Below are positions 1 through 64,000 of a DNA stretch of 64,000 nucleotides, one piece after another. Positions within the stretch are counted from its first letter, which is position 1, and every line of letters begins with the position of its first letter. Source of the stretch: Gammaproteobacteria bacterium. Lineage in GTDB: Bacteria; Pseudomonadota; Gammaproteobacteria; CBDBNL01; JAAOII01. The notes below the pieces were generated by a model. It searched no databases. It had not been told where the DNA came from and saw only the letters and a list, made by a program, of their open reading frames with translations. The translations under genes were made by a program, and so were the position numbers. Location: contig OZ242372.1 in NCBI GenBank assembly GCA_965209035.1, forward strand, positions 640,001 to 704,000. The letters are read 5' to 3'.

Positions 1-552
1 ATCCTGCTGCCGGAAGCGGAATTCTGCGAGCATGTAACCCCGTTTGAAGGAGCCGAAATAGACAAGGAGGCTTTGGAAATTAACCGCATTGACCCGGGGC
101 ATCCTTTGCGCTTTGCCTTGACAGAGCAAGATGCGCTGGAAAGATTATTTAAGGCGACACGTACACACCTGGAAAAAAGCGATTGTAAACTCGCCTTTCT
201 GGCCGGGCACAACGCCCATTTTGATTTGGGATTTCTACAAAAGGCGATTAAGCGATGCGACCTGCAAGAAGAAAGCCCCTTCCATCGTTTTTCCGTTTTG
301 GATACTGTTTCGTTGTCCGCTCTGGCTTACGGGCAAACCATCCTTTCCATAGCCTGCGAGAAAAGCGGTCTGGGATTTAATGCCGAAGAAGCCCATTCGG
401 CATTGTATGACGCCCATAAAACAGCCGAACTCATTTGTCATATTTGCAATCGTTGGCTGTATCTTGGCGGTTGGAACGAAAAAACGGGGATAACGGCGCC
501 AAGACCTCCCGAAAAAGACAAAAAGAACCCGAATCCCGCCCGGAAAACTTAA
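1..552 (+). CDS. rnt: Ribonuclease T (5'-truncated by window edge)
   Basis: Frame open from base 1 (..HVTPFEGAEIDKEALEINRIDP..); DEDDh motifs GHNAHFDLGFL, PFHRFSVLDT, AHSALYD; ends with the typical LGGW. Confidence 0.93.
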   Translation: MLLPEAEFCEHVTPFEGAEIDKEALEINRIDPGHPLRFALTEQDALERLFKATRTHLEKSDCKLAFLAGHNAHFDLGFLQKAIKRCDLQEESPFHRFSVLDTVSLSALAYGQTILSIACEKSGLGFNAEEAHSALYDAHKTAELICHICNRWLYLGGWNEKTGITAPRPPEKDKKNPNPARKT

Positions 553-1661
553 TCCCCGCGCTTTGCGTAGTCGCGCATAAAACGCACTAACTCCGCGACC
601 GTCTCAACGGAAACGGCGTTATAGATGCTGGCGCGCATACCGCCGCGCACCCTGTGTCCCTTCAGATACAGAAATCCGGCCGCCCGGCTCTCCTCAAGAA
701 AGCGCGTGCCCTCCTCCTCGCTCGGCAAATCAAAAACCGCGTTGGTCAGCGAGCGGCAGGATTTTGCAATCGGCGCGGTGTAAAACCCTTCGCTATTGTC
801 TATGGCATCGTAAAGCATATCGGATTTTTGCCGACTCACCTCGCCGAGTGCGGCAACCCCGCCCTGTTCCAGCATCCAATCGCACATTAAATCGCACACA
901 TAAAAAGCAAAGGTCACGGGGGTATTCAATAAGGAACCCACTTTGTGCTGTGCGGCATAGTGCAGCACGGACGGGCAAGGGGTACAAGTGGCATCATGGG
1001 CCAGAGCGGAACGCTCCAACAGATCTGCACGAATGAACACCAAAGTCAGCCCGGCAATCCCCATGTTCTTTTGGGCACACGCATAGGCGAGATCCCAACA
1101 CGAAAAATCAAGCGGGTAGGAGCCAATGCACGAAGAGATATCCGCAATCAAAGGCACACCGCCGACATCCGCTCGCTTCGGGATCTCGGGGAATGCCAAG
1201 CCGTCCACCGTCTCGTTATGGCAATAATGAAAATAAGCGGCGGCCGGATCCGTTCGCCATTCGGTCGGGGCGGCGATATCCCGGGGTTTCTTACCCGCAT
1301 CATGCGCGCTATTCACCTTCACATAGTTCTCCGCCAGTTGGGCGGCCTTGCGACTCCAATGGCCGTTAATCAAATAACCGGCACTTTCATAGCCGCCCGC
1401 CAGGTTAAGCGGGATTGCCGAAAATTGGGCGGTGGCGCCGCCGCTCATTGCAATCACTTCATAATCATCGGGCAATTGAAACAGGGCACGCAATTTTGCA
1501 AACAGATTTTCCGTTAATCGGACAAACTCCTTGCCGCGGTGACTGACCTCCGCCACGGAACTGCCGATACCGTTCCAATCCGGCAGTTCGGCCGCCATTC
1601 TTGCGATGACCTCAGTCGGCAAGGCGGCCGGACCCGCCGAAAAATTATGCAGCCTCGGCAT
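549..1661 (-). CDS. serC: Phosphoserine aminotransferase
   Basis: HNFSAGPAALP N-terminus, GGATAQF, AQKNMG PLP-lysine motif, NTP, GHR..GGMRASIYNA. Confidence 0.96.
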   Translation of the reverse strand: MPRLHNFSAGPAALPTEVIARMAAELPDWNGIGSSVAEVSHRGKEFVRLTENLFAKLRALFQLPDDYEVIAMSGGATAQFSAIPLNLAGGYESAGYLINGHWSRKAAQLAENYVKVNSAHDAGKKPRDIAAPTEWRTDPAAAYFHYCHNETVDGLAFPEIPKRADVGGVPLIADISSCIGSYPLDFSCWDLAYACAQKNMGIAGLTLVFIRADLLERSALAHDATCTPCPSVLHYAAQHKVGSLLNTPVTFAFYVCDLMCDWMLEQGGVAALGEVSRQKSDMLYDAIDNSEGFYTAPIAKSCRSLTNAVFDLPSEEEGTRFLEESRAAGFLYLKGHRVRGGMRASIYNAVSVETVAELVRFMRDYAKRGD

Positions 1662-1681
1662 ACGGGGTTAACTTCAGGACT

Positions 1682-3439
1682 TCAGGACTTCCGAACCTTC
1701 AGGTCGGCGAAATGGTTGGGGTCCGCAAGGATGCGCGCCAAAAAAGAAGTAAGCCGTGCGCCGTCCGCGCCATTAACCGCCCGATGATCATAAGACAATG
1801 CCAAAGGTAACAAAAAGCGACGCACCGGCATCTCCGTCTCATCCGGCCAAACAGGCCGCCAAACGGACTTGGATACTCCCAAGATCGCCACCTCCGGCGG
1901 GTTAATGATCGGCGTAAACTGAGTGCCACCCAAATTGCCCAGACTGGAAAGAGTGATGCAACCGCCTTGCATCTGCTCGCGCTTGAGTGTCTTTGCGCGC
2001 GCTTTCTTTGCCAGTTCCCCCGCCTCTTCGGCAAGTTCCCAAATACTCTTTTTATCCGCATCACGCAGTACCGGCACAACCAGGCCGTTCGGAGTATCCA
2101 CCGCCATACCCACATGACAGTATTTTTTATGCACAATTTGGTTGCCCTTGCCACTGCCGTTATTAATGACGGATACATTAAACTGCGGTAATTCCATAAG
2201 ACCCATCGCCAATGCCTTAATCAGAATAGGGACGGGTGTCAACTTCACACCGCGTTTTGTCGCCTCCGCCGCCAGGGACTTGCGCCGGACTTCCAGTTCC
2301 GTAATATCCGCATCCTCAAACTGGGTCACATGCGGAATATTCAACCAGGCACGCCGCATGTTTTCCGCGGTCAGTTTTTGGATGCGCGTCATCTCCTCCG
2401 ATTTCACCTCGCCGAACTGTGAAAAATCCGTGGCGGGAATTGCCGGCAGTGCCGCATCGTCGGTGCCTCCCGTCTTCAAGGCATTGCGGACAAATGCTTG
2501 GACATCCCCTTTGAGAATACGTCCCCTGATGCCGCTGCCGGCAACCCGGGCAAGTTCCACGCCGAATTCGCGCGCCAGTTTGCGCACGGAAGGTCCCGCA
2601 TAAAACTTCCCGCCGGACGAAACCCGCGGTGTTTCAAAATGCGCCGGCATCTGTGGCTGTGTTCCGCGTTGCGGTGTTGCGGTTGTCGGCGGCGGCGAAG
2701 CCGGGGCGACGGCTCCCGCCTGCGGAGACGCCCCGGATACAGAGGACACAGGAGACGCCGCGGCACTTACCACCGCGGCACGCATCATTGCAAACACATC
2801 GCCGCTTTTCACCTTATCCCCTTTTTTGCAGCGAACCTCCAAAATCTTGCCTCTGTGAGGAGCGGGGATTTCCATAGAAGCCTTGTCGCTTTCCAAAACA
2901 ATTAACACATCTTCGGCTGCCACCTCGTCTCCCTTTTTGAGATGCACTTCTATGATCTCAACCGCATCGTCTGTGCCAAGATCCGGAATCGTCACCTCAA
3001 TCGTTTTTTCTTTTTTCTCCTCTTGCTCCTGCCCCTCTTCGGGCCGGGCGGGTGTCGGAGCGGTTTGGGTCGTTTGGGTTGTTTCGGACTCTCTTTTTGC
3101 CGCCGCGCCGCCGGCATAGCCGGCCGGAGTTTCCGGTTCGGCGGTGTCGCCGGTCCCGCCGGTAACTTCCGCGGATTCAACCGACTGTGTCGCGCCTTCT
3201 TCGGTCAGTATTGCCCCGATGGTGTCGCCTTCCATTACCTTATCGCCCTGCTTCACTGTCAGTGCCTCCAGTTTTCCGGCAAACGGAGCCGGAATTTCCA
3301 TTGAAGCCTTGTCGTTTTCCAACACAATAAGGGCTTGATCCGCTGTCACGGATTCTCCCGCGGTGACAAGAATCTCTATGATCTCCACCGCATCGTCTGT
3401 GCCCAGTGCGGGAATGATAATCGGTTGACTTTTTGCCAA
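1682..3439 (-). CDS. aceF: Pyruvate dehydrogenase E2 (dihydrolipoamide acetyltransferase), two lipoyl domains
   Basis: Two lipoyl motifs (LENDKASMEIPAP, LESDKASMEIPAP), E3-binding AGPSVRKLARE, catalytic SYDHRAVNGA; follows aceE. Confidence 0.96.
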   Translation of the reverse strand: MAKSQPIIIPALGTDDAVEIIEILVTAGESVTADQALIVLENDKASMEIPAPFAGKLEALTVKQGDKVMEGDTIGAILTEEGATQSVESAEVTGGTGDTAEPETPAGYAGGAAAKRESETTQTTQTAPTPARPEEGQEQEEKKEKTIEVTIPDLGTDDAVEIIEVHLKKGDEVAAEDVLIVLESDKASMEIPAPHRGKILEVRCKKGDKVKSGDVFAMMRAAVVSAAASPVSSVSGASPQAGAVAPASPPPTTATPQRGTQPQMPAHFETPRVSSGGKFYAGPSVRKLAREFGVELARVAGSGIRGRILKGDVQAFVRNALKTGGTDDAALPAIPATDFSQFGEVKSEEMTRIQKLTAENMRRAWLNIPHVTQFEDADITELEVRRKSLAAEATKRGVKLTPVPILIKALAMGLMELPQFNVSVINNGSGKGNQIVHKKYCHVGMAVDTPNGLVVPVLRDADKKSIWELAEEAGELAKKARAKTLKREQMQGGCITLSSLGNLGGTQFTPIINPPEVAILGVSKSVWRPVWPDETEMPVRRFLLPLALSYDHRAVNGADGARLTSFLARILADPNHFADLKVRKS

Positions 3440-3465
3440 GATAATTCCCTTAATTCCTTTGCTAA

Positions 3466-6180
3466 TTATTGATAAAGCGGGAAGTTTGCTTTGTTATCTA
3501 TTTTAAGTTTGCGTGCGGCCGCCTTCAAATCGGCACCCCCCAGTTTACCCTGTCGAAACAGCCCCAGGAGCGCATGATAAGCGATGTGGGCACTGTCCAC
3601 CCCGTAAAATCGTCTGAGCGCGGCGCGCGAGTCACTGCGTCCAAAACCGTCCGTCCCCAAACAATAGTAAGGTGCCCGGACAAACTTGCGTATCTGCTCC
3701 GGGTATAAGCGCACATAATCGGTTGCCGCCACAATGGGCGTGTCCTCGTCGTTAAGACAGGTTTCCACATAAGATACCTTTTGTTTGGTATGCGGATTGC
3801 GGTTATTGTGGTGCGCCGTTTCCTGCGCCTCTCGCGCCAATTCGTTAAAACTCGTCGCACTCCAAACCTCCGCACGCACGCCAAACTCTCGTCGTAATAA
3901 CTCCGCCGCCAAAATCGCCTCTGTTAAGATGCTGCCGCTGCCCAGCAGACGCACCGCAAGTTCTTTTCTGTTGCCTCCTTTTTGAGCGGGAACAGTCGAC
4001 AGGGGCAGTCTGTATAATCCTTTAATAATTTTTTCTTCTATGTCTTTTTCCGGCGGCAGGGCGGGATGCAAGTAATTCTCATTCATCGTTGTTAAGTAAT
4101 AAAAGACGCCGTCACCTTCCCCATACATTCGCCGAATACCGCGCAAGACGATGGCGGCAAGTTCGTAGGAAAAGGTCGGATCATAAGAAATACAATTTGG
4201 CACGGCGGAAGCGGCAAGTTGACTGTGTCCGTCCAGATGCTGCAGACCTTCGCCGGCAAGCGTTGTCCGCCCGGAGGTTGCCCCCACCAGAAAACCGCGC
4301 GCACGCATATCGCCGGCCGCCCAGATGAAATCACCCACACGCTGAAAACCGAACATAGAATAAAAAATATAAAAAGGAATTAACGGAAAGTTGTTGTTGT
4401 GAACCGAAGTTGCCGCAGCAATCCAGGCGGCAACGGAGCCGGCCTCGTTGATCCCTTCTTGCAGGATCTGACCTTTAATGTCTTCTTTGTAAAACATGAT
4501 CTGGTCCGCATCCTGCGGCACATATTTCTGTCCCACGGAAGAATAGATCCCCAACTGACGAAAGAGCCCCTCCATACCAAAGGTGCGCGCCTCGTCCGGC
4601 ACAATCGGCACCACCCGTTCTCCCACATCCTTGTCCCGACAAATCCCGGAAAGCATCCGCACAAATGCCATGGTTGTGGAGATCTCGCGGTCACCGCTGG
4701 ACTCCGACTGAGCGGAAAAAATATCCGCTTTGGGAGGCGGCAATAACTTAATCTTGGTTCGGCGCTGCGGCACATAGCCGCCGAGCACTTTTCTGCGTTC
4801 ATGCATATATTGCAAGAAATCGGTAGCCGCGGGCGGCTTGCAATAGGGCATCTTTTTGAGATCCTCATCCGGTACGGGGATGTTAAATCTGTCCCGGAAC
4901 TTCTTGAGTCCTTCTATGTCCAACTTTTTCAGCGAGTGGGCGATGTTGTCCGCCTCGCCCGGAGTGCCGTATCCTTTAATCGTCTTTGCCAGGATGACCG
5001 TCGGCTGCCCTTTGTGCGCCGCCGCCTTGGCATAAGCGGAATAAACCTTATGAATGTCATGCCCGCCTCGGTTGAGGCGATAGATATCCTCATCGCTCAT
5101 GTTTGCCACCAACTGCAACAATTCCGGATACTTGCCAAAAAAGTTGTCGCGCGTGTACTTGCCGCCCTTATTTTTGTAATTCTGGTACTCGCCGTCAACC
5201 ACTTCTTCCATTCGGCGCACCAGCAGTCCCCGTTCATCCCGGGCAAACAGATCGTCCCATCGGCGTCCCCAAATGACTTTGATGACATTCCAGCCGGCAC
5301 CGCGGAAAATACCTTCCAACTCCTGAATGATCAACCCGTTGCCGCGCACAGGACCGTCCAGCCTTTGCAAATTGCAGTTCACCACAAAGATCAGATTATC
5401 CAGTTTTTCGCGTCCCGCCAAAGAAAGACCGCCCAAAGATTCCGGTTCGTCGCTTTCGCCGTCTCCCATAAAGCACCAGACTTTTCTGTCTTTTGCCGGC
5501 AACATCTTGCGGTTATCCAGGTACTTCATCAACCTTGCCTGATACACCGCTTGCAGCGGCCCCAGCCCCATTGAAACCGTCGGGAACTCCCAATAGTCCG
5601 GCATCAACCAAGGATGCGGATACGAAGACAGACTATTCTTGTCCTTTAACAGTTTCGGTTTGTTGGCTTCCCGGCGAAAGTTATTCAGATGTGTTTCGCC
5701 GATGCGACCTTCCAAAAACGAACGCGCGTAAATACCGGGTGAAGAATGCCCTTGAAAGAAGATCATATCGCCGCCGCCTTCCGCATCGGGTCCCTTGAAG
5801 AAATGATTAAAGCCGACCTCGTAAAGAGTGGCGATGGAAGAAAAAGAGGAGATATGGCCGCCAATGCTCGCATCTTGAATATTGGCGCGATTTACCATGA
5901 TCATCGCGTTCCAGCGGATAAACGAGCGAATCCGCTCTTCCATGCCCAGGTCTCCCGGATAGGGAGGCTCTTCCTCGCGCGGGATCGTATTCACATAGGG
6001 GGTGTTTTTGGAAAAAGGCAGTTCTATGCCTTCCACGCTGGCCTTGCCGGCGAGCGCACGCAAAATGACCGTCGCACGCTCCTTCCCCGCATGCGTATAA
6101 ACATCCTCAAACGCCTCCAACCATTCGTTTAGTTCTTCGTCCGTTTGTCTCGGAGTCTGCTGTGTTTTGCTTTCACTCAT
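3466..6180 (-). CDS. aceE: Pyruvate dehydrogenase E1, homodimeric
   Basis: GGHISS, SSYPHPWLMPDYWEFPTVSMGLGP, ThDP motif GDGE..NCNLQRLDGPV; 904 aa. Confidence 0.97.
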   Translation of the reverse strand: MSESKTQQTPRQTDEELNEWLEAFEDVYTHAGKERATVILRALAGKASVEGIELPFSKNTPYVNTIPREEEPPYPGDLGMEERIRSFIRWNAMIMVNRANIQDASIGGHISSFSSIATLYEVGFNHFFKGPDAEGGGDMIFFQGHSSPGIYARSFLEGRIGETHLNNFRREANKPKLLKDKNSLSSYPHPWLMPDYWEFPTVSMGLGPLQAVYQARLMKYLDNRKMLPAKDRKVWCFMGDGESDEPESLGGLSLAGREKLDNLIFVVNCNLQRLDGPVRGNGLIIQELEGIFRGAGWNVIKVIWGRRWDDLFARDERGLLVRRMEEVVDGEYQNYKNKGGKYTRDNFFGKYPELLQLVANMSDEDIYRLNRGGHDIHKVYSAYAKAAAHKGQPTVILAKTIKGYGTPGEADNIAHSLKKLDIEGLKKFRDRFNIPVPDEDLKKMPYCKPPAATDFLQYMHERRKVLGGYVPQRRTKIKLLPPPKADIFSAQSESSGDREISTTMAFVRMLSGICRDKDVGERVVPIVPDEARTFGMEGLFRQLGIYSSVGQKYVPQDADQIMFYKEDIKGQILQEGINEAGSVAAWIAAATSVHNNNFPLIPFYIFYSMFGFQRVGDFIWAAGDMRARGFLVGATSGRTTLAGEGLQHLDGHSQLAASAVPNCISYDPTFSYELAAIVLRGIRRMYGEGDGVFYYLTTMNENYLHPALPPEKDIEEKIIKGLYRLPLSTVPAQKGGNRKELAVRLLGSGSILTEAILAAELLRREFGVRAEVWSATSFNELAREAQETAHHNNRNPHTKQKVSYVETCLNDEDTPIVAATDYVRLYPEQIRKFVRAPYYCLGTDGFGRSDSRAALRRFYGVDSAHIAYHALLGLFRQGKLGGADLKAAARKLKIDNKANFPLYQ

Positions 6181-6310
6181 ATTTGTATTTATTTTATACT
6201 ATCCAAAAGAAAACGAAAAGAAACCCAAAGAAAAAAAGATTAATAGCAGTCCCTTAATCCAAAACGCTCTCCCGGACGCTTCAATAATTTGTTAATGATT
6301 TGTTATTTTA

Positions 6311-6967
6311 TTAAAGTTCGTCCAATACTTTTTTCAATTCATCTATCGCGCATACTTTGGTATCCGAAGTGCATATGCTTCTAAGATTATCCATTTGTGT
6401 CATTCCCGCCCGGACGTTATGACCCCGATAATAGGGGCCGTCCGCTATCACAATAAACCTCCTTTTCGGGTTTTTGTTTCCCGGACACTGCCTGATAAAG
6501 TCCCGAAGAACTTTACATTGATTATCCTGCGAACCACCGGATTGATCCGTGTATTTATGCTTCGCATAAATTTCAAAATTTTTATATCTCCAATAAAAAT
6601 CAATTTTTAGGGCATCCGGATATCTTTTTGCCTCTTCTTGAGAAACCGGGTTTCCTCTCATCAAGTATAACTTCGTAGCCGGCAGATTACGAAAATCTCT
6701 GACGCCTTCCAATTTACAAATATAAGCGGCCGCAACCTTTTCGTGAATGCGTTGTTTGATCGGATTAATGGCAAAACATGCCGCCGCGACCTTATTGCTC
6801 CGGATAGAATCCCGGATTTCCGCCTCGGGTATGTTCCATTGCTGCGCAGCCTGCTCAATCTTAAAAAGAAGATCCTTATCTTTGGCATCCAATAAGTCGC
6901 GCACTGCCCGGATATTTTCCCGCCAACGCTTGGAAACTGCCTCCCGATAAATATTCTTTACAGGCAT
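6311..6967 (-). CDS. Hypothetical protein, putative type II restriction endonuclease
   Basis: 218 aa, overlaps the MTase stop by 10 bp; E..KID(F)..xHKY..GGSQDNQ resembles a PD-(D/E)xK-variant nuclease core. Function inferred from context. Confidence 0.55.
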   Translation of the reverse strand: MPVKNIYREAVSKRWRENIRAVRDLLDAKDKDLLFKIEQAAQQWNIPEAEIRDSIRSNKVAAACFAINPIKQRIHEKVAAAYICKLEGVRDFRNLPATKLYLMRGNPVSQEEAKRYPDALKIDFYWRYKNFEIYAKHKYTDQSGGSQDNQCKVLRDFIRQCPGNKNPKRRFIVIADGPYYRGHNVRAGMTQMDNLRSICTSDTKVCAIDELKKVLDEL

Positions 6968-8013
6968 TCGGCAAGCAAATCCCTTGCGATGCGATATTCC
7001 ATACGCCGACGATATCTCCCGTCTTTGCGCAATCCCTTAAACACCGTAAGAAAAATATCGTGCGTATTGTGCCTTAGTTCGTGAATGCGCTCGTTTAGAC
7101 GCCGAATTAACTGGTCGGAAACATCCGTTCCGCCGATACGCGTGATAGCGCGAGAAGATGATTTAATCGGGTAACGCTCAAGTGCCTCTCCTCTGTGAAA
7201 GGCAATGGAAGCCTTGGCGGAATTGTCAATACCCACAAATCCCAAGTCGCCGTCCGGGACATTAAAACGAAAACGAAAACGAACGCTTTCCGCCCGGGCA
7301 TCTGTCGTGCCGGGCATGTGGGTTTCCAACTCCTTCAGGTTGCCGATGAACATATCGTCCATCTCCACCCGAGTATCCGCAACAGGCCCTTCGCCGAACA
7401 AGCCCAGACAGACAGGATTATCCGTATAAGAAAATAACTTCTTATGGATAAAGATAACGGACTCCAGTCTGTCGCGAAACAAGCCGGACTGAATAAACGA
7501 TGCCGGCATCAACGCTGCCACATAAGGGGAATGCCGCAAACACGACGCCAGACAATGTTTGTAAAGATCATCATATGTCGTCTCCGGGAAAGAAAGCCCC
7601 AACCTGGTGGCTCGGCTTTTGTAAAGCCACGGCGGATTGGTGACGCATACTTCGTATCCTTGCGGATAATCCAAGAGAGTGTCCCGTTGACGAACATCCG
7701 CCGATTGCGGATGCAGATCATAAGAATCGTAAGAATTACAATAGCCAAGCGATTGTAGCATTTCAATCAGGTTGTTGGACCCGGCAAAAGGCTCCAGAAT
7801 TTTTCGCTTGCATATGCGATGTTTGTGCGCCCAGGCAGCAAACCCGCGACAAGAAAAAGGATTATGTAACGCGGTATAGTAAATGCCGTAACTGCGCGTA
7901 TGCGAACGCGAATGCACAGTGAGTTTGCGCGCCGACGACGCATCATTGGCTGTTTTTTTTGCTGTTCTTTTAAAAGTCCTAAAAGCCCAAAGTGTTCCCG
8001 GTTGTAACCCCAT
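6958..8013 (-). CDS. Amino (N6-adenine-type) DNA methyltransferase, gamma-class motif order
   Basis: Motif X G.YYT, motif I ILEPFAGS, motif IV VTNPPW, YDDLYK, then a C-terminal putative TRD. Confidence 0.85.
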   Translation of the reverse strand: MGLQPGTLWAFRTFKRTAKKTANDASSARKLTVHSRSHTRSYGIYYTALHNPFSCRGFAAWAHKHRICKRKILEPFAGSNNLIEMLQSLGYCNSYDSYDLHPQSADVRQRDTLLDYPQGYEVCVTNPPWLYKSRATRLGLSFPETTYDDLYKHCLASCLRHSPYVAALMPASFIQSGLFRDRLESVIFIHKKLFSYTDNPVCLGLFGEGPVADTRVEMDDMFIGNLKELETHMPGTTDARAESVRFRFRFNVPDGDLGFVGIDNSAKASIAFHRGEALERYPIKSSSRAITRIGGTDVSDQLIRRLNERIHELRHNTHDIFLTVFKGLRKDGRYRRRMEYRIARDLLAECL

Positions 8014-8063
8014 AGTGTTAATTTTTATTATACTTTTATTTACTTATTTATTCATTCCACATT

Positions 8064-8098
8064 CCAAGACCCAAGACCCAAGACCCAAGACCCAAGCC
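8064..8098. repeat. Heptamer tandem repeat (CCAAGAC)x4 plus 1 imperfect copy
   Basis: Read directly: ccaagac ccaagac ccaagac ccaagac ccaagcc, 50-85 bp upstream of the MTase start. Confidence 0.95.
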
Positions 8099-8151
8099 CC
8101 AACCGGTTGTTTTCTTGGCGTGTGTCCGCGGGTTCGGTTGCCTGCGGAAGG

Positions 8152-8985
8152 TTATCTTCTCCCGGCAAGCAGTTCTTCCAGGTGTTGCAGATCTTCGGGT
8201 CTGTCCACCCCGCCGGGTGATTCCTCGCGCGCAATCGCCACGCGCACGCAAGCACCGTGATGCAGGGCCCGCAGCTGCTCCAACCTCTCTGTCTTTTCCG
8301 CGAATGTCTCTTGCCAACGCACATACTTGTTTAGAAAGTCGAAACGATAGGCATAAATTCCAAGATGTCGCAGCCAGGCCCGGTCATCCCGGCCGGATCG
8401 ATTGCTCTGTTCCGCCGCCTCAGGCAAGTTCGTCTCGCGATCTGCGGCACTGGGAATCGGTGAGCGGCTGAAATACATCGCATGCTCTTTTTGATTGCAA
8501 ACCACCTTCACACAGTTTGGATCCGCCAATTCTCGCGCAGCGGCAATCGGCATCGCCAGGGTTGCCATGTCCGCTTCGCTGTCGCTTGCCAGTACCTCCG
8601 CCACCTGGCGAATATTTGCCGGCGGCAGCAGCGGCTCATCCCCTTGTACATTGATTAAAATCTCATTGGCATCCAACTTGAATGCTTTTGCCGCCGCATG
8701 CACCCTTTCGGTACCGGAACGCAACCCGGCAGAAGTCATCGCAACCGCCGCCCCCGCCCGACTTGCGAGTTCGGCAATACGTTCGTCATCCGTCGCGATC
8801 ACTACCCGCCCGGCGCGACTTGCCACAGCCGCCTCATATACCCATAACAGGATGGACTTGCCACGCAGACTTGCCAACATCTTGCCGGGGAAACGAGACG
8901 AAGCATATCTGGCGGGAATAATGACCGTAAAAGCGGGAGCATCGTGCATCTTCTTATTCTTTTCGCTCATGCTTAAAATTGCCAA
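8152..8985 (-). CDS. kdsB: 3-deoxy-manno-octulosonate cytidylyltransferase (start may be 8970 or 8949)
   Basis: IIPARYASSRFPGKML, SGTER, NVQGDEP, YFSRSPIP, HLGIYAY, LEQLR. Confidence 0.96.
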   Translation of the reverse strand: MAILSMSEKNKKMHDAPAFTVIIPARYASSRFPGKMLASLRGKSILLWVYEAAVASRAGRVVIATDDERIAELASRAGAAVAMTSAGLRSGTERVHAAAKAFKLDANEILINVQGDEPLLPPANIRQVAEVLASDSEADMATLAMPIAAARELADPNCVKVVCNQKEHAMYFSRSPIPSAADRETNLPEAAEQSNRSGRDDRAWLRHLGIYAYRFDFLNKYVRWQETFAEKTERLEQLRALHHGACVRVAIAREESPGGVDRPEDLQHLEELLAGRR

Positions 8986-10050
8986 TTAGACATGTCGCAA
9001 ATGGCGGAGAATGGCCCGAATCAGGCGAGCGTCTATCCGGACTTCGCGACACAGGACCCACAGATCCGAAATGCCGAAATGCTCGCATTTCACCGCATCC
9101 TTTTCCGTAATGATAATCGGTGCGGGCTTGGACCCGACGGTCGCAAAGTTAAGGTCTTCCCGCCGAAACCGGTGATGATTGGGAAAACTGTGCGTTTCAC
9201 ACACAATATTCTTTTTCTTTAAGGTGTCAAAAAAATTCCACGGTTGGGCGATGCCGCAAACCGCCCGCACCTTCTTGCCCGCATACAGCTTTTTCCATTG
9301 GGCGATGGTTTTAACTTCCTTTGTGCCGGCTCGTCTGAGGTAAATCTTCTTAAGTGTCATTCGGTATGTCTTATCTTTGTTGGACGCCAACAAACGCAAT
9401 AACCTTGGATTGATGCCATTATCTCCCAAGTTCAAACAGTTTAGCAAGATATAATCCACTTTTTTCAGACGGGAAAGCGGTTCGCGCAGCGGACCGGCCG
9501 GCAGACAGTGCCCGTTACCAACACCCCCGACCGCATCCAGCACGGCAATTTCCAAACTGCGATGCATCGCATAGTGTTGCAAGCCGTCGTCACTGATCAC
9601 CAGATCCGGATTGCATTCCCTTGCCAGATTGGCTGCCGCCACCGCCCGCAGCGGATGCACATACACCGGGCAGTCGGTTCGCCGTGCCAGCAGCAACGGC
9701 TCGTCGCCGACTGCCACCGCCTTGCTGTTCCGATTGACAAGCATCCCGTTTTTCCGAGTCGCTCCTCCCTTATAGCCGCGGCTGATAATGCCCGTCTTCA
9801 GACCGCGTTTCACCAGAACTTCGGCTAAACCGATCACCGCGGGTGTCTTGCCGGCACCGCCGACCGTCAGCCCTCCCACAACAATAATCGGCGGGTTAAC
9901 TCGTCGGCTCGGCGGCCGCAACGCGTAGAACGCCCGCAGAGCTCCCATCGCGAGCCTGTATAAAAGTTCAAAAGGGAGTAAAAATAATGGAAAGATTCCG
10001 GAACCGGACCAGAGAGTCCGAAGAATACGAGGCATCAACAACAACAACAA
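8986..10050 (-). CDS. lpxK: Tetraacyldisaccharide 4'-kinase
   Basis: VVGGLTVGGAGKTP, SRGY, GDEP, DDGLQH, LPAGPLRE, TEKDAVK. Confidence 0.96.
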   Translation of the reverse strand: MLLLLMPRILRTLWSGSGIFPLFLLPFELLYRLAMGALRAFYALRPPSRRVNPPIIVVGGLTVGGAGKTPAVIGLAEVLVKRGLKTGIISRGYKGGATRKNGMLVNRNSKAVAVGDEPLLLARRTDCPVYVHPLRAVAAANLARECNPDLVISDDGLQHYAMHRSLEIAVLDAVGGVGNGHCLPAGPLREPLSRLKKVDYILLNCLNLGDNGINPRLLRLLASNKDKTYRMTLKKIYLRRAGTKEVKTIAQWKKLYAGKKVRAVCGIAQPWNFFDTLKKKNIVCETHSFPNHHRFRREDLNFATVGSKPAPIIITEKDAVKCEHFGISDLWVLCREVRIDARLIRAILRHLRHV

Positions 10051-10082
10051 TTAAAAACGCAAGACGGATCGGACAGACCCCG

Positions 10083-10109
10083 AATAGCCATAATAGCCAT
10101 AATAGCCAT
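10083..10109. repeat. 9-mer tandem repeat (AATAGCCAT)x3 between msbA and lpxK
   Basis: Three perfect copies read directly. Confidence 0.93.
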
Positions 10110-10126
10110 TCGGAAAATGTCGTTAT

Positions 10127-11859
10127 TTAGTCGCTGAACTGGCGGCGATACAAAGAAGCATAATGTCCTTTCTTGCTCAGCAATTCTTTGTGTGATCCTT
10201 CCTCCAGGACCCGCCCCTTGTCCAAAACAATGATCTTGTCCATTTTTCTGACCGTAGAAAGACGATGGGCGATCACCAAGACCGTTCTACCCCGCATACT
10301 CTCTTCCAGCGCAAGTTGAATCTTATGCTCCGTATCCGTGTCCAAAGAGGAAGTTGCCTCGTCCAAAATTAGGATCGGCGAGTTTCTAATCAAGGCACGT
10401 GCCAAAACAATCCGTTGTTTTTGGCCGCCGGAAAGAAGAACTCCTTTTTCACCTATCACCGCATTCAATTGGTTTGGCATTTTTTCGACAAACTCCCAGG
10501 CCTGCGCTCTTTCCAAAGCGATTTTTAGTTCTTTGTCTGTCGGGTTTCTTTGCAAGCCATAAGTCAAGTTGTAACGCAAGGTATCGTCAAACAAAAAAAT
10601 GTCCTGACTGACATAAGCGATACCGGCACGCCAAGCATACAACTCCAATTCCCGCAGATCCGTATCGCCGATGCAAATCGCCCCTTTTTCTGGCTGGTAA
10701 AAACGAAACAACAGGCTAACAATTGTGCTCTTACCGCTGCCGGATTTGCCGACCAACGCATTTTTGGCGCCGCCGATAATTTTTAAGTTAAATTCTCAAA
10801 AACAGGCAACCCCTTCTTGTAAGCAAAAGAAAGATTTTTGATATGAACATCCCGATGCTGCTCTTTCGGAGTGATTAAGCCCTTGCCCGCATTTGGTTCG
10901 TAACTTAACTTGAGGTACTCGATATAATCGCGCGCCGCCTCCTCGCCCGACACCATCTTGCCTTGAATACCGGACAGACTGCGGATATGCGGACCCAACA
11001 AAAAAATGGCGGTGATGTAACCCATGAATTCACCGAATGTCGAAAAACCGACGGATTGGACATTCATTGCAACCCAAATGATGGTCGCAAAGGCGATGGA
11101 AACAACAACGGACAACAAGGGCGATAATGTTGCGGAGACCACCACCATTTTAAGAGATTGCCTCTTGTTACGAGCAATCAGTTTTTTGTATTTTTTGAAT
11201 TCGTAATCTTCGGCTGCGGATGCCTTGATTAGAGACAAGGCGCCGAAGGCATCAATCATCCGGCGCGATAACAAGACGGCCAGTTTCCGCAAGCGACCGG
11301 CAAGAACCTTAATTCTCTTTTTAAAGAAGTACATCATCACCAACAAAACGGGGACAGTTGCAAAAATGATCAGCGTCAACAACCAATTAAAGTAAAACAG
11401 GTAGCCCAAAAGAAAAATAAAGGAGATACCATCCCGTAACAGCACCGTCAAACCGGAATTCAAGGCACCCACAATTAAACCGACATTGTAATTCAATTTG
11501 TTCAGGACTTCGCCGACGGATGTTTTGTCATAAAAATTGCGGGGAAGCCACATCAGATGTCGATACATACGCACCGAGAGTTTTGCGGACACATTCACGG
11601 AAACATAGGATGCCGTTAGTCCCCCCAAAATGAGCCCTATACCGCGCATCAAAGTAACCCCAACGATACCGAGCGGGATATACCATCGCCACAAAGAATC
11701 GGGTTGCGTATAAGCATCTTCCATTTTGTGCACCAATTCCGCCATACCCACATTGCCCAGGGAAGCAAGGGCAAAAAAGATGACGGCGAAAAAATACAAC
11801 GACAGGTCTTTTTTTACATAACGGCCCAGCCCGATCAGGCCACGATAGGACTTAAACAT
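10127..11859 (-). CDS. msbA: Lipid A flippase MsbA, split by a 1-bp frameshift near 10788
   Basis: TM domain ORF 11859-10783 and ABC domain ORF (GKSGSGKS, LSGGQKQR, ILDEATS) join as FENLNLKIIGGAKNALVGKSGSGKS if one base is added; position between exbD and lpxK. Confidence 0.88.
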
Positions 11860-11877
11860 CTTAGTTAAGATAACGGA

Positions 11878-12300
11878 TCAGAATTCGGTTGCTTCGCGCG
11901 TGGTAATTCGGATATTGAAAAAACCAAGTTGCCCGGCGACATCCATTAACAACACCACCTTGCCATGGACAACCCTGGCATCCGCGGTGACTTGCAGTTC
12001 CCGCAAGTCCGACGCATCGCGCGCCCGCCTCAATGCGAGCGTCAATGTGTCGCGCCGGTTATTCGCCAACTTCTTGTCGTTCACAATATAGTTGCCGCCG
12101 GCGTCCACAATCACAGTAATTAATTCCGCCTCGCTTGCCGGATAACGCGATTGCGCCTCCGGCAGAACAACGGACAACCGATTTTCTTTAATAAAGTTCG
12201 TCGTCAGAATAAAAAACACCAGCATCATAAACACCACATCTATGAGAGGTGTCAGATTAATTTGAATATTATTTTGTTCCGGCAGTCGCGGGAATTTCAC
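11878..12300 (-). CDS. exbD: ExbD/TolR family biopolymer transport protein
   Basis: INLTPLIDVVFMMLVFF signature, AD..V.HG.VV..MD. Confidence 0.92.
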   Translation of the reverse strand: MKFPRLPEQNNIQINLTPLIDVVFMMLVFFILTTNFIKENRLSVVLPEAQSRYPASEAELITVIVDAGGNYIVNDKKLANNRRDTLTLALRRARDASDLRELQVTADARVVHGKVVLLMDVAGQLGFFNIRITTREATEF

Positions 12301-12317
12301 TTGTACTTGTTATTTCG

Positions 12318-12938
12318 TTATTTCGATCTTTTGTGCGGACGGAACATCATACTCAGTAACACGGAAGCCTGTCGCTCCATCTCCACACTGATGTCTTCCA
12401 GCCGTCTGATAAACATTCTGTGAAACACCACCGCCGGAATGGCGATGATCAAACCATAAGCAGTCGTTAGCAGTGCCTGCGAAATACCGCGCGCCATAAA
12501 GGACGGTGAGGCGGTTTCCTGAAACGAGAAAAAAACTTCTATCATTCCGAGAACCGTGCCGAGAAGACCCAACAAAGGAGAAACAACCGCCACTGTTCCA
12601 AGTGCGTTAAGAAATCGTTTCAGTTTGTTTACCTGTTGCGCCGCTTCTTCTTCCATACGCAAACTCATCTCATCGCGCCCGTATTTGGAATGATTCAACC
12701 CCGCCATCAAAATTCTGCCGAGTGGGTATCTTTGACTCATCTTATCCATTTGTTCCGAGGACAGTTGCTTACTTTCCACAAGATCCCACAGTCTGTAAAC
12801 CAGCTCCGGCGGCGCCACATTTCTTTTGCGCAGAACCCAGAGTCTCTCCAAAATAACGGCACAGCCGACCACGGAGAATAAAGTTAAAAAGTACATTACC
12901 GGACCGCCGGCAAGAAAAATTTCAAGCATAAGTGTCAA
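12318..12938 (-). CDS. exbB: MotA/TolQ/ExbB proton channel protein
   Basis: GGPVM, SPLLGLLGTVLGMI, GISQALLTTAYGL.IAIP. Confidence 0.9.
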   Translation of the reverse strand: MTLMLEIFLAGGPVMYFLTLFSVVGCAVILERLWVLRKRNVAPPELVYRLWDLVESKQLSSEQMDKMSQRYPLGRILMAGLNHSKYGRDEMSLRMEEEAAQQVNKLKRFLNALGTVAVVSPLLGLLGTVLGMIEVFFSFQETASPSFMARGISQALLTTAYGLIIAIPAVVFHRMFIRRLEDISVEMERQASVLLSMMFRPHKRSK

Positions 12939-12981
12939 ACATAATTTTCAAATGGCGATGAAACACATCGCTTTATATAAT

Positions 12982-15525
12982 TTAATGATCATAATTGAGA
13001 TGCCAATAGCGTTTATTGATCACTCGATAACCCCTATTATAAGTTATTTTTTCTCCGCCCAATTCAAAAGTTGCCGCCCCCGTTTGCCAAAGAATTAATG
13101 GCACAGAGCCAATGCTTGCGTATCGGCGCACAATGTCCGCATGCGGGTGACCGTAAGGATTAAGATATCCGGCGGCAAAGACCGCATACAGAGGACGCAC
13201 CGCCAGCACAAGCCTTTCGCCCGAGGCACCCGCACTGCCGTGGTGTGGCACCTGCAACAGATCCGCCGTTGCGTTTGCCACGGCTGCCAAAAATTGCTCT
13301 TCCGCTTTTTGCGTGAGATCTCCCGTCAACAGAAGGCGATGCTCCCCCGCCGTCACTCTGAGCACGCAAGAATTATCATTCCGGTTTTTGCTTCTTTTAC
13401 CCGGCACGGGATAGAGCAGCTCAAACAGCACCCCGTCCCATCTCCAGGATTGTCCGGCCTGACAGGGCAGGATCGGAAACCGGGAATTTGGCAGAGGGAA
13501 ATTCAGCATCAGTTCGGTCCGGCGGGTGCGCTCCAACAGATCCTCCAGGCCGCCGCTGTGATCCCGATCCCGATGGCTGACAATGATCCTGTCCGGGTCC
13601 GCCCCGCCCAGATAGCTGAGATAAGGGGCTATCACCAGACTGCCGGCCGAACTGCGCGCAGAAAAAGAAGCCCCGGTATCATAAATTAACCGATGATTGG
13701 CGGTGCGAAGATACGTCGCCAACCCCTGACCGACATCCAAAAAAGTCACTTCCAGTTTGCCGGGGGCGAGTGACTTGTCCGCGGGAAAGAACAACGGCAA
13801 AAAGAACAATATTGCCAAAAGCGCATCCGCGGCGGAACGGCGGCATAGCCAAAAGATGACCCCGACAACGGCACAAACTATGGCAAGAGCACTCGGCCGA
13901 GGGAGATGCACATAACTGCGGGGGAGACTCGCCGCCGCCGCCAAACCGTCATAACAAACATCAATGAGCCAAACAAGAGGGACCAGCGAAAGTTCGCCAA
14001 GAACCGGCAAAACAAATAACAAAAAGGTTGTAAGAAAAATCCACGGCATCAAGACAAAAGTTGTCAGAGGAATTGCTATGAGGTTAACAAAAATTCCTGC
14101 GATGGAAAACTCGTAAAAGAAAAACAAAATAAACGGCGCCAAACAAAATACCAAACTCACCTGTAAAAACAACAACGAGCGAAAAAAAGCGAGCGGGCCG
14201 GCAGCTGGGCCGGCGGACGCACCGCCAAGCCGCCGGCTTGCCAAGAGGATAAAACCGGCGGCCGCAAAAGACAACCAGAAACCGGCACCAAGTGCCGCCA
14301 AAGGATTAATCATCAACACCGCCGCCATCGCCAAGACATAAATATTCAACAGGCGATAAAAACGCCCGCAGAGCAGCAGCAACAAAAAAATACCCAGCAT
14401 GATCAACGCGCGCTGTGTCGGCAACGAGAAGCCGGCAATAACGGCATAGCACCCTATCAAAGGCAAGGTCATAAGTGCCGCCCATCCAAGCGGCGAACCG
14501 GCTGCGGAGAAAAGCGAGCCGCCGCTCAGTCGATGCAGTCTGCCAAACAAAAACATCAGGACGCCAAAAATGAAGCCACCCACCATGCTCAGATGCAAGC
14601 CGGATATGGCGATTAGATGCGAAATACCGTTGCGCCGCAACGCCAGCCTGTCCTCGGCGGATATTTCGCCACGGTCGCCGATCATCAGGGCATTCAGCAA
14701 CCCGAGCGCATGCGACGAAGCACTCTGTTGCGAAAACTTGCGTTTGATTTTCCAACGTAATTGGGCAATCGGATACCGATGGCTTTCCCCGAGGAGCCGG
14801 GGAGCCGGTTTCGGGCGAACATAGCCCTGTCCTTTAATACCGGATTGCAGCATATAACTCTCGTAATCAAAACCACCCGGGTTGCGAAACGAGTGGGGCC
14901 GGCGGATACGCATCGTTAGCCGCCATTTCTGTCCGGGAGCAATTTCCGTTCCTTCCGGCGGATCATACCAACTGAGTTGCACCCTGCGAAACGGCAAGGG
15001 CCTTGTGCCGGCTGCGGACAACAGGTTGCCGGCCGGATCCCGTAGCTCCCGGATGACGAACACGAACCGAATGCGTCTTGCGCCCGGTGTCGGCAGGTCC
15101 GCAACATAACCGACGGCCTCCAGATCTTTCTTCTGCCAGTCCGCCGGCAGAACTGTGTGTGTCCGCCACAGACCCCAGCCGCAGGACCAAACGCCGCCGC
15201 AGATCAGTGCCAGGCATACCAGCCGGATCATATGAAGACGCGGCGGACAAGACGGCAGAGGAGAAAAGGCCGCCAGGAACGCGACTAGTAAAATAACCGC
15301 GATGGTCCCGGGAGCGGGCAGTTCCGGGATCAGGCTTGCCGCAATGATCCCCATATTGAAAAAAAGCAACAACAACGCAAAAGGCACTTGCCTTAATTGC
15401 CGCGCTTGGCAGTTGTTTACCGGTCTAAAAGCGCGCATACCGCTTCCCCTTGCCACCTTGCCGTCCGCTGCTTTTGATGCCTTTGAAGTATTTGAAGTAT
15501 TTGAAGCCTCCGCAGGTTTCGTCAA
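12982..15525 (-). CDS. comEC: DNA internalisation competence protein ComEC/Rec2
   Basis: NPGGFDY, GISHLIAISGLH, GFWLSF, FLDVGQG, SH.D.DHSGG, VPHHGS MBL domain; true start may be downstream of 15525. Confidence 0.95.
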   Translation of the reverse strand: MTKPAEASNTSNTSKASKAADGKVARGSGMRAFRPVNNCQARQLRQVPFALLLLFFNMGIIAASLIPELPAPGTIAVILLVAFLAAFSPLPSCPPRLHMIRLVCLALICGGVWSCGWGLWRTHTVLPADWQKKDLEAVGYVADLPTPGARRIRFVFVIRELRDPAGNLLSAAGTRPLPFRRVQLSWYDPPEGTEIAPGQKWRLTMRIRRPHSFRNPGGFDYESYMLQSGIKGQGYVRPKPAPRLLGESHRYPIAQLRWKIKRKFSQQSASSHALGLLNALMIGDRGEISAEDRLALRRNGISHLIAISGLHLSMVGGFIFGVLMFLFGRLHRLSGGSLFSAAGSPLGWAALMTLPLIGCYAVIAGFSLPTQRALIMLGIFLLLLLCGRFYRLLNIYVLAMAAVLMINPLAALGAGFWLSFAAAGFILLASRRLGGASAGPAAGPLAFFRSLLFLQVSLVFCLAPFILFFFYEFSIAGIFVNLIAIPLTTFVLMPWIFLTTFLLFVLPVLGELSLVPLVWLIDVCYDGLAAAASLPRSYVHLPRPSALAIVCAVVGVIFWLCRRSAADALLAILFFLPLFFPADKSLAPGKLEVTFLDVGQGLATYLRTANHRLIYDTGASFSARSSAGSLVIAPYLSYLGGADPDRIIVSHRDRDHSGGLEDLLERTRRTELMLNFPLPNSRFPILPCQAGQSWRWDGVLFELLYPVPGKRSKNRNDNSCVLRVTAGEHRLLLTGDLTQKAEEQFLAAVANATADLLQVPHHGSAGASGERLVLAVRPLYAVFAAGYLNPYGHPHADIVRRYASIGSVPLILWQTGAATFELGGEKITYNRGYRVINKRYWHLNYDH

Positions 15526-15577
15526 TTTCGTTATCTTGTTACTGTGCCATATTGCCGGGCGGGGCTACCGCGCGACA

Positions 15578-16357
15578 TCACCGGGTTGCAACCTTTGGTC
15601 GCGGGCCGAACAGAGCACTGCCAATCCGCAGCATGGTCGCCCTGTGCCGAATGGCAATTTCCAAATCCGCACTCATCCCCATTGAAAGAGTGTCCCAATC
15701 CGCGGGCATCTTCTCGCCGATGGTCTCAAACAGACGGCGCATACGTTCGTAGTCTTTGCCGAGCAACTCCGTATTTTCAGTCTGCCGGGGGATCGTCATC
15801 AGCCCGCGCAAGCGCAACCATTCCATTTCGCTGATTTGGTCGCACAAAGACATGGCATCTTCGGCGGCACAACCTCCTTTTGTTTCCTCGCCGCTGATGT
15901 TCACCTGCACGCAAACATTGAGTTTGCCTTTTTCCGGCGGGCGTTGACGGTTGAGACGCCGGGCAATCTTCAAAGAGGTCACAGTTTGTGCCCAATCAAA
16001 GTGTTCGGCAATTGGTTTGGTCTTGTTGGACTGGATGCGTCCTATGTAGTGCCGACATATATCGCCAGCCGTTGTTTCCGTATTCTCCGGCTTTTCCATC
16101 TTGCTTATCTTGCTTAATGCCTCTTGCAGATAATTCTCGCCAAAATCCCGTTGCCCGAGAATACGCACGGCGGCAACCGCCTCGGCCGATTGTCCTTTGG
16201 AAACGGCAACCAACCGGATTTCCTTTTGTGTTGCGGCTGAAATACGCCGGCGCAGTTGCTCCATCCGTTCTTTAATAACCGTTACGGCGGCCGAAGAATT
16301 CGCGGAAGAATTTGCCGGAAAATTTAAAGACATTTTAGAAACACCGCTCCCCCGCAA
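15578..16357 (-). CDS. yggS: PLP homeostasis protein YggS (start probably 16333)
   Basis: LVAVSK, FGENYLQE, IG.IQSNK, GLMTIP, LSMGMS.D, RIGSALFG. Confidence 0.95.
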   Translation of the reverse strand: MRGSGVSKMSLNFPANSSANSSAAVTVIKERMEQLRRRISAATQKEIRLVAVSKGQSAEAVAAVRILGQRDFGENYLQEALSKISKMEKPENTETTAGDICRHYIGRIQSNKTKPIAEHFDWAQTVTSLKIARRLNRQRPPEKGKLNVCVQVNISGEETKGGCAAEDAMSLCDQISEMEWLRLRGLMTIPRQTENTELLGKDYERMRRLFETIGEKMPADWDTLSMGMSADLEIAIRHRATMLRIGSALFGPRPKVATR

Positions 16358-16589
16358 TGCTTTTTCTCATCCACCCGGTCATTGGTTTGATTTTTGTTAT
16401 TGTTATTATTAATGTCATCTTGCTCATATTTCGCGCTCTTTTTTGTCTATCTGTTTTTTGTTTTTTGTTTTTAATGCTTTCCTTTATTTTATAAGACGCA
16501 GCCGCATAACCGCGCAACCGCAGAAGAAACTCAAGAACATCGGCATGATCTCGCGGGCTATCTGTGATAATCTATATCTGTGCGCGGAA

Positions 16590-17300
16590 ATGAAAAAACG
16601 AATGTCTGACAAAGAAATTAAAAAGTTCAATGCTCTGGCTGCGGATTGGTGGCAACCAACCGGCAGTATGGAACCGTTACACAGAATTAACCCTTTGCGC
16701 TGCCTGTTTTTAGATACCTATGTGTCCGTGGCCGGCAAGCGTGTTCTCGACATTGGCTGCGGCGGCGGGCTGTTTGCCGAAAGTATGGCGGAAAGAGGGG
16801 CAAGAGTCACCGCCATAGATCCGGCGCCGGACCTCATAGAAGCAGCCCGTCGGCATAGTACCCAGTCGGTGCCTTCCGCCAATATTTCTTATCGGGTTGC
16901 CGAAGTGCAGGACCTAATCGCCGAAGGCGATGGGCCCTACGATATGGTCAGTTGTCTGGAGGTGTTGGAGCATACGGAGGAACCGGAAGAATTAATGAAG
17001 AGATCTGTTCAACTAATCAAGCCGGGCGGTTGGGGCTACTTCTCCACGATTAATCGCACCCCGCTTGCCTTTGCCAAGATGATTGTGGCGGCGGAATATG
17101 CGCTCGGCTGGCTGCCGCGCGGAACGCACAGCTATCGGCAGTTCATTCGCCCGTCCGAAATGGCAAGTTGTCTGCTATCTCATAAAATGGAATTAATCGA
17201 TATGAAAGGAATTACCTATGATGTTTTGCGGCGCAAGTTCGTGCTGTCTTCCAAGACAGACACGAATTATCTTCTTTTAACTCGCAAATCAGCCTCCTAA
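16590..17300 (+). CDS. ubiG: Ubiquinone biosynthesis O-methyltransferase
   Basis: EI.KF..LA..WW, LH.INPLR, VLDIGCGGG, CLEVLEH, STINRT, LPRGTH. Confidence 0.95.
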   Translation: MKKRMSDKEIKKFNALAADWWQPTGSMEPLHRINPLRCLFLDTYVSVAGKRVLDIGCGGGLFAESMAERGARVTAIDPAPDLIEAARRHSTQSVPSANISYRVAEVQDLIAEGDGPYDMVSCLEVLEHTEEPEELMKRSVQLIKPGGWGYFSTINRTPLAFAKMIVAAEYALGWLPRGTHSYRQFIRPSEMASCLLSHKMELIDMKGITYDVLRRKFVLSSKTDTNYLLLTRKSAS

Positions 17301-17314
17301 CCAAACAGGTCCCG

Positions 17315-17803
17315 GTGCGTCGTCTGTCTGTCTTTTTGTTTTGTGCCTTTGCCATCCTGGTAGCGGATCAATGGAGCAAACAGGCGGTGACCGTGGCACT
17401 CAACCAAGGAGAGCGTATCGCCGTTTTTTCTTGGCTGGACATTACACTGGCGTATAATCGCGGGGCCGCCTTCGGTTTTCTGGCAAACACCCCCTGGGCC
17501 AACCATATTTTTACCCTGGTGGCATCCGCAGCCTCCATCCTGATTCTTTATTATTTGTTTAGAAACCGAAACGCGGCTATTTTTCTGCAACAAAGTGCCT
17601 TGTCTCTCATCCTCGCCGGAGCACTCGGCAATCTTGCTGACAGGTTCAAACATGGCTATGTGACCGACTTTGTCTCCCTGCATTACGGCAATTGGTATTA
17701 TCCGAGTTTTAATGTTGCCGATGCCGCCATTAGTATCGGCGCCTGCTTTCTGCTGGCGGATGTTTTTTGGGAAACGTTCCGGTCGGTGCGAAAGAATCGT
17801 TAA
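17315..17803 (+). CDS. lspA: Lipoprotein signal peptidase II
   Basis: DQ.SK, N.GAAFG, GALGNL.DR, VTDF, FNVAD. Confidence 0.96.
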
Positions 17804-17832
17804 TTCTTATTAACTCTTTAAGGCATCAACAA

Positions 17833-18903
17833 ATGGAGATCATTCTGGCAAATCCGCGCGGGTTTTGCGCGGGCGTGGATCGGGCAATTTTATTAGTGGA
17901 AAGGGCTCTGATATTGTTTGGCAAGCCCGTTTATGTCCGGCATGAAATTGTGCATAACAAGTATGTTGTTGCGGAGTTGGAAAAGCGCGGTGTCATCTTC
18001 GCGGAAGATATCCGCGAGATCCCGCCGAAAAGCACGGTGATTTTCAGCGCGCACGGCAGTTCCAAAAAAATTCGCCGGGAGGCGGAAGAACGCAGCCTCC
18101 GTATTTTTGATGCCATCTGTCCGTTGGTGACCAAAGTGCATATGGAAGTCCAAAGATTTGAACTGGAAGGCTACGAATGCATCTTAATCGGACATGCCGG
18201 ACATCCCGAAGTAGAGGGGACACTGGGGCAGTTCGGGCAGCTGCGGCAGTCCGGTGAAAAGCGAACCTCAGAACAAGCCCCCAAACAAACAGAAGCACTA
18301 ACCGAGGCATCACCGGCCAAAGGCATCTATCTGGTGGGCGACTGTTGCCAAGCCGAAACAGTGCAAGTCCGCAACCCGGCAAAACTTGCTTATGTCACTC
18401 AGACCACTCTGTCCGTGGACGATACAAAAGAAATCATCGGTGTCCTCAAACGCCGCTTCCCGCAGATCAAAGAGCCGGCAAAAGACGACATCTGCTACGC
18501 AACACAAAACAGACAGGACGCGGTCAAGTCGCTGGCCGCCAAATGCGATTTAATTCTGGTCATCGGCTCGGAGAACAGTTCCAATTCCAACAGGCTCTGT
18601 GAAATTGCCAAGAGTTACGGCAGTGTTTCTTACCTGATCAATGATGTCTCTCATATTAAAAAGAAATGGCTGGATGATGTTCGGGTTGTCGGCATTACCG
18701 CCGGGGCATCCGCACCGGAGAAACTGGTGCAAAACACTTTAGATTTTTTTCGTGCAAACTATCCGCGCTGCGTGATTCGCAATGCGCCCGGCAAGCCGGA
18801 AAATGTCATCTTTAACTTGCCCGCGGAAATTCGCGCGCTGCCGATTAAGAATATTCCCGTTTGGGAATCCTTGTCCGAGTTCGGCGCGAACGGGGCAAAA
18901 TAG
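17833..18903 (+). CDS. ispH: 4-hydroxy-3-methylbut-2-enyl diphosphate reductase
   Basis: [52 protein letters not shown]; carries a ~25-aa insertion. Confidence 0.97.
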
Positions 18904-18991
18904 CGCGCACCTCGTTTGCCGATGACGCGTTTTTTATTTTTACTTTTATTTTTACTTTTTTTACTTTTAATGCTTAGTTAATGAATAGATC

Positions 18992-19504
18992 ATGCAAAAA
19001 AATATTTTTCTAACACTTACGATCCTACTCTGCTGGGGCAGTGTTGCGATCGCCTACTTTTACTTTCAGTTGTTCGTCGGTCTGCCCCCCTGCCCTTTGT
19101 GTATCCTGGACAGGATGGTCTTGATCTTCATCGGCGTCTGTGTCGCCGGGATGCTGTTTCTGCCGGGCCTCGCCAAACGCATCGCCTATGCTCTCGCACT
19201 GCTCGGCCTGGTTGCCGGTCTTGCCGTCGGCATCCGACATGTTTTGTTGGAACGCTTGCCACACGACAGCGGCAGTTCGGGCGGCTGTATTCCACAAAAA
19301 CAGGCGCAGGGTCTGTTGGAATTTTTGACTTCCGCGTTTATTGGCACGGGAGACTGCGGGGTGGTTTATTGGACTCTGTGGGGGTTCAGCCTGGCGGACT
19401 TCACCCTCGTCCTGTATGCGGTTATTGCCTTTTTTTTATTGTTTTTGTTTCCGGCCCGTCCCGGTCGGTCCTCAAAAGGGGGGGGAATAGAGAGGGAGAA
19501 ATAA
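18992..19504 (+). CDS. dsbB: Disulfide bond formation protein B
   Basis: PCPLCILDR, four TM segments, second Cys pair (GC...GDC). Confidence 0.9.
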   Translation: MQKNIFLTLTILLCWGSVAIAYFYFQLFVGLPPCPLCILDRMVLIFIGVCVAGMLFLPGLAKRIAYALALLGLVAGLAVGIRHVLLERLPHDSGSSGGCIPQKQAQGLLEFLTSAFIGTGDCGVVYWTLWGFSLADFTLVLYAVIAFFLLFLFPARPGRSSKGGGIEREK

Positions 19505-19523
19505 GGATACTAAAAATTCGGAA

Positions 19524-20984
19524 CTAAAAGTGATAGACAAGGCCGTATTGCATCCTCAGGCGCGGATACTCGGCATTGTTGCGTCCGTTAAAGGTTTCGT
19601 GATACAAGTAGCCGATCTCATAGATAAAGTTTAGTCCTTCCCGCACCTCGTGCAGATAGTTGAAATGCAACGAGTGCAAAGACTTTGTGGCACCGCCGCC
19701 CAATGCCAGTTCGTGTTCCTCGTCTGTCAGGGTGCCACTGAGAATTAAATTGTATCTTTTGCCGAAGTCCGCGCCAAACACATAGGAATGACTCGTAACC
19801 TCCGCCAGTTTGTAATCCGTCGCCCCCCGTTGAAACACCTTGGTCGGTACCACTATATAAGACGGGTTGGGGTTGTCGCGCAGGTAGGTGCCACCGTTGT
19901 AGATGTATGCCAACTGAATGGCACTGTCGCGTAAAAAGTGCCATCGCCCGCCCAGGTGAAAGCCGGGGCTTAACACACTCAACCCGCCGGAAAGGGCCTC
20001 GTTGAGAGCCAGTTCTTCTTTCAATGCCGGCACTGGCACGGTAGAACCGCCATCGTCGGCATCGCTCCTCAGTTGTAGCAGCCCTTCGTCTTCTTCAAAC
20101 AACAGCGGCGCGTTATTGTCCAAACGGACATAACGCATTACCAGGGATACGAACCAATCCTGATCCGGCCGTTTTCGGTAATAAGTAAAAACAAAATCCG
20201 GTAACACACCGCGGGTTCGGAGACGTCGCCCAACCTTATAAATCCTCTTGTCCTCTCCATTAAGATCAACAACGTGTACGCGCGGATCGGTAAACACCGT
20301 ATGCGAGTTCAAATTATCCGCAGGCACATTCTCCGTATCAGTCAGCCCAAAGCCGCGATACACCGGATTGTTCGCCTCTTCAAAACCCAAGTAGTAATCT
20401 TCACCGAGCCTCAGTCGGATCAGGAACTGCCGCTTGTAGGGAACACCGACGGGGCCGTTGTATTCAATGAAGTGCGGATAAAAATCCTGTTGAAAATCGG
20501 TAAAAGTGGACCAGCCATAACCGAAACTCACGCTCTTGTATTCCGCCCACAATCTGTATAGGCGCGGCACAAAGGGATCTTCCCTGTCGCCTTCCATAAT
20601 GCCCTCGGCGAACACATCATGATGCTCCCCGCGGTGCCCGATACGCACCCGCGAGCCACTTAGGGTCCCGCCAAATACGGGCGTATCCGAAAGAAGAGGG
20701 CGGCAGTTTAATACATTTCCATCCTCGTCCAGATCCGTAGGAATGCAGGTATTGTCGGCATCCGGGTCACCGCCGCCGTAATCACCGAACACCGGGGTGC
20801 GGGCGGCACGCAGATATGGATCCGCATAAATACTGTCGGCAAAAACACCCACTTGCAGTTGCCCGCTTACATACCAATCGTCTTCCGATGCTTTCGGTTC
20901 GGATTCTTGTGCCGCAAGAACCGGAGGCAACAACAGAACGCAAAAAAACAGGACCGTGCAGTCACGGTAAATGCGGTATCCCAA
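19524..20984 (-). CDS. Outer-membrane beta-barrel protein, DcaP-like porin
   Basis: Signal peptide (..VLA-AQE), SR..I, RL.R..A, G..WSTF.D, RQ..IR, LPD motifs; C-terminal YGLVYHF. Confidence 0.65.
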   Translation of the reverse strand: MGYRIYRDCTVLFFCVLLLPPVLAAQESEPKASEDDWYVSGQLQVGVFADSIYADPYLRAARTPVFGDYGGGDPDADNTCIPTDLDEDGNVLNCRPLLSDTPVFGGTLSGSRVRIGHRGEHHDVFAEGIMEGDREDPFVPRLYRLWAEYKSVSFGYGWSTFTDFQQDFYPHFIEYNGPVGVPYKRQFLIRLRLGEDYYLGFEEANNPVYRGFGLTDTENVPADNLNSHTVFTDPRVHVVDLNGEDKRIYKVGRRLRTRGVLPDFVFTYYRKRPDQDWFVSLVMRYVRLDNNAPLLFEEDEGLLQLRSDADDGGSTVPVPALKEELALNEALSGGLSVLSPGFHLGGRWHFLRDSAIQLAYIYNGGTYLRDNPNPSYIVVPTKVFQRGATDYKLAEVTSHSYVFGADFGKRYNLILSGTLTDEEHELALGGGATKSLHSLHFNYLHEVREGLNFIYEIGYLYHETFNGRNNAEYPRLRMQYGLVYHF

Positions 20985-20993
20985 AATCTTTTA

Positions 20994-21668
20994 TTAAAAC
21001 GGATTAAAGTAAGGGTCCAATGTCGTGTACCTGTTAGCCGCGCATGCGGGTGCGTTAGCCACTTGTCTTGTATCGCCGGGAATCCCAAGGCCAAGATAGA
21101 GAGTTTCCCCCTCACGCAAGTAAACACTGCAAACTCTTGCTCTGCCCTGTCTCGCTGCATCTCCCGCATAGACATAATTGATGGCAGTTGTAGTTCGATT
21201 CATACCGCCCAGTGTGGCTATGATTGATCCGGCGGAAAATACGGTGCCGGCGGCGGCCGCTATATGAGATCTAATACGGGAACGGTCCAATGGAATAATC
21301 CGTGCCTGTTGAATAATAGTATTCCTGTCGGCTTCCGACAGCTGCTCGGCATAGCTGCCGTCTTCCAAATTACATTTAGCGGGATTACTGCCGGATTGCT
21401 GAACATAACCCGAAACGGCCTTGCTACCCTCAAAATAAAAAAAACAACGGGTGGGTGTGTTGCCGACCAGGTCAAATACGGTGCAACCGCAAGCATTGGC
21501 TTGGATCCAAAGTCCTTGCAGAGCCTCAATACCGTCGCCGGAGGAGCCGCTGTTGCCACCGCCGCCGCAGCCTGAAAGAACAAGCAGCGGAAACAGAGGC
21601 AGCAGGCATTTTCTAAAAAACCCCTTGCGAAAAGACGCCGGTTTTGTCAATTTTGTAAGATAATTCAT
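20994..21668 (-). CDS. Cysteine-rich lipoprotein of unknown function
   Basis: ATG at 21668; lipobox LSG-C followed by a Gly/Ser linker; six further Cys. Confidence 0.75.
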   Translation of the reverse strand: MNYLTKLTKPASFRKGFFRKCLLPLFPLLVLSGCGGGGNSGSSGDGIEALQGLWIQANACGCTVFDLVGNTPTRCFFYFEGSKAVSGYVQQSGSNPAKCNLEDGSYAEQLSEADRNTIIQQARIIPLDRSRIRSHIAAAAGTVFSAGSIIATLGGMNRTTTAINYVYAGDAARQGRARVCSVYLREGETLYLGLGIPGDTRQVANAPACAANRYTTLDPYFNPF

Positions 21669-21852
21669 TTCCTTATTATACAATTCTTTACTGTCGTTTT
21701 TTTCACGGAATGACCCCGCAATACATCTAATGCGACAACAGAAGCACACCAAAACAATACGCAACGGACTTCGCAAACGCAAATAGCAGCCGTTATCCCG
21801 GGATCTATTGCCGCACGATCGCAAGGCAACGGAATAAACCTATGCAGTTTTT

Positions 21853-22983
21853 TCACAGAACCACCAAGTTATCGCGATGAATCAATTCGGGTTCGTATTC
21901 ATAGCCCAAAATCTTGCCTATCTCACCGCTGGCCTTACCGCAAAGTTTTTGACAGTCCGCCGTCCCGTAATTAACCAGACCGCGCACAACTTCTTTCCCT
22001 TTACTGTCATAGCAACCGACCGGATCGCCACGCTCAAACAGCCCTTCAGCACGCACAACCCCCACAGGCAGCAAACTGACACCGCTATGGAACACCGCTC
22101 GGATGGCGCCGTCGTCCAGATAGAGTTTACCGCGCGGCCGCAACTGGCCGACAAGCCAACGCTTGCGGGCTGCGGAAGGGGCCCGTCCCGCTCTAAACAG
22201 GCTGCCGATATCTTCTCCCAGATGAAGACGACACAACACATTTCGCTCGCCGCCGTGTGCGACCCGGGTGGGTGTGCCGGAATGCGCCGCCAGACGCGCC
22301 GCCCGAATTTTTGTCAGCATACCGCCGCGCCCCAATTCGCCCTTACCGCCGGCAAGGGCCGCCGTTTTTTCGTCTTCCGCATTCGCTTCTTTGATTAATT
22401 TTGCATTCGGAAACAGGCGCGGGTCCGCATCATACAGACCGTCGCAATCCGTCAAAATAACGAGAAGATCCGCATTCAACAGATTGGCCGTCATGGCGGC
22501 AAGTTCGTCATTATTGCCGAAACAGACTTCCTCATCCAGCAGGGTATCGTTTTCGTTAACAATCGGCACAAGCCCCAAGTCCAGCAACCTAATCAGAGTG
22601 GCGCGCGCATTCAGATAACTTTTGCGTCTTTCCAGGTCATAGTGCGTGAGTAACACCTGCGCGACACGAAGCCCGTAGGTATCGGCAATGTGTCGCCAGG
22701 TACTCATCACAGTCGGCTGTCCCACCGCGGCAGCGGCCTGGAGACTCCGCAACGAAACATCCTTTTCTTTCCAACCCAACACTTGTCTGCCGGCTGCCAC
22801 AGCCCCGGAAGAAACCAACACCAACCGCAGGCCGCGGTCGCGCAGCTCCGCCAACTGACGACAAAGGGAATTAATCAGTTGATCGTTGAGCCCCTCTTCT
22901 GTCTGACCCTGTTGTGCCAATAAGGAACTGCCGATCTTAACAATCCACAAGGGCGTCTCGGCGGTCTTTTTTGCTATGTTCAT
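21853..22983 (-). CDS. proB: Glutamate 5-kinase
   Basis: VKIGSS, VSSGAVAAG, NENDT, GGMLTK, C-terminal PUA domain ending IHRDNLV. Confidence 0.96.
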   Translation of the reverse strand: MNIAKKTAETPLWIVKIGSSLLAQQGQTEEGLNDQLINSLCRQLAELRDRGLRLVLVSSGAVAAGRQVLGWKEKDVSLRSLQAAAAVGQPTVMSTWRHIADTYGLRVAQVLLTHYDLERRKSYLNARATLIRLLDLGLVPIVNENDTLLDEEVCFGNNDELAAMTANLLNADLLVILTDCDGLYDADPRLFPNAKLIKEANAEDEKTAALAGGKGELGRGGMLTKIRAARLAAHSGTPTRVAHGGERNVLCRLHLGEDIGSLFRAGRAPSAARKRWLVGQLRPRGKLYLDDGAIRAVFHSGVSLLPVGVVRAEGLFERGDPVGCYDSKGKEVVRGLVNYGTADCQKLCGKASGEIGKILGYEYEPELIHRDNLVVL

Positions 22984-23452
22984 CGTCTTTTAATTTTAGG
23001 ATACCGGACCGCAAATTTGGGCCGCAGATTTGATGCGACAGCCCGCAACAGCCGATAAAAGTCCGAATTCCCGGAACTCTGGCCAATCTCCCCCAATCTC
23101 CCGGTGGCGTGACACAAGATGAACACCAAGTGTCCGCCACAGGAATCTGTAAGTGCATCCGTCAGTCGTCGGACAGCCGTCAATGCGAACCCGGAGGATA
23201 TGGTCGTCGCGGTCCCGACACATTCCTTGCCGTAATTGTGTAAAAGAACTTGTCTTTGTTACGGATGCGGAGTTGCAAATGCGGAAAATACCGTTCAATA
23301 TTCAAAGGGCGTATCTTGTTGTACCTTTTGGGAAAATTTTCATTCCTTTGGCAGACTAAGGCTTTCAATTGTTGCGTATGTTTCGTATATTTCATGTGTT
23401 GCATACCGGAATCGCAAAAAATACTCGTTGATGATGACTGATGATTAATGCC

Positions 23453-24523
23453 TTAATCGGAGACGGGCTTGGCGGCGGGAGCAGCTGGATTCTCGAGAAG
23501 CGAAGAGTCGCCGGTGTTGCGGGCGGTATCGGCGGCCAGGAATGTTCGCACCTTCCGGCAAACCGCATCCACCCCCTCACCTCGCAGAGAGGATACCTTG
23601 TAAACCGGCAGACCAAATTGTTTGAGTTGGTTGAGTCGCAAACTAAGGCACTTCGCATCCGGCAGATCGGCCTTGGAACCGAGAATCCACCTGGGTATCC
23701 TTAGCAGGTTTTTGTCAAAGGCACTCAACTCTCTTTCAAAAATGCGGACATCTTCCGCGGGGTCTGCACCCGACAAGTCCGTCAGATGAAACAGCAGACG
23801 CGCCCTGCGGATATGCCTTAAAAATTCCAAACCCAGTCCTTTGCCGGCGGCGGCTCCCTTTATGATACCGGGTAAATCCGCCAGGATTAGACCCCGTTCC
23901 GCCCCGGACACAGCCTCCGCAAAAACACCGCATGCCGGATCCAGCGTGGTGAACGGATAGTTGGCAACCTTTGGTTTGGCGGCCGTCGCGGCGGCAAGAA
24001 ACGAAGACTTGCCCGCATTCGGCAGACCGACCAGCCCGACATCCGACAGAATTCGCAATTCCAATTTTAGTTTTCGCTTCTCGCCCGGGAATCCCGAAGT
24101 GGCTTTAACCGGCGCCCGTCGGACGGAGCTCTTGAAATGCCTGTTGCCGTATCCGCCCTTGCCGCCGTAGGCGACCGCCAACCGTTCGCCGTCTGTCATA
24201 ACTTCTCCAATCCGTTCGTCGCTGTCGGCGTCATATACCAGAGTCCCAATCGGCACGGGTAACACAAGCTCTTTGCCGTCCGCTCCCCGCCTGTTTGTTT
24301 TGCCTCCGGATTTGCCGGACGGCGCCGCATAGGCATCGGTGTACTTGTAATCCAACAGACTGTGCAGTTTGTCATCGCCCAACAAGAACACATCGCCCCC
24401 CTTGCCGCCGTCGCCGCCGTCCGGTCCGCCGCGGGCGACATTTTTTTCTCGCCGGAAGGAAACAATTCCTTTGCCGCCATCGCCGGCCTTCACCGTGATT
24501 AAGGCACCGTCAACAAACCGCAT
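23453..24523 (-). CDS. obgE: GTPase ObgE/CgtA
   Basis: Gly-rich Obg fold (GGPDGGDGGKGG), GLPNAGKS, YPFTT, DLPG. Confidence 0.96.
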   Translation of the reverse strand: MRFVDGALITVKAGDGGKGIVSFRREKNVARGGPDGGDGGKGGDVFLLGDDKLHSLLDYKYTDAYAAPSGKSGGKTNRRGADGKELVLPVPIGTLVYDADSDERIGEVMTDGERLAVAYGGKGGYGNRHFKSSVRRAPVKATSGFPGEKRKLKLELRILSDVGLVGLPNAGKSSFLAAATAAKPKVANYPFTTLDPACGVFAEAVSGAERGLILADLPGIIKGAAAGKGLGLEFLRHIRRARLLFHLTDLSGADPAEDVRIFERELSAFDKNLLRIPRWILGSKADLPDAKCLSLRLNQLKQFGLPVYKVSSLRGEGVDAVCRKVRTFLAADTARNTGDSSLLENPAAPAAKPVSD

Positions 24524-24974
24524 GATCAATGAAAAACATCACCTTACCGGTATCAAGGGGAACCCCTGCCGATGAGAGTGTTTTGAGGATGTATCCCAAA
24601 ATACGAATGCCTCCCGCACAGCATAACCGAAAAAGAGCGGGGGAACGCATGCCGATGCAAATTGTTTTTGGGAAGCCGGCAGGAAGCAACCGGAATGCAG
24701 CCGGGAATAGGGATGCTGTCCGCATAGCCGCGGGGACCGAGGTCGCGTTGGAATTGATCTTGTTGTGAGCGATTTGAGGAACTCACAACTCACCCCGGAG
24801 GACTGTTTGGGCCCTAAGTTTTTTGCGTGTTCGGGCTGTTTAAGCATCTAAATTTCTAAAAAGCCCAAATCGTCCGGGGTGTCCGAACCGTCCGAACTGT
24901 CCAAACCTTATAAGATTTGTAATCTGTCTTATCTGACTTACCCGCCTTATTTTTTTACCCTACCCCAACTCGTA

Positions 24975-24994
24975 GGATTGGATTGGATTGGATT
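24975..24994. repeat. Pentamer microsatellite (GGATT)x4 downstream of rpmA
   Basis: Read directly. Confidence 0.9.
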
Positions 24995-25027
24995 GACCCT
25001 CACATTGCGCCCGGTGAGGTTTCCGAA

Positions 25028-25288
25028 TCAGACGGGCGGCAGAATATCTATGTACTTGCGTCTGTGCGGGCCGCGCACCGAAAAGGATACAACTCCGTCC
25101 GCCTTGGCAAAAAGAGTCCAATCGCCGCCACAGCCGACATTGTCACCCGCGTGAAACCCTGTACCGCGCTGGCGGACAATAATGTTGCCGGAACGCACCT
25201 TTTGGCCGCCGAAACGCTTGACACCAAGTCGTTTGGAATGCGAATCTCGACCGTTGCGAGTGCTACCCGCCGCTTTTTTATGTGCCAT
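25028..25288 (-). CDS. rpmA: 50S ribosomal protein L27
   Basis: [31 protein letters not shown]. Confidence 0.98.
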
Positions 25289-25354
25289 AACTTCTAACTT
25301 TTATTGATTTATCAATCTATTGGTCTATTAATTTATGAATGTTCCTCAATGTAT

Positions 25355-26221
25355 TTATTTTGAACCCTTTTTCTGAGCCGACCTGCGTCCGAAAAGTTTG
25401 CCGACTACGGAGCGACCCGGCTTCTTGGCTGCCATCTTGGGGTCAATAGCGGGCGAAGCGGGTTTGGCTGCCGGACTCGCTTTCTCCGACTTGGATGGTT
25501 GAACAGTCGGGGAAGATTTTTTTGTGTCTTTTTGTTTCTCTTTTAATAACAATTCCACTCCCGCCCCTGTGTCCGTCCGGGTCTGTTTTGCCGCCGGCTC
25601 GGATGCAACGGAACTCCCTTTCGCCAGTTTTGAACCCTTTGCCGGCGACGATGTCCCGGATGTTTCGGCCGGCGTGACAGCGGCACTCTTTGCGGTTCCT
25701 TTGACGGAAAGGGCCGCGGCCTTACCGCTCGGCGGCGGGAGGCGAACAGGGCGGTTAAGAGATGCTCTGAGTTTTGTTACTTTATCGGAATCGGGTTTTT
25801 CGTCCGCCCCCAAAATTAATACTTCCGTGAACCACTGGCGATGTCCCTGTCGCTTCAAACTGTGCTTGCGCCGCTTAAACTTGATGATCCTTATCTTGTC
25901 GCTTCTCGCATGGCGGATCACGACCGCACGCACTGTTTGGTTGGCAAGGTATGGTGTGCCGAATTCAGTTTTAGTATTCATGCCGTTGCCCTTGCTACTG
26001 CTGTCGGCACCGCCATTATTACCATGACCTTCGCCTTGAGGGCTGCCGGCGGCATCATCGGATTTGGCGGCGGAATCACCCTGTGCGGCAAAAAGGACCT
26101 TGTCAAAAAGAACCTCTTCGCCCTCTCGCTGGTTTAGTTTTTCCAAACGGACAAGCGAACCGACGGCAACTCGGTATTGCTTGCCACCGCTTTCAAAAAT
26201 TTTGTAAGACACAGAAGACAT
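25355..26221 (-). CDS. rplU: 50S ribosomal protein L21 with internal insertion and long C-terminal extension
   Basis: SGGKQYRV..LEKL, G.PY, KIRIIKFKRRKH..RQGHRQWFTEV; 288 aa versus the usual ~103; upstream of rpmA. Confidence 0.95.
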   Translation of the reverse strand: MSSVSYKIFESGGKQYRVAVGSLVRLEKLNQREGEEVLFDKVLFAAQGDSAAKSDDAAGSPQGEGHGNNGGADSSSKGNGMNTKTEFGTPYLANQTVRAVVIRHARSDKIRIIKFKRRKHSLKRQGHRQWFTEVLILGADEKPDSDKVTKLRASLNRPVRLPPPSGKAAALSVKGTAKSAAVTPAETSGTSSPAKGSKLAKGSSVASEPAAKQTRTDTGAGVELLLKEKQKDTKKSSPTVQPSKSEKASPAAKPASPAIDPKMAAKKPGRSVVGKLFGRRSAQKKGSK

Positions 26222-26256
26222 AATGTTTTTATTTTATAACAAACCACACATTAATA

Positions 26257-26344
26257 GGGCAAAAACCGCACTATTTTCCAAACCCGAATAAAAATAATCC
26301 CCGTATCGCCCTGCTCGGTTTGGAAAATAGTGCGGTTTTTGCCC
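26257..26344. repeat. Perfect 28-bp inverted repeat with 32-bp spacer
   Basis: gggcaaaaaccgcactattttccaaacc (26257-26284) and its exact reverse complement (26317-26344). Confidence 0.95.
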
Positions 26345-26419
26345 GCGCCGAACCCGCGAGAATTGTTTAGTAAGCATAATAGCGCAGTTTGAAGGTTCTC
26401 AAAAAAGCCCGTCAATGCG

Positions 26420-26447
26420 TTTGGGCGTTTGGCGTTGAACGCCCAAA
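26420..26447. other. 10-bp stem hairpin between tsaB and rplU
   Basis: tttgggcgtt N8 aacgcccaaa; could be a terminator or processing stem. Confidence 0.45.
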
Positions 26448-26570
26448 GATTTTAAACAGAATATGTCGCGACTATTCCGCCGGGGTTCGGTAAAATTTGC
26501 ACGTTTCGGTACCGTATGCTTGCAAAGAAGGGATGTTATTTCATATAAAAGCATATAAAAGCAAGGATGA

Positions 26571-27350
26571 CTAAACCGCCCGATTCGGGTAAATTGGCAA
26601 GAGTTTGTCCGGCGAACAGAATTGTGGTTTGGGTATGTTGCCGAGCCACTCCAGCAGGTCGACAGCCAACGGGTGAGATTCCGGGAAAAGAACGATCCGT
26701 TTTTTTATGGAGCGGTTTCCGGATGCACCAAAAATCTTCCAAGCGTCTCCCGGCACCACCAAAGGGTGTTTTGTTTTGGGCAGAAGGTCGGCGGTGATTT
26801 CGGCGGGGCTGCTTAAAGATGCCGTTCCGTATTCACCGGGATTGGCGGGTTGAACCGCATCCGGCACAGGGGCGACGGCATCTTTTGCGAGAGAAGGCCC
26901 TTTTTGTTTTTGTTTTTCTTTTTGTTTTGATGACGACTGATAACATGCCCAATATATCCGACCAAAACGGGCGTCTGTCATCGGCAAGATGACGCAGTTT
27001 GCAATGCCGGCTTTGCGGGCGAGATTCTGTCCGCGGAGGGCAAGGGATTGCATGGAAGAGACTCCGAACACGGGGATGTCGGCGGCATAAGCAAGCGATT
27101 GGGTTGCGGCGACTCCGAGCCGCACTCCCATGAGAGATCCGGGACCGATATCACAGACAATGGTATGCAATTGCCGAATGCGGATTTGAGATTCCGCCAG
27201 AAGTCTGTCGATCATGGGCAGTAATAAGCGATTATGCACCCGGGGCTTGACACGCAACAGTTGCCGAACGGGACCCTTGCCACCCAACTGCAAGGCAACC
27301 GAGCAGGCGGATGAACCGCAACTAATTGCAAGTCGGTAGTCGTGCGGCAT
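26571..27350 (-). CDS. tsaB: tRNA threonylcarbamoyladenosine biosynthesis protein TsaB
   Basis: CSVAL, H...LLPMID.LL, GPGS..GVR.G, DAR...IYW; follows adk. Confidence 0.9.
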   Translation of the reverse strand: MPHDYRLAISCGSSACSVALQLGGKGPVRQLLRVKPRVHNRLLLPMIDRLLAESQIRIRQLHTIVCDIGPGSLMGVRLGVAATQSLAYAADIPVFGVSSMQSLALRGQNLARKAGIANCVILPMTDARFGRIYWACYQSSSKQKEKQKQKGPSLAKDAVAPVPDAVQPANPGEYGTASLSSPAEITADLLPKTKHPLVVPGDAWKIFGASGNRSIKKRIVLFPESHPLAVDLLEWLGNIPKPQFCSPDKLLPIYPNRAV

Positions 27351-27485
27351 GCATTAATACATTAATGAATGATGATGCGGTTTTTATTTTTTGTGTTTTT
27401 GCATTGGAAGGAGAAATCACCTGTACCGAAACACTCGGGCGGACGCTCTTTCTTTTAAGGGAGCAGAGTTTAGCGGGCAGTCTAA

Positions 27486-28127
27486 CTAAAACAGGTCTTT
27501 CAGTTGTTGGGTTAGGACATCCGCGGACAGAGTCGCATCCGGACGATGATAGCGGCAATCGGTTTCGGCGGAAAGTTTTTGGTAGTAGGAGCAGACTTTC
27601 AAGGTGGTGTTGGCATAGTCTTCTATGCGTTTTTGGACCGATTCGCGGGTGTCGTCCGCCCGTTGTTCCAAAGGTTCGCCGGTAATGTCGTCCTTGCCTT
27701 CGGATTTGGGCGGGTTAAACAAAAGATTGTAGATACGGCCGGATGCCGCATGCACTCGGCGGCTGCTGAGCCGTTTGATGAGATCCTCGGTCGGGCAGTA
27801 AAATTCCACAACATGATCTATGCGGATGTTGTGTTGTTTGAGGTATTCGGCTTGGTTGACAGTGCGCGGGATACCGTCAAGAATAAAGCCGGCGGCACAA
27901 TCGGGCTGTTGCAAACGATTAACAACCAATTCCCCGATGATTGCATCTTCTATCAGTTCGCCTTTGTTCATTTTCTGTTTTACCCGACGCCCCAGTTCGC
28001 TGTTGCGGCGCGTTTCGTCGCGCAGCATGTCGCCCGTGCTGATATGAGCAATGCCGAAATGCCGGGATAGGACCGCGGACTGAGTTCCTTTGCCGCTGCC
28101 GGGCGGACCGAGAAAAACAATATTCAT
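27486..28127 (-). CDS. adk: Adenylate kinase
   Basis: GPPGSGKGTQ, HISTGDMLR, GFILDG.PRT, LID RRVH..SGR.Y, QRADD. Confidence 0.97.
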   Translation of the reverse strand: MNIVFLGPPGSGKGTQSAVLSRHFGIAHISTGDMLRDETRRNSELGRRVKQKMNKGELIEDAIIGELVVNRLQQPDCAAGFILDGIPRTVNQAEYLKQHNIRIDHVVEFYCPTEDLIKRLSSRRVHAASGRIYNLLFNPPKSEGKDDITGEPLEQRADDTRESVQKRIEDYANTTLKVCSYYQKLSAETDCRYHRPDATLSADVLTQQLKDLF

Positions 28128-28216
28128 TCTTGTCTTATGTTTGTTTAGGGTTGGTTAGGTTTGCCAAAGTTTGGAAGCGCGGCGGTATGCGTATACCTGC
28201 GAATGCGGGTATGCCG

Positions 28217-29257
28217 TTATACGGTCGCACAGACACGCCTTGGCAGCAACCTGCCGTCTTTCAATTCCGCCAGACCCAAAAAAACAGGCCGTTCGTCGGC
28301 GGGGGATTTTATTTGCGTGTTTTTTGTAAAAAAGACGCCCACTCGCGGGGGACTTTCGGTATGTCGAAGGGAACTGTCTTTTAAGGATGCTTCTTTTAAG
28401 GACGCAGGTAAGGGCGACGATAAGGGCGGCGGGGCGTAAGGAAAGTCCATACCCCGAACAAACAATTCTCTCTCTTGCGGGGAAAGAAATATATTGGGCA
28501 TCAGATGCGAAAAATCCTCGGGGGGCAAAAGGAAATGAGAGAGATCCAACGCCTCTTCCAGTGCGGCGAAGGTGTGCATCCGTTCGGCGGAAAATCTGTC
28601 TATGCCGGTGCGTCTTAGCCGACTGACATGAGCGCCGCAACCGAGTGCCTCCCCCAAGTCGGTTGCCATGCTTCTTATATAGACGCCTTTGGAGCATTTA
28701 ATTTTTAAGGAAATACGGGGGAGGTCAAAATCTGTTAAGAGCAAGGAATGAATGAAGACCCGGCGTGCCGATGGCAGGACGGGATGGCCGCTGCGCGCAT
28801 ACTTATACAGGGGCTTGCCTTTGTATTTGATAGCCGAGTAAACGGGCGGACATTGCATAATCTCGCCGCGAAATCGGACCAGGGCATCGCGAACATCTTG
28901 CTCGGACAGATCGTCGGGGTCGGCGCGTCGGGTAATCTTACCTTCGCGGTCGCCGGTATCCGTAGTAACGCCGAGTATCCATTGCGTTTCATATTCTTTG
29001 ACGGCACCAAGGAACATGTCCGCCAGTTTTGTATAGCCGCCGAGAAGGATGGGCAGCATCCCTTCTGCAAGCGGATCCAGACTGCCGCCGTGTCCCGCTT
29101 TGGGCCCCGCCTTGGGACCCGCTTCGGCACCGAATTGGCGTTGTCGGAACAATCGCTTAACCATACTGAGTGCCCGATTGGAGGTAATGCCCGCGGGCTT
29201 ATCCAACAACAGAATGCCGTCGGATACCGGGGTGTTCGCTTTTATGGTTGTCTCCAT
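28217..29257 (-). CDS. truB: tRNA pseudouridine(55) synthase
   Basis: LLLDKP.G.TSN, KAGHGGSLDPLA.G, PP.YSAIK, CSKG.YIRS. Confidence 0.95.
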   Translation of the reverse strand: METTIKANTPVSDGILLLDKPAGITSNRALSMVKRLFRQRQFGAEAGPKAGPKAGHGGSLDPLAEGMLPILLGGYTKLADMFLGAVKEYETQWILGVTTDTGDREGKITRRADPDDLSEQDVRDALVRFRGEIMQCPPVYSAIKYKGKPLYKYARSGHPVLPSARRVFIHSLLLTDFDLPRISLKIKCSKGVYIRSMATDLGEALGCGAHVSRLRRTGIDRFSAERMHTFAALEEALDLSHFLLPPEDFSHLMPNIFLSPQERELFVRGMDFPYAPPPLSSPLPASLKEASLKDSSLRHTESPPRVGVFFTKNTQIKSPADERPVFLGLAELKDGRLLPRRVCATV

Positions 29258-29282
29258 ATGACAGGGCTTGGGATTGGAAGTT

Positions 29283-29654
29283 CTAACTTTCCTGAACTCG
29301 GTTCAGAAGATGTTGCACATAGGACTCTTCTTCCGGCGTGCGGTCGTAATGAAATACAAGGTTGGGGAGGAACTTAAGCGACAATAAAGGCGCCAGGTTG
29401 TGCCGAATAAACTGACTTTTTTCGTTCAGATCCCGGATGAGATCCGCAGGCTTAATCTTTGGGTCATCCGCAACACACCGGCAGTACACATTTGCAATCC
29501 GCAGATCATTGGTCATATTAATGAAACTCACGGTGATGCTTTGAGATTGAAAGTAAGAACTTTTGCGGTGGAGAATCTGTGTCAATGCCCGGATAAGAAC
29601 ATTTGCCACGCGGTCTTTGCGATGGGGGTCTTTTTTCACGGGCATCTCGAGCAT
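29283..29654 (-). CDS. rbfA: Ribosome-binding factor A
   Basis: R..RVA, DLR.A.VY, P.L.F.YD; between infB and truB. Confidence 0.88.
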   Translation of the reverse strand: MLEMPVKKDPHRKDRVANVLIRALTQILHRKSSYFQSQSITVSFINMTNDLRIANVYCRCVADDPKIKPADLIRDLNEKSQFIRHNLAPLLSLKFLPNLVFHYDRTPEEESYVQHLLNRVQES

Positions 29655-29693
29655 TTTATGCTTCTTTCCATCTTTCCAAAACCAAAAAAATTT

Positions 29694-32252
29694 TTAAGGA
29701 GAAGTCGGTAAGTTCTTGTCGTAGACCTCTATTTGATCGCCGGCACGCACATCTTTGTAGTCTTTAATGCCTATGCCGCATTCCACTTCTTTTTGGACTT
29801 CTTTGACATCTTCTTTAAATCTGCGCAGCGATTCGAGAACTCCTTGGTAAATGACTTTGTTATCACGCAGGACACGAATGGGTTTTTCTTTCAGGATCTT
29901 GCCTTCGATTACCATGCAGCCGGCTATCTGACCGTAAGTTTTTGCGCGAAATACTTCCTTCACTTCGGCAATGCCCAGTATCTTCTCCGTCCCGCGCAGC
30001 ATGGATTTTTCTTTAATGACGCGTTGCAATTCATTCCCCAGTTCGTAAATGACGCTGAAATACTGCACTCTTTCCACAAGATTGCGTTGCTTGATCAATT
30101 TCTTGGCCGCACTGTCCGGACGGACATTAAATCCGAGAATTAAGGCGTCGGTTGCTTCGGCAAGACTGACATCCGTGACATTGATCGCACCCGCGGACTT
30201 GGAAACAATATTCACTTCCAAGGAATTTTGGTCGTCCGCTTCGGCAATTACGGTATCCATCAAAGAGCCGATGGCTTCCAACGAACCCGAGACATCGGTT
30301 TTAAGAATTAAGTTGATCTTGGTAATGTGCGTTTGCTTGTCTTGCATAAACGCCACGGCGTCCGGCGCTCTCGGTCCGGATTGTGTGGTCTTTTTGGCAA
30401 GGTTTTGTTTTATTTCGGCAAGTTTGCGCGCTTCTTTCTCGGTCGCACAAACCAGGAAGGCATCGCCGGCGGACGGAACGCCGCTGAGACCGAAAATCTC
30501 CGCGGCTTCGGCCGGGCTGGCTTGCCCAATCGGTTTGCCTTGGTCGTCTCGCATAATTTTTATCCGTCCGTAGTGGGAGCCGCTGCTGATAATATCTCCT
30601 TTGTTGAGAACACCGTGACGCACCAGCAAGGTGGCGACGGTTCCCATGTTTTTGTCCAGACGGGATTCAAGCACTCTCCCTCTTGCGGGAATGTCCGTTG
30701 CGGCTTTTAAGTCCATGACTTCGGCTTGCACCAAAACGGACTGTAACAATTTGTCTATGTTGGTTCCTTCCTTGGCGGATATCTCCACGAACTGAACATC
30801 TCCGCCCCATTCCTCGGACTTAAGCCCGCGGGAGGCAAGTTCTTTGCGTATTTGCTCGGTATTCAAATCGGGTTTGTCTGTTTTTGTGAGCGCGACAACT
30901 ATCGGCTTTTCGGCAAGGGTGGCGTGCTTAATGGCTTCTTCTGTTTGCGGTTTGATGCCTTCGTCGGCCGCCACAACCAAAATGACGATATCGGTTACAC
31001 CGGCACCGCGCGCCCGCATGGCACTAAACGCGGCGTGGCCGGGCGTATCCATGAAAGTAATCTTTTGACCTTTTAGGTTGACCGTGTAGGCACCCAAGTG
31101 CTGGGTGATATTGCCCGCTTCGTTTTCCGCAAGTTTCGTTTTGCGGAGGTAGTCTAACAGGGTTGTCTTGCCGTGATCCACATGCCCCATCACTGTTACT
31201 ATGGGGGGGCGGGAGATCATCTTTGCATCGGCGGGAGGAGCATCAATGCGGCGTTCGGATATCTCTTCTTCGGTTTCCACCAATAACACCTTGTGTCCGA
31301 GTTCTTCCACCAAAAGCGATGCCGTATCCCGGTCCAGAAACCGTTCTTCCCCGACAGTATCCAGTTCGTCTTGCTTAATTTTTGCTTCAATTTTTTCGAC
31401 CTTTACCGCCAGTTGGGCGGCAAGATCTTCAAGGGCAATTTTGTCGCCCAAACGAATTTCTTTTTGTTTTTGAACGGCCGGTTTTACAAAGCCGTGCCTG
31501 GGAGCCACTTTAACACCATTGGCCTTGAACATCTCGCGCCGCAGGGATTGGGAGCCGGTGCGCGCACCGCCTTGTTTGTTCATCATTTCTTCTATCTCCG
31601 CGATATCGTCACTGGTGACACGAATGCCGTAACGCTGCACGGATTTGTCTATGATGGTTTGGATCTCTTGCGAGCGGGTGCGCTTGTTCTTTTTTTCTTT
31701 ACTTTGGGCCTGGGCTGCGTCACTCGCACCGGTCTTGACAGGATATTTTCGGACAGGTTTGGTTGCCGCTTTGGACGATATCGGGTAGGCGGGTCTGCCA
31801 CTTTTATTTGCTTCAAAAGAACTTCTATTTTTAAGGGGGTTTTTATTATTAAAGGATGTTTCCGGCCCTTTTGCGGAACGCATCGGTTTTTGGCCGACTC
31901 TTTGATATTCGCCGCTCTGGCGTCTTTGGGCATCCGCCGGGTTTTTGGCTGGAGTTTTTCCTCTGTTTTGACCGTGCGGTCCCGCCGAGGGCCGTGCCCC
32001 CCTTTGGAAACCGGGGCGTCCCTTATGCGGCGCGTTCTTATCGGGTGTTCTTCTTTTTAATTTTTGCTTGGGGCGGCTGAGTGCGCGGATAATTTTTTCC
32101 TTGTCTTTGTAATCCAAAAGGCTATCAACCGTATATTTGGTTAATCCGCCTTTGTGGATTCTTGCCAACAGGGAATTCGGATCCACTCTAACGCTCTCGG
32201 CAAATTCCTTGAGCGTTATCTTATCGGACATCGGCTGGCCTTCAGTCGGCAT
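29694..32252 (-). CDS. infB: Translation initiation factor IF-2
   Basis: RPPIVTVMGHVDHGKTTLLD, DTPGHAAF, SLRRFKEDVKEV..ECGI. Confidence 0.97.
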   Translation of the reverse strand: MPTEGQPMSDKITLKEFAESVRVDPNSLLARIHKGGLTKYTVDSLLDYKDKEKIIRALSRPKQKLKRRTPDKNAPHKGRPGFQRGARPSAGPHGQNRGKTPAKNPADAQRRQSGEYQRVGQKPMRSAKGPETSFNNKNPLKNRSSFEANKSGRPAYPISSKAATKPVRKYPVKTGASDAAQAQSKEKKNKRTRSQEIQTIIDKSVQRYGIRVTSDDIAEIEEMMNKQGGARTGSQSLRREMFKANGVKVAPRHGFVKPAVQKQKEIRLGDKIALEDLAAQLAVKVEKIEAKIKQDELDTVGEERFLDRDTASLLVEELGHKVLLVETEEEISERRIDAPPADAKMISRPPIVTVMGHVDHGKTTLLDYLRKTKLAENEAGNITQHLGAYTVNLKGQKITFMDTPGHAAFSAMRARGAGVTDIVILVVAADEGIKPQTEEAIKHATLAEKPIVVALTKTDKPDLNTEQIRKELASRGLKSEEWGGDVQFVEISAKEGTNIDKLLQSVLVQAEVMDLKAATDIPARGRVLESRLDKNMGTVATLLVRHGVLNKGDIISSGSHYGRIKIMRDDQGKPIGQASPAEAAEIFGLSGVPSAGDAFLVCATEKEARKLAEIKQNLAKKTTQSGPRAPDAVAFMQDKQTHITKINLILKTDVSGSLEAIGSLMDTVIAEADDQNSLEVNIVSKSAGAINVTDVSLAEATDALILGFNVRPDSAAKKLIKQRNLVERVQYFSVIYELGNELQRVIKEKSMLRGTEKILGIAEVKEVFRAKTYGQIAGCMVIEGKILKEKPIRVLRDNKVIYQGVLESLRRFKEDVKEVQKEVECGIGIKDYKDVRAGDQIEVYDKNLPTSP

Positions 32253-33765
32253 CTATTTGGCGCGCGGCGAGAATGATTTTTTCTCCCAATTCTGTTTCAA
32301 AACTTTCACCGAGCATTTTGTTCAACTCATCCAATGAACATTCCGCCAATGCCTTGCGTGTGAAAACTTTGTTGTCAATCAGGCAATTGGCAATATCATT
32401 ATTAATTCCTTCTATTTCTATCAATTCCTTCGTCGCCTCATAACGAAAAGCCTCGGACATCAGGTAATCGCTCGCTCTTTGGCAAAGTTCTTCCACCAAT
32501 TCTTCGTCAAAATCTTTGATGCGCAGCAACTTTTCCGTGGGAGCATATGCGATCTGTTGGATACTGGTGAACCCGCTTTCTATGAGATCCATGGCAATAT
32601 CGTCTTCCAAATCAAGAACCCGGATGTAAAAACTCTTGAGGGCTTCCAATGCTTGTTCGTGCTTTTCCTTGGCTTCGTCGGCACGCATCACATTAATGTC
32701 CCAGCCGATCAGCCGAACGGCCAAACGGACATTTTGACCGTTACGACCGAGAATTTCACCGATGTTATCCGCATCGGCGGCAACGTCTATGTTGCGGTTG
32801 GCGGTGTTAATGGTAACCGCAATAATGTTGCGGTTGGCAAGAACATTTCGCACAAGTTGTTCGGGCGAATCACTCCATTCCAGAATATCCACTTTTTCGC
32901 CGCGCAGTTCTTCTTCCACCGCTTGGACGCGTTTTCCTTGCATGCCGATACACGCACTCATCGGGTCAATCCGTTTGTCTTTGGCACGCACCGCCACCTT
33001 GCATCTGAGGCCGGGAAGACGCGCAATTGCACGAATTTCAACAATTTGCTGGGCAACTTCGGGCACCTCGCGGACAAAGAGACCGCGGATCATGTTATCG
33101 CTGGTGCGGCTGAGATAGAGTTGATGCATGCTTTTTTCGGCGTCAACAAGTTCCAGTACCGCGCTAATGTCGTCATCGGGATAATACTTGTCCTGTGGCA
33201 GCATGGCATCTTGCGGCAAAATGGCTTCCACTCGCTCGTTGAGAAGAACGATGATGTCGCCCGTTCTTGTGATGCGTTTGACCACCCCGGAAAGGACCTT
33301 GCCGAGTTTGGGGCGGTAGTCTTCCACCAGTTGTTTTCTTTCGGCTTCGCGCACCTTTTGCATAATTAAATGCTTGGCGGTTTGAATGGCGATTCTGTCA
33401 AACTCTATGCCGGGAATTTCTTTGAATTCAAGGTTTGGATTTGGTGAGGTCTCAGCATTGTCAGGGTTGGGGTCAGGGTTGGGGTCAAGGTCGGGTTCCG
33501 TATCGGAAGTTTCGGTTTCCGGTGCGGGCACTTTTTCTTCCCTCGCCGGTTCCTCCGCATCCTCTTCGATCACCGCTTGCCATATGGTGTAATAGCCGTT
33601 TTCTTTGTCAATACTCACTTTTATTGTTTCGTGGGGACAATGCAGCTGTTTGCTAACGGCTCCGGCAATGGCGTACTCAAGCGCACCGGCAATAGCTTCT
33701 TTGTCCAATCCCTTTTGTTGTGAGAGGACATTAATCATTGAGATCACTTCTTTTGGATTCATCAT
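32242..33765 (-). CDS. nusA: Transcription elongation factor NusA
   Basis: FDRIAIQTAK, S1/KH domains (ACIG..G.RVQAV..EL.GEKVD, G.NGQNVRLA), acidic C-terminal repeats. Confidence 0.96.
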   Translation of the reverse strand: MMNPKEVISMINVLSQQKGLDKEAIAGALEYAIAGAVSKQLHCPHETIKVSIDKENGYYTIWQAVIEEDAEEPAREEKVPAPETETSDTEPDLDPNPDPNPDNAETSPNPNLEFKEIPGIEFDRIAIQTAKHLIMQKVREAERKQLVEDYRPKLGKVLSGVVKRITRTGDIIVLLNERVEAILPQDAMLPQDKYYPDDDISAVLELVDAEKSMHQLYLSRTSDNMIRGLFVREVPEVAQQIVEIRAIARLPGLRCKVAVRAKDKRIDPMSACIGMQGKRVQAVEEELRGEKVDILEWSDSPEQLVRNVLANRNIIAVTINTANRNIDVAADADNIGEILGRNGQNVRLAVRLIGWDINVMRADEAKEKHEQALEALKSFYIRVLDLEDDIAMDLIESGFTSIQQIAYAPTEKLLRIKDFDEELVEELCQRASDYLMSEAFRYEATKELIEIEGINNDIANCLIDNKVFTRKALAECSLDELNKMLGESFETELGEKIILAARQIDAD

Positions 33766-33770
33766 TTTTC

Positions 33771-34283
33771 TTATTTCTTAAAAAGACCGGTGTAATCCGG
33801 TTCAAGTTGTCCTTTTTCAATATGAACATGCATTAATTGATATAGTTTTTGCTCCCGTTGAAGCGCATCGGATTCGCGCAGGCTCAGAGTATTCTCGTCA
33901 CTGGCGATCAAACAACCCAGAAAGTTGCGTTGTCCGTCAATCGGCACTCTGGTGCGAACTCGGATTTGTTTGCCGATATAGTCCGTGTATTGCTGCGGTT
34001 GAAAAAATTTACGCGCAAGGCCGGGCGAAGAGACTTCCAGCACATAATTTTCTTCTCTGAGACACAAACTCAGTTGGCGGTTAACTCGGGCACAGTCTTC
34101 AACACTGATGCCGATGTTTGACTTTTTGGCGTCCAAGATGTCTATATACACCCGGACCAGACAAGAAAATCTGCCGGGAATGACTTCCATACCCCACAGA
34201 ATATAACCCAGAGAGCGAACTTCGTCCGCCACCAAATTATTTAACTCCATATTTACTTTGTTTATCATATAAAAAAGACACAT
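33771..34283 (-). CDS. rimP: Ribosome maturation factor RimP (start probably 34268 or 34250)
   Basis: RVYID..GISVEDC, Y.LEVSSPG. Confidence 0.93.
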   Translation of the reverse strand: MCLFYMINKVNMELNNLVADEVRSLGYILWGMEVIPGRFSCLVRVYIDILDAKKSNIGISVEDCARVNRQLSLCLREENYVLEVSSPGLARKFFQPQQYTDYIGKQIRVRTRVPIDGQRNFLGCLIASDENTLSLRESDALQREQKLYQLMHVHIEKGQLEPDYTGLFKK

Positions 34284-34425
34284 TTATCTAAAATATCTGT
34301 CATAGAATGACCGAGTAATAGTTTATCACAATTATGATTCCAAAATCACTTTCCGGGTTATGAATCGGAGAATATGCGAACCTCCGCGGCGATGCTCTCA
34401 ATGAATCGGGTAAGAATCGGGGGAA

Positions 34426-35073
34426 ATGACGACGAAGCGCGCGGATCCCTTTCGTAAAAAAGCGATAATTGAAGGTTATCGTTCCCGGGCTGCCTATAAA
34501 TTGATGCAAATAGACGATAAATACCATGTTCTTGCCGGGTGTCGGGGTATTGTGGAACTGGGTGCCTATCCGGGAGGATGGACACAGGTGATTTTGCGGC
34601 GCGCATCTACGGCATTGACGGTGACATGCGATAAGATTGCGACCGGACCGGAACATATGGCGGAATTGAGGCAGATGACAGACAAGACGCGCCTTGTCAC
34701 GATTTGCGGTGATTTTAGAAGAGCAGAAGTCCGAAAGGAAATTACCGGGCATATCGGCTCTGTTCCGATTGATCTTGTTTTATCCGATATGTCGCCCAAC
34801 ATCAGCGGTAACCGTTTGAGAGATCAGGCCGGAATACGCGAACTGGCAACGGATGCTCTGACATACGCAACGAGCATTCTGGCCGGCGAGCGCGGCGCGT
34901 TTTTGATCAAATTTTTTCAGGGCGAAGAGATGAATGATTTTGTCGCACAAGTGCGCGCGCATTTTCGAGTTCTGAAGATCATCAAGCCCGGCGCGTCCAA
35001 AAAAGAATCAGCGGAAGTTTATGTGCTGGGTAATCGTTTTGTTGGCGGAAATCACGGCAAGGTGAGTGAATAG
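34426..35073 (+). CDS. rlmE: 23S rRNA U2552 2'-O-methyltransferase
   Basis: GYRSRAAYKL, LGA.PGGW, VLSDMSPNISG, K.FQG, S.EVY; precedes ftsH. Confidence 0.95.
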   Translation: MTTKRADPFRKKAIIEGYRSRAAYKLMQIDDKYHVLAGCRGIVELGAYPGGWTQVILRRASTALTVTCDKIATGPEHMAELRQMTDKTRLVTICGDFRRAEVRKEITGHIGSVPIDLVLSDMSPNISGNRLRDQAGIRELATDALTYATSILAGERGAFLIKFFQGEEMNDFVAQVRAHFRVLKIIKPGASKKESAEVYVLGNRFVGGNHGKVSE

Positions 35074-35084
35074 TCGGTGTCGAG

Positions 35085-35114
35085 TTGCACAGAGGAGCCG
35101 TTATGTGTTAAAAT
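35085..35114 (+). promoter_or_regulatory. Putative sigma70 promoter of ftsH
   Basis: TTGCAC-18 bp-TAAAAT with TGn extension, 6 nt before the ATG. Confidence 0.5.
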
Positions 35115-35120
35115 AAATGT

Positions 35121-37073
35121 ATGATGAGAAACATTCTTTTGTGGCTGATGATTGCCACTTTTTTGGCGGCGGTGTTTGGAAACGGATTGCAACTGACCCG
35201 GATGACCAATAATAATAAGGTTACATATTCCACTTTTATTAGAGAAGTCAATCAAGGGGCTGTGGCAACCGTTACAATAGACGGCTATACGATTCGCGGT
35301 GAGTATACCAACGGCGATGCTTTTATCACGACGCGGCCGGCGGCTCAGGACGGGCAGTTAATGGAAGACTTATTTCGCAATAATGTCGAAATTAAGGGAG
35401 TGGAACCGCAAAGACAAGGGTTTTTACGCCAGTTGCTATTGGCGGCATTTCCCGTTCTTCTTCTTTTTGGTATCCTGTTTTTGGCGATGCGCAGCTTGCA
35501 GGGACGCGGCGGCATGATGGGAGGGAATAACCCGACCTCTTTTGGACGAAGTCGCGCGCGGATGCTCAACAAAGAAGATGTGAAAACAACCTTTAAAGAT
35601 GTGGCGGGAATAGAAGAAGCCAAGGAAGAGGTCAGCGAATTGGTGGACTTTTTACGGGATCCGGGGAAGTTTAGTCGGTTGGGCGCGCGCATTCCGAGAG
35701 GCGTTTTGATGTGCGGGCCGCCGGGGACCGGCAAGACTTTGTTGGCACGCGCCATTGCGGGAGAGGCGGATGTTCCCTTTTTTAGTATTTCCGGTTCGGA
35801 CTTTGTGGAGATGTTCGTCGGGGTGGGGGCATCGCGCGTTCGGGATATGTTTGCTCAGGCAAAAAAACAATCTCCTTGTATTATCTTCATAGACGAAATT
35901 GATGCGGTGGGACGGCACAGGGGTGCCGGGCTAGGCGGCGGACATGACGAACGGGAGCAAACTCTCAATCAACTGTTGGTGGAGATGGACGGTTTTGAGG
36001 GTAAGGAGGGAATCATTATCATTGCCGCCACCAACCGACCGGATGTTTTGGACCCGGCACTTTTGCGTCCCGGACGGTTTGACCGACAGGTCATTGTGCC
36101 GCTGCCGGATGTGGCGGGGCGAACGGAGATCCTTAAGGTGCATCTGGAAAAAATTAAAAAAGAAACCGATTTGGATCCGGCCATGATTGCCCGCGGGACA
36201 CCCGGGTTTTCCGGGGCGGATTTGGCCAATCTGGTCAATGAGGCGGCATTGTTGTGCGCGCGCGCAAAAAAGAATAAGGTGGGAATATCCGAATTGGATC
36301 AGGCCAAGGATAAGATCATGATGGGCAGGGAGCGGCGTTCTATGGTTATGAGCGAAGATGAAAAAAAATTGACCGCTTATCACGAGGCAGGCCATGCAAT
36401 TGTCGGGCTGAGTGTGCCGGAGCATGACCCAATTTACAAGGTGACCATTATTCCGCGCGGGAGAGCCCTGGGGGTGACGATGTTCTTGCCGGAGCGAGAC
36501 AAATACAGTATGAGCAAGAACGCACTTTTAAGCCAACTGTGCAGCCTTTACGGCGGTCGGGTTGCCGAAGAATTGGTTTTTGGGAAAGAGCAAATTACGA
36601 CCGGGGCATCCAATGACATAGAGCGTGCCACAGATATGGCGCGGTCGATGGTTACAAAATGGGGACTCTCCGAGGAATTGGGACCGCAGAAATATGACGA
36701 GGATAACGATTCGGTGTTTCTGGGAAGGCGAGCCGCGGTTCAATCGCAACTGCAAATTTCGCAGGAGACTAGCAAGAAGATAGACGCCGAAATTCATAAA
36801 ATTCTTTCGCAATCCTATCAAAGGGCAAAAACAATATTGCAAGATAAAATCAATATCTTGCACTTAATGGCACGGAGTTTGATGAAATACGAGACGATCA
36901 ATCACGAACAGATTCAGGTGATCATGACGGGCAAGAACCCACCACCGCCACCAAGTTGGAATGATCGCGGGACGGGAACAGGCAAGAAAAAGACCCGCAA
37001 AAAGAAAAAAAGCGAAACCGGTCCGACTTCTTTGGCGGGAGGCTCTTCTTTGGCGACAGGAAATACGCCATGA
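35121..37073 (+). CDS. ftsH: ATP-dependent zinc metalloprotease FtsH
   Basis: Two TM segments, [24 protein letters not shown]. Confidence 0.98.
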
Positions 37074-37257
37074 AGGATCTCACCTACTTTTCTTACTCTT
37101 AATAAAATTTTTTAAGGTTTCACCGGGCGGGCGGCTACCCGTATGCTATCAGCTGCTCGTTTATTCCCCTTCCCGTACCGGTCGGGGGTTATTTTGTTGA
37201 CGACTTAAACAGAAGGACCTCTTGCCTTGAGAGGTTAAATCATTTATTTTTTGCGGT

Positions 37258-39219
37258 TTACTTACGGTTGCTTGCGGTTTGTTTGTGGCTTTTGATGAGA
37301 TCATCCACAACGGAGGCGTCGGCAAGAGTGGATGTGTCTCCCAGTTCTTCGTGTTCGCCCGTTGCAATTTTGCGGAGAATGCGGCGCATGATTTTACCCG
37401 AGCGGGTTTTGGGCAGTGCGGGTGTCAACAGCAGAATATCCGGTTTGGCAATCGGGCCAATTTGCTCGCGCACAGTTTGAATTAATTCTTCTCGCAGAGA
37501 ATTGGTGGGTTCCGCTCCCAATACCGGAGTAACATACGCATAAATACCCTGCCCCTTTATCTCGTGCGGAAAGCCGACCACGGCTGCTTCCGCCACCGCC
37601 GGATGGGCCACCAAGGCACTTTCTATTTCGGCTGTCCCCAGTCTGTGGCCGGAAACATTAATGACATCGTCCATACGCCCGGTAATCCAATAGTAACCGT
37701 CTTTGTCGCGTCTTGCCATATCACCGCTAAAATAGTAGTTTTCAAAAGTACTGAAATAGGTTGTCACAAAGCGTTCGTGATTGCCGTATATGGAGCGGGC
37801 CTGACCGGGCCAGGAGTCGCTGATCACCAGAGCGCCGTTCGCTTCGCCGGTCTGTTCCTCTCCTTTTTCATTCAATAATGCGGGCCGGACGCCGAAAAAC
37901 GGCAGGGTCGCCGAGCCGGGCTTTAAGGGGGTGGCTCCGGGCAAGGGTGTTATCATATGACCGCCGGTTTCGGTTTGCCACCAGGTGTCCACTATGGGAA
38001 GTGTGTTGTTGCCCAATACTTTGCGATACCAACGCCAGGCTTCCGGGTTGATTGGCTCGCCCACTGTTCCGAGGACCTTAAGACTCTTGAGAGAACATTT
38101 TTCATATATTTTGTCCCCTTCGCGCATCAAGGCGCGGATCGCCGTCGGTGCCGTATAAAACGATGCGACCTTGTGTTTGTCGATGATCTCGCCCCAGCGT
38201 GCGGAAGTCGGATAGTTGGGCAGGCCTTCATACATTAAAGTGATCGCGCCGTTGGCAAGTGGTCCGTAGACAATGTAACTGTGGCCGGTAACCCATCCCA
38301 CATCGGCACCACACCAATAGACATCGCCGTCATGATAGTCAAAAGTATATTGATGCGTGATGGAACACCATACCAGGTAGCCGCCAATGGTATGCATTAA
38401 TCCCTTGGGCTTGCCGGTAGAGCCGGATGTATAAAGAATAAAAAGAGGGTCTTCCGCATTTAGAGGCTCCGGTGGGCAGTCCGCACTTTGTTCGGCAATC
38501 AGCTCGTGATACCAAACATCATTAATAGTATGGCCCGCGCGAAAAGGAATGTCGGCGTTTGTTGCCCGGACGACCAGGGTGTGCTTCACTGTTTTGGTTT
38601 TTTCCAGAGCCCTGTCCACATTTTGTTTGAGCGGAATACGTTTGCCACCGCGCACACCTTCGTCCGCGGTAATCACCAGGTTGCTGTCGGAATCATTGAT
38701 GCGTCCGGCCAGGGCTTCGGGCGAGAACCCGCCAAAAACAACCGAATGGATGATCCCCAGTCTGGCACAGGCAAGCATGGCGACAGCGGCTTCGGGGATC
38801 ATTGGCATGTAAATGGTGGCAACATCTCCTTTTTTGTAGTTAAGCGATTTTAGACCGTTCGCCAGTTTGCATACCTCTGCGTGCAATTCTTTGTATGTGA
38901 GAGTCGCGTCTTTGTCGGGTGTGTCTCCCTCCCAAATGATGGCGACCTGATCGCCGCGTTTTGCCAGATGTCGGTCCAAACAATTATGGCATGCGTTAAG
39001 GACGCCGTCTTCAAACCATCGGATGTCTACCTTGTCGCGTTGAAACGATGTGTTCTTAACCTTGCCGTAAGGTTTAAACCAGTCCAATCGTCTGCCTTGC
39101 TCGGCCCAAAATTTTTCCGGGTCCGCCAAGGAAGCGGCGTACATCTCTTTATATTTCTTTGCGTCTATCCAGGCCTTTTTTGCCAAAAGGGCATCCGGTA
39201 AGTAAATGTTTTGACTCAT
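37258..39219 (-). CDS. acs: Acetyl-CoA synthetase
   Basis: [46 protein letters not shown]. Confidence 0.97.
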
Positions 39220-39330
39220 AAATAATCTCCTTTTTTGTTTTGTTTATTAGTATCAATTTATTTCGGTTATTTTACCAAAATTTTTTTGGTTTTGCCCTAT
39301 TTTTGAATATGGTCTTGCTGTCTCTTTTTG

Positions 39331-39465
39331 ATGCATAGTCTCATAAAGGTTCTGGACTCTGAGTTTGGTATTGTGCGTCCTCAGATCAAGCAGCCGGAGG
39401 TTCTGTCGGACGGGTCGAAAATAGATCCGGCAACGGGTCTTCGGTATGTGGAGCTAGATGAATGA
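39331..39465 (+). CDS. Putative 44-aa peptide encoded at the IS left end (copy 1)
   Basis: MHSLIKVLDSEFGIVRPQIKQPEVLSDGSKIDPATGLRYVELDE; 3 of 4 non-IR differences from copy 2 are synonymous. Confidence 0.45.
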   Translation: MHSLIKVLDSEFGIVRPQIKQPEVLSDGSKIDPATGLRYVELDE

Positions 39466-40630
39466 AACGGGCAAGAAGGACGGATAGCTGTTTTGCTCTC
39501 ACCGCCGCAGACAGCGGAGGCTTGTTGTTGATAAAACTGTCTAGGTGTATCCGCTGGCGAGACGGTACGGTTTGTGAGGGCAGCCGGACTGCACATTGGA
39601 AATGAGAGGAACACGTTTACGCTACATTGGTTATCGCGTGCGCGGTTTCAATAAAATGGTGGTTTTAGCAAACAAATATTCAAACATGTCTAAAACCACC
39701 AAAATCAAACTGGACACCTTAGCGTTCGCGCGCAAACATGGTGTCGCGGCGGCGCTGGATCATGCCGGGATCAGTCGTGCTACATTCTACGAGTGGCAGC
39801 GGCGTTTCCGTGAAGGCGGGGTCGATGAACTGGCGAACAACTATGGGTATCAGCCCAAGCGGTCCAACACCTGGCCACCGGCACTGATTGACAAGATCCG
39901 GTCTTGGCGACAAGAGCGACCGAATATCGGTCCCAATAAACTGGTCTGCTTGTTACCCGAATGGTGCCAGCAGCAGGGGCTGCCGGCACCCAGCCGGTCA
40001 ACCATTGCCCGCATCATCGCTGATGCACCGGGTAAGATGCGGCACCAGTCATCGCTGACCGAGCAGAAGAACCCGCGGCAAGGTGCTCCTCGCGAGCGCA
40101 AGGACATCTGCTTTGTTGCGGGCCGGAGAGGTGAATGTGTTGCCTTTGATACGCTCGTCCGCATCGTCGATGGCCGGCGCTTTTATTGGCATGTCGGCAT
40201 TGACCTATTTTCCCGCTTCTCACTGGTCAGTGTCGACACCTCCGCTGCTTCGGCCAGTTCCGCCCGGCTCTTTACCGCCATGCAAAACATACTCGGCACT
40301 CGGATCGAAAAAGTCCTCACCGATAATGGCAGTGAGTTCGCCAAAGACTTTCACCGGATCGTGACCGCAAACGGCAGCACCCACTGGTATACTTATCCAA
40401 GGAAACCGCAAATGAATGCACACTGCGAACGGTTTAATCGCACTCTCTGGGAAGAGTTCGGTTGTCATATGCGGCATCTCTTGGTTAAGGATATGCCGGC
40501 ATTCAACGCCAAACTCATCGAGTGGTTGGCTTGGTATAATCTTGAACGTCCCCATTATGCTCTCAAACAACTCTCGCCGATCCAATTTTTGCAAAAACAA
40601 CAAAAGTCCAGAAATGGGTGGGACCATACA
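39332..40630 (+). mobile_element. IS481-family insertion sequence, copy 1 (~1299 bp)
   Basis: Imperfect terminal IRs: left TGCATAGTCTCA..TTCTGGACT, right (reverse complement) TGTATGGTCCCA..TTCTGGACT; single DDE transposase. Confidence 0.88.
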
Positions 40631-40642
40631 ATTTGTGCATGA
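39602..40642 (+). CDS. IS481-family DDE transposase (copy 1)
   Basis: HTH (ISRATFYEW), second HTH (PSRSTIARII), D (AFDT), D (TDNGSEF), E (ERFNRT), YN.ERPH; stop lies beyond the right end. Confidence 0.92.
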   Translation: MRGTRLRYIGYRVRGFNKMVVLANKYSNMSKTTKIKLDTLAFARKHGVAAALDHAGISRATFYEWQRRFREGGVDELANNYGYQPKRSNTWPPALIDKIRSWRQERPNIGPNKLVCLLPEWCQQQGLPAPSRSTIARIIADAPGKMRHQSSLTEQKNPRQGAPRERKDICFVAGRRGECVAFDTLVRIVDGRRFYWHVGIDLFSRFSLVSVDTSAASASSARLFTAMQNILGTRIEKVLTDNGSEFAKDFHRIVTANGSTHWYTYPRKPQMNAHCERFNRTLWEEFGCHMRHLLVKDMPAFNAKLIEWLAWYNLERPHYALKQLSPIQFLQKQQKSRNGWDHTICA

Positions 40643-40769
40643 TCTCATAAAGGTTCTGGACTCTGAGTTCGGCATTGTGCGTCCTCAGATCAAGCGGCCG
40701 GAGGTTCTGTCGGACGGGTCGAAAATAGATCCGGCAACGGGCCTTCGGTATGTGGAGCTAGATGAATGA
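40635..40769 (+). CDS. Putative 44-aa peptide encoded at the IS left end (copy 2)
   Basis: GTG start; (M)HDLIKVLDSEFGIVRPQIKRPEVLSDGSKIDPATGLRYVELDE; overlaps the stop of transposase 1. Confidence 0.45.
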   Translation: MHDLIKVLDSEFGIVRPQIKRPEVLSDGSKIDPATGLRYVELDE

Positions 40770-41934
40770 AACGGGCAAGAAGGACGGATAGCTGTTTTGC
40801 TCTCACCGCCGCAGACAGCGGAGGCTTGTTGTTGATAAAACTGTCTAGGTGTATCCGCTGGCGAGACGGTACGGTTTGTGAGGGCAGCCGGACTGCACAT
40901 TGGAAATGAGAGGGACACGTTTACGCTACATTGGTTATCGCGTGCGCGGTTTCAATAAAATGGTGGTTTTAGCAAATCAATATTTAAACATGTCTAAAAC
41001 CACCAAAATAAAACTGGACACCTTGGCGTTCGCGCGCAAACATGGTGTCGCGGCCGCGTTGGATCATACCAGGATCAGTCGTGCTACATTCTACGAGTGG
41101 CAGCGGCGTTTCCGTGAAGGCGGGGTCGATGAACTGGCGAACAACTATGGGTATCAGCCCAAGCGGTCCAACACCTGGCCACCGGCACTGATTACCAAGA
41201 TCCGATCTTGGCGACAACAGCGTCCGAACATCGGTGCCGGTAAACTGGTCTGCTTGTTACCCGAATGGTGTCAGCAGCGCGGGCTGCCGCTGCCCAGCCA
41301 ATCAACGCTCTCTCGCATCATTGCCGATGACCCGGATAAGATGCGGTGCAAACCATCGCGGTCCGTGCCGAAACGCCCGCGGCATGGTGCTCCGCGCGAG
41401 CGCAAGGACACCCGCTTTGTTGCGGGCCGGAGAGGTGAATGTGTTGCCTTTGATACGCTCGTCCGCATCGTCGATGGCCGGCGCTTTTATTGGCATGTCG
41501 GCATTGACCTATTTTCCCGCTTCTCACTGGTCAGTGTCGACACCTCCGCTGCTTCGGCCAGTTCCGCCCGGCTCTTTACCGCCATGCAAAACATACTCGG
41601 CACTCGGATCGAAAAAGTCCTCACCGATAATGGCAGTGAGTTCGCCAAAGACTTTCACCGGGTCGTGACCGCAAACGGCAGCACCCACTGGTATACCTAT
41701 CCAAGGAAACCGCAAATGAATGCACACTGCGAACGGTTTAATCGCACTCTCTGGGAAGAGTTCGGTTGTCATATGCGGCATCTCTTGGTTAAGGATATGC
41801 CGGCATTCAACGCCAAACTCATCGAGTGGTTGGCTTGGTATAATCTGGAACGTCCCCATTATGCTCTCAAACAACTCTCGCCAATCCAGTTTTTGCAAAA
41901 ACAACAAAAGTCCAGAAATGGGTGGGATCATACA
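40636..41934 (+). mobile_element. IS481-family insertion sequence, copy 2 (direct tandem, 1304-bp period)
   Basis: Left TGCATGATCTCA, right ..TGGGATCATACA; separated from copy 1 by ATTTG. Confidence 0.88.
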
Positions 41935-41940
41935 ATTTGA
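40906..41940 (+). CDS. IS481-family DDE transposase (copy 2)
   Basis: Same motifs as copy 1; TGA stop supplied by the flanking ATTTGA. Confidence 0.92.
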   Translation: MRGTRLRYIGYRVRGFNKMVVLANQYLNMSKTTKIKLDTLAFARKHGVAAALDHTRISRATFYEWQRRFREGGVDELANNYGYQPKRSNTWPPALITKIRSWRQQRPNIGAGKLVCLLPEWCQQRGLPLPSQSTLSRIIADDPDKMRCKPSRSVPKRPRHGAPRERKDTRFVAGRRGECVAFDTLVRIVDGRRFYWHVGIDLFSRFSLVSVDTSAASASSARLFTAMQNILGTRIEKVLTDNGSEFAKDFHRVVTANGSTHWYTYPRKPQMNAHCERFNRTLWEEFGCHMRHLLVKDMPAFNAKLIEWLAWYNLERPHYALKQLSPIQFLQKQQKSRNGWDHTI

Positions 41941-41956
41941 CCTCATCCCGGTATTT

Positions 41957-41985
41957 TTGACTTATAATACAAGAAATATTATTAT
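41957..41985 (+). promoter_or_regulatory. Putative sigma70 promoter of the symporter operon
   Basis: TTGACT-17 bp-TATTAT, then SD AAGGAG at 42001-42006 and ATG at 42015. Confidence 0.65.
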
Positions 41986-42014
41986 ATTTAATTAACAACA
42001 AAGGAGTAATTATT

Positions 42015-43943
42015 ATGCAAGCTGCAGTTCTTTGGCTGTGGGTTTTAGTTGTCCTGTATTGGGCATATTGCATCTACTGGGGTATCCGGTGTATGCGTAT
42101 GTCCAAGACAGCGGGAGATTACATGATTGCGGGGAGAAGTCTTCCAATCTGGGTATATGTCCTGGCAGCAACTGCCACATCCTTTTCCGGCTGGACTTTT
42201 GTCGGCCACCCCGGTCTGTTATACACATCCGGGTTTCAATATGCTTACGCATCTTTTTATGCTATTACTATTCCGCTTACCGGTCTTCTGTTCCTTAAAA
42301 GGCAATGGCTGCTCGGCAAACGTTTCGGTTATGTAACACCGGGCGAAATGTTCGGTGATTATTTCCGTTCCAATGCCATTCGTGTGTTGATCGTAATAGT
42401 TGCGTTTATATTTTCCGTGCCTTATCTGGGCATTCAGTTACGTGCCTCCGGCTTTTTGTTTCATGTATTGACAAACGAGGCCGTAGGTATTAACGCAGGG
42501 ATGATCCTTCTTTCCGCGGTGGTGATACTTTATGTAGCATCCGGTGGTCTGAGGGCTGTTGCCTATGTGGATACATTGCAAGCAGTTTTGCTGGCATTCG
42601 GTATTCTACTCATTGGCTTTATCTCTCTGACTGCAATAGGCGGGATAGAAAGCTTTTCACGAGGGATTTTCCAGTTATCTCAAATTGATCAAAACCGAAC
42701 ACCGGCGGGTTATAGCCATTACATCGCCATTCCGGGAGTCATTCAGTTTGTATCCGCGGGTGCCAAGGCACAAGGCGGAGCATGGACCGGGGCAATGAAT
42801 CTGACTTATATGTTCGCTCTTATGGGTATTCAATCCTCGCCGGCATTTTCTATGTGGGCATTTGCCAATCAAACACCGCGTTCCTTCGCACCTCAACAGG
42901 TATGGGCGTCTTCTTTTGGTATTGGTTTCATTCTGATCGTCTTTACCGCGATTCAAGGTATGGGCGGACATCTGCTTGGAGCGGATACGGCTTTCAACGC
43001 CGCATACCCAAACAGTGTGAATAATATCCTGGGAGATGGCCTTGGCGGCTTGGATCTGCTTCAAGTTGCCGGCGCCCAAGGGCAGTTGGTTCCGCGCTTG
43101 ATTCAGTCTCTGGGCGATACTGCTCCGTTTCTGGTGGGTCTGCTGGCAGTCTGTGCGCTTGCCGCAATGCAATCCACAGGTGCGGCTTATATGTCCACGG
43201 CCGGTACCATGCTGACACGCGATGTCCTCTTACATTTCTTCAATCCGAAAATGTCGGACGGCACACAAAAATTTTGGGCGCGTCTCAGTGTGTTAGTTAT
43301 TGTTGGCTTGGCATTGGTTGTTGCGATCACTTCCACGGATGCTCTGGTTCTGCTCGGCGGGCTGGCAGTCGCATTTGGTTTTCAAATGTGGACAGCTCTC
43401 ATGGCGATATGCTACTTTCCTTGGCTTACCAGAACCGGTGTTGTCGTTGGCTTGGTTTTGGGACTGATTGCCGTGATGATGACGGAAAGCATCGGCGTAT
43501 CCTGGTTTGGCATAGAAGCCTGGGGTCGCTGGCCTCTGACATTGCATTCCGCTTTCTGGGGTATGCTGTTTAACCTGCCTGTGGCAATTGCCATTTCGTT
43601 CTTCACGCAGAACGCGGAAGATGCCGCACACAAAAATAAGTTCCACGACTTTTTGCGCGCCCACAGCGGCGTTCCGCAAGAGAAGAGAAGTTTGGTGCCG
43701 GTGGCATGGATCTTCGCTTTGGTGTGGTTCTTCTTTGGCGTAGGACCCGGTGCGGTCATTGGCAATACTCTGTTTGGCAATCCCAACGATATTAACACCT
43801 GGCTTTTTGGCATCCCTTCCATTTGGACATGGCAAATCATCTGGTGGGCTATCGGGGTTTGCATGATGTGGTTTCTTGCTTATAAGATGGAATTTTCCAC
43901 CTTTGGCGAGAAAGCGGACAGCATCAAGACCCTAAAAGAATAA
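42015..43943 (+). CDS. Sodium:solute symporter family protein (possibly monocarboxylate/acetate)
   Basis: DY.IAGR.LP, TSFSGWTFVG.PG, GGLRAVAY.D..Q, AAMQST; many TM helices; divergent from acs. Confidence 0.88.
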   Translation: MQAAVLWLWVLVVLYWAYCIYWGIRCMRMSKTAGDYMIAGRSLPIWVYVLAATATSFSGWTFVGHPGLLYTSGFQYAYASFYAITIPLTGLLFLKRQWLLGKRFGYVTPGEMFGDYFRSNAIRVLIVIVAFIFSVPYLGIQLRASGFLFHVLTNEAVGINAGMILLSAVVILYVASGGLRAVAYVDTLQAVLLAFGILLIGFISLTAIGGIESFSRGIFQLSQIDQNRTPAGYSHYIAIPGVIQFVSAGAKAQGGAWTGAMNLTYMFALMGIQSSPAFSMWAFANQTPRSFAPQQVWASSFGIGFILIVFTAIQGMGGHLLGADTAFNAAYPNSVNNILGDGLGGLDLLQVAGAQGQLVPRLIQSLGDTAPFLVGLLAVCALAAMQSTGAAYMSTAGTMLTRDVLLHFFNPKMSDGTQKFWARLSVLVIVGLALVVAITSTDALVLLGGLAVAFGFQMWTALMAICYFPWLTRTGVVVGLVLGLIAVMMTESIGVSWFGIEAWGRWPLTLHSAFWGMLFNLPVAIAISFFTQNAEDAAHKNKFHDFLRAHSGVPQEKRSLVPVAWIFALVWFFFGVGPGAVIGNTLFGNPNDINTWLFGIPSIWTWQIIWWAIGVCMMWFLAYKMEFSTFGEKADSIKTLKE

Positions 43944-43978
43944 GGGGATTGCAAACCTAATAACCATCCCGACCATTT

Positions 43979-44188
43979 ATGCTTCTCGGCGTAGTCATTT
44001 TGGCGGCACTGCTTTATTATCCGGTGTATCGGTTAATTCTTGTGTTAAGTGTCGGTCGCCTGCAGAAAAAACTCGGCAAACCTCTGTCCGAAGAGGAAAT
44101 CAACGGACAGAAACGCCGGGCACTTTTTATTTCTATTCTGCTGGTGCCCGTGTTTTCGTACATTTACAATGTGGGGATAAACGCTTGA
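43979..44188 (+). CDS. Small two-TM membrane protein
   Basis: 69 aa, two hydrophobic segments, tightly packed between the symporter and TPR genes. Confidence 0.65.
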   Translation: MLLGVVILAALLYYPVYRLILVLSVGRLQKKLGKPLSEEEINGQKRRALFISILLVPVFSYIYNVGINA

Positions 44189-44776
44189 ATGAAGCAAGAC
44201 AGCCAATATGCGGCTCTTAAGTATGTCGCCTTTGGACTGGGAGCGGTATGGTTAATATGGATCTTTTATGACGGCGTCCTGCAGGACGCCGGAGATCCAT
44301 TAAAATCCGCTTACAATCGCGCATCGCGCGATTTTAAAGACGGTCATTACGACAAAGCACTCGCAAGTTATGATGCCGTGCTTTCCATTGAGCCAAACCA
44401 CGAGGGGGCTCTTGGCGGCAAGGCCGCTTCTTTTTCAATGCTTGGACGATACCAAGAATCTTTGGAAACTTACAATTTTTTAATTCGCGAATATCCGGGA
44501 GACGGCATTCATTATGCCAATCGCGGCATACTGCACGACAGGATGGGCTCTTATCGCCCGGCAATAGCCGACTATGACAAGGCTTATCAGCTGGATAAGG
44601 ATCTGAACAAGGGACCGGGTTGGTTGACGCGGTTTTTACGCAATCAACAAAAAACTCCCGCTACCATAGTTGCCAGATCACATTACCTGAAAGAGCAACT
44701 GAAGTTGCCACCGCAGGAAAGAGTTTTGACTAACCCGCCGGAAGACAAAAAACAAAGACCCTATATCAGAAGATAG
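44189..44776 (+). CDS. Membrane-anchored TPR protein
   Basis: N-terminal TM, three TPR-like repeats (G.Y..AL..Y, YANRG..D..G.Y..A..DY). Confidence 0.85.
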   Translation: MKQDSQYAALKYVAFGLGAVWLIWIFYDGVLQDAGDPLKSAYNRASRDFKDGHYDKALASYDAVLSIEPNHEGALGGKAASFSMLGRYQESLETYNFLIREYPGDGIHYANRGILHDRMGSYRPAIADYDKAYQLDKDLNKGPGWLTRFLRNQQKTPATIVARSHYLKEQLKLPPQERVLTNPPEDKKQRPYIRR

Positions 44777-44789
44777 CGGGTCTATGCCA

Positions 44790-44816
44790 TGCGGGGCTGT
44801 GCGGGGCCGTGCGGGG
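44790..44816. repeat. Decamer tandem repeat (TGCGGGGCYG) x~3 between convergent genes
   Basis: tgcggggctg tgcggggccg tgcgggg. Confidence 0.8.
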
Positions 44817-44819
44817 TTA

Positions 44820-45956
44820 TTACCGGCTGATCCTTTTTTGAGTGCGCGGAGAAAACAGATGGAATTCTTTAACACTGAGACGAATTTTTTCGCCGACGCC
44901 AAAGTTTTGCCGTCGATGAAACAGGACAATTAATGGGTCTCCGGGCGGCGACAGACAATGCAGCACAGTTTGTGAACCCGTGTGTTCCGCCAATGTAACC
45001 CGCACTTCCGTTCCTTCTCTCGTGCTCGCTTCTTTGTCTTTTTTAATGCTCTTTTTTTCCGAAGCAGATAAATGAAAATGTTCGGGGCGAACACCGAGGA
45101 TCACTTCTTTCTCCCTATTATCATTGTTATCATTACCTTTTACACTTGCGACATCCGTATTGGGTAACTCGAGTGACCAGTTGTTTTTATGAAATACAAG
45201 TGCGCCCTTCTCTCTTCGCACAGTTCCCCGGATAAAATTCATTGCCGGCGAGCCAATGAAACCCGCCACAAACAGGTTGTTCGGTTTGTCATACAACTCC
45301 ATCGGTTTTCCCTGCCGAACAATGCGACCGCGATCCAAAATGACGACTTGATCGGCAAGGGTCATGGCTTCCACCTGGTCGTGGGTTACATAAATAATGG
45401 TGTTCTTAAATTTTTGATGCAGTCTTTTGATTTCGGAACGCATGTGCATACGCAATTTGGCGTCCAAGTTAGACAGAGGTTCGTCAAACAAAAATAAATC
45501 GGGATTACGCACCAGAGCGCGACCCATCGCAACGCGTTGCCTTTGGCCGCCGGATAATTGGGCGGGGCGATAACTGAGTTGCTCGCGAAGATTGAGCGTA
45601 TCGGCGACCTCCCCCACCCTTCTTTTTATTTCTTTGGCGGATACCTTGCGAATTTTTAAGCCGTAAGAAATATTGTCGTAAACATTCATATGGGGAAAGA
45701 GCGCGTAGCTCTGAAAAACCATTGAAGTGTTTCTTTGTTGGGGAGCGAGACGGGTGTAGTCCCGGTTATTGACTAGAACCCGTCCCCGGGTGGGCTCTTC
45801 CAGACCGGCAATGATCCGCAGAAGAGTTGTTTTGCCGCAACCGGAAGGGCCGATCAGGACGACAAATTCTTTATCGGCAATTTTCATGTTGATGTTTTCA
45901 AGGACAGCTTTGTCGCCAAATGATTTGTCAATGTTTTTGATTTCAAGTTTTGCCAT
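44820..45956 (-). CDS. Sugar ABC transporter ATP-binding protein (MalK/UgpC family)
   Basis: GPSGCGKT, LSGGQRQR, DEPLSNLDAKLR, VTHDQVEAM, FIGSPAMN. Confidence 0.95.
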   Translation of the reverse strand: MAKLEIKNIDKSFGDKAVLENINMKIADKEFVVLIGPSGCGKTTLLRIIAGLEEPTRGRVLVNNRDYTRLAPQQRNTSMVFQSYALFPHMNVYDNISYGLKIRKVSAKEIKRRVGEVADTLNLREQLSYRPAQLSGGQRQRVAMGRALVRNPDLFLFDEPLSNLDAKLRMHMRSEIKRLHQKFKNTIIYVTHDQVEAMTLADQVVILDRGRIVRQGKPMELYDKPNNLFVAGFIGSPAMNFIRGTVRREKGALVFHKNNWSLELPNTDVASVKGNDNNDNREKEVILGVRPEHFHLSASEKKSIKKDKEASTREGTEVRVTLAEHTGSQTVLHCLSPPGDPLIVLFHRRQNFGVGEKIRLSVKEFHLFSPRTQKRISR

Positions 45957-45986
45957 GGTGTTACTGTTTGTGTTTGTTTGTTATTG

Positions 45987-46787
45987 TTAGAAACTGTTTG
46001 TGTTGCTGTCGGTGATCTCGGCTGCCATGCCAATATTGCCGACACTCAGTCCGCAATCTACGGGTAGCAGAACGCCGCTAATGGCGGCTGCCTTGTCCGA
46101 GAGTAAGAATTCGGCCGCATCGGCAATATCCTGCGGACAGACCAAGCGGCCGAGCGGATAATATTTGCGGAGAGTTTGCATTAGTTGCGGTCGCTTGGCC
46201 AGACGCTGTTCCCAGGCGACTGTCTTGACAGAACCGGGACAGATGGCATTAATCCGCAGTCCGTGACGGCCGTATTCGGCCGCCAGGGAAAAGACCATAT
46301 TATGAAGAGCCGCTTTGGCCGCACTGTAGGCCGGATTCCCGTAATACCGGAAACCGTTGACACTACCGATGAACAACATCACTCCCGCCCTTTTTATGAA
46401 GGCCGGCATCAGCGCATGGCAACAATAATAGGCGGAATTCATATTTAAGTTCATCTCCGTTTGCCATTGGGTCGGGTCTAAGGCCGCGTATGTTTCCGCT
46501 CGGGTCTCGCCGACATTGTTGATAAACCTTGTAATGCCAGAATTCTCCGCGGGCAACCGAGAAAAAACCTTCGCCACTTCGGCGGCGGAAGTAACATCCA
46601 AGCAGACAAACCGTACTCTGCCATCGCATTCGGTGAGAGTGTTGTTAATGCGTTCGGCGGATTTTTGCCCCGCCTTCTCGTCCCGGTCTATGGCGAACAC
46701 TTGCATACCCAAGCGGGCAAAATGAGCGGTCAGTGCTTCGCCTATGCCTTTGGCAGATCCGGTAATGATGATCCCTGCGGCTTTCAT
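45987..46787 (-). CDS. Short-chain dehydrogenase/reductase
   Basis: ITGSAKGIG, NNVG, YSAAK, RINAICPG. Confidence 0.92.
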   Translation of the reverse strand: MKAAGIIITGSAKGIGEALTAHFARLGMQVFAIDRDEKAGQKSAERINNTLTECDGRVRFVCLDVTSAAEVAKVFSRLPAENSGITRFINNVGETRAETYAALDPTQWQTEMNLNMNSAYYCCHALMPAFIKRAGVMLFIGSVNGFRYYGNPAYSAAKAALHNMVFSLAAEYGRHGLRINAICPGSVKTVAWEQRLAKRPQLMQTLRKYYPLGRLVCPQDIADAAEFLLSDKAAAISGVLLPVDCGLSVGNIGMAAEITDSNTNSF

Positions 46788-47968
46788 ATGGCGTTCCGGC
46801 CTCTTTTGTGCAAAATTTGTTTAAGGGTTTTCAAATTATCGGTTGTTAGGAGACCGTAGTTATAAAAAGCAATTTGAGGAATTTCGTGCTTTGCCAATTC
46901 CGGAAGTATTTGATTGAGTTCTTCGGTCTGCATATCCGGTAAGCCGGGACGCAGAATGCAGTTGATGTCTGCCTTTGCCGCGGCCGAGCGATTGCGAACC
47001 ATTAGGAAATTGGCAAGAATTTTTGTGAAGTTGTCGCCATAAAGCGGAAGTTCCAAATAATCCGACGCTTTGGCAAGGGCGGCATAATCCGTTCCTTCGG
47101 TCCAAGCAAGGCCGAGCGGTTGTCGAACACTCGGGATACAACCCAGGGATACCGCCGAAGGAATACTTTGTTTTATCTCGCCGACCAAAGATGTCACTTG
47201 TTGGCTGCGCCAATTAATGAAATCACCGAGGCCTTCGCCTTGTTTGTCTTGCAGAAAATCATAGAGCATCCAGCTTTCGGCACTGTCGGCGAGATCCGGC
47301 GCGTAGTTTAGTTGAAAATCCAATTGCTTTTTGACTTTGTCACGGACGGAAACAAAGTCTATGCCGGCCGCCTCGGCTCGCTTTTGGCAGGCCTCGCAAA
47401 AACACAATCCCAGCAGAGTTTCAACAAAAGCATTGAGCGGAAATTGCGAAAATTCATGGTGGTAACCGTGCGCGTAAGGCATAAAGCCGGGCGTTTCAAC
47501 AACGATGCTTTGGATGGGATAATTCTCGGCCAGGTCTTTGCAGAGAGTGACGGCGTATTCTCGGACAGAATCTTGAGACAAGCATAAGTTGTACACATAT
47601 CCGTCGCCATAGACATTCTTGACTGTGAGGTGCGGGTGTTTGCCACCCAGTCGGCTGTTGTGAAAGAGCACTGTCCAAGCGCGAACATCGGCTTGAGTGG
47701 CAATCTTTTTATAAAGATCCGTATCGTTTACGATGGAACTCATTTGGGGTTTGACTTCGCCGTAAACCGCCCGCGGACGAAAGTAAACCGTGCCGTCTTC
47801 GGGAAAGTAAACGCGAGATTTTTGGTTGCGCGGCTGCAAGAACTTGCCGGCATGATAGGATGCCGCCAGAGTGATGCTGTCGCAGCCGAGGGATTTTAAG
47901 TCAGTTAATGCGTCCCGCAGTGGTCTGTCGGCCAGGTCCCATAAGTATACATAAGCGGAAAATTTCAT
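46784..47968 (-). CDS. Hypothetical protein, probable TIM-barrel (glycoside hydrolase-like) enzyme
   Basis: ATG at 47968 overlaps the permease stop (ATGA); Y.WDL, SYHAG, AWTV.FH, ETPGF, H.YHHE, C.C..C, FYNYG. Fold call is inference. Confidence 0.65.
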   Translation of the reverse strand: MKFSAYVYLWDLADRPLRDALTDLKSLGCDSITLAASYHAGKFLQPRNQKSRVYFPEDGTVYFRPRAVYGEVKPQMSSIVNDTDLYKKIATQADVRAWTVLFHNSRLGGKHPHLTVKNVYGDGYVYNLCLSQDSVREYAVTLCKDLAENYPIQSIVVETPGFMPYAHGYHHEFSQFPLNAFVETLLGLCFCEACQKRAEAAGIDFVSVRDKVKKQLDFQLNYAPDLADSAESWMLYDFLQDKQGEGLGDFINWRSQQVTSLVGEIKQSIPSAVSLGCIPSVRQPLGLAWTEGTDYAALAKASDYLELPLYGDNFTKILANFLMVRNRSAAAKADINCILRPGLPDMQTEELNQILPELAKHEIPQIAFYNYGLLTTDNLKTLKQILHKRGRNAI

Positions 47969-48795
47969 TTTACCGCTCCCATGGACAGACCTTCTATGAG
48001 GTACTTTTGCAGCCAAGCAAAAGCGATCGCCACGGGAAGAATTGCAAGCAGACTGGCGCCCATCACATGATGCCATTCTATTGAGTATCGGCCGCCGACC
48101 AGAGAATGAACTTGCAAAGTGAGGGTGAACTTCTCTTGCGAACGCAGCACGGACAGGGCTATGACGAATTCATTCCATGCCATGACGAAAGTGAAAATGG
48201 CGGCTACAACCAGGGCCGGAAGTGCAAGGGGTAAAAATACGCCGATGACGCCGCGCAGCCTTCCGCAGCCTTCCAGCCAGGCCGCTTCTTCCAGATCCTT
48301 GGGGATCGTCGCAAAGTAATTTTGCAGCATCCAAACACAAAACGCAAGATTGAAAGCGGTATAACATAAAACCAGAGAATTCAGTTGGTCTATGAGACCC
48401 AGATAAGCAATGAGTTTAAACAGCCCGACGACAAGAACAATCGGCGAGAGCATTTGAGTTACCAGTAAGAAGTAACTGACAAAATTTTTGGCGCGAAATT
48501 TGTAACGTGCCAGCGCGTAAGCCATCGGGACGGCAATGAACAGAGTGCAGATGGTGCTGGCACCCGCCACATACAAACTGTTAACCAGGGCTCTGCCGAA
48601 GCCGGTCGCTTGCCACATGTCCGCATAGTTCCGCCAATTGAACATTTCGGGCAGCCAGCGAGTCGGATAGGCGAATACTTCCGCCTGGGACTTGAGCGAG
48701 GTGAGCAGCATGACAGCCATCGGGAACAAAATAAAAAATAGAACCGGAAGCATGAACGACCAGCAGATTAAAGTCTTATATAGTTTGTTTTGCAC
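47965..48795 (-). CDS. Carbohydrate ABC transporter permease (MalG-like)
   Basis: EAA loop IPKDLEEAAWLEG, WNEF, QKYLIEGL..GAVK. Confidence 0.93.
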   Translation of the reverse strand: MQNKLYKTLICWSFMLPVLFFILFPMAVMLLTSLKSQAEVFAYPTRWLPEMFNWRNYADMWQATGFGRALVNSLYVAGASTICTLFIAVPMAYALARYKFRAKNFVSYFLLVTQMLSPIVLVVGLFKLIAYLGLIDQLNSLVLCYTAFNLAFCVWMLQNYFATIPKDLEEAAWLEGCGRLRGVIGVFLPLALPALVVAAIFTFVMAWNEFVIALSVLRSQEKFTLTLQVHSLVGGRYSIEWHHVMGASLLAILPVAIAFAWLQKYLIEGLSMGAVK

Positions 48796-49696
48796 TTTTT
48801 TGTATCAGTCGGATATATAAAACAATAAAAATCATTAGGATGGCGAACATAATCAGCGAAAGAGCGGCGGCATCATCCAAACGCCCGAAACGAAATGCCA
48901 ACTTGTATAAATAAGTTACCAGAATGTCCGTGGCATTTGCGGGACCTCCCTGAGTGGTGACCCAAATGATCGGGAAAGAATTAAAGACATAAATCATGTT
49001 CAACACAATTGCCATGTTCAAAAAAGGACGCATCATTGGCAAGGTGAGGGTGTAAAATCTGCGCACATAGTCGGCGCCTTCCACTCTGGCCGCATCATAA
49101 ATCTCCGCGGAAATAGACGCCAAACCGCCAAGAAAAATTGCAACTGTGAACGGAATAGAAACAATGATGCCGATGACTATTTGCCAGGCAAATGCGGTGA
49201 TTGCCGTCCCAAACCAAAATATAGGTTCGTTGATTAACCCGGCCTGACGTAACAGATGGTTCATTAACCCGTATTCTCCGTTTAGAACCCAACGCCAAAC
49301 AATGCCCATCATGGCAAGAGAGATTGCCCAGGGTAACATGATCAAAACACGGGCGATGTTTCTGCCGTAAAAATTTTCTCGCAGAATTAATGCCAGGGGC
49401 ATAGACAAAACAATGGTCCCCGTAACCACAAGGATCATCCATATCAGGGTGCGCGCAAGAGCGCCAAAAAATAAAGGGTCGGTAAGAACAGTGCCGAAGT
49501 TTTCCAGACCGACAAAACCGCGCAGGCTGCCAAAACGACTTACATTATGCGATGCCAGAATAATGAGCTCCGTTAGCGGGTAAAGAATGACAAATCCCGC
49601 AAACAATAATCCGGGAAGGACCATCATATAAGGGAAGTATCCGCCTCTTTGGCGCAAGTTTTCCTTGGGCCTCACTTTTTCTTCTTGCCGCCGCAC
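48776..49696 (-). CDS. Carbohydrate ABC transporter permease (MalF-like)
   Basis: FVGLENF, LPWA, IYDAARVEGA, T.GGP. Confidence 0.93.
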   Translation of the reverse strand: MRRQEEKVRPKENLRQRGGYFPYMMVLPGLLFAGFVILYPLTELIILASHNVSRFGSLRGFVGLENFGTVLTDPLFFGALARTLIWMILVVTGTIVLSMPLALILRENFYGRNIARVLIMLPWAISLAMMGIVWRWVLNGEYGLMNHLLRQAGLINEPIFWFGTAITAFAWQIVIGIIVSIPFTVAIFLGGLASISAEIYDAARVEGADYVRRFYTLTLPMMRPFLNMAIVLNMIYVFNSFPIIWVTTQGGPANATDILVTYLYKLAFRFGRLDDAAALSLIMFAILMIFIVLYIRLIQKSAKQTI

Positions 49697-49775
49697 TATT
49701 ATTGCACTCTTATATCACCAAAAAGATGAACGGGGTTCTCTCTTTTTGTTAAATTCAAAACCGCTGTAAACCGCC

Positions 49776-49800
49776 ATGGCACCGTATAAAACGGTGCCAT
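49776..49800 (-). other. Intercistronic stem-loop after the binding-protein gene
   Basis: atggcaccgt-ataaa-acggtgccat, perfect 10-bp stem; probable mRNA stabiliser or partial terminator. Confidence 0.7.
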
Positions 49801-49821
49801 AACGAGAAATAATTGACTTAT

Positions 49822-51045
49822 TTAATTTTTAATGATGCGATTAACTTGCTTGGCCGCCCGTCTGAGGTTGGTGCGCGCGTTGCCCTTGCCTTGGTAAGTT
49901 TTTTGCAAGGCACTGCCGGTCGCATCCGCAGCTTCTTCCCAACCCTTCAGAGTCGGCGCAAAGTGCGCATAGGGTAACATGCCGGAAAATGCTTGCAGGT
50001 TTGGATCATTGGCAAAGTAAGGATCCGCCGCCACCTTCACGTGCACAGGCATAAATCCCTCTCCTTTGGTGAACTTGCTGCGCCACTTCTCTTGGAAAAT
50101 AAAGTCCAGGAATTTAAATGCCGCATCCTTGTTTTTGGAATTTTTGAAAAGAACAATGGAGTCTGTCACGCCGTATGTTGCATACCTTTTGGCCTTGGGA
50201 ATGAGAGCAATACCAAAATCAACATTTGGCGCTTCCGCTTTCATTTGACCCGTCAGCCAGGGACCGGTAAACATCATACCGAGCCTTCCCTGCTTGAACA
50301 GATTCTGAAGGTCTTCGCGCGCATAATCGGTTACACCGGGCTGTGTCAAACCTTTGTCAATCATCTTTTTATAGAAGTTTGCCGCTTGTATGGCTTCGGG
50401 AGAAGCAATGCCACTCTTACCGTCAACGACAATATCACCGCCAAAGGCCCAGAGTGCGTAATACCAATAAGCATCCGTTTCAATTTCCTTGCCCTGTAAG
50501 CCGAATCCATAGGCATCCGGTAAGGCGGAAATTTTTTCGGCAGCTGCGTAAAGTTGATCCCAAGTTTCGGGAACGGAAGTTACGCCGGCCTTTGCAAAAA
50601 GTTCTTTATTGTAATACATGGCACGGGCCGAGGCGGCTACGGGCAAGCCGTAGGTTTTGCCGTTCAGAACGGACGGTGCCAGGAAGTTACCAATGAACCT
50701 GCTTTTTAACTCGGGCGTCATATGACCGTCCAAGGGTTCAATCACATCTTGGTCGACAAAATCCAACAGCCATCTGGTGCCGATAATGGCGATGTCCGCG
50801 TTGGCATTGGCGGTAATGTCGGTAGTCAGTTTTTGTAACAGGTTATCCCAGTTAACAACTTCCACTTTGACCTTAATGTTTTTGTTCTGTCTTTCAAATG
50901 CACGGGCGGCCTCTTCAAAGATGGGGCCGGATTTGGCACTATAGTATGCCACCGTGAATCTGACTTCATCGGCTGCTTGAACATTGATGCTCAAGAACCC
51001 GAAAGATAAAAGAAAGATATAAAAAAGAGTTTTGATTTTTTTCAT
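49822..51045 (-). CDS. Sugar ABC transporter substrate-binding protein
   Basis: Signal peptide (VQA-AD), YGLP, YYNKELF.KAG..P.TW, F.QG. Confidence 0.93.
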   Translation of the reverse strand: MKKIKTLFYIFLLSFGFLSINVQAADEVRFTVAYYSAKSGPIFEEAARAFERQNKNIKVKVEVVNWDNLLQKLTTDITANANADIAIIGTRWLLDFVDQDVIEPLDGHMTPELKSRFIGNFLAPSVLNGKTYGLPVAASARAMYYNKELFAKAGVTSVPETWDQLYAAAEKISALPDAYGFGLQGKEIETDAYWYYALWAFGGDIVVDGKSGIASPEAIQAANFYKKMIDKGLTQPGVTDYAREDLQNLFKQGRLGMMFTGPWLTGQMKAEAPNVDFGIALIPKAKRYATYGVTDSIVLFKNSKNKDAAFKFLDFIFQEKWRSKFTKGEGFMPVHVKVAADPYFANDPNLQAFSGMLPYAHFAPTLKGWEEAADATGSALQKTYQGKGNARTNLRRAAKQVNRIIKN

Positions 51046-51328
51046 ACTAATTATGTTCTCCTTAATGAATGATTTGATTAAAAGTAATATGCCGGATGTT
51101 ATGGCAAGAGAACATCGCCCTGTTCAATCCACGGACTGAATGCGGCGACCTTCTCTTTTTGTATAACATCTGTCATTTGTTTATTATATACACAAAATTG
51201 GATTTTTGTCACTTAAAAGAAAAAACGGACTTCGGGACCGAGAGCTCGCCCCCCGGAAAATCTCCCCGGAAGAGATAATATCAACAACAAAGTTCCAAAT
51301 AATTCTCCCGTTGTTTATAATGGAAAGC

Positions 51329-52312
51329 ATGAAAGGACTTATCCTTAACCAAGATACGGAGGGAAAAACTCTCGCTCAGGTGACAGCAATTGACGAAGCA
51401 CAATTGCCCGAAGGAGATATCACTATTAATGTGGGTTATTCCGCCATTAACTATAAAGATGCACTCGCTATTACCGGTAAAGGCAAAATTGTCCGGTCGT
51501 TTCCGTTTGTGCCGGGTATTGACTTATGCGGCGAGGTTTGTGCTTCTGCAAATGCCTCCTTCCCGGTAGGGATGAAAGTCGTTGCTACCGGTTGGGGCAT
51601 AGGAGAACGCCATTGGGGCGGGCTTGCGGAAAAAGCGCGTCTAAAAGCAAAATGGGTTACCCCCCTGCCGGAGGAATTGGATGAGATTTCAGCAATGTCA
51701 CTCGGTACCGCGGGGATTACGGCAATGTTGTGTGTTGATGCATTGAGATCAACAGATCCCGGGAAAGGCCCCATGATCGTCAGCGGCGCGAGCGGCGGCG
51801 TCGGGAGTTTGGCGGTGAAGTTACTTGCCGAACTCGGTTATGAGGTGACCGCGGTCACTTCGGAGGCCGGTAAGGATTGGGTGCGAGAATTGGGCGCAAA
51901 ACAATGTGTGATGCGAGAAGAAATGGCAAAAGAATGCCGACCTTTGGAAGGAGCAAAATGGGCCGGGGGCGCGGACACGGTCGGTGGCACAGTGTTGTCC
52001 CGTATTCTGGCAGAATCTATGCCGGGTAGTTCGGTCGCAGCCTGCGGTTTGGCGGGCGGAGTTTCCTTAAAGACGACTGTGATGCCGTTTATTTTACGCG
52101 GCGTCAAACTAATCGGTATAGACAGTGTTTATATAGAACCCGCAAAACGCGTTGAATTGTGGCAGTTTTTGGCAAAAACATTGAAAAGGGATTTTCTACA
52201 CAAAATGGCAACCGTCATATCATTGGATGAGGCAGCCACATACGGCGAACAGATATTGAAAGGTGAAACTACGGGCCGTATTGTTGTTGATGTAAAAAAA
52301 AATAAAGATTGA
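51329..52312 (+). CDS. acuI: Acryloyl-CoA reductase AcuI (YhdH/YhfP MDR family)
   Basis: YSAINYKDALA, VPGID, GTAG.TAMLC, GASGGVGS, TVMPFILRGV.L.GIDSV. Confidence 0.85.
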   Translation: MKGLILNQDTEGKTLAQVTAIDEAQLPEGDITINVGYSAINYKDALAITGKGKIVRSFPFVPGIDLCGEVCASANASFPVGMKVVATGWGIGERHWGGLAEKARLKAKWVTPLPEELDEISAMSLGTAGITAMLCVDALRSTDPGKGPMIVSGASGGVGSLAVKLLAELGYEVTAVTSEAGKDWVRELGAKQCVMREEMAKECRPLEGAKWAGGADTVGGTVLSRILAESMPGSSVAACGLAGGVSLKTTVMPFILRGVKLIGIDSVYIEPAKRVELWQFLAKTLKRDFLHKMATVISLDEAATYGEQILKGETTGRIVVDVKKNKD

Positions 52313-52322
52313 CCGTATATCC

Positions 52323-52351
52323 TTACCTAATGACTAATTTAACCCTATAAT
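52323..52351 (+). promoter_or_regulatory. Putative sigma70 promoter of iscSUA
   Basis: TTACCT-17 bp-TATAAT upstream of iscS. Confidence 0.5.
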
Positions 52352-52383
52352 GACATTGTGGAGGTACCAAAGAAACAACTATT

Positions 52384-53604
52384 ATGAAAAACAACGAAGC
52401 GATTTATCTTGATTATTCGGCAACTACGCCGGTGGATCCCCGTGTTGCCAAAAAGATGATACATTATCTTGACCCAAACGGCGTTTACGGTAATCCGGCT
52501 TCCCGTTCGCATTCATTTGGGTGGAAAGCCGAAGAGGCGGTGGAACATGCCCGCCAACAAATTGCGGATTTACTAAACTGTGACCCGCGGGAAATTGTTT
52601 GGACTTCCGGTGCAACCGAAAGCGACAATTTGTGCATCAAGGGGGCCGCTCACTTTTACGCAAAAAAGGGGAAGCATCTCATTACTTCAAAAATAGAGCA
52701 TAAGGCTGTGCTGGATACCTGCAGACAATTGGAAAGAGAAGGCTACGAGGTGACTTATTTGGATCCGGACAGTGACGGAATGATAAGCCCACAACAGGTG
52801 GCGGATGCTATCCGAGAAGATACGACTTTAGTAAGTCTAATGCATGTTAATAATGAAATTGGCGTTATTAACGACATCAAAGCGATTGGCGAAGTTACGA
52901 GAAGTAAAGGCGTTTTGTTTCATACGGATGCGGCGCAAAGTCCGGGGAAGGTTCCCATAGATCTGCAAGAAATGAAAGTGGATTTGATGAGCCTTTCGGC
53001 ACACAAGGTATACGGGCCAAAAGGCATAGGCGCAGCCTTTGTGCGGCGCAAGCCCAGAGCACGAATAGAAGCACAAATGCACGGCGGCGGACATGAACGC
53101 GGGATGCGCTCCGGCACTTTGCCAACACATCAAATCGTCGGCATGGGAGAAGCATTTGCTATCGCCAAGCAGGATCTGCGGAAAGATTACAAAAAAATCG
53201 AGCAACTTCATCAAAGATTTTGGCGACAAATAAAGGATATGGAAGAAGTTTATGTTAACGGTTCCGTTACGCAACGCGTCCCTCATAATCTCAATGTTAG
53301 TTTTAATTACATAGAAGGTGAGTCTTTGATGATGGCACTTAAGGACTTGGCGGTTTCTTCCGGGTCTGCCTGCACTTCCGCCAGTTTGGAACCGTCTTAT
53401 GTTTTACGCGCTTTGGGAAGAAACGACGAACTCGCACACAGTTCCATTCGGTTTTCTTTTGGAAGGTTCACCACAGAAGAACAGGTGGACAGAGCCGCCG
53501 CGGGGCTCCGGCATGCCGTCACAAAATTGAGAGGACTTTCTCCGCTGTGGGATCTTTACAAAGACGGTGTCGATCTAAATACGATTGAATGGGCGACACA
53601 TTAA
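52384..53604 (+). CDS. iscS: Cysteine desulfurase
   Basis: [44 protein letters not shown]. Confidence 0.98.
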
Positions 53605-53668
53605 TCATTAATTAGAATTAGGAATCCGATTTAATTTAACTATACTATATTTTTAAGAGGTAATCATA

Positions 53669-54091
53669 ATGGCATATAGCGATAAAGTAATCAATCATTA
53701 CGAGAATCCGCGTAATGTGGGCACATTGGACAGTAAGTCGTCCGAAGTAGGAACGGGTATGGTGGGTGCACCGGCTTGCGGTGATGTAATGCGTCTGCAA
53801 ATCAAGGTGAACAAAGAAGGTGTGATAGAAGACGCCAAGTTTAAGACCTATGGTTGCGGTTCTGCAATTGCTTCCAGTTCTCTTGCTACCGAATGGATGA
53901 AAGGTAAGACAATCGAAGAGGCCGGTAAAATTAAGAATACTGAGATCGTGGAAGAACTTGCTTTGCCTCCTGTCAAGATACATTGTTCGGTTTTGGCCGA
54001 AGATGCTATCAAGGCGGCAGTGGAAGACTACAAAAAGAAACAAACAAAAGATTCAGAGCCACAATCCACACAAGCAGTTGCATCCTCTTAA
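53669..54091 (+). CDS. iscU: Fe-S scaffold IscU
   Basis: YS.KV..HYENPRNVG, GAPACGD, GCGSAIAS, LPPVKIHCS. Confidence 0.98.
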   Translation: MAYSDKVINHYENPRNVGTLDSKSSEVGTGMVGAPACGDVMRLQIKVNKEGVIEDAKFKTYGCGSAIASSSLATEWMKGKTIEEAGKIKNTEIVEELALPPVKIHCSVLAEDAIKAAVEDYKKKQTKDSEPQSTQAVASS

Positions 54092-54104
54092 GGGGAGCGA
54101 AGCA

Positions 54105-54461
54105 TTGCCGGGGAATCGTAAGAACGAAGCCGATGGTGGTTGTATTTCTTTGTCGGAAAATGCAGTCGAACACATTCGCAAGCAACTTAGTCAGCGCGGT
54201 AGCGGTTTGGGCATTCGGGTTGGTGTTCGCACAACCGGATGCTCCGGTCTTTCTTATGTACTGGAATTCGTTGATAAAAAAAACGAAAAAGATGAGGTTT
54301 TTGAAAGCGGGGGTGTGCACATCTTTATAGACCCCGAAAGTTTTCCTTTTTTACGCGGAATCACGATGGATTATACAAAAGAAGGTCTAAACGAGGGATT
54401 TTGCTTTGTTAATCCGAACTCCAAAGGAGAATGCGGCTGCGGAGAAAGCTTTCATACTTAA
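54105..54461 (+). CDS. iscA: Fe-S assembly protein IscA
   Basis: TTG start with SD AAGGGGAG; TTGCSGLSY, GLNEGF, CGCGESF. Confidence 0.93.
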   Translation: MPGNRKNEADGGCISLSENAVEHIRKQLSQRGSGLGIRVGVRTTGCSGLSYVLEFVDKKNEKDEVFESGGVHIFIDPESFPFLRGITMDYTKEGLNEGFCFVNPNSKGECGCGESFHT

Positions 54462-54494
54462 TGATTTGATCCCCAAACAGCGGGATGATATGAT

Positions 54495-54520
54495 AAACCT
54501 TTCTTTTGAAAGGTTTTTTT
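54495..54520 (+). terminator. Probable intrinsic terminator of iscSUA
   Basis: aaacctttc-tttt-gaaaggttt followed by a T run. Confidence 0.6.
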
Positions 54521-54637
54521 ATGTTTGTCGGATTACTTCCTTTTTGTTCCCCCGGGGCTTAGCTTATATTGGGGTATTTGTTGTATTGCGAGAGTTAGAG
54601 TTACTTCCTCTTTACTTCCCTTCTCCCCGGTTCTTGC

Positions 54638-57600
54638 TTATAGGACCGCGTCATCGGCGGAAACCTGAGCATCATCCGATTTGGAAGCGGGTTCTTCGCC
54701 GTTTATATCTTCTGTTACTGAGTTCTCACCGGCTTCGGCTTGCTGCTGTTGAATACTCTTATAATACGAAAAACCCGTGCCCGCGGGTATCAGGCGACCC
54801 ACAATTACATTTTCTTTCAATCCTTTTAGCGTATCTTCCTTGGCATGGATAGCCGCTTCTGTGAGGACACGCGTTGTCTCTTGAAAGGATGCCGCGGAAA
54901 TAAATGACTCGGTGGACAAGGAAGCACGAGTGATACCCAGTAAGATGTGTTTATATTGTGCCGGCTTTTTCTTATCTTCTTTGAGTTGGTGATTCATCTC
55001 CAGCAAGCGATTATACCCTATTTGATCGCCTGTAATTAAGTCGGAATCACCCGGATTGGTGATGCTTACTTTACGCAACATCTGTGAGATAATCACTTCT
55101 ATGTGCTTATCGTCAATATGAACACCCTGTGATCTGTAGATGTTTTGAACCTCGCGCACCATATATTCAACCAGACTCCCTACCCCTTTGAGAGCAAGAA
55201 TGTCATGCGGATTATAGATACCTTCACAAAGCATATCTCCTACCGCAACCGGATTACCGTCAAACACGCTGATGTGACGACGCTTGGGAATCGCGATCTC
55301 ATTCAATAGTTCTTCCCGGGCTGAAAGAATCCGGACCTTTATCTTATCTTTGGTCTCCTTGCCGAACTTGACTGTTCCGGCAACGGGGGCAAGGATTGCG
55401 GCATCTTTGGGGACACGTGCTTCAAAAATATCCGCAACACGCGGTAAGCCACCGGTAATGTCGCTGGACTTTTGCTCTTCTATGGCAATTCTGGCGATAG
55501 CATCTCCTTCGCTAACTTTTGCTCCTTCCTCAAGAGAAACTACCGACCGGGCGGGAAGAACATAAACCAAGAGTCTTTCCGTGCCGGGTTCATGAATTTG
55601 TTTTTTATTTTTATCTACCAGGTAGATCGCCGGCTTTAAATCCCTGCCAGTTGTGGGTCTTTCAAGGGGATTGATCACCTCAATAGAAGTTGTCCCGGTC
55701 ATCTTGTCTGTCTGACGACGAATACTCATGTTTTCTTCAAAATCGGCAAAAAGCAAATATCCGTTCACCTCGGCAATAATGGGCATGTTGTGTGGTTCCC
55801 ATACTGCTATTGTTTGACCGCCCGTTACTTTTTCGCCATTTTTTACCGAGATAATGGCACCATAGATAATCTTGTAATTTTCACATTCGCGATCATTGAC
55901 ATCCAGAATAGACAAACTACCGGAACGGGAAGTGACGACATAACAATCGTCTTTGTTTTTCACATAGGTAATGTTATTAAAACGCACCGTACCACCTATC
56001 TTAACAGTCACATTGCTGTCGCGAGTTTGCCGACTTGCCGCACCTCCCACATGAAAGGTTCGCATGGTTAATTGGGTGCCGGGTTCGCCGATAGACTGGG
56101 CGGCGATGATACCAACCGCTTCGCCTATATTTACAAGTGCTCCGCGTGCCAAGTCAATACCATAGCATTTTTTACATATCCCGTGCTTGGTTTGACATGT
56201 AATGGAGGATCGCACATAAACTTGATTAATATGATACTCTTCAAGGACTTTCAGTTTCTCTTCATCTACATATGTCCCTTTCGGCAATATCACCTTATTA
56301 TTTGCCGCGACGATATCCTTGGCAAGTATCCGACCAAATACCCGTTCCGATAAAGAAATCGTTGTGGTTCCTCCTTCAATAACAGCACTCATACTGACAC
56401 CCCGCTCGGTTTCGCAATCTTCTTCCGTGATGATGACATCTTGTGAAATATCAACCAACCGGCGCGTCAAGTAACCGGAGTTAGCAGTCTTCAACGCCGT
56501 ATCCGCCAGCCCTTTGCGTGCTCCGTGTGTGGATATAAAGTATTGCAGAACCGAAAGGCCCTCGCGAAAGTTGGCGGTGATTGCGGTTTCAATGATAGAG
56601 CCATCGGGTTTGGCCATCAGACCGCGCATGGCCGCCAGTTGCCGAATTTGCTGTTCGGAACCTCTTGCGCCGGAATCGGCCATCATGTATACGGAGTTAA
56701 AAGATTCTTCTTCCACCGGGTCTTCCGTCTTATCCTTACTTGGCACAACCTCTTTGCTCATTCCAATCATCATTTCTTTGGAAACTCTGTCACCGGCATT
56801 TGACCAGAGATCAACGACCTTGTTATACTTCTCACCTTGCGTGATAAGACCTTCAGAAAATTGCTTTTCTATAAATACCACTTCTTTTTCCACCCCTTGC
56901 AATATGGTTTTCTTTGTCTTCGGAATCTGAAGATCTTCCACCGCGATAGATGTCCCGGAAGATGTCGCATATTGAAATCCAAGATACATTAACTGATCCG
57001 CAAAAACAACCGTATCTTTCAAACCCAAACGACGATAGCTGATATCCACCAGATTTGAGATATTCCCTTTTTTCATGGTTGTATTCACCGGATAAAAATC
57101 TATCCCGCGCGGAACAATCCCAAACAAAATGACTCTTCCCGTTGTTGTGGTGTAAATCCTTTCTTCCATAATCTCATGGCCGTTCTCGTCAATGGAATAG
57201 GACTTAATTCTGGCACGAATACGAGCATGCAGGGCAACTTCTCCGTTATGATAGGCACGCTCCACTTCGGCGGCATCGGCGAATAACATATTTTCGCCCT
57301 TGGAATTCAGTTTTTCACGCGTTAAATAATACAAGCCAAGAACAATATCCTGCGAGGGGACAATGATCGGGGCTCCGTTTGCCGGCGACAAGATGTTGTT
57401 GGTTGACATCATAAGAACACGTGCCTCTTCCTGCGCCTCGTAACTCAACGGAACATATACCCCCATCTGATCTCCGTCAAAATCGGCGTTATAGGCGGCA
57501 CATACCAAAGGATGGAGCTGAATTGCCTTGCCTTCTATGAGGACCGGTTCAAATGCTTGAATTCCCAAGCGATGCAAAGTGGGTGCCCGATTGAGCAAAA

Positions 57601-58990
57601 CAGGATGCTGCTTGATAACTTCCGCCAGTATATCCCACAGACTTGCATCTTCCCTTTCCACAATTTGCTTGGCCTCTTTGATGCTGCTCGCTTCACCGCG
57701 ATTAATTAATTTGGAAAATACAAACGGCTTAAACAATTCTATTGCCATTTTTTTTGGCAAGCCACATTCATGCAGTTTAAGATCCGGTCCCACCGCAATA
57801 ACCGAACGGCCGGAATAGTCCACTCGCTTTCCAAGCAAGTTTTGTCGAAACCGTCCCTGTTTGCCCTTGATCATGTCCACCAAGGATTTAAGCGGCCGCT
57901 TATTATGGTCCACCAGAGGTTGGTTGTCCCGACTATTGTCCAGTAACCGATCTACGGATTCTTGCAGCATGCGTTTTTCATTGTTTATGATAATTTCCGG
58001 GGCATGCAAATCCAACAGTTTCTTAAGGCGGCCGTTACGATTAATGACCCGGCGATAGCAGTCATTTAGATCGGAAGCGGCAAAGCGACCGCCCTCCAAC
58101 GGAACCAAGGGGCGTAATTCCGGCGGCAACACGGGGAGAACCTTAAATATCATCCAAGAAGGTTTGTTCTTGCCGGCATCAAACGCCTCCAACACTTTTA
58201 ACCTGGCAGAAAGTTTTCTTTCAGTGAGTTCGGAACGACGACGTGCCGCCGTCAATTGAAGACGAACCGCCTTAATTTGTTCGGGAATGTCCACTTTTTC
58301 GATCATCTCCAATATGGCTTCGGCCCCCATTCCAACTCGGAATGCGTTCGGGTCGGGATACTCCTCGCGCAGATGATGATATTCTTCCTCCGTGAGAATT
58401 TGCCCGACTTTGACTTGCTTGGTTTCCGATTCGTCTTTGTCTTTTTTATCTTTTTTACCTTTCTTATCTTTTGTCTCTTTCTTATCTTTTGTCTCTTTCT
58501 TACCCGTTTCGCTTTTATCGGTCTTTTCGGCAGCGACATCCAAAATGACATGGGATTCAAAGTAAAGAATTCGCTCCAAACTCCTCAAAGGAAGTCCCAA
58601 AAATAAAGCAAGGCGAGAAGGCAATGACTTGAGAAACCAGATATGTGCCACGGGGCTGGCAAGTTCAATATGTCCCATACGCGTTCGCCGAACTTTGGAA
58701 AGTGTGACCTCCACACCGCATTTTTCGCAAACAACACCGCGATGTCGCTGCCTTTTATACTTGCCGCAAAGACATTCGTAATCTTTGATGGGGCCGAAAA
58801 TTCTGGCACAAAAGAGCCCGTCTCTCTCGGGCTTAAAAGTGCGATAATTGATGGTCTCGGATTTCTTAACTTCTCCGTAAGACCAAGAACGAATAGTTTC
58901 CGGAGATGCCAGGCGAATAAAAACCGAGCGGATTTCTTTGCGAGCCTCTGTGCCGATCTCCTTATTATTGTTTATCATTTCATCAATCAT
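54638..58990 (-). CDS. rpoC: RNA polymerase beta' subunit
   Basis: NADFDGD, Zn finger [32 protein letters not shown]. Confidence 0.99.
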
Positions 58991-59050
58991 ATATTTACTC
59001 CGTGAAAAATTGAAAAAAAATTAATTCTTGTAATCCTAGTTTTTGTAATC

Positions 59051-62000
59051 CTAATTCTTGTAATCGATGTTTAATCCGAGTGAACGAATTTCATTAATCA
59101 ATACATGAAATGACTCGGGGATGTAGTGGACGGAATAAGAAGAACCGGCAATGATATTCTTATAAACTTCGTTTCTTCCTCTTTCGTCATCGGATTTCAC
59201 TGTCAACATTTCTTGCAGAGTGTATGCGGCACCATAAGATTCCAACGCCCATACTTCCATTTCACCAAAACGTTGTCCTCCCATTTGCGCCTTACCGCCA
59301 AGAGGCTGCCGAGTAACCAGACCATAAGAGCCGATGGAACGCGCGTGAATCTTATCTTCTACCAAATGATTTAACTTGAGCATGTATACCTGCCCGACAG
59401 TCACAGGACGATCAAATTGCTCGCCGGTACGCCCGTCAAAGAGCACCTTGCGTTCGGACGGAGAGGCACCGGCAATATTCAGCATCTCTTTTATATCCTC
59501 TTCTTTTGCGCCGTAAAAAACCGGGGTGGCAAAAGGAACGCCGTCTTTGTAATTTTGACATACTTCCAGTAATTGTTCATCGGTCAAGTCACCAAAAAAC
59601 TTTTTGGCACGCCCGTTATCCATACTTGCGTAAACTTTATCAAGTAACTTACGCAATGCGGTAAGTTTTTTTTCATTGGACATCAAGGCAGTAATTTTTC
59701 TTCCCAATTCTTTGGCAGCATCTCCAAGATGTGCTTCCAAAAGTTGACCAATATTCATACGAGAAGGTAGCCCCAAAGGACTGAGAACAATATCAAGGGC
59801 GTTTCCCTCTTCGTCATGGGGCATGTCCTCCGTTGGCATCACCGCGGACACCACACCTTTGTTACCATGGCGACCCGCCAGCTTGTCTCCCGATTGTATC
59901 GGTCTTTTGGCCGCAACATAAACCTTGACAATTTTTAGAACACCGGGGGCAAGACCTTCGGCACCGGATCTGATGCCTTTTTCTTGTTTCTTTAATTGCT
60001 TGTTAAGATTAACTTCCACTTCTTCCAAATTCTCTCTTGCCTTTTCCAAAAGATCGTTTAGGGCCGCACTGCGCATACTCAGCCCGAAAATGTCTTCGAG
60101 TTCACATTTTGCCAGATAGGCGGCGGTTATGTTTTGCCCCGCCTTCAGTCCCTTGCCTTTCGCCGCCGCTTTACCTTTTAACTTTTCTTTAAGATTGGTT
60201 TCGGTAATCTTACGAACCATCTGATAGCGGATTTTACTCTCTTTGCGGATTTCCGCAAGCTGTTCTTTGTCAATCTCTTTTGCCCGGCTGTCCTTATTTT
60301 CTTTGCCCTTGGTAAATACTTCCACATCTATGACCTTGCCCTTTACTCCCGAAGGCAACCGCAAAGAACTGTCTTTAACATCGGCCGCTTTTTCACCAAA
60401 GACCGCTCGCAGTAAACTTTCTTCGGCGGTCAGTGTGTCCTCGCTTTTGGGGGTAATCATACCAACCAAAATATCTCCGCTTTTTACCTGAGCACCGACG
60501 CGAATGATGCCGGATGTATCCAGGTTGGCAAGAGCCGCTTCGCCGATGTTTGGTATTTCTCTGGTAATCTCTTCGTCTCCCAGTTTTGTATTGCGCACGG
60601 TACAGACAAACTCCATAATATGAATACTGGTTAAAACATCGTCGGCTACCAGACGCTCGGAAATCAAAATAGAGTCTTCAAAATTGTAGCCCTTCCAACA
60701 CATGAAGCCCACACGCAGATTTGTGCCGAGCGCAAGTTCCCCCATATCGGTTGCCGCCCCGTCCGCGAGAACATCCATTGGTTCCACTTTGTCTCCCAAC
60801 TTGACAACAGGCCTCTGACTAATCACAGTGTTTTGATTGGAGCGACGAAATCTTGCCAAAGAATAGATGTCCACGGGTAGCTCATCATCATCTTCGGTAA
60901 CACGCACAACAATTCGCTTGGCATCTATTTCTTCAACAATACCCTTGCGGCGAGCAAGGATACAACTGCCGGCATCCCTGGCAACATAGCTTTCCATTCC
61001 GGTCCCAACCAACGGCTTTTGTTTTTTTAGCAACGGGACCGCCTGTCTTTGCATGTTGGAACCCATTAAGGCCCTGTTCGCATCATCATGCTCCAAAAAA
61101 GGAATCAGGGACGCGGCAACGGATATTAATTGTTTGGCATCCACATCCATCAGGGTAATCTCTTCGCGCGGCATAAAAATCACATCGCCTTTATGTCTGA
61201 CCATGAGCATTTTCTCAACAAACTTGTTTTGGGAGTCCAGCAAATTGTTGCCGGATGCAATTGTATGTTCTTTTTCGTCCATAGCCGAAAGCCAGACTAC
61301 TGCATCGGTTGCCTTGCCGTTGCTAACCTTACGATAAGGAGTTTCCAGAAAACCAAACTCATTAATTTTGGTGTGAATTGCCATAGAATTAATGAGGCCG
61401 ATGTTTGCTCCTTCAGGGGTTTCTATGGGACATAAGCGGCCATAATGGGTGGGATGTACATCACGAACCTCAAATCCTGCCCGGTCACGCGACAGACCAC
61501 CGGGTCCCAAAGCCGATATACGCCTTTTATGCGTAATTTCAGCCAACGGGTTAATTTGATCCGTTAATTGAGACAACTGGCTGCTTGTAAAAAAATCACG
61601 TATTGCCCCGGAAACCGCTTTTGCACTCACCAAATCCTTTGGGGTGTAAGTATCTATATCCGGCAAACTGAGTCTTTCGCGTACCGCGCGTTCTATACGC
61701 AAAAGGCCCAAACGAAGTTGGTTGAACATCATTTCACCGACTTGACGGACGCGGCGATTGCTGAGGCTGTCTATATCATCTACCTCGCTAACACCCTTAC
61801 GAATATCCAAAAGAATTTTGACCGTATCAATAATATCTTTCCTTTGTAAGACCATCACATCTTCACCATCTTTACTGTCCCTACCCAGCCGCTTATTTAA
61901 TTTCATACGACCGACATGCGATAAACTATACCGGTCATCGCTAAAGAACAGATTATTGAAAAATTGAACGGCTACATCAAGATTTTCCATTTCACCCGGG

Positions 62001-63106
62001 CGCATAATTCGATAAAGTTCGAGAACCGCCTCATTCTTATCCGGCACAGGATAATCGCGAACCGTGTCAGCAATAAATGCGCCTTTGGTTAGTTCGTTTG
62101 TATAGATTGTATGAAACTCGGCAACACTTTCTTCGCGAAACTTGTCCAGCATTTCTTTGGTAATATGCATGTTGGATGTAAAAGTCGCATCCCGAAGAGA
62201 AAAATCTCCCGACAAGGGCTTGCCGATCAAGTATTCATCGGGGACTTCTATTTCTTCTACTCCCGCTTCTTCCAGTAATCGGATATGCTCGGGCGTGATC
62301 CGCTGATCTTTGGCAATCAAGACCTTGCCGGCACCGGTTTCTATGCTTTGCATTGCGGTTTCGCCTCTCAAATGTTCGGGAATGACCCTGAGCATCCATT
62401 TGTCACCCAGAAGCCGAACAGTATCCTTGTCATAAAACTCTTCCAAAATTTGATCCACACTCATACCAAGAGCGGTCAATAAAACATTGATCGGAACTCT
62501 GTAACGGCGGTCAATTCTTGCGAACAGTCTGTCGCGCGAATCAAATTCAAAATCCAGCCAGGAGCCGTGATAAGGAATGATACGCGCACTGTAGGATTTG
62601 CCCGATATATAAGCACTTGTCTTTTCTTGGCTGAAAAAAACACCCGGCGAGCGATGTAATTGAGAAACAACCACGCGCTCGGTACCATTGACAATAAACG
62701 AACCTTCCGGGGTCATCAAATTAATATCGCCAATGTAAACTTCTTTCTGCTCAATGCGCTTTTTGATGCTTTTATACTTGTCCGCTCTGTCTCTTACAAT
62801 CAAACACAATGTCGCATATAAAGGAACGGCATAGTTGGCACCGTGCATCCTGCTCTCCCTTTCATTGTAATGAGGGGGACCAAGATGGCATGAGAGAAAT
62901 TCTATACTCGCCCGATTGTTGCGTCCTTTTATCGGAAAAACAGACTCCATTGCTTTTTGAATGCCCGACTCTTTGCCGTCCAATCCGTGTAAAAAGTCGT
63001 TATAGGAATCTTTCTGACTTTGCAGTAAAGAACGAATGTCTATTAGATCCTCAGATTTTCCAAATTTTTTGCGCAATCGTTTGCGCGCCATTAAATTATA
63101 GCTCAT
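59051..63106 (-). CDS. rpoB: RNA polymerase beta subunit
   Basis: SQLHRSPG, HKRRISALGPGG, GSNMQRQA, GDK.AGRHGNKG, GGQRFGEME. Confidence 0.99.
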   Translation of the reverse strand: MSYNLMARKRLRKKFGKSEDLIDIRSLLQSQKDSYNDFLHGLDGKESGIQKAMESVFPIKGRNNRASIEFLSCHLGPPHYNERESRMHGANYAVPLYATLCLIVRDRADKYKSIKKRIEQKEVYIGDINLMTPEGSFIVNGTERVVVSQLHRSPGVFFSQEKTSAYISGKSYSARIIPYHGSWLDFEFDSRDRLFARIDRRYRVPINVLLTALGMSVDQILEEFYDKDTVRLLGDKWMLRVIPEHLRGETAMQSIETGAGKVLIAKDQRITPEHIRLLEEAGVEEIEVPDEYLIGKPLSGDFSLRDATFTSNMHITKEMLDKFREESVAEFHTIYTNELTKGAFIADTVRDYPVPDKNEAVLELYRIMRPGEMENLDVAVQFFNNLFFSDDRYSLSHVGRMKLNKRLGRDSKDGEDVMVLQRKDIIDTVKILLDIRKGVSEVDDIDSLSNRRVRQVGEMMFNQLRLGLLRIERAVRERLSLPDIDTYTPKDLVSAKAVSGAIRDFFTSSQLSQLTDQINPLAEITHKRRISALGPGGLSRDRAGFEVRDVHPTHYGRLCPIETPEGANIGLINSMAIHTKINEFGFLETPYRKVSNGKATDAVVWLSAMDEKEHTIASGNNLLDSQNKFVEKMLMVRHKGDVIFMPREEITLMDVDAKQLISVAASLIPFLEHDDANRALMGSNMQRQAVPLLKKQKPLVGTGMESYVARDAGSCILARRKGIVEEIDAKRIVVRVTEDDDELPVDIYSLARFRRSNQNTVISQRPVVKLGDKVEPMDVLADGAATDMGELALGTNLRVGFMCWKGYNFEDSILISERLVADDVLTSIHIMEFVCTVRNTKLGDEEITREIPNIGEAALANLDTSGIIRVGAQVKSGDILVGMITPKSEDTLTAEESLLRAVFGEKAADVKDSSLRLPSGVKGKVIDVEVFTKGKENKDSRAKEIDKEQLAEIRKESKIRYQMVRKITETNLKEKLKGKAAAKGKGLKAGQNITAAYLAKCELEDIFGLSMRSAALNDLLEKARENLEEVEVNLNKQLKKQEKGIRSGAEGLAPGVLKIVKVYVAAKRPIQSGDKLAGRHGNKGVVSAVMPTEDMPHDEEGNALDIVLSPLGLPSRMNIGQLLEAHLGDAAKELGRKITALMSNEKKLTALRKLLDKVYASMDNGRAKKFFGDLTDEQLLEVCQNYKDGVPFATPVFYGAKEEDIKEMLNIAGASPSERKVLFDGRTGEQFDRPVTVGQVYMLKLNHLVEDKIHARSIGSYGLVTRQPLGGKAQMGGQRFGEMEVWALESYGAAYTLQEMLTVKSDDERGRNEVYKNIIAGSSYSVHYIPESFHVLINEIRSLGLNIDYKN

Positions 63107-63136
63107 AAAAATCGAACAAGTATTACCCTAAGAAAG

Positions 63137-63523
63137 CTACTTAATTTCTACCGTTGCGCCTGCTTCTTCCAATTGTTTCTTGATTTTTTCCGAATCTTCT
63201 TTTGAAACATCCGTCTTAACAGAAACAGGAGCACTTTCGACCAAATCTTTGGCTTCCTTAAGTCCCAGTTCGGTAACGGCTCGAACGGCCTTGATTACAT
63301 TTATTTTGTTTGCGCCAAACTCTTTGAGAACCACCTCAAACTCGGTTTGCTCTTCCGCGGTTTCTTCCGGACCGCCGCCCGCAGGGGTCGCAGCCGCCGG
63401 TGCCGCAACTGCGGCAGCCGAAACGCCAAACTCTTCCTCTATTGCCTTAATAAGTTCTACCAATTCCATGACGCTCATTTCGCCAATAGATTTCAGAATA
63501 TCTTCTTTTGATACTTTTGCCAT
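63137..63523 (-). CDS. rplL: 50S ribosomal protein L7/L12
   Basis: [33 protein letters not shown]. Confidence 0.98.
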
Positions 63524-63560
63524 AATGTCTTTTTTATATTATTTATTGATATATAGTTTT

Positions 63561-64000
63561 CTAAGAAGACTTGCTCTGTTGGACTTCCCGCAGAACGCGA
63601 GCAAGTCCGGTGGGTACTTGATTAAGTAGGACAGCAAAGTTACCAAGCGGTGCCTGAAGGATCCCTGCCAGCATTGACAATGCCTGTTCTCGCGTCGGCA
63701 AACTTGCCAAAGTATCTATCTCGTCTGCGGGCAAAAAACGCCCGTTGACAGCCAAACACTTTACGCGAAAAGAAGGATTCTTTTTTGCAAAATCCTTAAA
63801 CAGGCGCGCGACGGAACCGGCTTCCTCAAGTGAGAACCCAAGCAAAGTGGGGCCTTCCAGTTCGGATTCCATACAGGAAAATTGCGTTCCGGTAAGCCCT
63901 CTTTTAATCAGGGTGTTTCGGGTAATCTTTAAGAACACCCGATTTTCACGCGCCAGATTTCTGAGTTCTGTCATATTGGTAACATCTGTTCCGGTATAGT
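63561..64000 (-). CDS. rplJ: 50S ribosomal protein L10 (5'-truncated by window edge)
   Basis: MTELR..ARE, RNTL, L.GPT, LASLPTREQA; upstream of rplL. Confidence 0.95.
   Translation of the reverse strand, partial: YTGTDVTNMTELRNLARENRVFLKITRNTLIKRGLTGTQFSCMESELEGPTLLGFSLEEAGSVARLFKDFAKKNPSFRVKCLAVNGRFLPADEIDTLASLPTREQALSMLAGILQAPLGNFAVLLNQVPTGLARVLREVQQSKSS

Follow-up and report, generated by a model that had tools for sequence, protein, structure and literature searches.

Two copies of an IS481-like insertion sequence (IS) lie in tandem in the window, by which we mean the whole 64,000-nt stretch of DNA that was analysed (Table 1). The genome contains 20 full copies of this IS (a genome search with the ORF1 frame described below listed 18), and their inverted repeats (IRs) of ~26–27 nt, which open with TG and close with CA, together with short target duplications, are of the kind found in IS481 elements. 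The left IR (IRL) and the reverse complement of the right IR (IRR, 40605–40630) have TGYATGATCYCA and TTCTGGACT in common, with a one-base offset. The target duplication is a perfect 5 bp in 14 of the 20 copies and is offset by one A in two more; the left flank of copy 1, TTTGA, is repeated on its right side, preceded there by one additional A. Copy 2 is bounded on both sides by ATTTG (40631–40635 and 41935–41939), its own 5-bp target duplication, and thus inserted directly beside the end of copy 1. The copies fall into subfamilies that are separated by a 5-nt indel, with seven copies making up subfamily B. The leader is 270 nt long (39332–39601).

Table 1. Features of the tandem IS pair, with positions counted from the first base of the window
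Feature	Position	Strand	Remarks
IS copy 1	39332..40630	+	1299 bp, IS481-like, subfamily with tip TGCATAGTC; ends taken from the 20-copy alignment
Left inverted repeat, TGCATAGTCTCATAAAGGTTCTGGACT	39332..39358	+	spans ORF1 codons 1–9 and the first base of codon 10
ORF1 of copy 1	39331..39465	+	44 codons plus TGA (39463–39465); first base belongs to the flank
ORF2 of copy 1	39462..39605	+	47 codons; ATG overlaps the ORF1 stop and TGA overlaps the transposase ATG (ATGA in both cases)
Transposase of copy 1	39602..40642	+	343 codons within the IS, then ICA and a stop contributed by the spacer plus the copy 2 IRL
Right inverted repeat	40605..40630	+	also codes for the final transposase residues ...SRNGWDHT, without a stop codon
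Inter-copy spacer ATTTG (IRR of copy 1 / IRL of copy 2)	40631..40635	.	5 bp; left target duplication of copy 2
IS copy 2	40636..41934	+	1299 bp, ~95% identity to copy 1, in tandem with it
ORF1 of copy 2	40635..40769	+	44 codons, TGA 40767–40769; GTG start whose G is the last spacer base
ORF2 of copy 2	40766..40909	+	open reading frame
Transposase of copy 2	40906..41940	+	stop TGA in the flank

The transposase is a DDE enzyme with an rve core and an N-terminal HTH (Pfam rve_3 at 8e-14, rve at 4e-8 and HTH_32 at 2e-9), encoded, as in the IS481 family, in a single frame without frameshifting, with 343 codons inside the IS in all 20 copies. NCBIfam transpos_IS481 (NF033577) is the best-matching family at 178.7 bits, with IS3 next at 105 bits, and as this score lies under the curated cut-off of 224, the element is either a distant IS481 member or belongs to a sister group. 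Translation is assigned to ATG 39602, where the N-terminus MRGTRLRYIGYRVRGFNK aligns with homologues at 38–45% identity and, in copy 1, with the transposase of ISKpn28 from residue 6; the stops TAG 39485, TAG 39542 and TGA 39575 exclude any extension of the transposase frame beyond this position in the upstream direction. In the seven copies of subfamily B, a canonical GGAGGTGAT stands 5 nt ahead of the ATG. The first-pass annotation had described a transposase that lacks its own stop and borrows one that overlaps ORF1 at the junction, and this is what we find, as the copy 1 frame closes at TGA 40640–40642, within both the IRL and the ORF1 of copy 2.

ISKpn28, an IS481-family element on a Klebsiella plasmid (NZ_CP045678.1, locus L092), shares this organization to a large extent. 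It likewise encodes one transposase of the rve type whose N-terminus carries an HTH, ends in TG...ACA, has a transposase frame that runs to the last IS base (...HT) without a stop of its own, and occurs as a tandem pair with a 5-bp spacer, where the transposase stop, TAA, falls at IRL positions 5–7 of the next copy; the identity between the two transposases is only 33%. The leader of ISKpn28, however, measures 57 nt and presents a strong AAAGGAGGG ahead of the ATG, and the element contains nothing homologous to ORF1 or ORF2; the longer leader of the present IS carries the apparently selected 44-codon frame.

ORF1 occupies the left end of the IS and terminates in both copies with ...DGSKIDPATGLRYVELDE. 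It had been noticed as an ORF that starts one base outside the terminal TG in each copy, and we recovered it at both places, with ATG 39331–39333 in copy 1 (the flank A plus the TG of the IS) and GTG 40635–40637 in copy 2. Of the three frames that enter the IS at its tip, two are closed by position 15 and ORF1 alone stays open; it is intact in all 20 full copies of the alignment, with a length of 44 codons in the 19 that were measured. The idea that completion of the start codon by the flank or junction is a designed feature did not survive the wider comparison. The base that precedes TG is A in 7, T in 5, G in 3 and C in 5 of the full copies, and a start of the ATG/GTG/TTG type is thereby formed in 15 of 20, the very number (3/4) expected by chance; the N+TG ‘start’ depends on nothing more than the base that happens to adjoin the IS. 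Across the 20 copies we found neither a start codon nor a Shine-Dalgarno (SD) sequence of its own for ORF1 inside the IS, nor an SD before the internal GTG at codon 15 (codon 14 reads ATG in other lineages). AAGGAG sites are in use in the host. ORF1 and ORF2 matched no Pfam family at E-values up to 1 and gave no usable match in the protein atlas, and ORF1 shows no DNA-binding HTH of the type present in InsA and OrfA.

Between ORF1 and the transposase lies ORF2, whose ATG overlaps the ORF1 TGA in all 19 copies measured. At its other end, the stop of ORF2 shares bases with the transposase ATG in 12 of these copies and falls 1 nt short of that codon in the remaining 7. This chain of stop/start overlaps is kept despite the 5-nt indel between subfamilies, as would be expected of translationally coupled frames.

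Substitutions among the copies point to selection on the ORF1 protein sequence. Outside the IR, copies 1 and 2 differ in ORF1 at exactly four sites, three of them synonymous (39366, TTT/TTC; 39369 and 39438, GGT/GGC) and one exchanging Q for R (39392, CAG/CGG), just as the first-pass annotation had listed them. The coding constraint read from these few sites held when 18 more copies were included, which add five changes, all at third positions and four of the five synonymous. Over the 20 copies, ORF1 outside the IR thus has nine changes, a small count drawn from the DNA of one genome, in a ratio of 7 synonymous to 2 non-synonymous and distributed 0:1:8 over the codon positions; eight of nine changes at third positions corresponds to p ~0.001 for one pre-specified frame. 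The same copies give 4 synonymous to 10 non-synonymous changes in ORF2 (codon positions 4:6:5), where protein-level constraint is absent, and 28 to 40 in the transposase (25:21:35). In a six-frame test, the 7:2 ratio was obtained only in the ORF1 frame and in the antisense frame with the same wobble positions, and only ORF1 was free of stops. A 77-aa antisense ORF (39381–39614) that shares these wobble positions was rejected as a candidate: two of the nine sites fall past its stop, all five sites of 39466–39571 are non-synonymous in its frame, and its ATG region is displaced in subfamily B.

The constraint on the frame was also recovered from diverged relic copies. With these added, parsimony changes by codon position amount to 27:22:47 in the body of ORF1 and 31:33:29 in the 40 nt past its stop, and the third-position signal ends at the stop codon. 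In each of nine pairwise comparisons with diverged relic copies, dN/dS is lowest in the ORF1 frame (0.10–0.72), and the other two frames range from 0.61 to 3.72, with one value undefined. RNA structure does not account for the conservation, as the folding z-scores of the leader (−0.01 and +1.15) indicate no structure in excess and a search of Rfam yielded no match that reached its family gathering score, the only hit being a sub-threshold miRNA model for a hairpin inside the transposase gene. Judging from these substitution patterns, we consider that ORF1 is probably a genuine selected coding sequence of this IS lineage.

The alternative that survives best is that ORF1 is a non-coding by-product, with the frame open by chance, the leader kept for DNA-level reasons such as transposase binding sites or a promoter, and the third-position bias a small-sample accident. 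The frame’s lack of a start codon and SD would fit, and when 27 random substitutions were simulated the frame still remained open in 48% of trials, so that openness alone is no evidence beyond chance. The next five variable sites (39478–39568) all count as ‘synonymous’ when read in a frame interrupted by two TAG stops, and a run in phase is therefore possible without coding. Relatives also suffice with much shorter leaders (just 48–57 nt in ISKpn28 and L083, with no such ORF), and the frame is broken in six relic loci, where a 17-nt insertion (five loci) or a 7-nt insertion (one locus) brings a TAG in frame at codon 28. These relic insertions are built from a 10-nt tandem unit, and only the 27-nt version (two loci) preserves the frame. 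A frame broken in other copies had been named in advance as grounds for giving up the proposal; relic lineages do show such breaks, whereas every one of the 20 full copies is intact, and if the broken relic elements were active, ORF1 was dispensable in them. We also considered 15 short internally deleted derivatives (94–354 bp) as proof that the body of ORF1 is dispensable in cis, and rejected them, since each is unique (bar one pair with the same flank, 320420 and 320991) and may have decayed in place. A by-product would nevertheless have to produce a third-position excess in a pre-specified frame that recurs both among the five new changes and in deep lineages and that ceases at the ORF1 stop codon, and it would leave ORF1 under stronger constraint than ORF2 and even the transposase. 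We accordingly regard it as unlikely, though a reading to be taken seriously.

It is less likely still that ORF1 encodes a free-standing accessory or regulatory peptide that acts in trans on transposition, made either from N+TG at IRR–IRL junctions, where the IRR would supply GGGTGGGA, or from the GTG that forms codon 15. Purifying selection at the protein level is what such a peptide would show, GGGTGGGA stands 11 nt upstream of the junction GTG, and in copies of 79% identity an ORF1-like frame is open and ends at the equivalent place (...DE and a stop) before an unrelated gene of 292–314 aa. Yet the domain search gave no match, the flank base is random, 11 nt is a long SD spacing, and the internal GTG or ATG has no SD. 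Moreover, a 21-nt in-frame deletion removes the residues DPATGLRY in several lineages and in P0002, a 37-aa relative of ORF1.

Relatives of the element were sparse wherever we searched. Against 1.84 billion representatives, the ORF1 peptide found five matches, namely a junk repeat, this genome, the 37-aa relative and two weak matches to a repeat motif, and against 5.8 billion proteins it found two matches near it in length and none longer; the 37-aa protein is the sole ORF1 relative found outside this genome in the two sets (1.8 and 5.8 billion proteins). No homologue of ORF1 was found in 400 other genomes of the phylum, and no DNA relative of the IS in four other genomes of the family, in plasmids or in viral contigs. 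A scan of genome contigs returned five loci with transposase relatives, of which only one was close (68%) and came without a left end, and a metagenome scan returned six, the best at 41% identity. Two transposases from other assemblies, P0007 and P0010, share 69% and 86% identity with that of the present IS. A literature search turned up no paper on such an ORF in IS481 elements.

The leaders of relatives, at 48–57 nt, imply that ~215 nt of the present leader is lineage-specific, and this would suit an origin by passive capture, whereby an older, shorter IS gained a new left end ~220 nt upstream that carried with it the last ~30 codons of a host gene. ORF1 residues 22–41 do resemble a repeat, SDPxEIDPTTGISYVEQ, in two proteins of 269/270 aa in which the last repeat is near the C-terminus, but the likeness spans just 16–20 residues with an E-value of 2e-5 that is summed over four repeats, and no such gene was found in this genome. 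As a passive origin would also leave the purifying selection after the split of the IS subfamilies unexplained, we hold capture to be very unlikely.

We give hardly any credence to a junction-specific C-terminal extension, in which a 3n+1 spacer would let the transposase read into ORF1 and yield a longer isoform from circles or dimers only. The 3n+1 arithmetic proposed for an in-frame fusion is correct (transposase codons run up to 40630, and the frame of ORF1 opens one base ahead of the IS). In favour of the extension, all 20 copies lack a transposase stop within the IS, ORF1 is the one frame open from the tip, a natural 1-bp junction creates a fused frame of 76 aa, and IS2, which likewise makes 5-bp duplications, reportedly forms junctions with 1–2 bp spacers. 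Against it, the two intact tandem junctions observed, the present one and that of ISKpn28, are both spaced by 5 bp, and the transposase is stopped there at IRL positions 5–7; of 63 left-end-like sequences, 55 have a stop at this triplet (TGA 30, TAA 14, TAG 11) and 8 have TCA. Moreover, the 1-bp junction originated by insertion into a relic end, and homologous transposases end directly after W..HT. The chromosome contains four places where an IRR directly abuts an IRL; three of them have spacers of 5, 3 and 1 bp, and at the fourth a base is missing. Among 108 raw reads from a related strain, there was no circle junction; contigs drop such rare forms. Of the listed sequencing runs that contain this stretch, none is recorded as RNA.

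Building on ORF1 as a coding frame, we tentatively propose a plausible role for it, based on the layout of the frames, as the opening step in a relay of leader ORFs that would gate transposase synthesis. ORF1 would be translated by ribosomes that reach the IS tip from upstream, either through read-in from the flank or, at an IRR–5 bp–IRL junction, by re-initiating once they have finished the transposase of the adjoining copy, a frame without its own stop that would terminate at IS positions 5–7, 2 nt after the NTG codon. The first ATGA overlap could then pass these ribosomes from ORF1 to ORF2, which would serve as an unconstrained 47-codon spacer frame, and the second could pass them from ORF2 to the transposase ATG. 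Because the amino-acid sequence of ORF1 appears to be under selection, the peptide or nascent chain would matter as well. Two observations speak against the relay. It should be unneeded in subfamily B, given the canonical GGAGGTGAT there, yet ORF1 is equally well kept in that subfamily, and a relay requires merely an open frame, not a conserved peptide. A bolder form, which we consider a long shot, would make the IS ends a translational switch, with termination at the junction leading to re-initiation on ORF1 and relay to the transposase; transposase and peptide would both rise on junction-bearing intermediates, and a 3n+1 spacer would give the fusion isoform instead.

Circle- or dimer-forming elements such as IS911, IS2, IS30, IS21 and IS256 offer a precedent, as their abutted IRR and IRL create an expression signal only in the transposition intermediate, a promoter to which one end contributes the −35 and the other the −10. 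The signal proposed here would differ in being translational (start codon, SD and coupling) rather than a promoter. When we scanned 39200–41100, including the native junction, with the sigma-70 consensus only, no promoter-like site such as a junction promoter (Pjunc) was detected across the junction, and the scan for promoters and terminators detected none of either in the leader or at the junction. IS1 InsA and OrfA of the IS3 family are likewise short frames upstream of the catalytic frame, which they overlap in phase −1; they have their own start signals, carry a DNA-binding HTH and become joined to the downstream frame through programmed frameshifting. ORF1 resembles them in its place upstream of the catalytic transposase and differs in having no domain match and no start, in the presence of ORF2 between it and the transposase, and in that the HTH lies in the transposase itself. 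Leader ORFs with stop/start overlaps, which act through coupling, arrest or leader peptides, usually have their own initiation site. The ATGA overlaps that link ORF1, ORF2 and the transposase, and the conservation of the leader peptide but not of the spacer ORF, recall such leaders. Unlike them, ORF1 stays open right up to where the mobile element physically ends, and its initiation must therefore depend on context.

Accounts of IS481-type elements usually treat them as carrying a single gene, and to our knowledge little is understood of how they keep transposase levels low and couple its production to the transposition intermediate. In the present IS, a small frame is more conserved at the protein level than the transposase, cannot start by itself and is wired to the transposase by stop/start overlaps. 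If ORF1 is untranslated, it cautions how misleading a short run of third-position changes can be; if translated, it would amount to a control module of new design that depends on its context.

The two copies of the insertion sequence (IS) in the window lie in direct tandem, with TGCAT(GA/AG)TCTCATAAAGGTTCTGGACT as left terminus and ...AGTCCAGAAATGGGTGGGAYCATACA as right terminus. ATTTG stands on either side of copy 2, which therefore inserted directly next to the right end of copy 1; copy 1 has TTTGA as its left duplication, found again at right with one additional A between. In the 2.24-Mb genome there are 20 full copies, 94-100% identical, and 14 of these show a perfect 5-bp target duplication; a further full-length but degraded copy (85%) and dozens of fragments of the ends are also present. 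The transposase contains rve, rve_3 and HTH_32 domains, and its top family model is IS481, at 178.7 bits, below the curated cut-off of 224. AAGTG flanks the copy at G000:C1 1178027 on the right and an inverted copy at 1182575 on the left, each without a matching duplication of its own; these shared flanks (G000:C1 1178027-1183875) are the signature of a putative IS-mediated inversion of the ~3.2-kb segment between the copies. We also found 15 internally deleted derivatives that retain both IS ends, two of them with perfect 5-bp duplications (AATCT, CCAAA). Since their deletions are all unique, except in one pair with identical flanks (320420 and 320991), these may represent in-place decay rather than mobilised MITEs.

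Coordinates of the IS copies and associated features (window positions, or positions on the chromosome contig of the same genome where marked G000:C1)
Feature	Coordinates	Remark
IS copy 1	39332-40630	direct tandem with copy 2
IS copy 2	40636-41934	direct tandem with copy 1
ORF1	39331-39465 (copy 1); 40635-40769 (copy 2)	44 codons
Subfamily B copies	G000:C1 141644, 526244, 935100, 1066482, 1178027, 1584533, 2091880	
12-bp hairpin	39657-39701; 40961-41005 (copy 2)	TGGTGGTTTTAG ... CTAAAACCACCA, 21-nt loop
Internally deleted derivatives (examples)	G000:C1 835233, 1349664, 428157, 2139591, 1250487	94-354 bp
Repeat-bearing relic left ends	G000:C1 1140600, 1240614, 1372131, 1484425, 578907, 1371315, 1494181, 1134026	10-nt unit TTCCCGGCGG-like, variable
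Left-end module, L089	L089 200-331 (G000:C1 260199-260330)	131 nt
Promoter-like element	G000:C1 260148, 563020, 408123, 737803, 1613439, 1620742	~54 nt, CTTGACTTCGGAAAG...TAGATTTTTAAAAACTCTTGTATTTATAAGG
Solo left-end relics	G000:C1 158883, 159931, 160999, 162052, 458387	40 nt, TGCATAATCTCAGAAAGGTTCCGGACGCTGAG...

The transposase starts at ATG 39602, from which MRGTRLRYIGYRVRGFNK... aligns with homologue N-termini at 38-45% identity; ISKpn28, an IS481-family element on a Klebsiella plasmid, also aligns, from residue 6. A later ATG at 39689 was rejected because the conserved N-terminus begins at 39602. The leader is thus 270 nt long, and it is wholly tiled by two frames, ORF1 and the 47-codon ORF2. 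The ORF1 TGA overlaps the ORF2 ATG (ATGA). ORF2 and the transposase are linked by the same kind of stop/start overlap (ATGA) in 12 of the copies measured, with a 1-nt gap between the two in the seven copies of subfamily B. In these seven of 20, a 5-nt insertion and nearby substitutions place a canonical GGAGGTGAT 5 nt ahead of the transposase ATG; no Shine-Dalgarno sequence precedes it in the other 13, both window copies included. Unlike this IS, ISKpn28 and a metagenomic relative (L083) have leaders of 57 and 48 nt, respectively, with a strong Shine-Dalgarno and nothing resembling ORF1, so that ~215 nt of the leader is specific to this lineage. A perfect hairpin in the N-terminal coding region of the transposase encloses the internal ATG 39689, has all three variable sites of the stretch (39673, 39674, 39681) in its loop, and was the source of a spurious sub-threshold Rfam miRNA match. 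Between 39466 and 39571 the 20 copies vary at five sites, all of them 'synonymous' when the transposase frame is extended upstream of its ATG, although this extension holds TAG at 39485 and 39542; no periodicity was seen in this region in deeper lineages (31:33:29), and we treat the run as chance.

By alignment ORF1 is 44 codons long in all 20 full copies (a scripted length measurement covered 19, as it anchored the copy at G000:C1 459400 to a flanking relic). We counted nine ORF1 changes beyond the inverted repeat, eight in third position, comprising seven synonymous changes and two conservative replacements (Q/R, E/D), and among the same copies 4 synonymous vs 10 non-synonymous changes in ORF2 and 28 vs 40 in the transposase (codon positions 25:21:35). 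The first-pass annotation had correctly reported four differences between the window copies outside the inverted repeat, three synonymous and one Q/R; the five further changes, which it had not seen, are all third-position and four of five synonymous, and so form an independent replicate. In a six-frame test, 7:2 was obtained only in the ORF1 frame and in the antisense frame sharing its wobble positions, and ORF1 is the only stop-free frame of the two. An antisense 77-aa ORF was rejected, as two of the nine variable sites lie past its stop, five of five sites further along are non-synonymous in its frame, and its start region is displaced by the 5-nt indel in subfamily B. With 13 diverged, decayed left ends (relics) of the same genome added, parsimony changes were 27:22:47 in the ORF1 body and 31:33:29 in the 40 nt past its stop, and dN/dS was lowest in the ORF1 frame in 9/9 pairwise comparisons (0.10-0.72 vs 0.61-3.72 for other frames). 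RNA structure, by Rfam search and folding, did not account for the conservation. From these small counts, all on DNA of one genome, we consider it probable that ORF1 is coding and under selection, and the 7:2 changes, the replicate and the dN/dS values uphold the coding part of the 'junction-activated accessory peptide' proposed in the first pass, a proposal that is thereby partly supported and whose activation at junctions is hypothetical. A chance pattern in non-coding DNA is the foremost alternative, albeit an unlikely one; the ORF1 frame remains open in 48% of simulations with 27 random substitutions, so openness by itself is not evidence of coding.

The starts described earlier, A+TG in copy 1 and G+TG in copy 2, and the frames ending ...YVELDE* are present in the window copies; the flank-completed start as a meaningful feature did not hold up. 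The base before TG is A in 7, T in 5, G in 3 and C in 5 of the 20 copies, and ATG, GTG or TTG stands in 15, exactly the three-quarters expected from random flanks: the completed start is chance. Within the IS, no Shine-Dalgarno was found before ORF1 codon 1 or the internal GTG (codon 15), and flanking host genes on both sides carry AAGGAG sites. ORF1 is unable to start by itself, extends as an open frame right to the end of the element, and is chained to the transposase through stop/start overlaps, which together suggest a leader-ORF relay as the likeliest mechanism, whereby ribosomes arriving from upstream would feed through ORF1 to the transposase. The relay fails to account for conservation of the peptide sequence itself; that the peptide acts in trans is doubtful, and less credible than the chance pattern.

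In one relic lineage a tandem repeat within ORF1 gives insertions of 7 nt at one locus, 17 nt at five loci in different places and 27 nt at two loci. The frame is retained in the 27-nt form only, the 17-nt form having a stop at codon 28. The copy at G000:C1 1140600 has a second 10-nt repeat, CATTACTGCA, immediately before the transposase start. Two further indels of other relics, a deletion of 21 nt (DPATGLRY) and an insertion of 6 nt, are in frame. All ORF1-variant relic copies, the 85% copy included, are dead today and so show only frame loss after decay, or dispensability in that lineage. The one ORF1 relative found outside this genome is a predicted protein of 37 aa, which comes from another assembly and has the 21-nt deletion as well. 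The repeats SDPxEIDPTTGISYVEQ of two 269/270-aa proteins resemble ORF1 residues 22-41, a short match with an E-value summed over repeats, and this genome holds no gene for such a protein; we regard a captured gene end as improbable.

A left-end module, 79% identical and with an ORF1-like frame still open, lies at locus L089, and two tandem units lie 1133 nt apart at locus L090. The modules directly precede three paralogous genes for 285-314-aa membrane proteins with GVRTELKGDIA repeats, for which no Pfam family matched, and their ORF1-like stop TAA overlaps the ATG equivalent to the ORF2 start, AAGGAGG coming next. The module looks like a domesticated IS end acting as a leader. The conserved promoter-like element precedes three old left-end relics at an identical junction position and elsewhere unrelated genes, and could reflect either recurrent insertion at a hotspot or duplication of a composite unit. 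Solo relics recur at ~1.05-kb spacing upstream of a tandem gene array (MNKRTDLKL...), and the full copy at 459400 lies inserted in one of these units.

As previously described, the transposase frame lacks its own stop, ending at TGA 40640-42 within the left inverted repeat (IRL) of copy 2. In the plasmid record ISKpn28 likewise occurs as two tandem copies 5 bp apart, and its stop-less transposase reaches a TAA in the IRL of the next copy, at positions 5-7, where this IS has TGA/TAG. Across 63 left-end-like sequences of this genome this triplet is TGA in 30, TAA in 14, TAG in 11 and TCA in 8, suggestive of a kept stop. Of the frames that run into the IS from the adjoining DNA, two meet stops, at positions 5-7 and 13-15, and the ORF1 frame alone stays open. 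Spacers of 3n+1 bp would fuse the transposase in frame to ORF1, as correctly stated before; where right and left repeats directly abut in the chromosome, 5, 3 or 1 bp separate them and one junction lacks a base, with no preference for 3n+1 and the 1-bp case having arisen via insertion into a relic end, and a junction-specific transposase extension is the least probable reading. A scan for the sigma-70 consensus turned up no promoter-like site over the junction, and the thin read data showed no circle-junction reads. Translation of a stop-less transposase, in an abutting copy or in a circle, would be one possible source of ribosomes for the relay, and subfamily B should have no need of such a relay.
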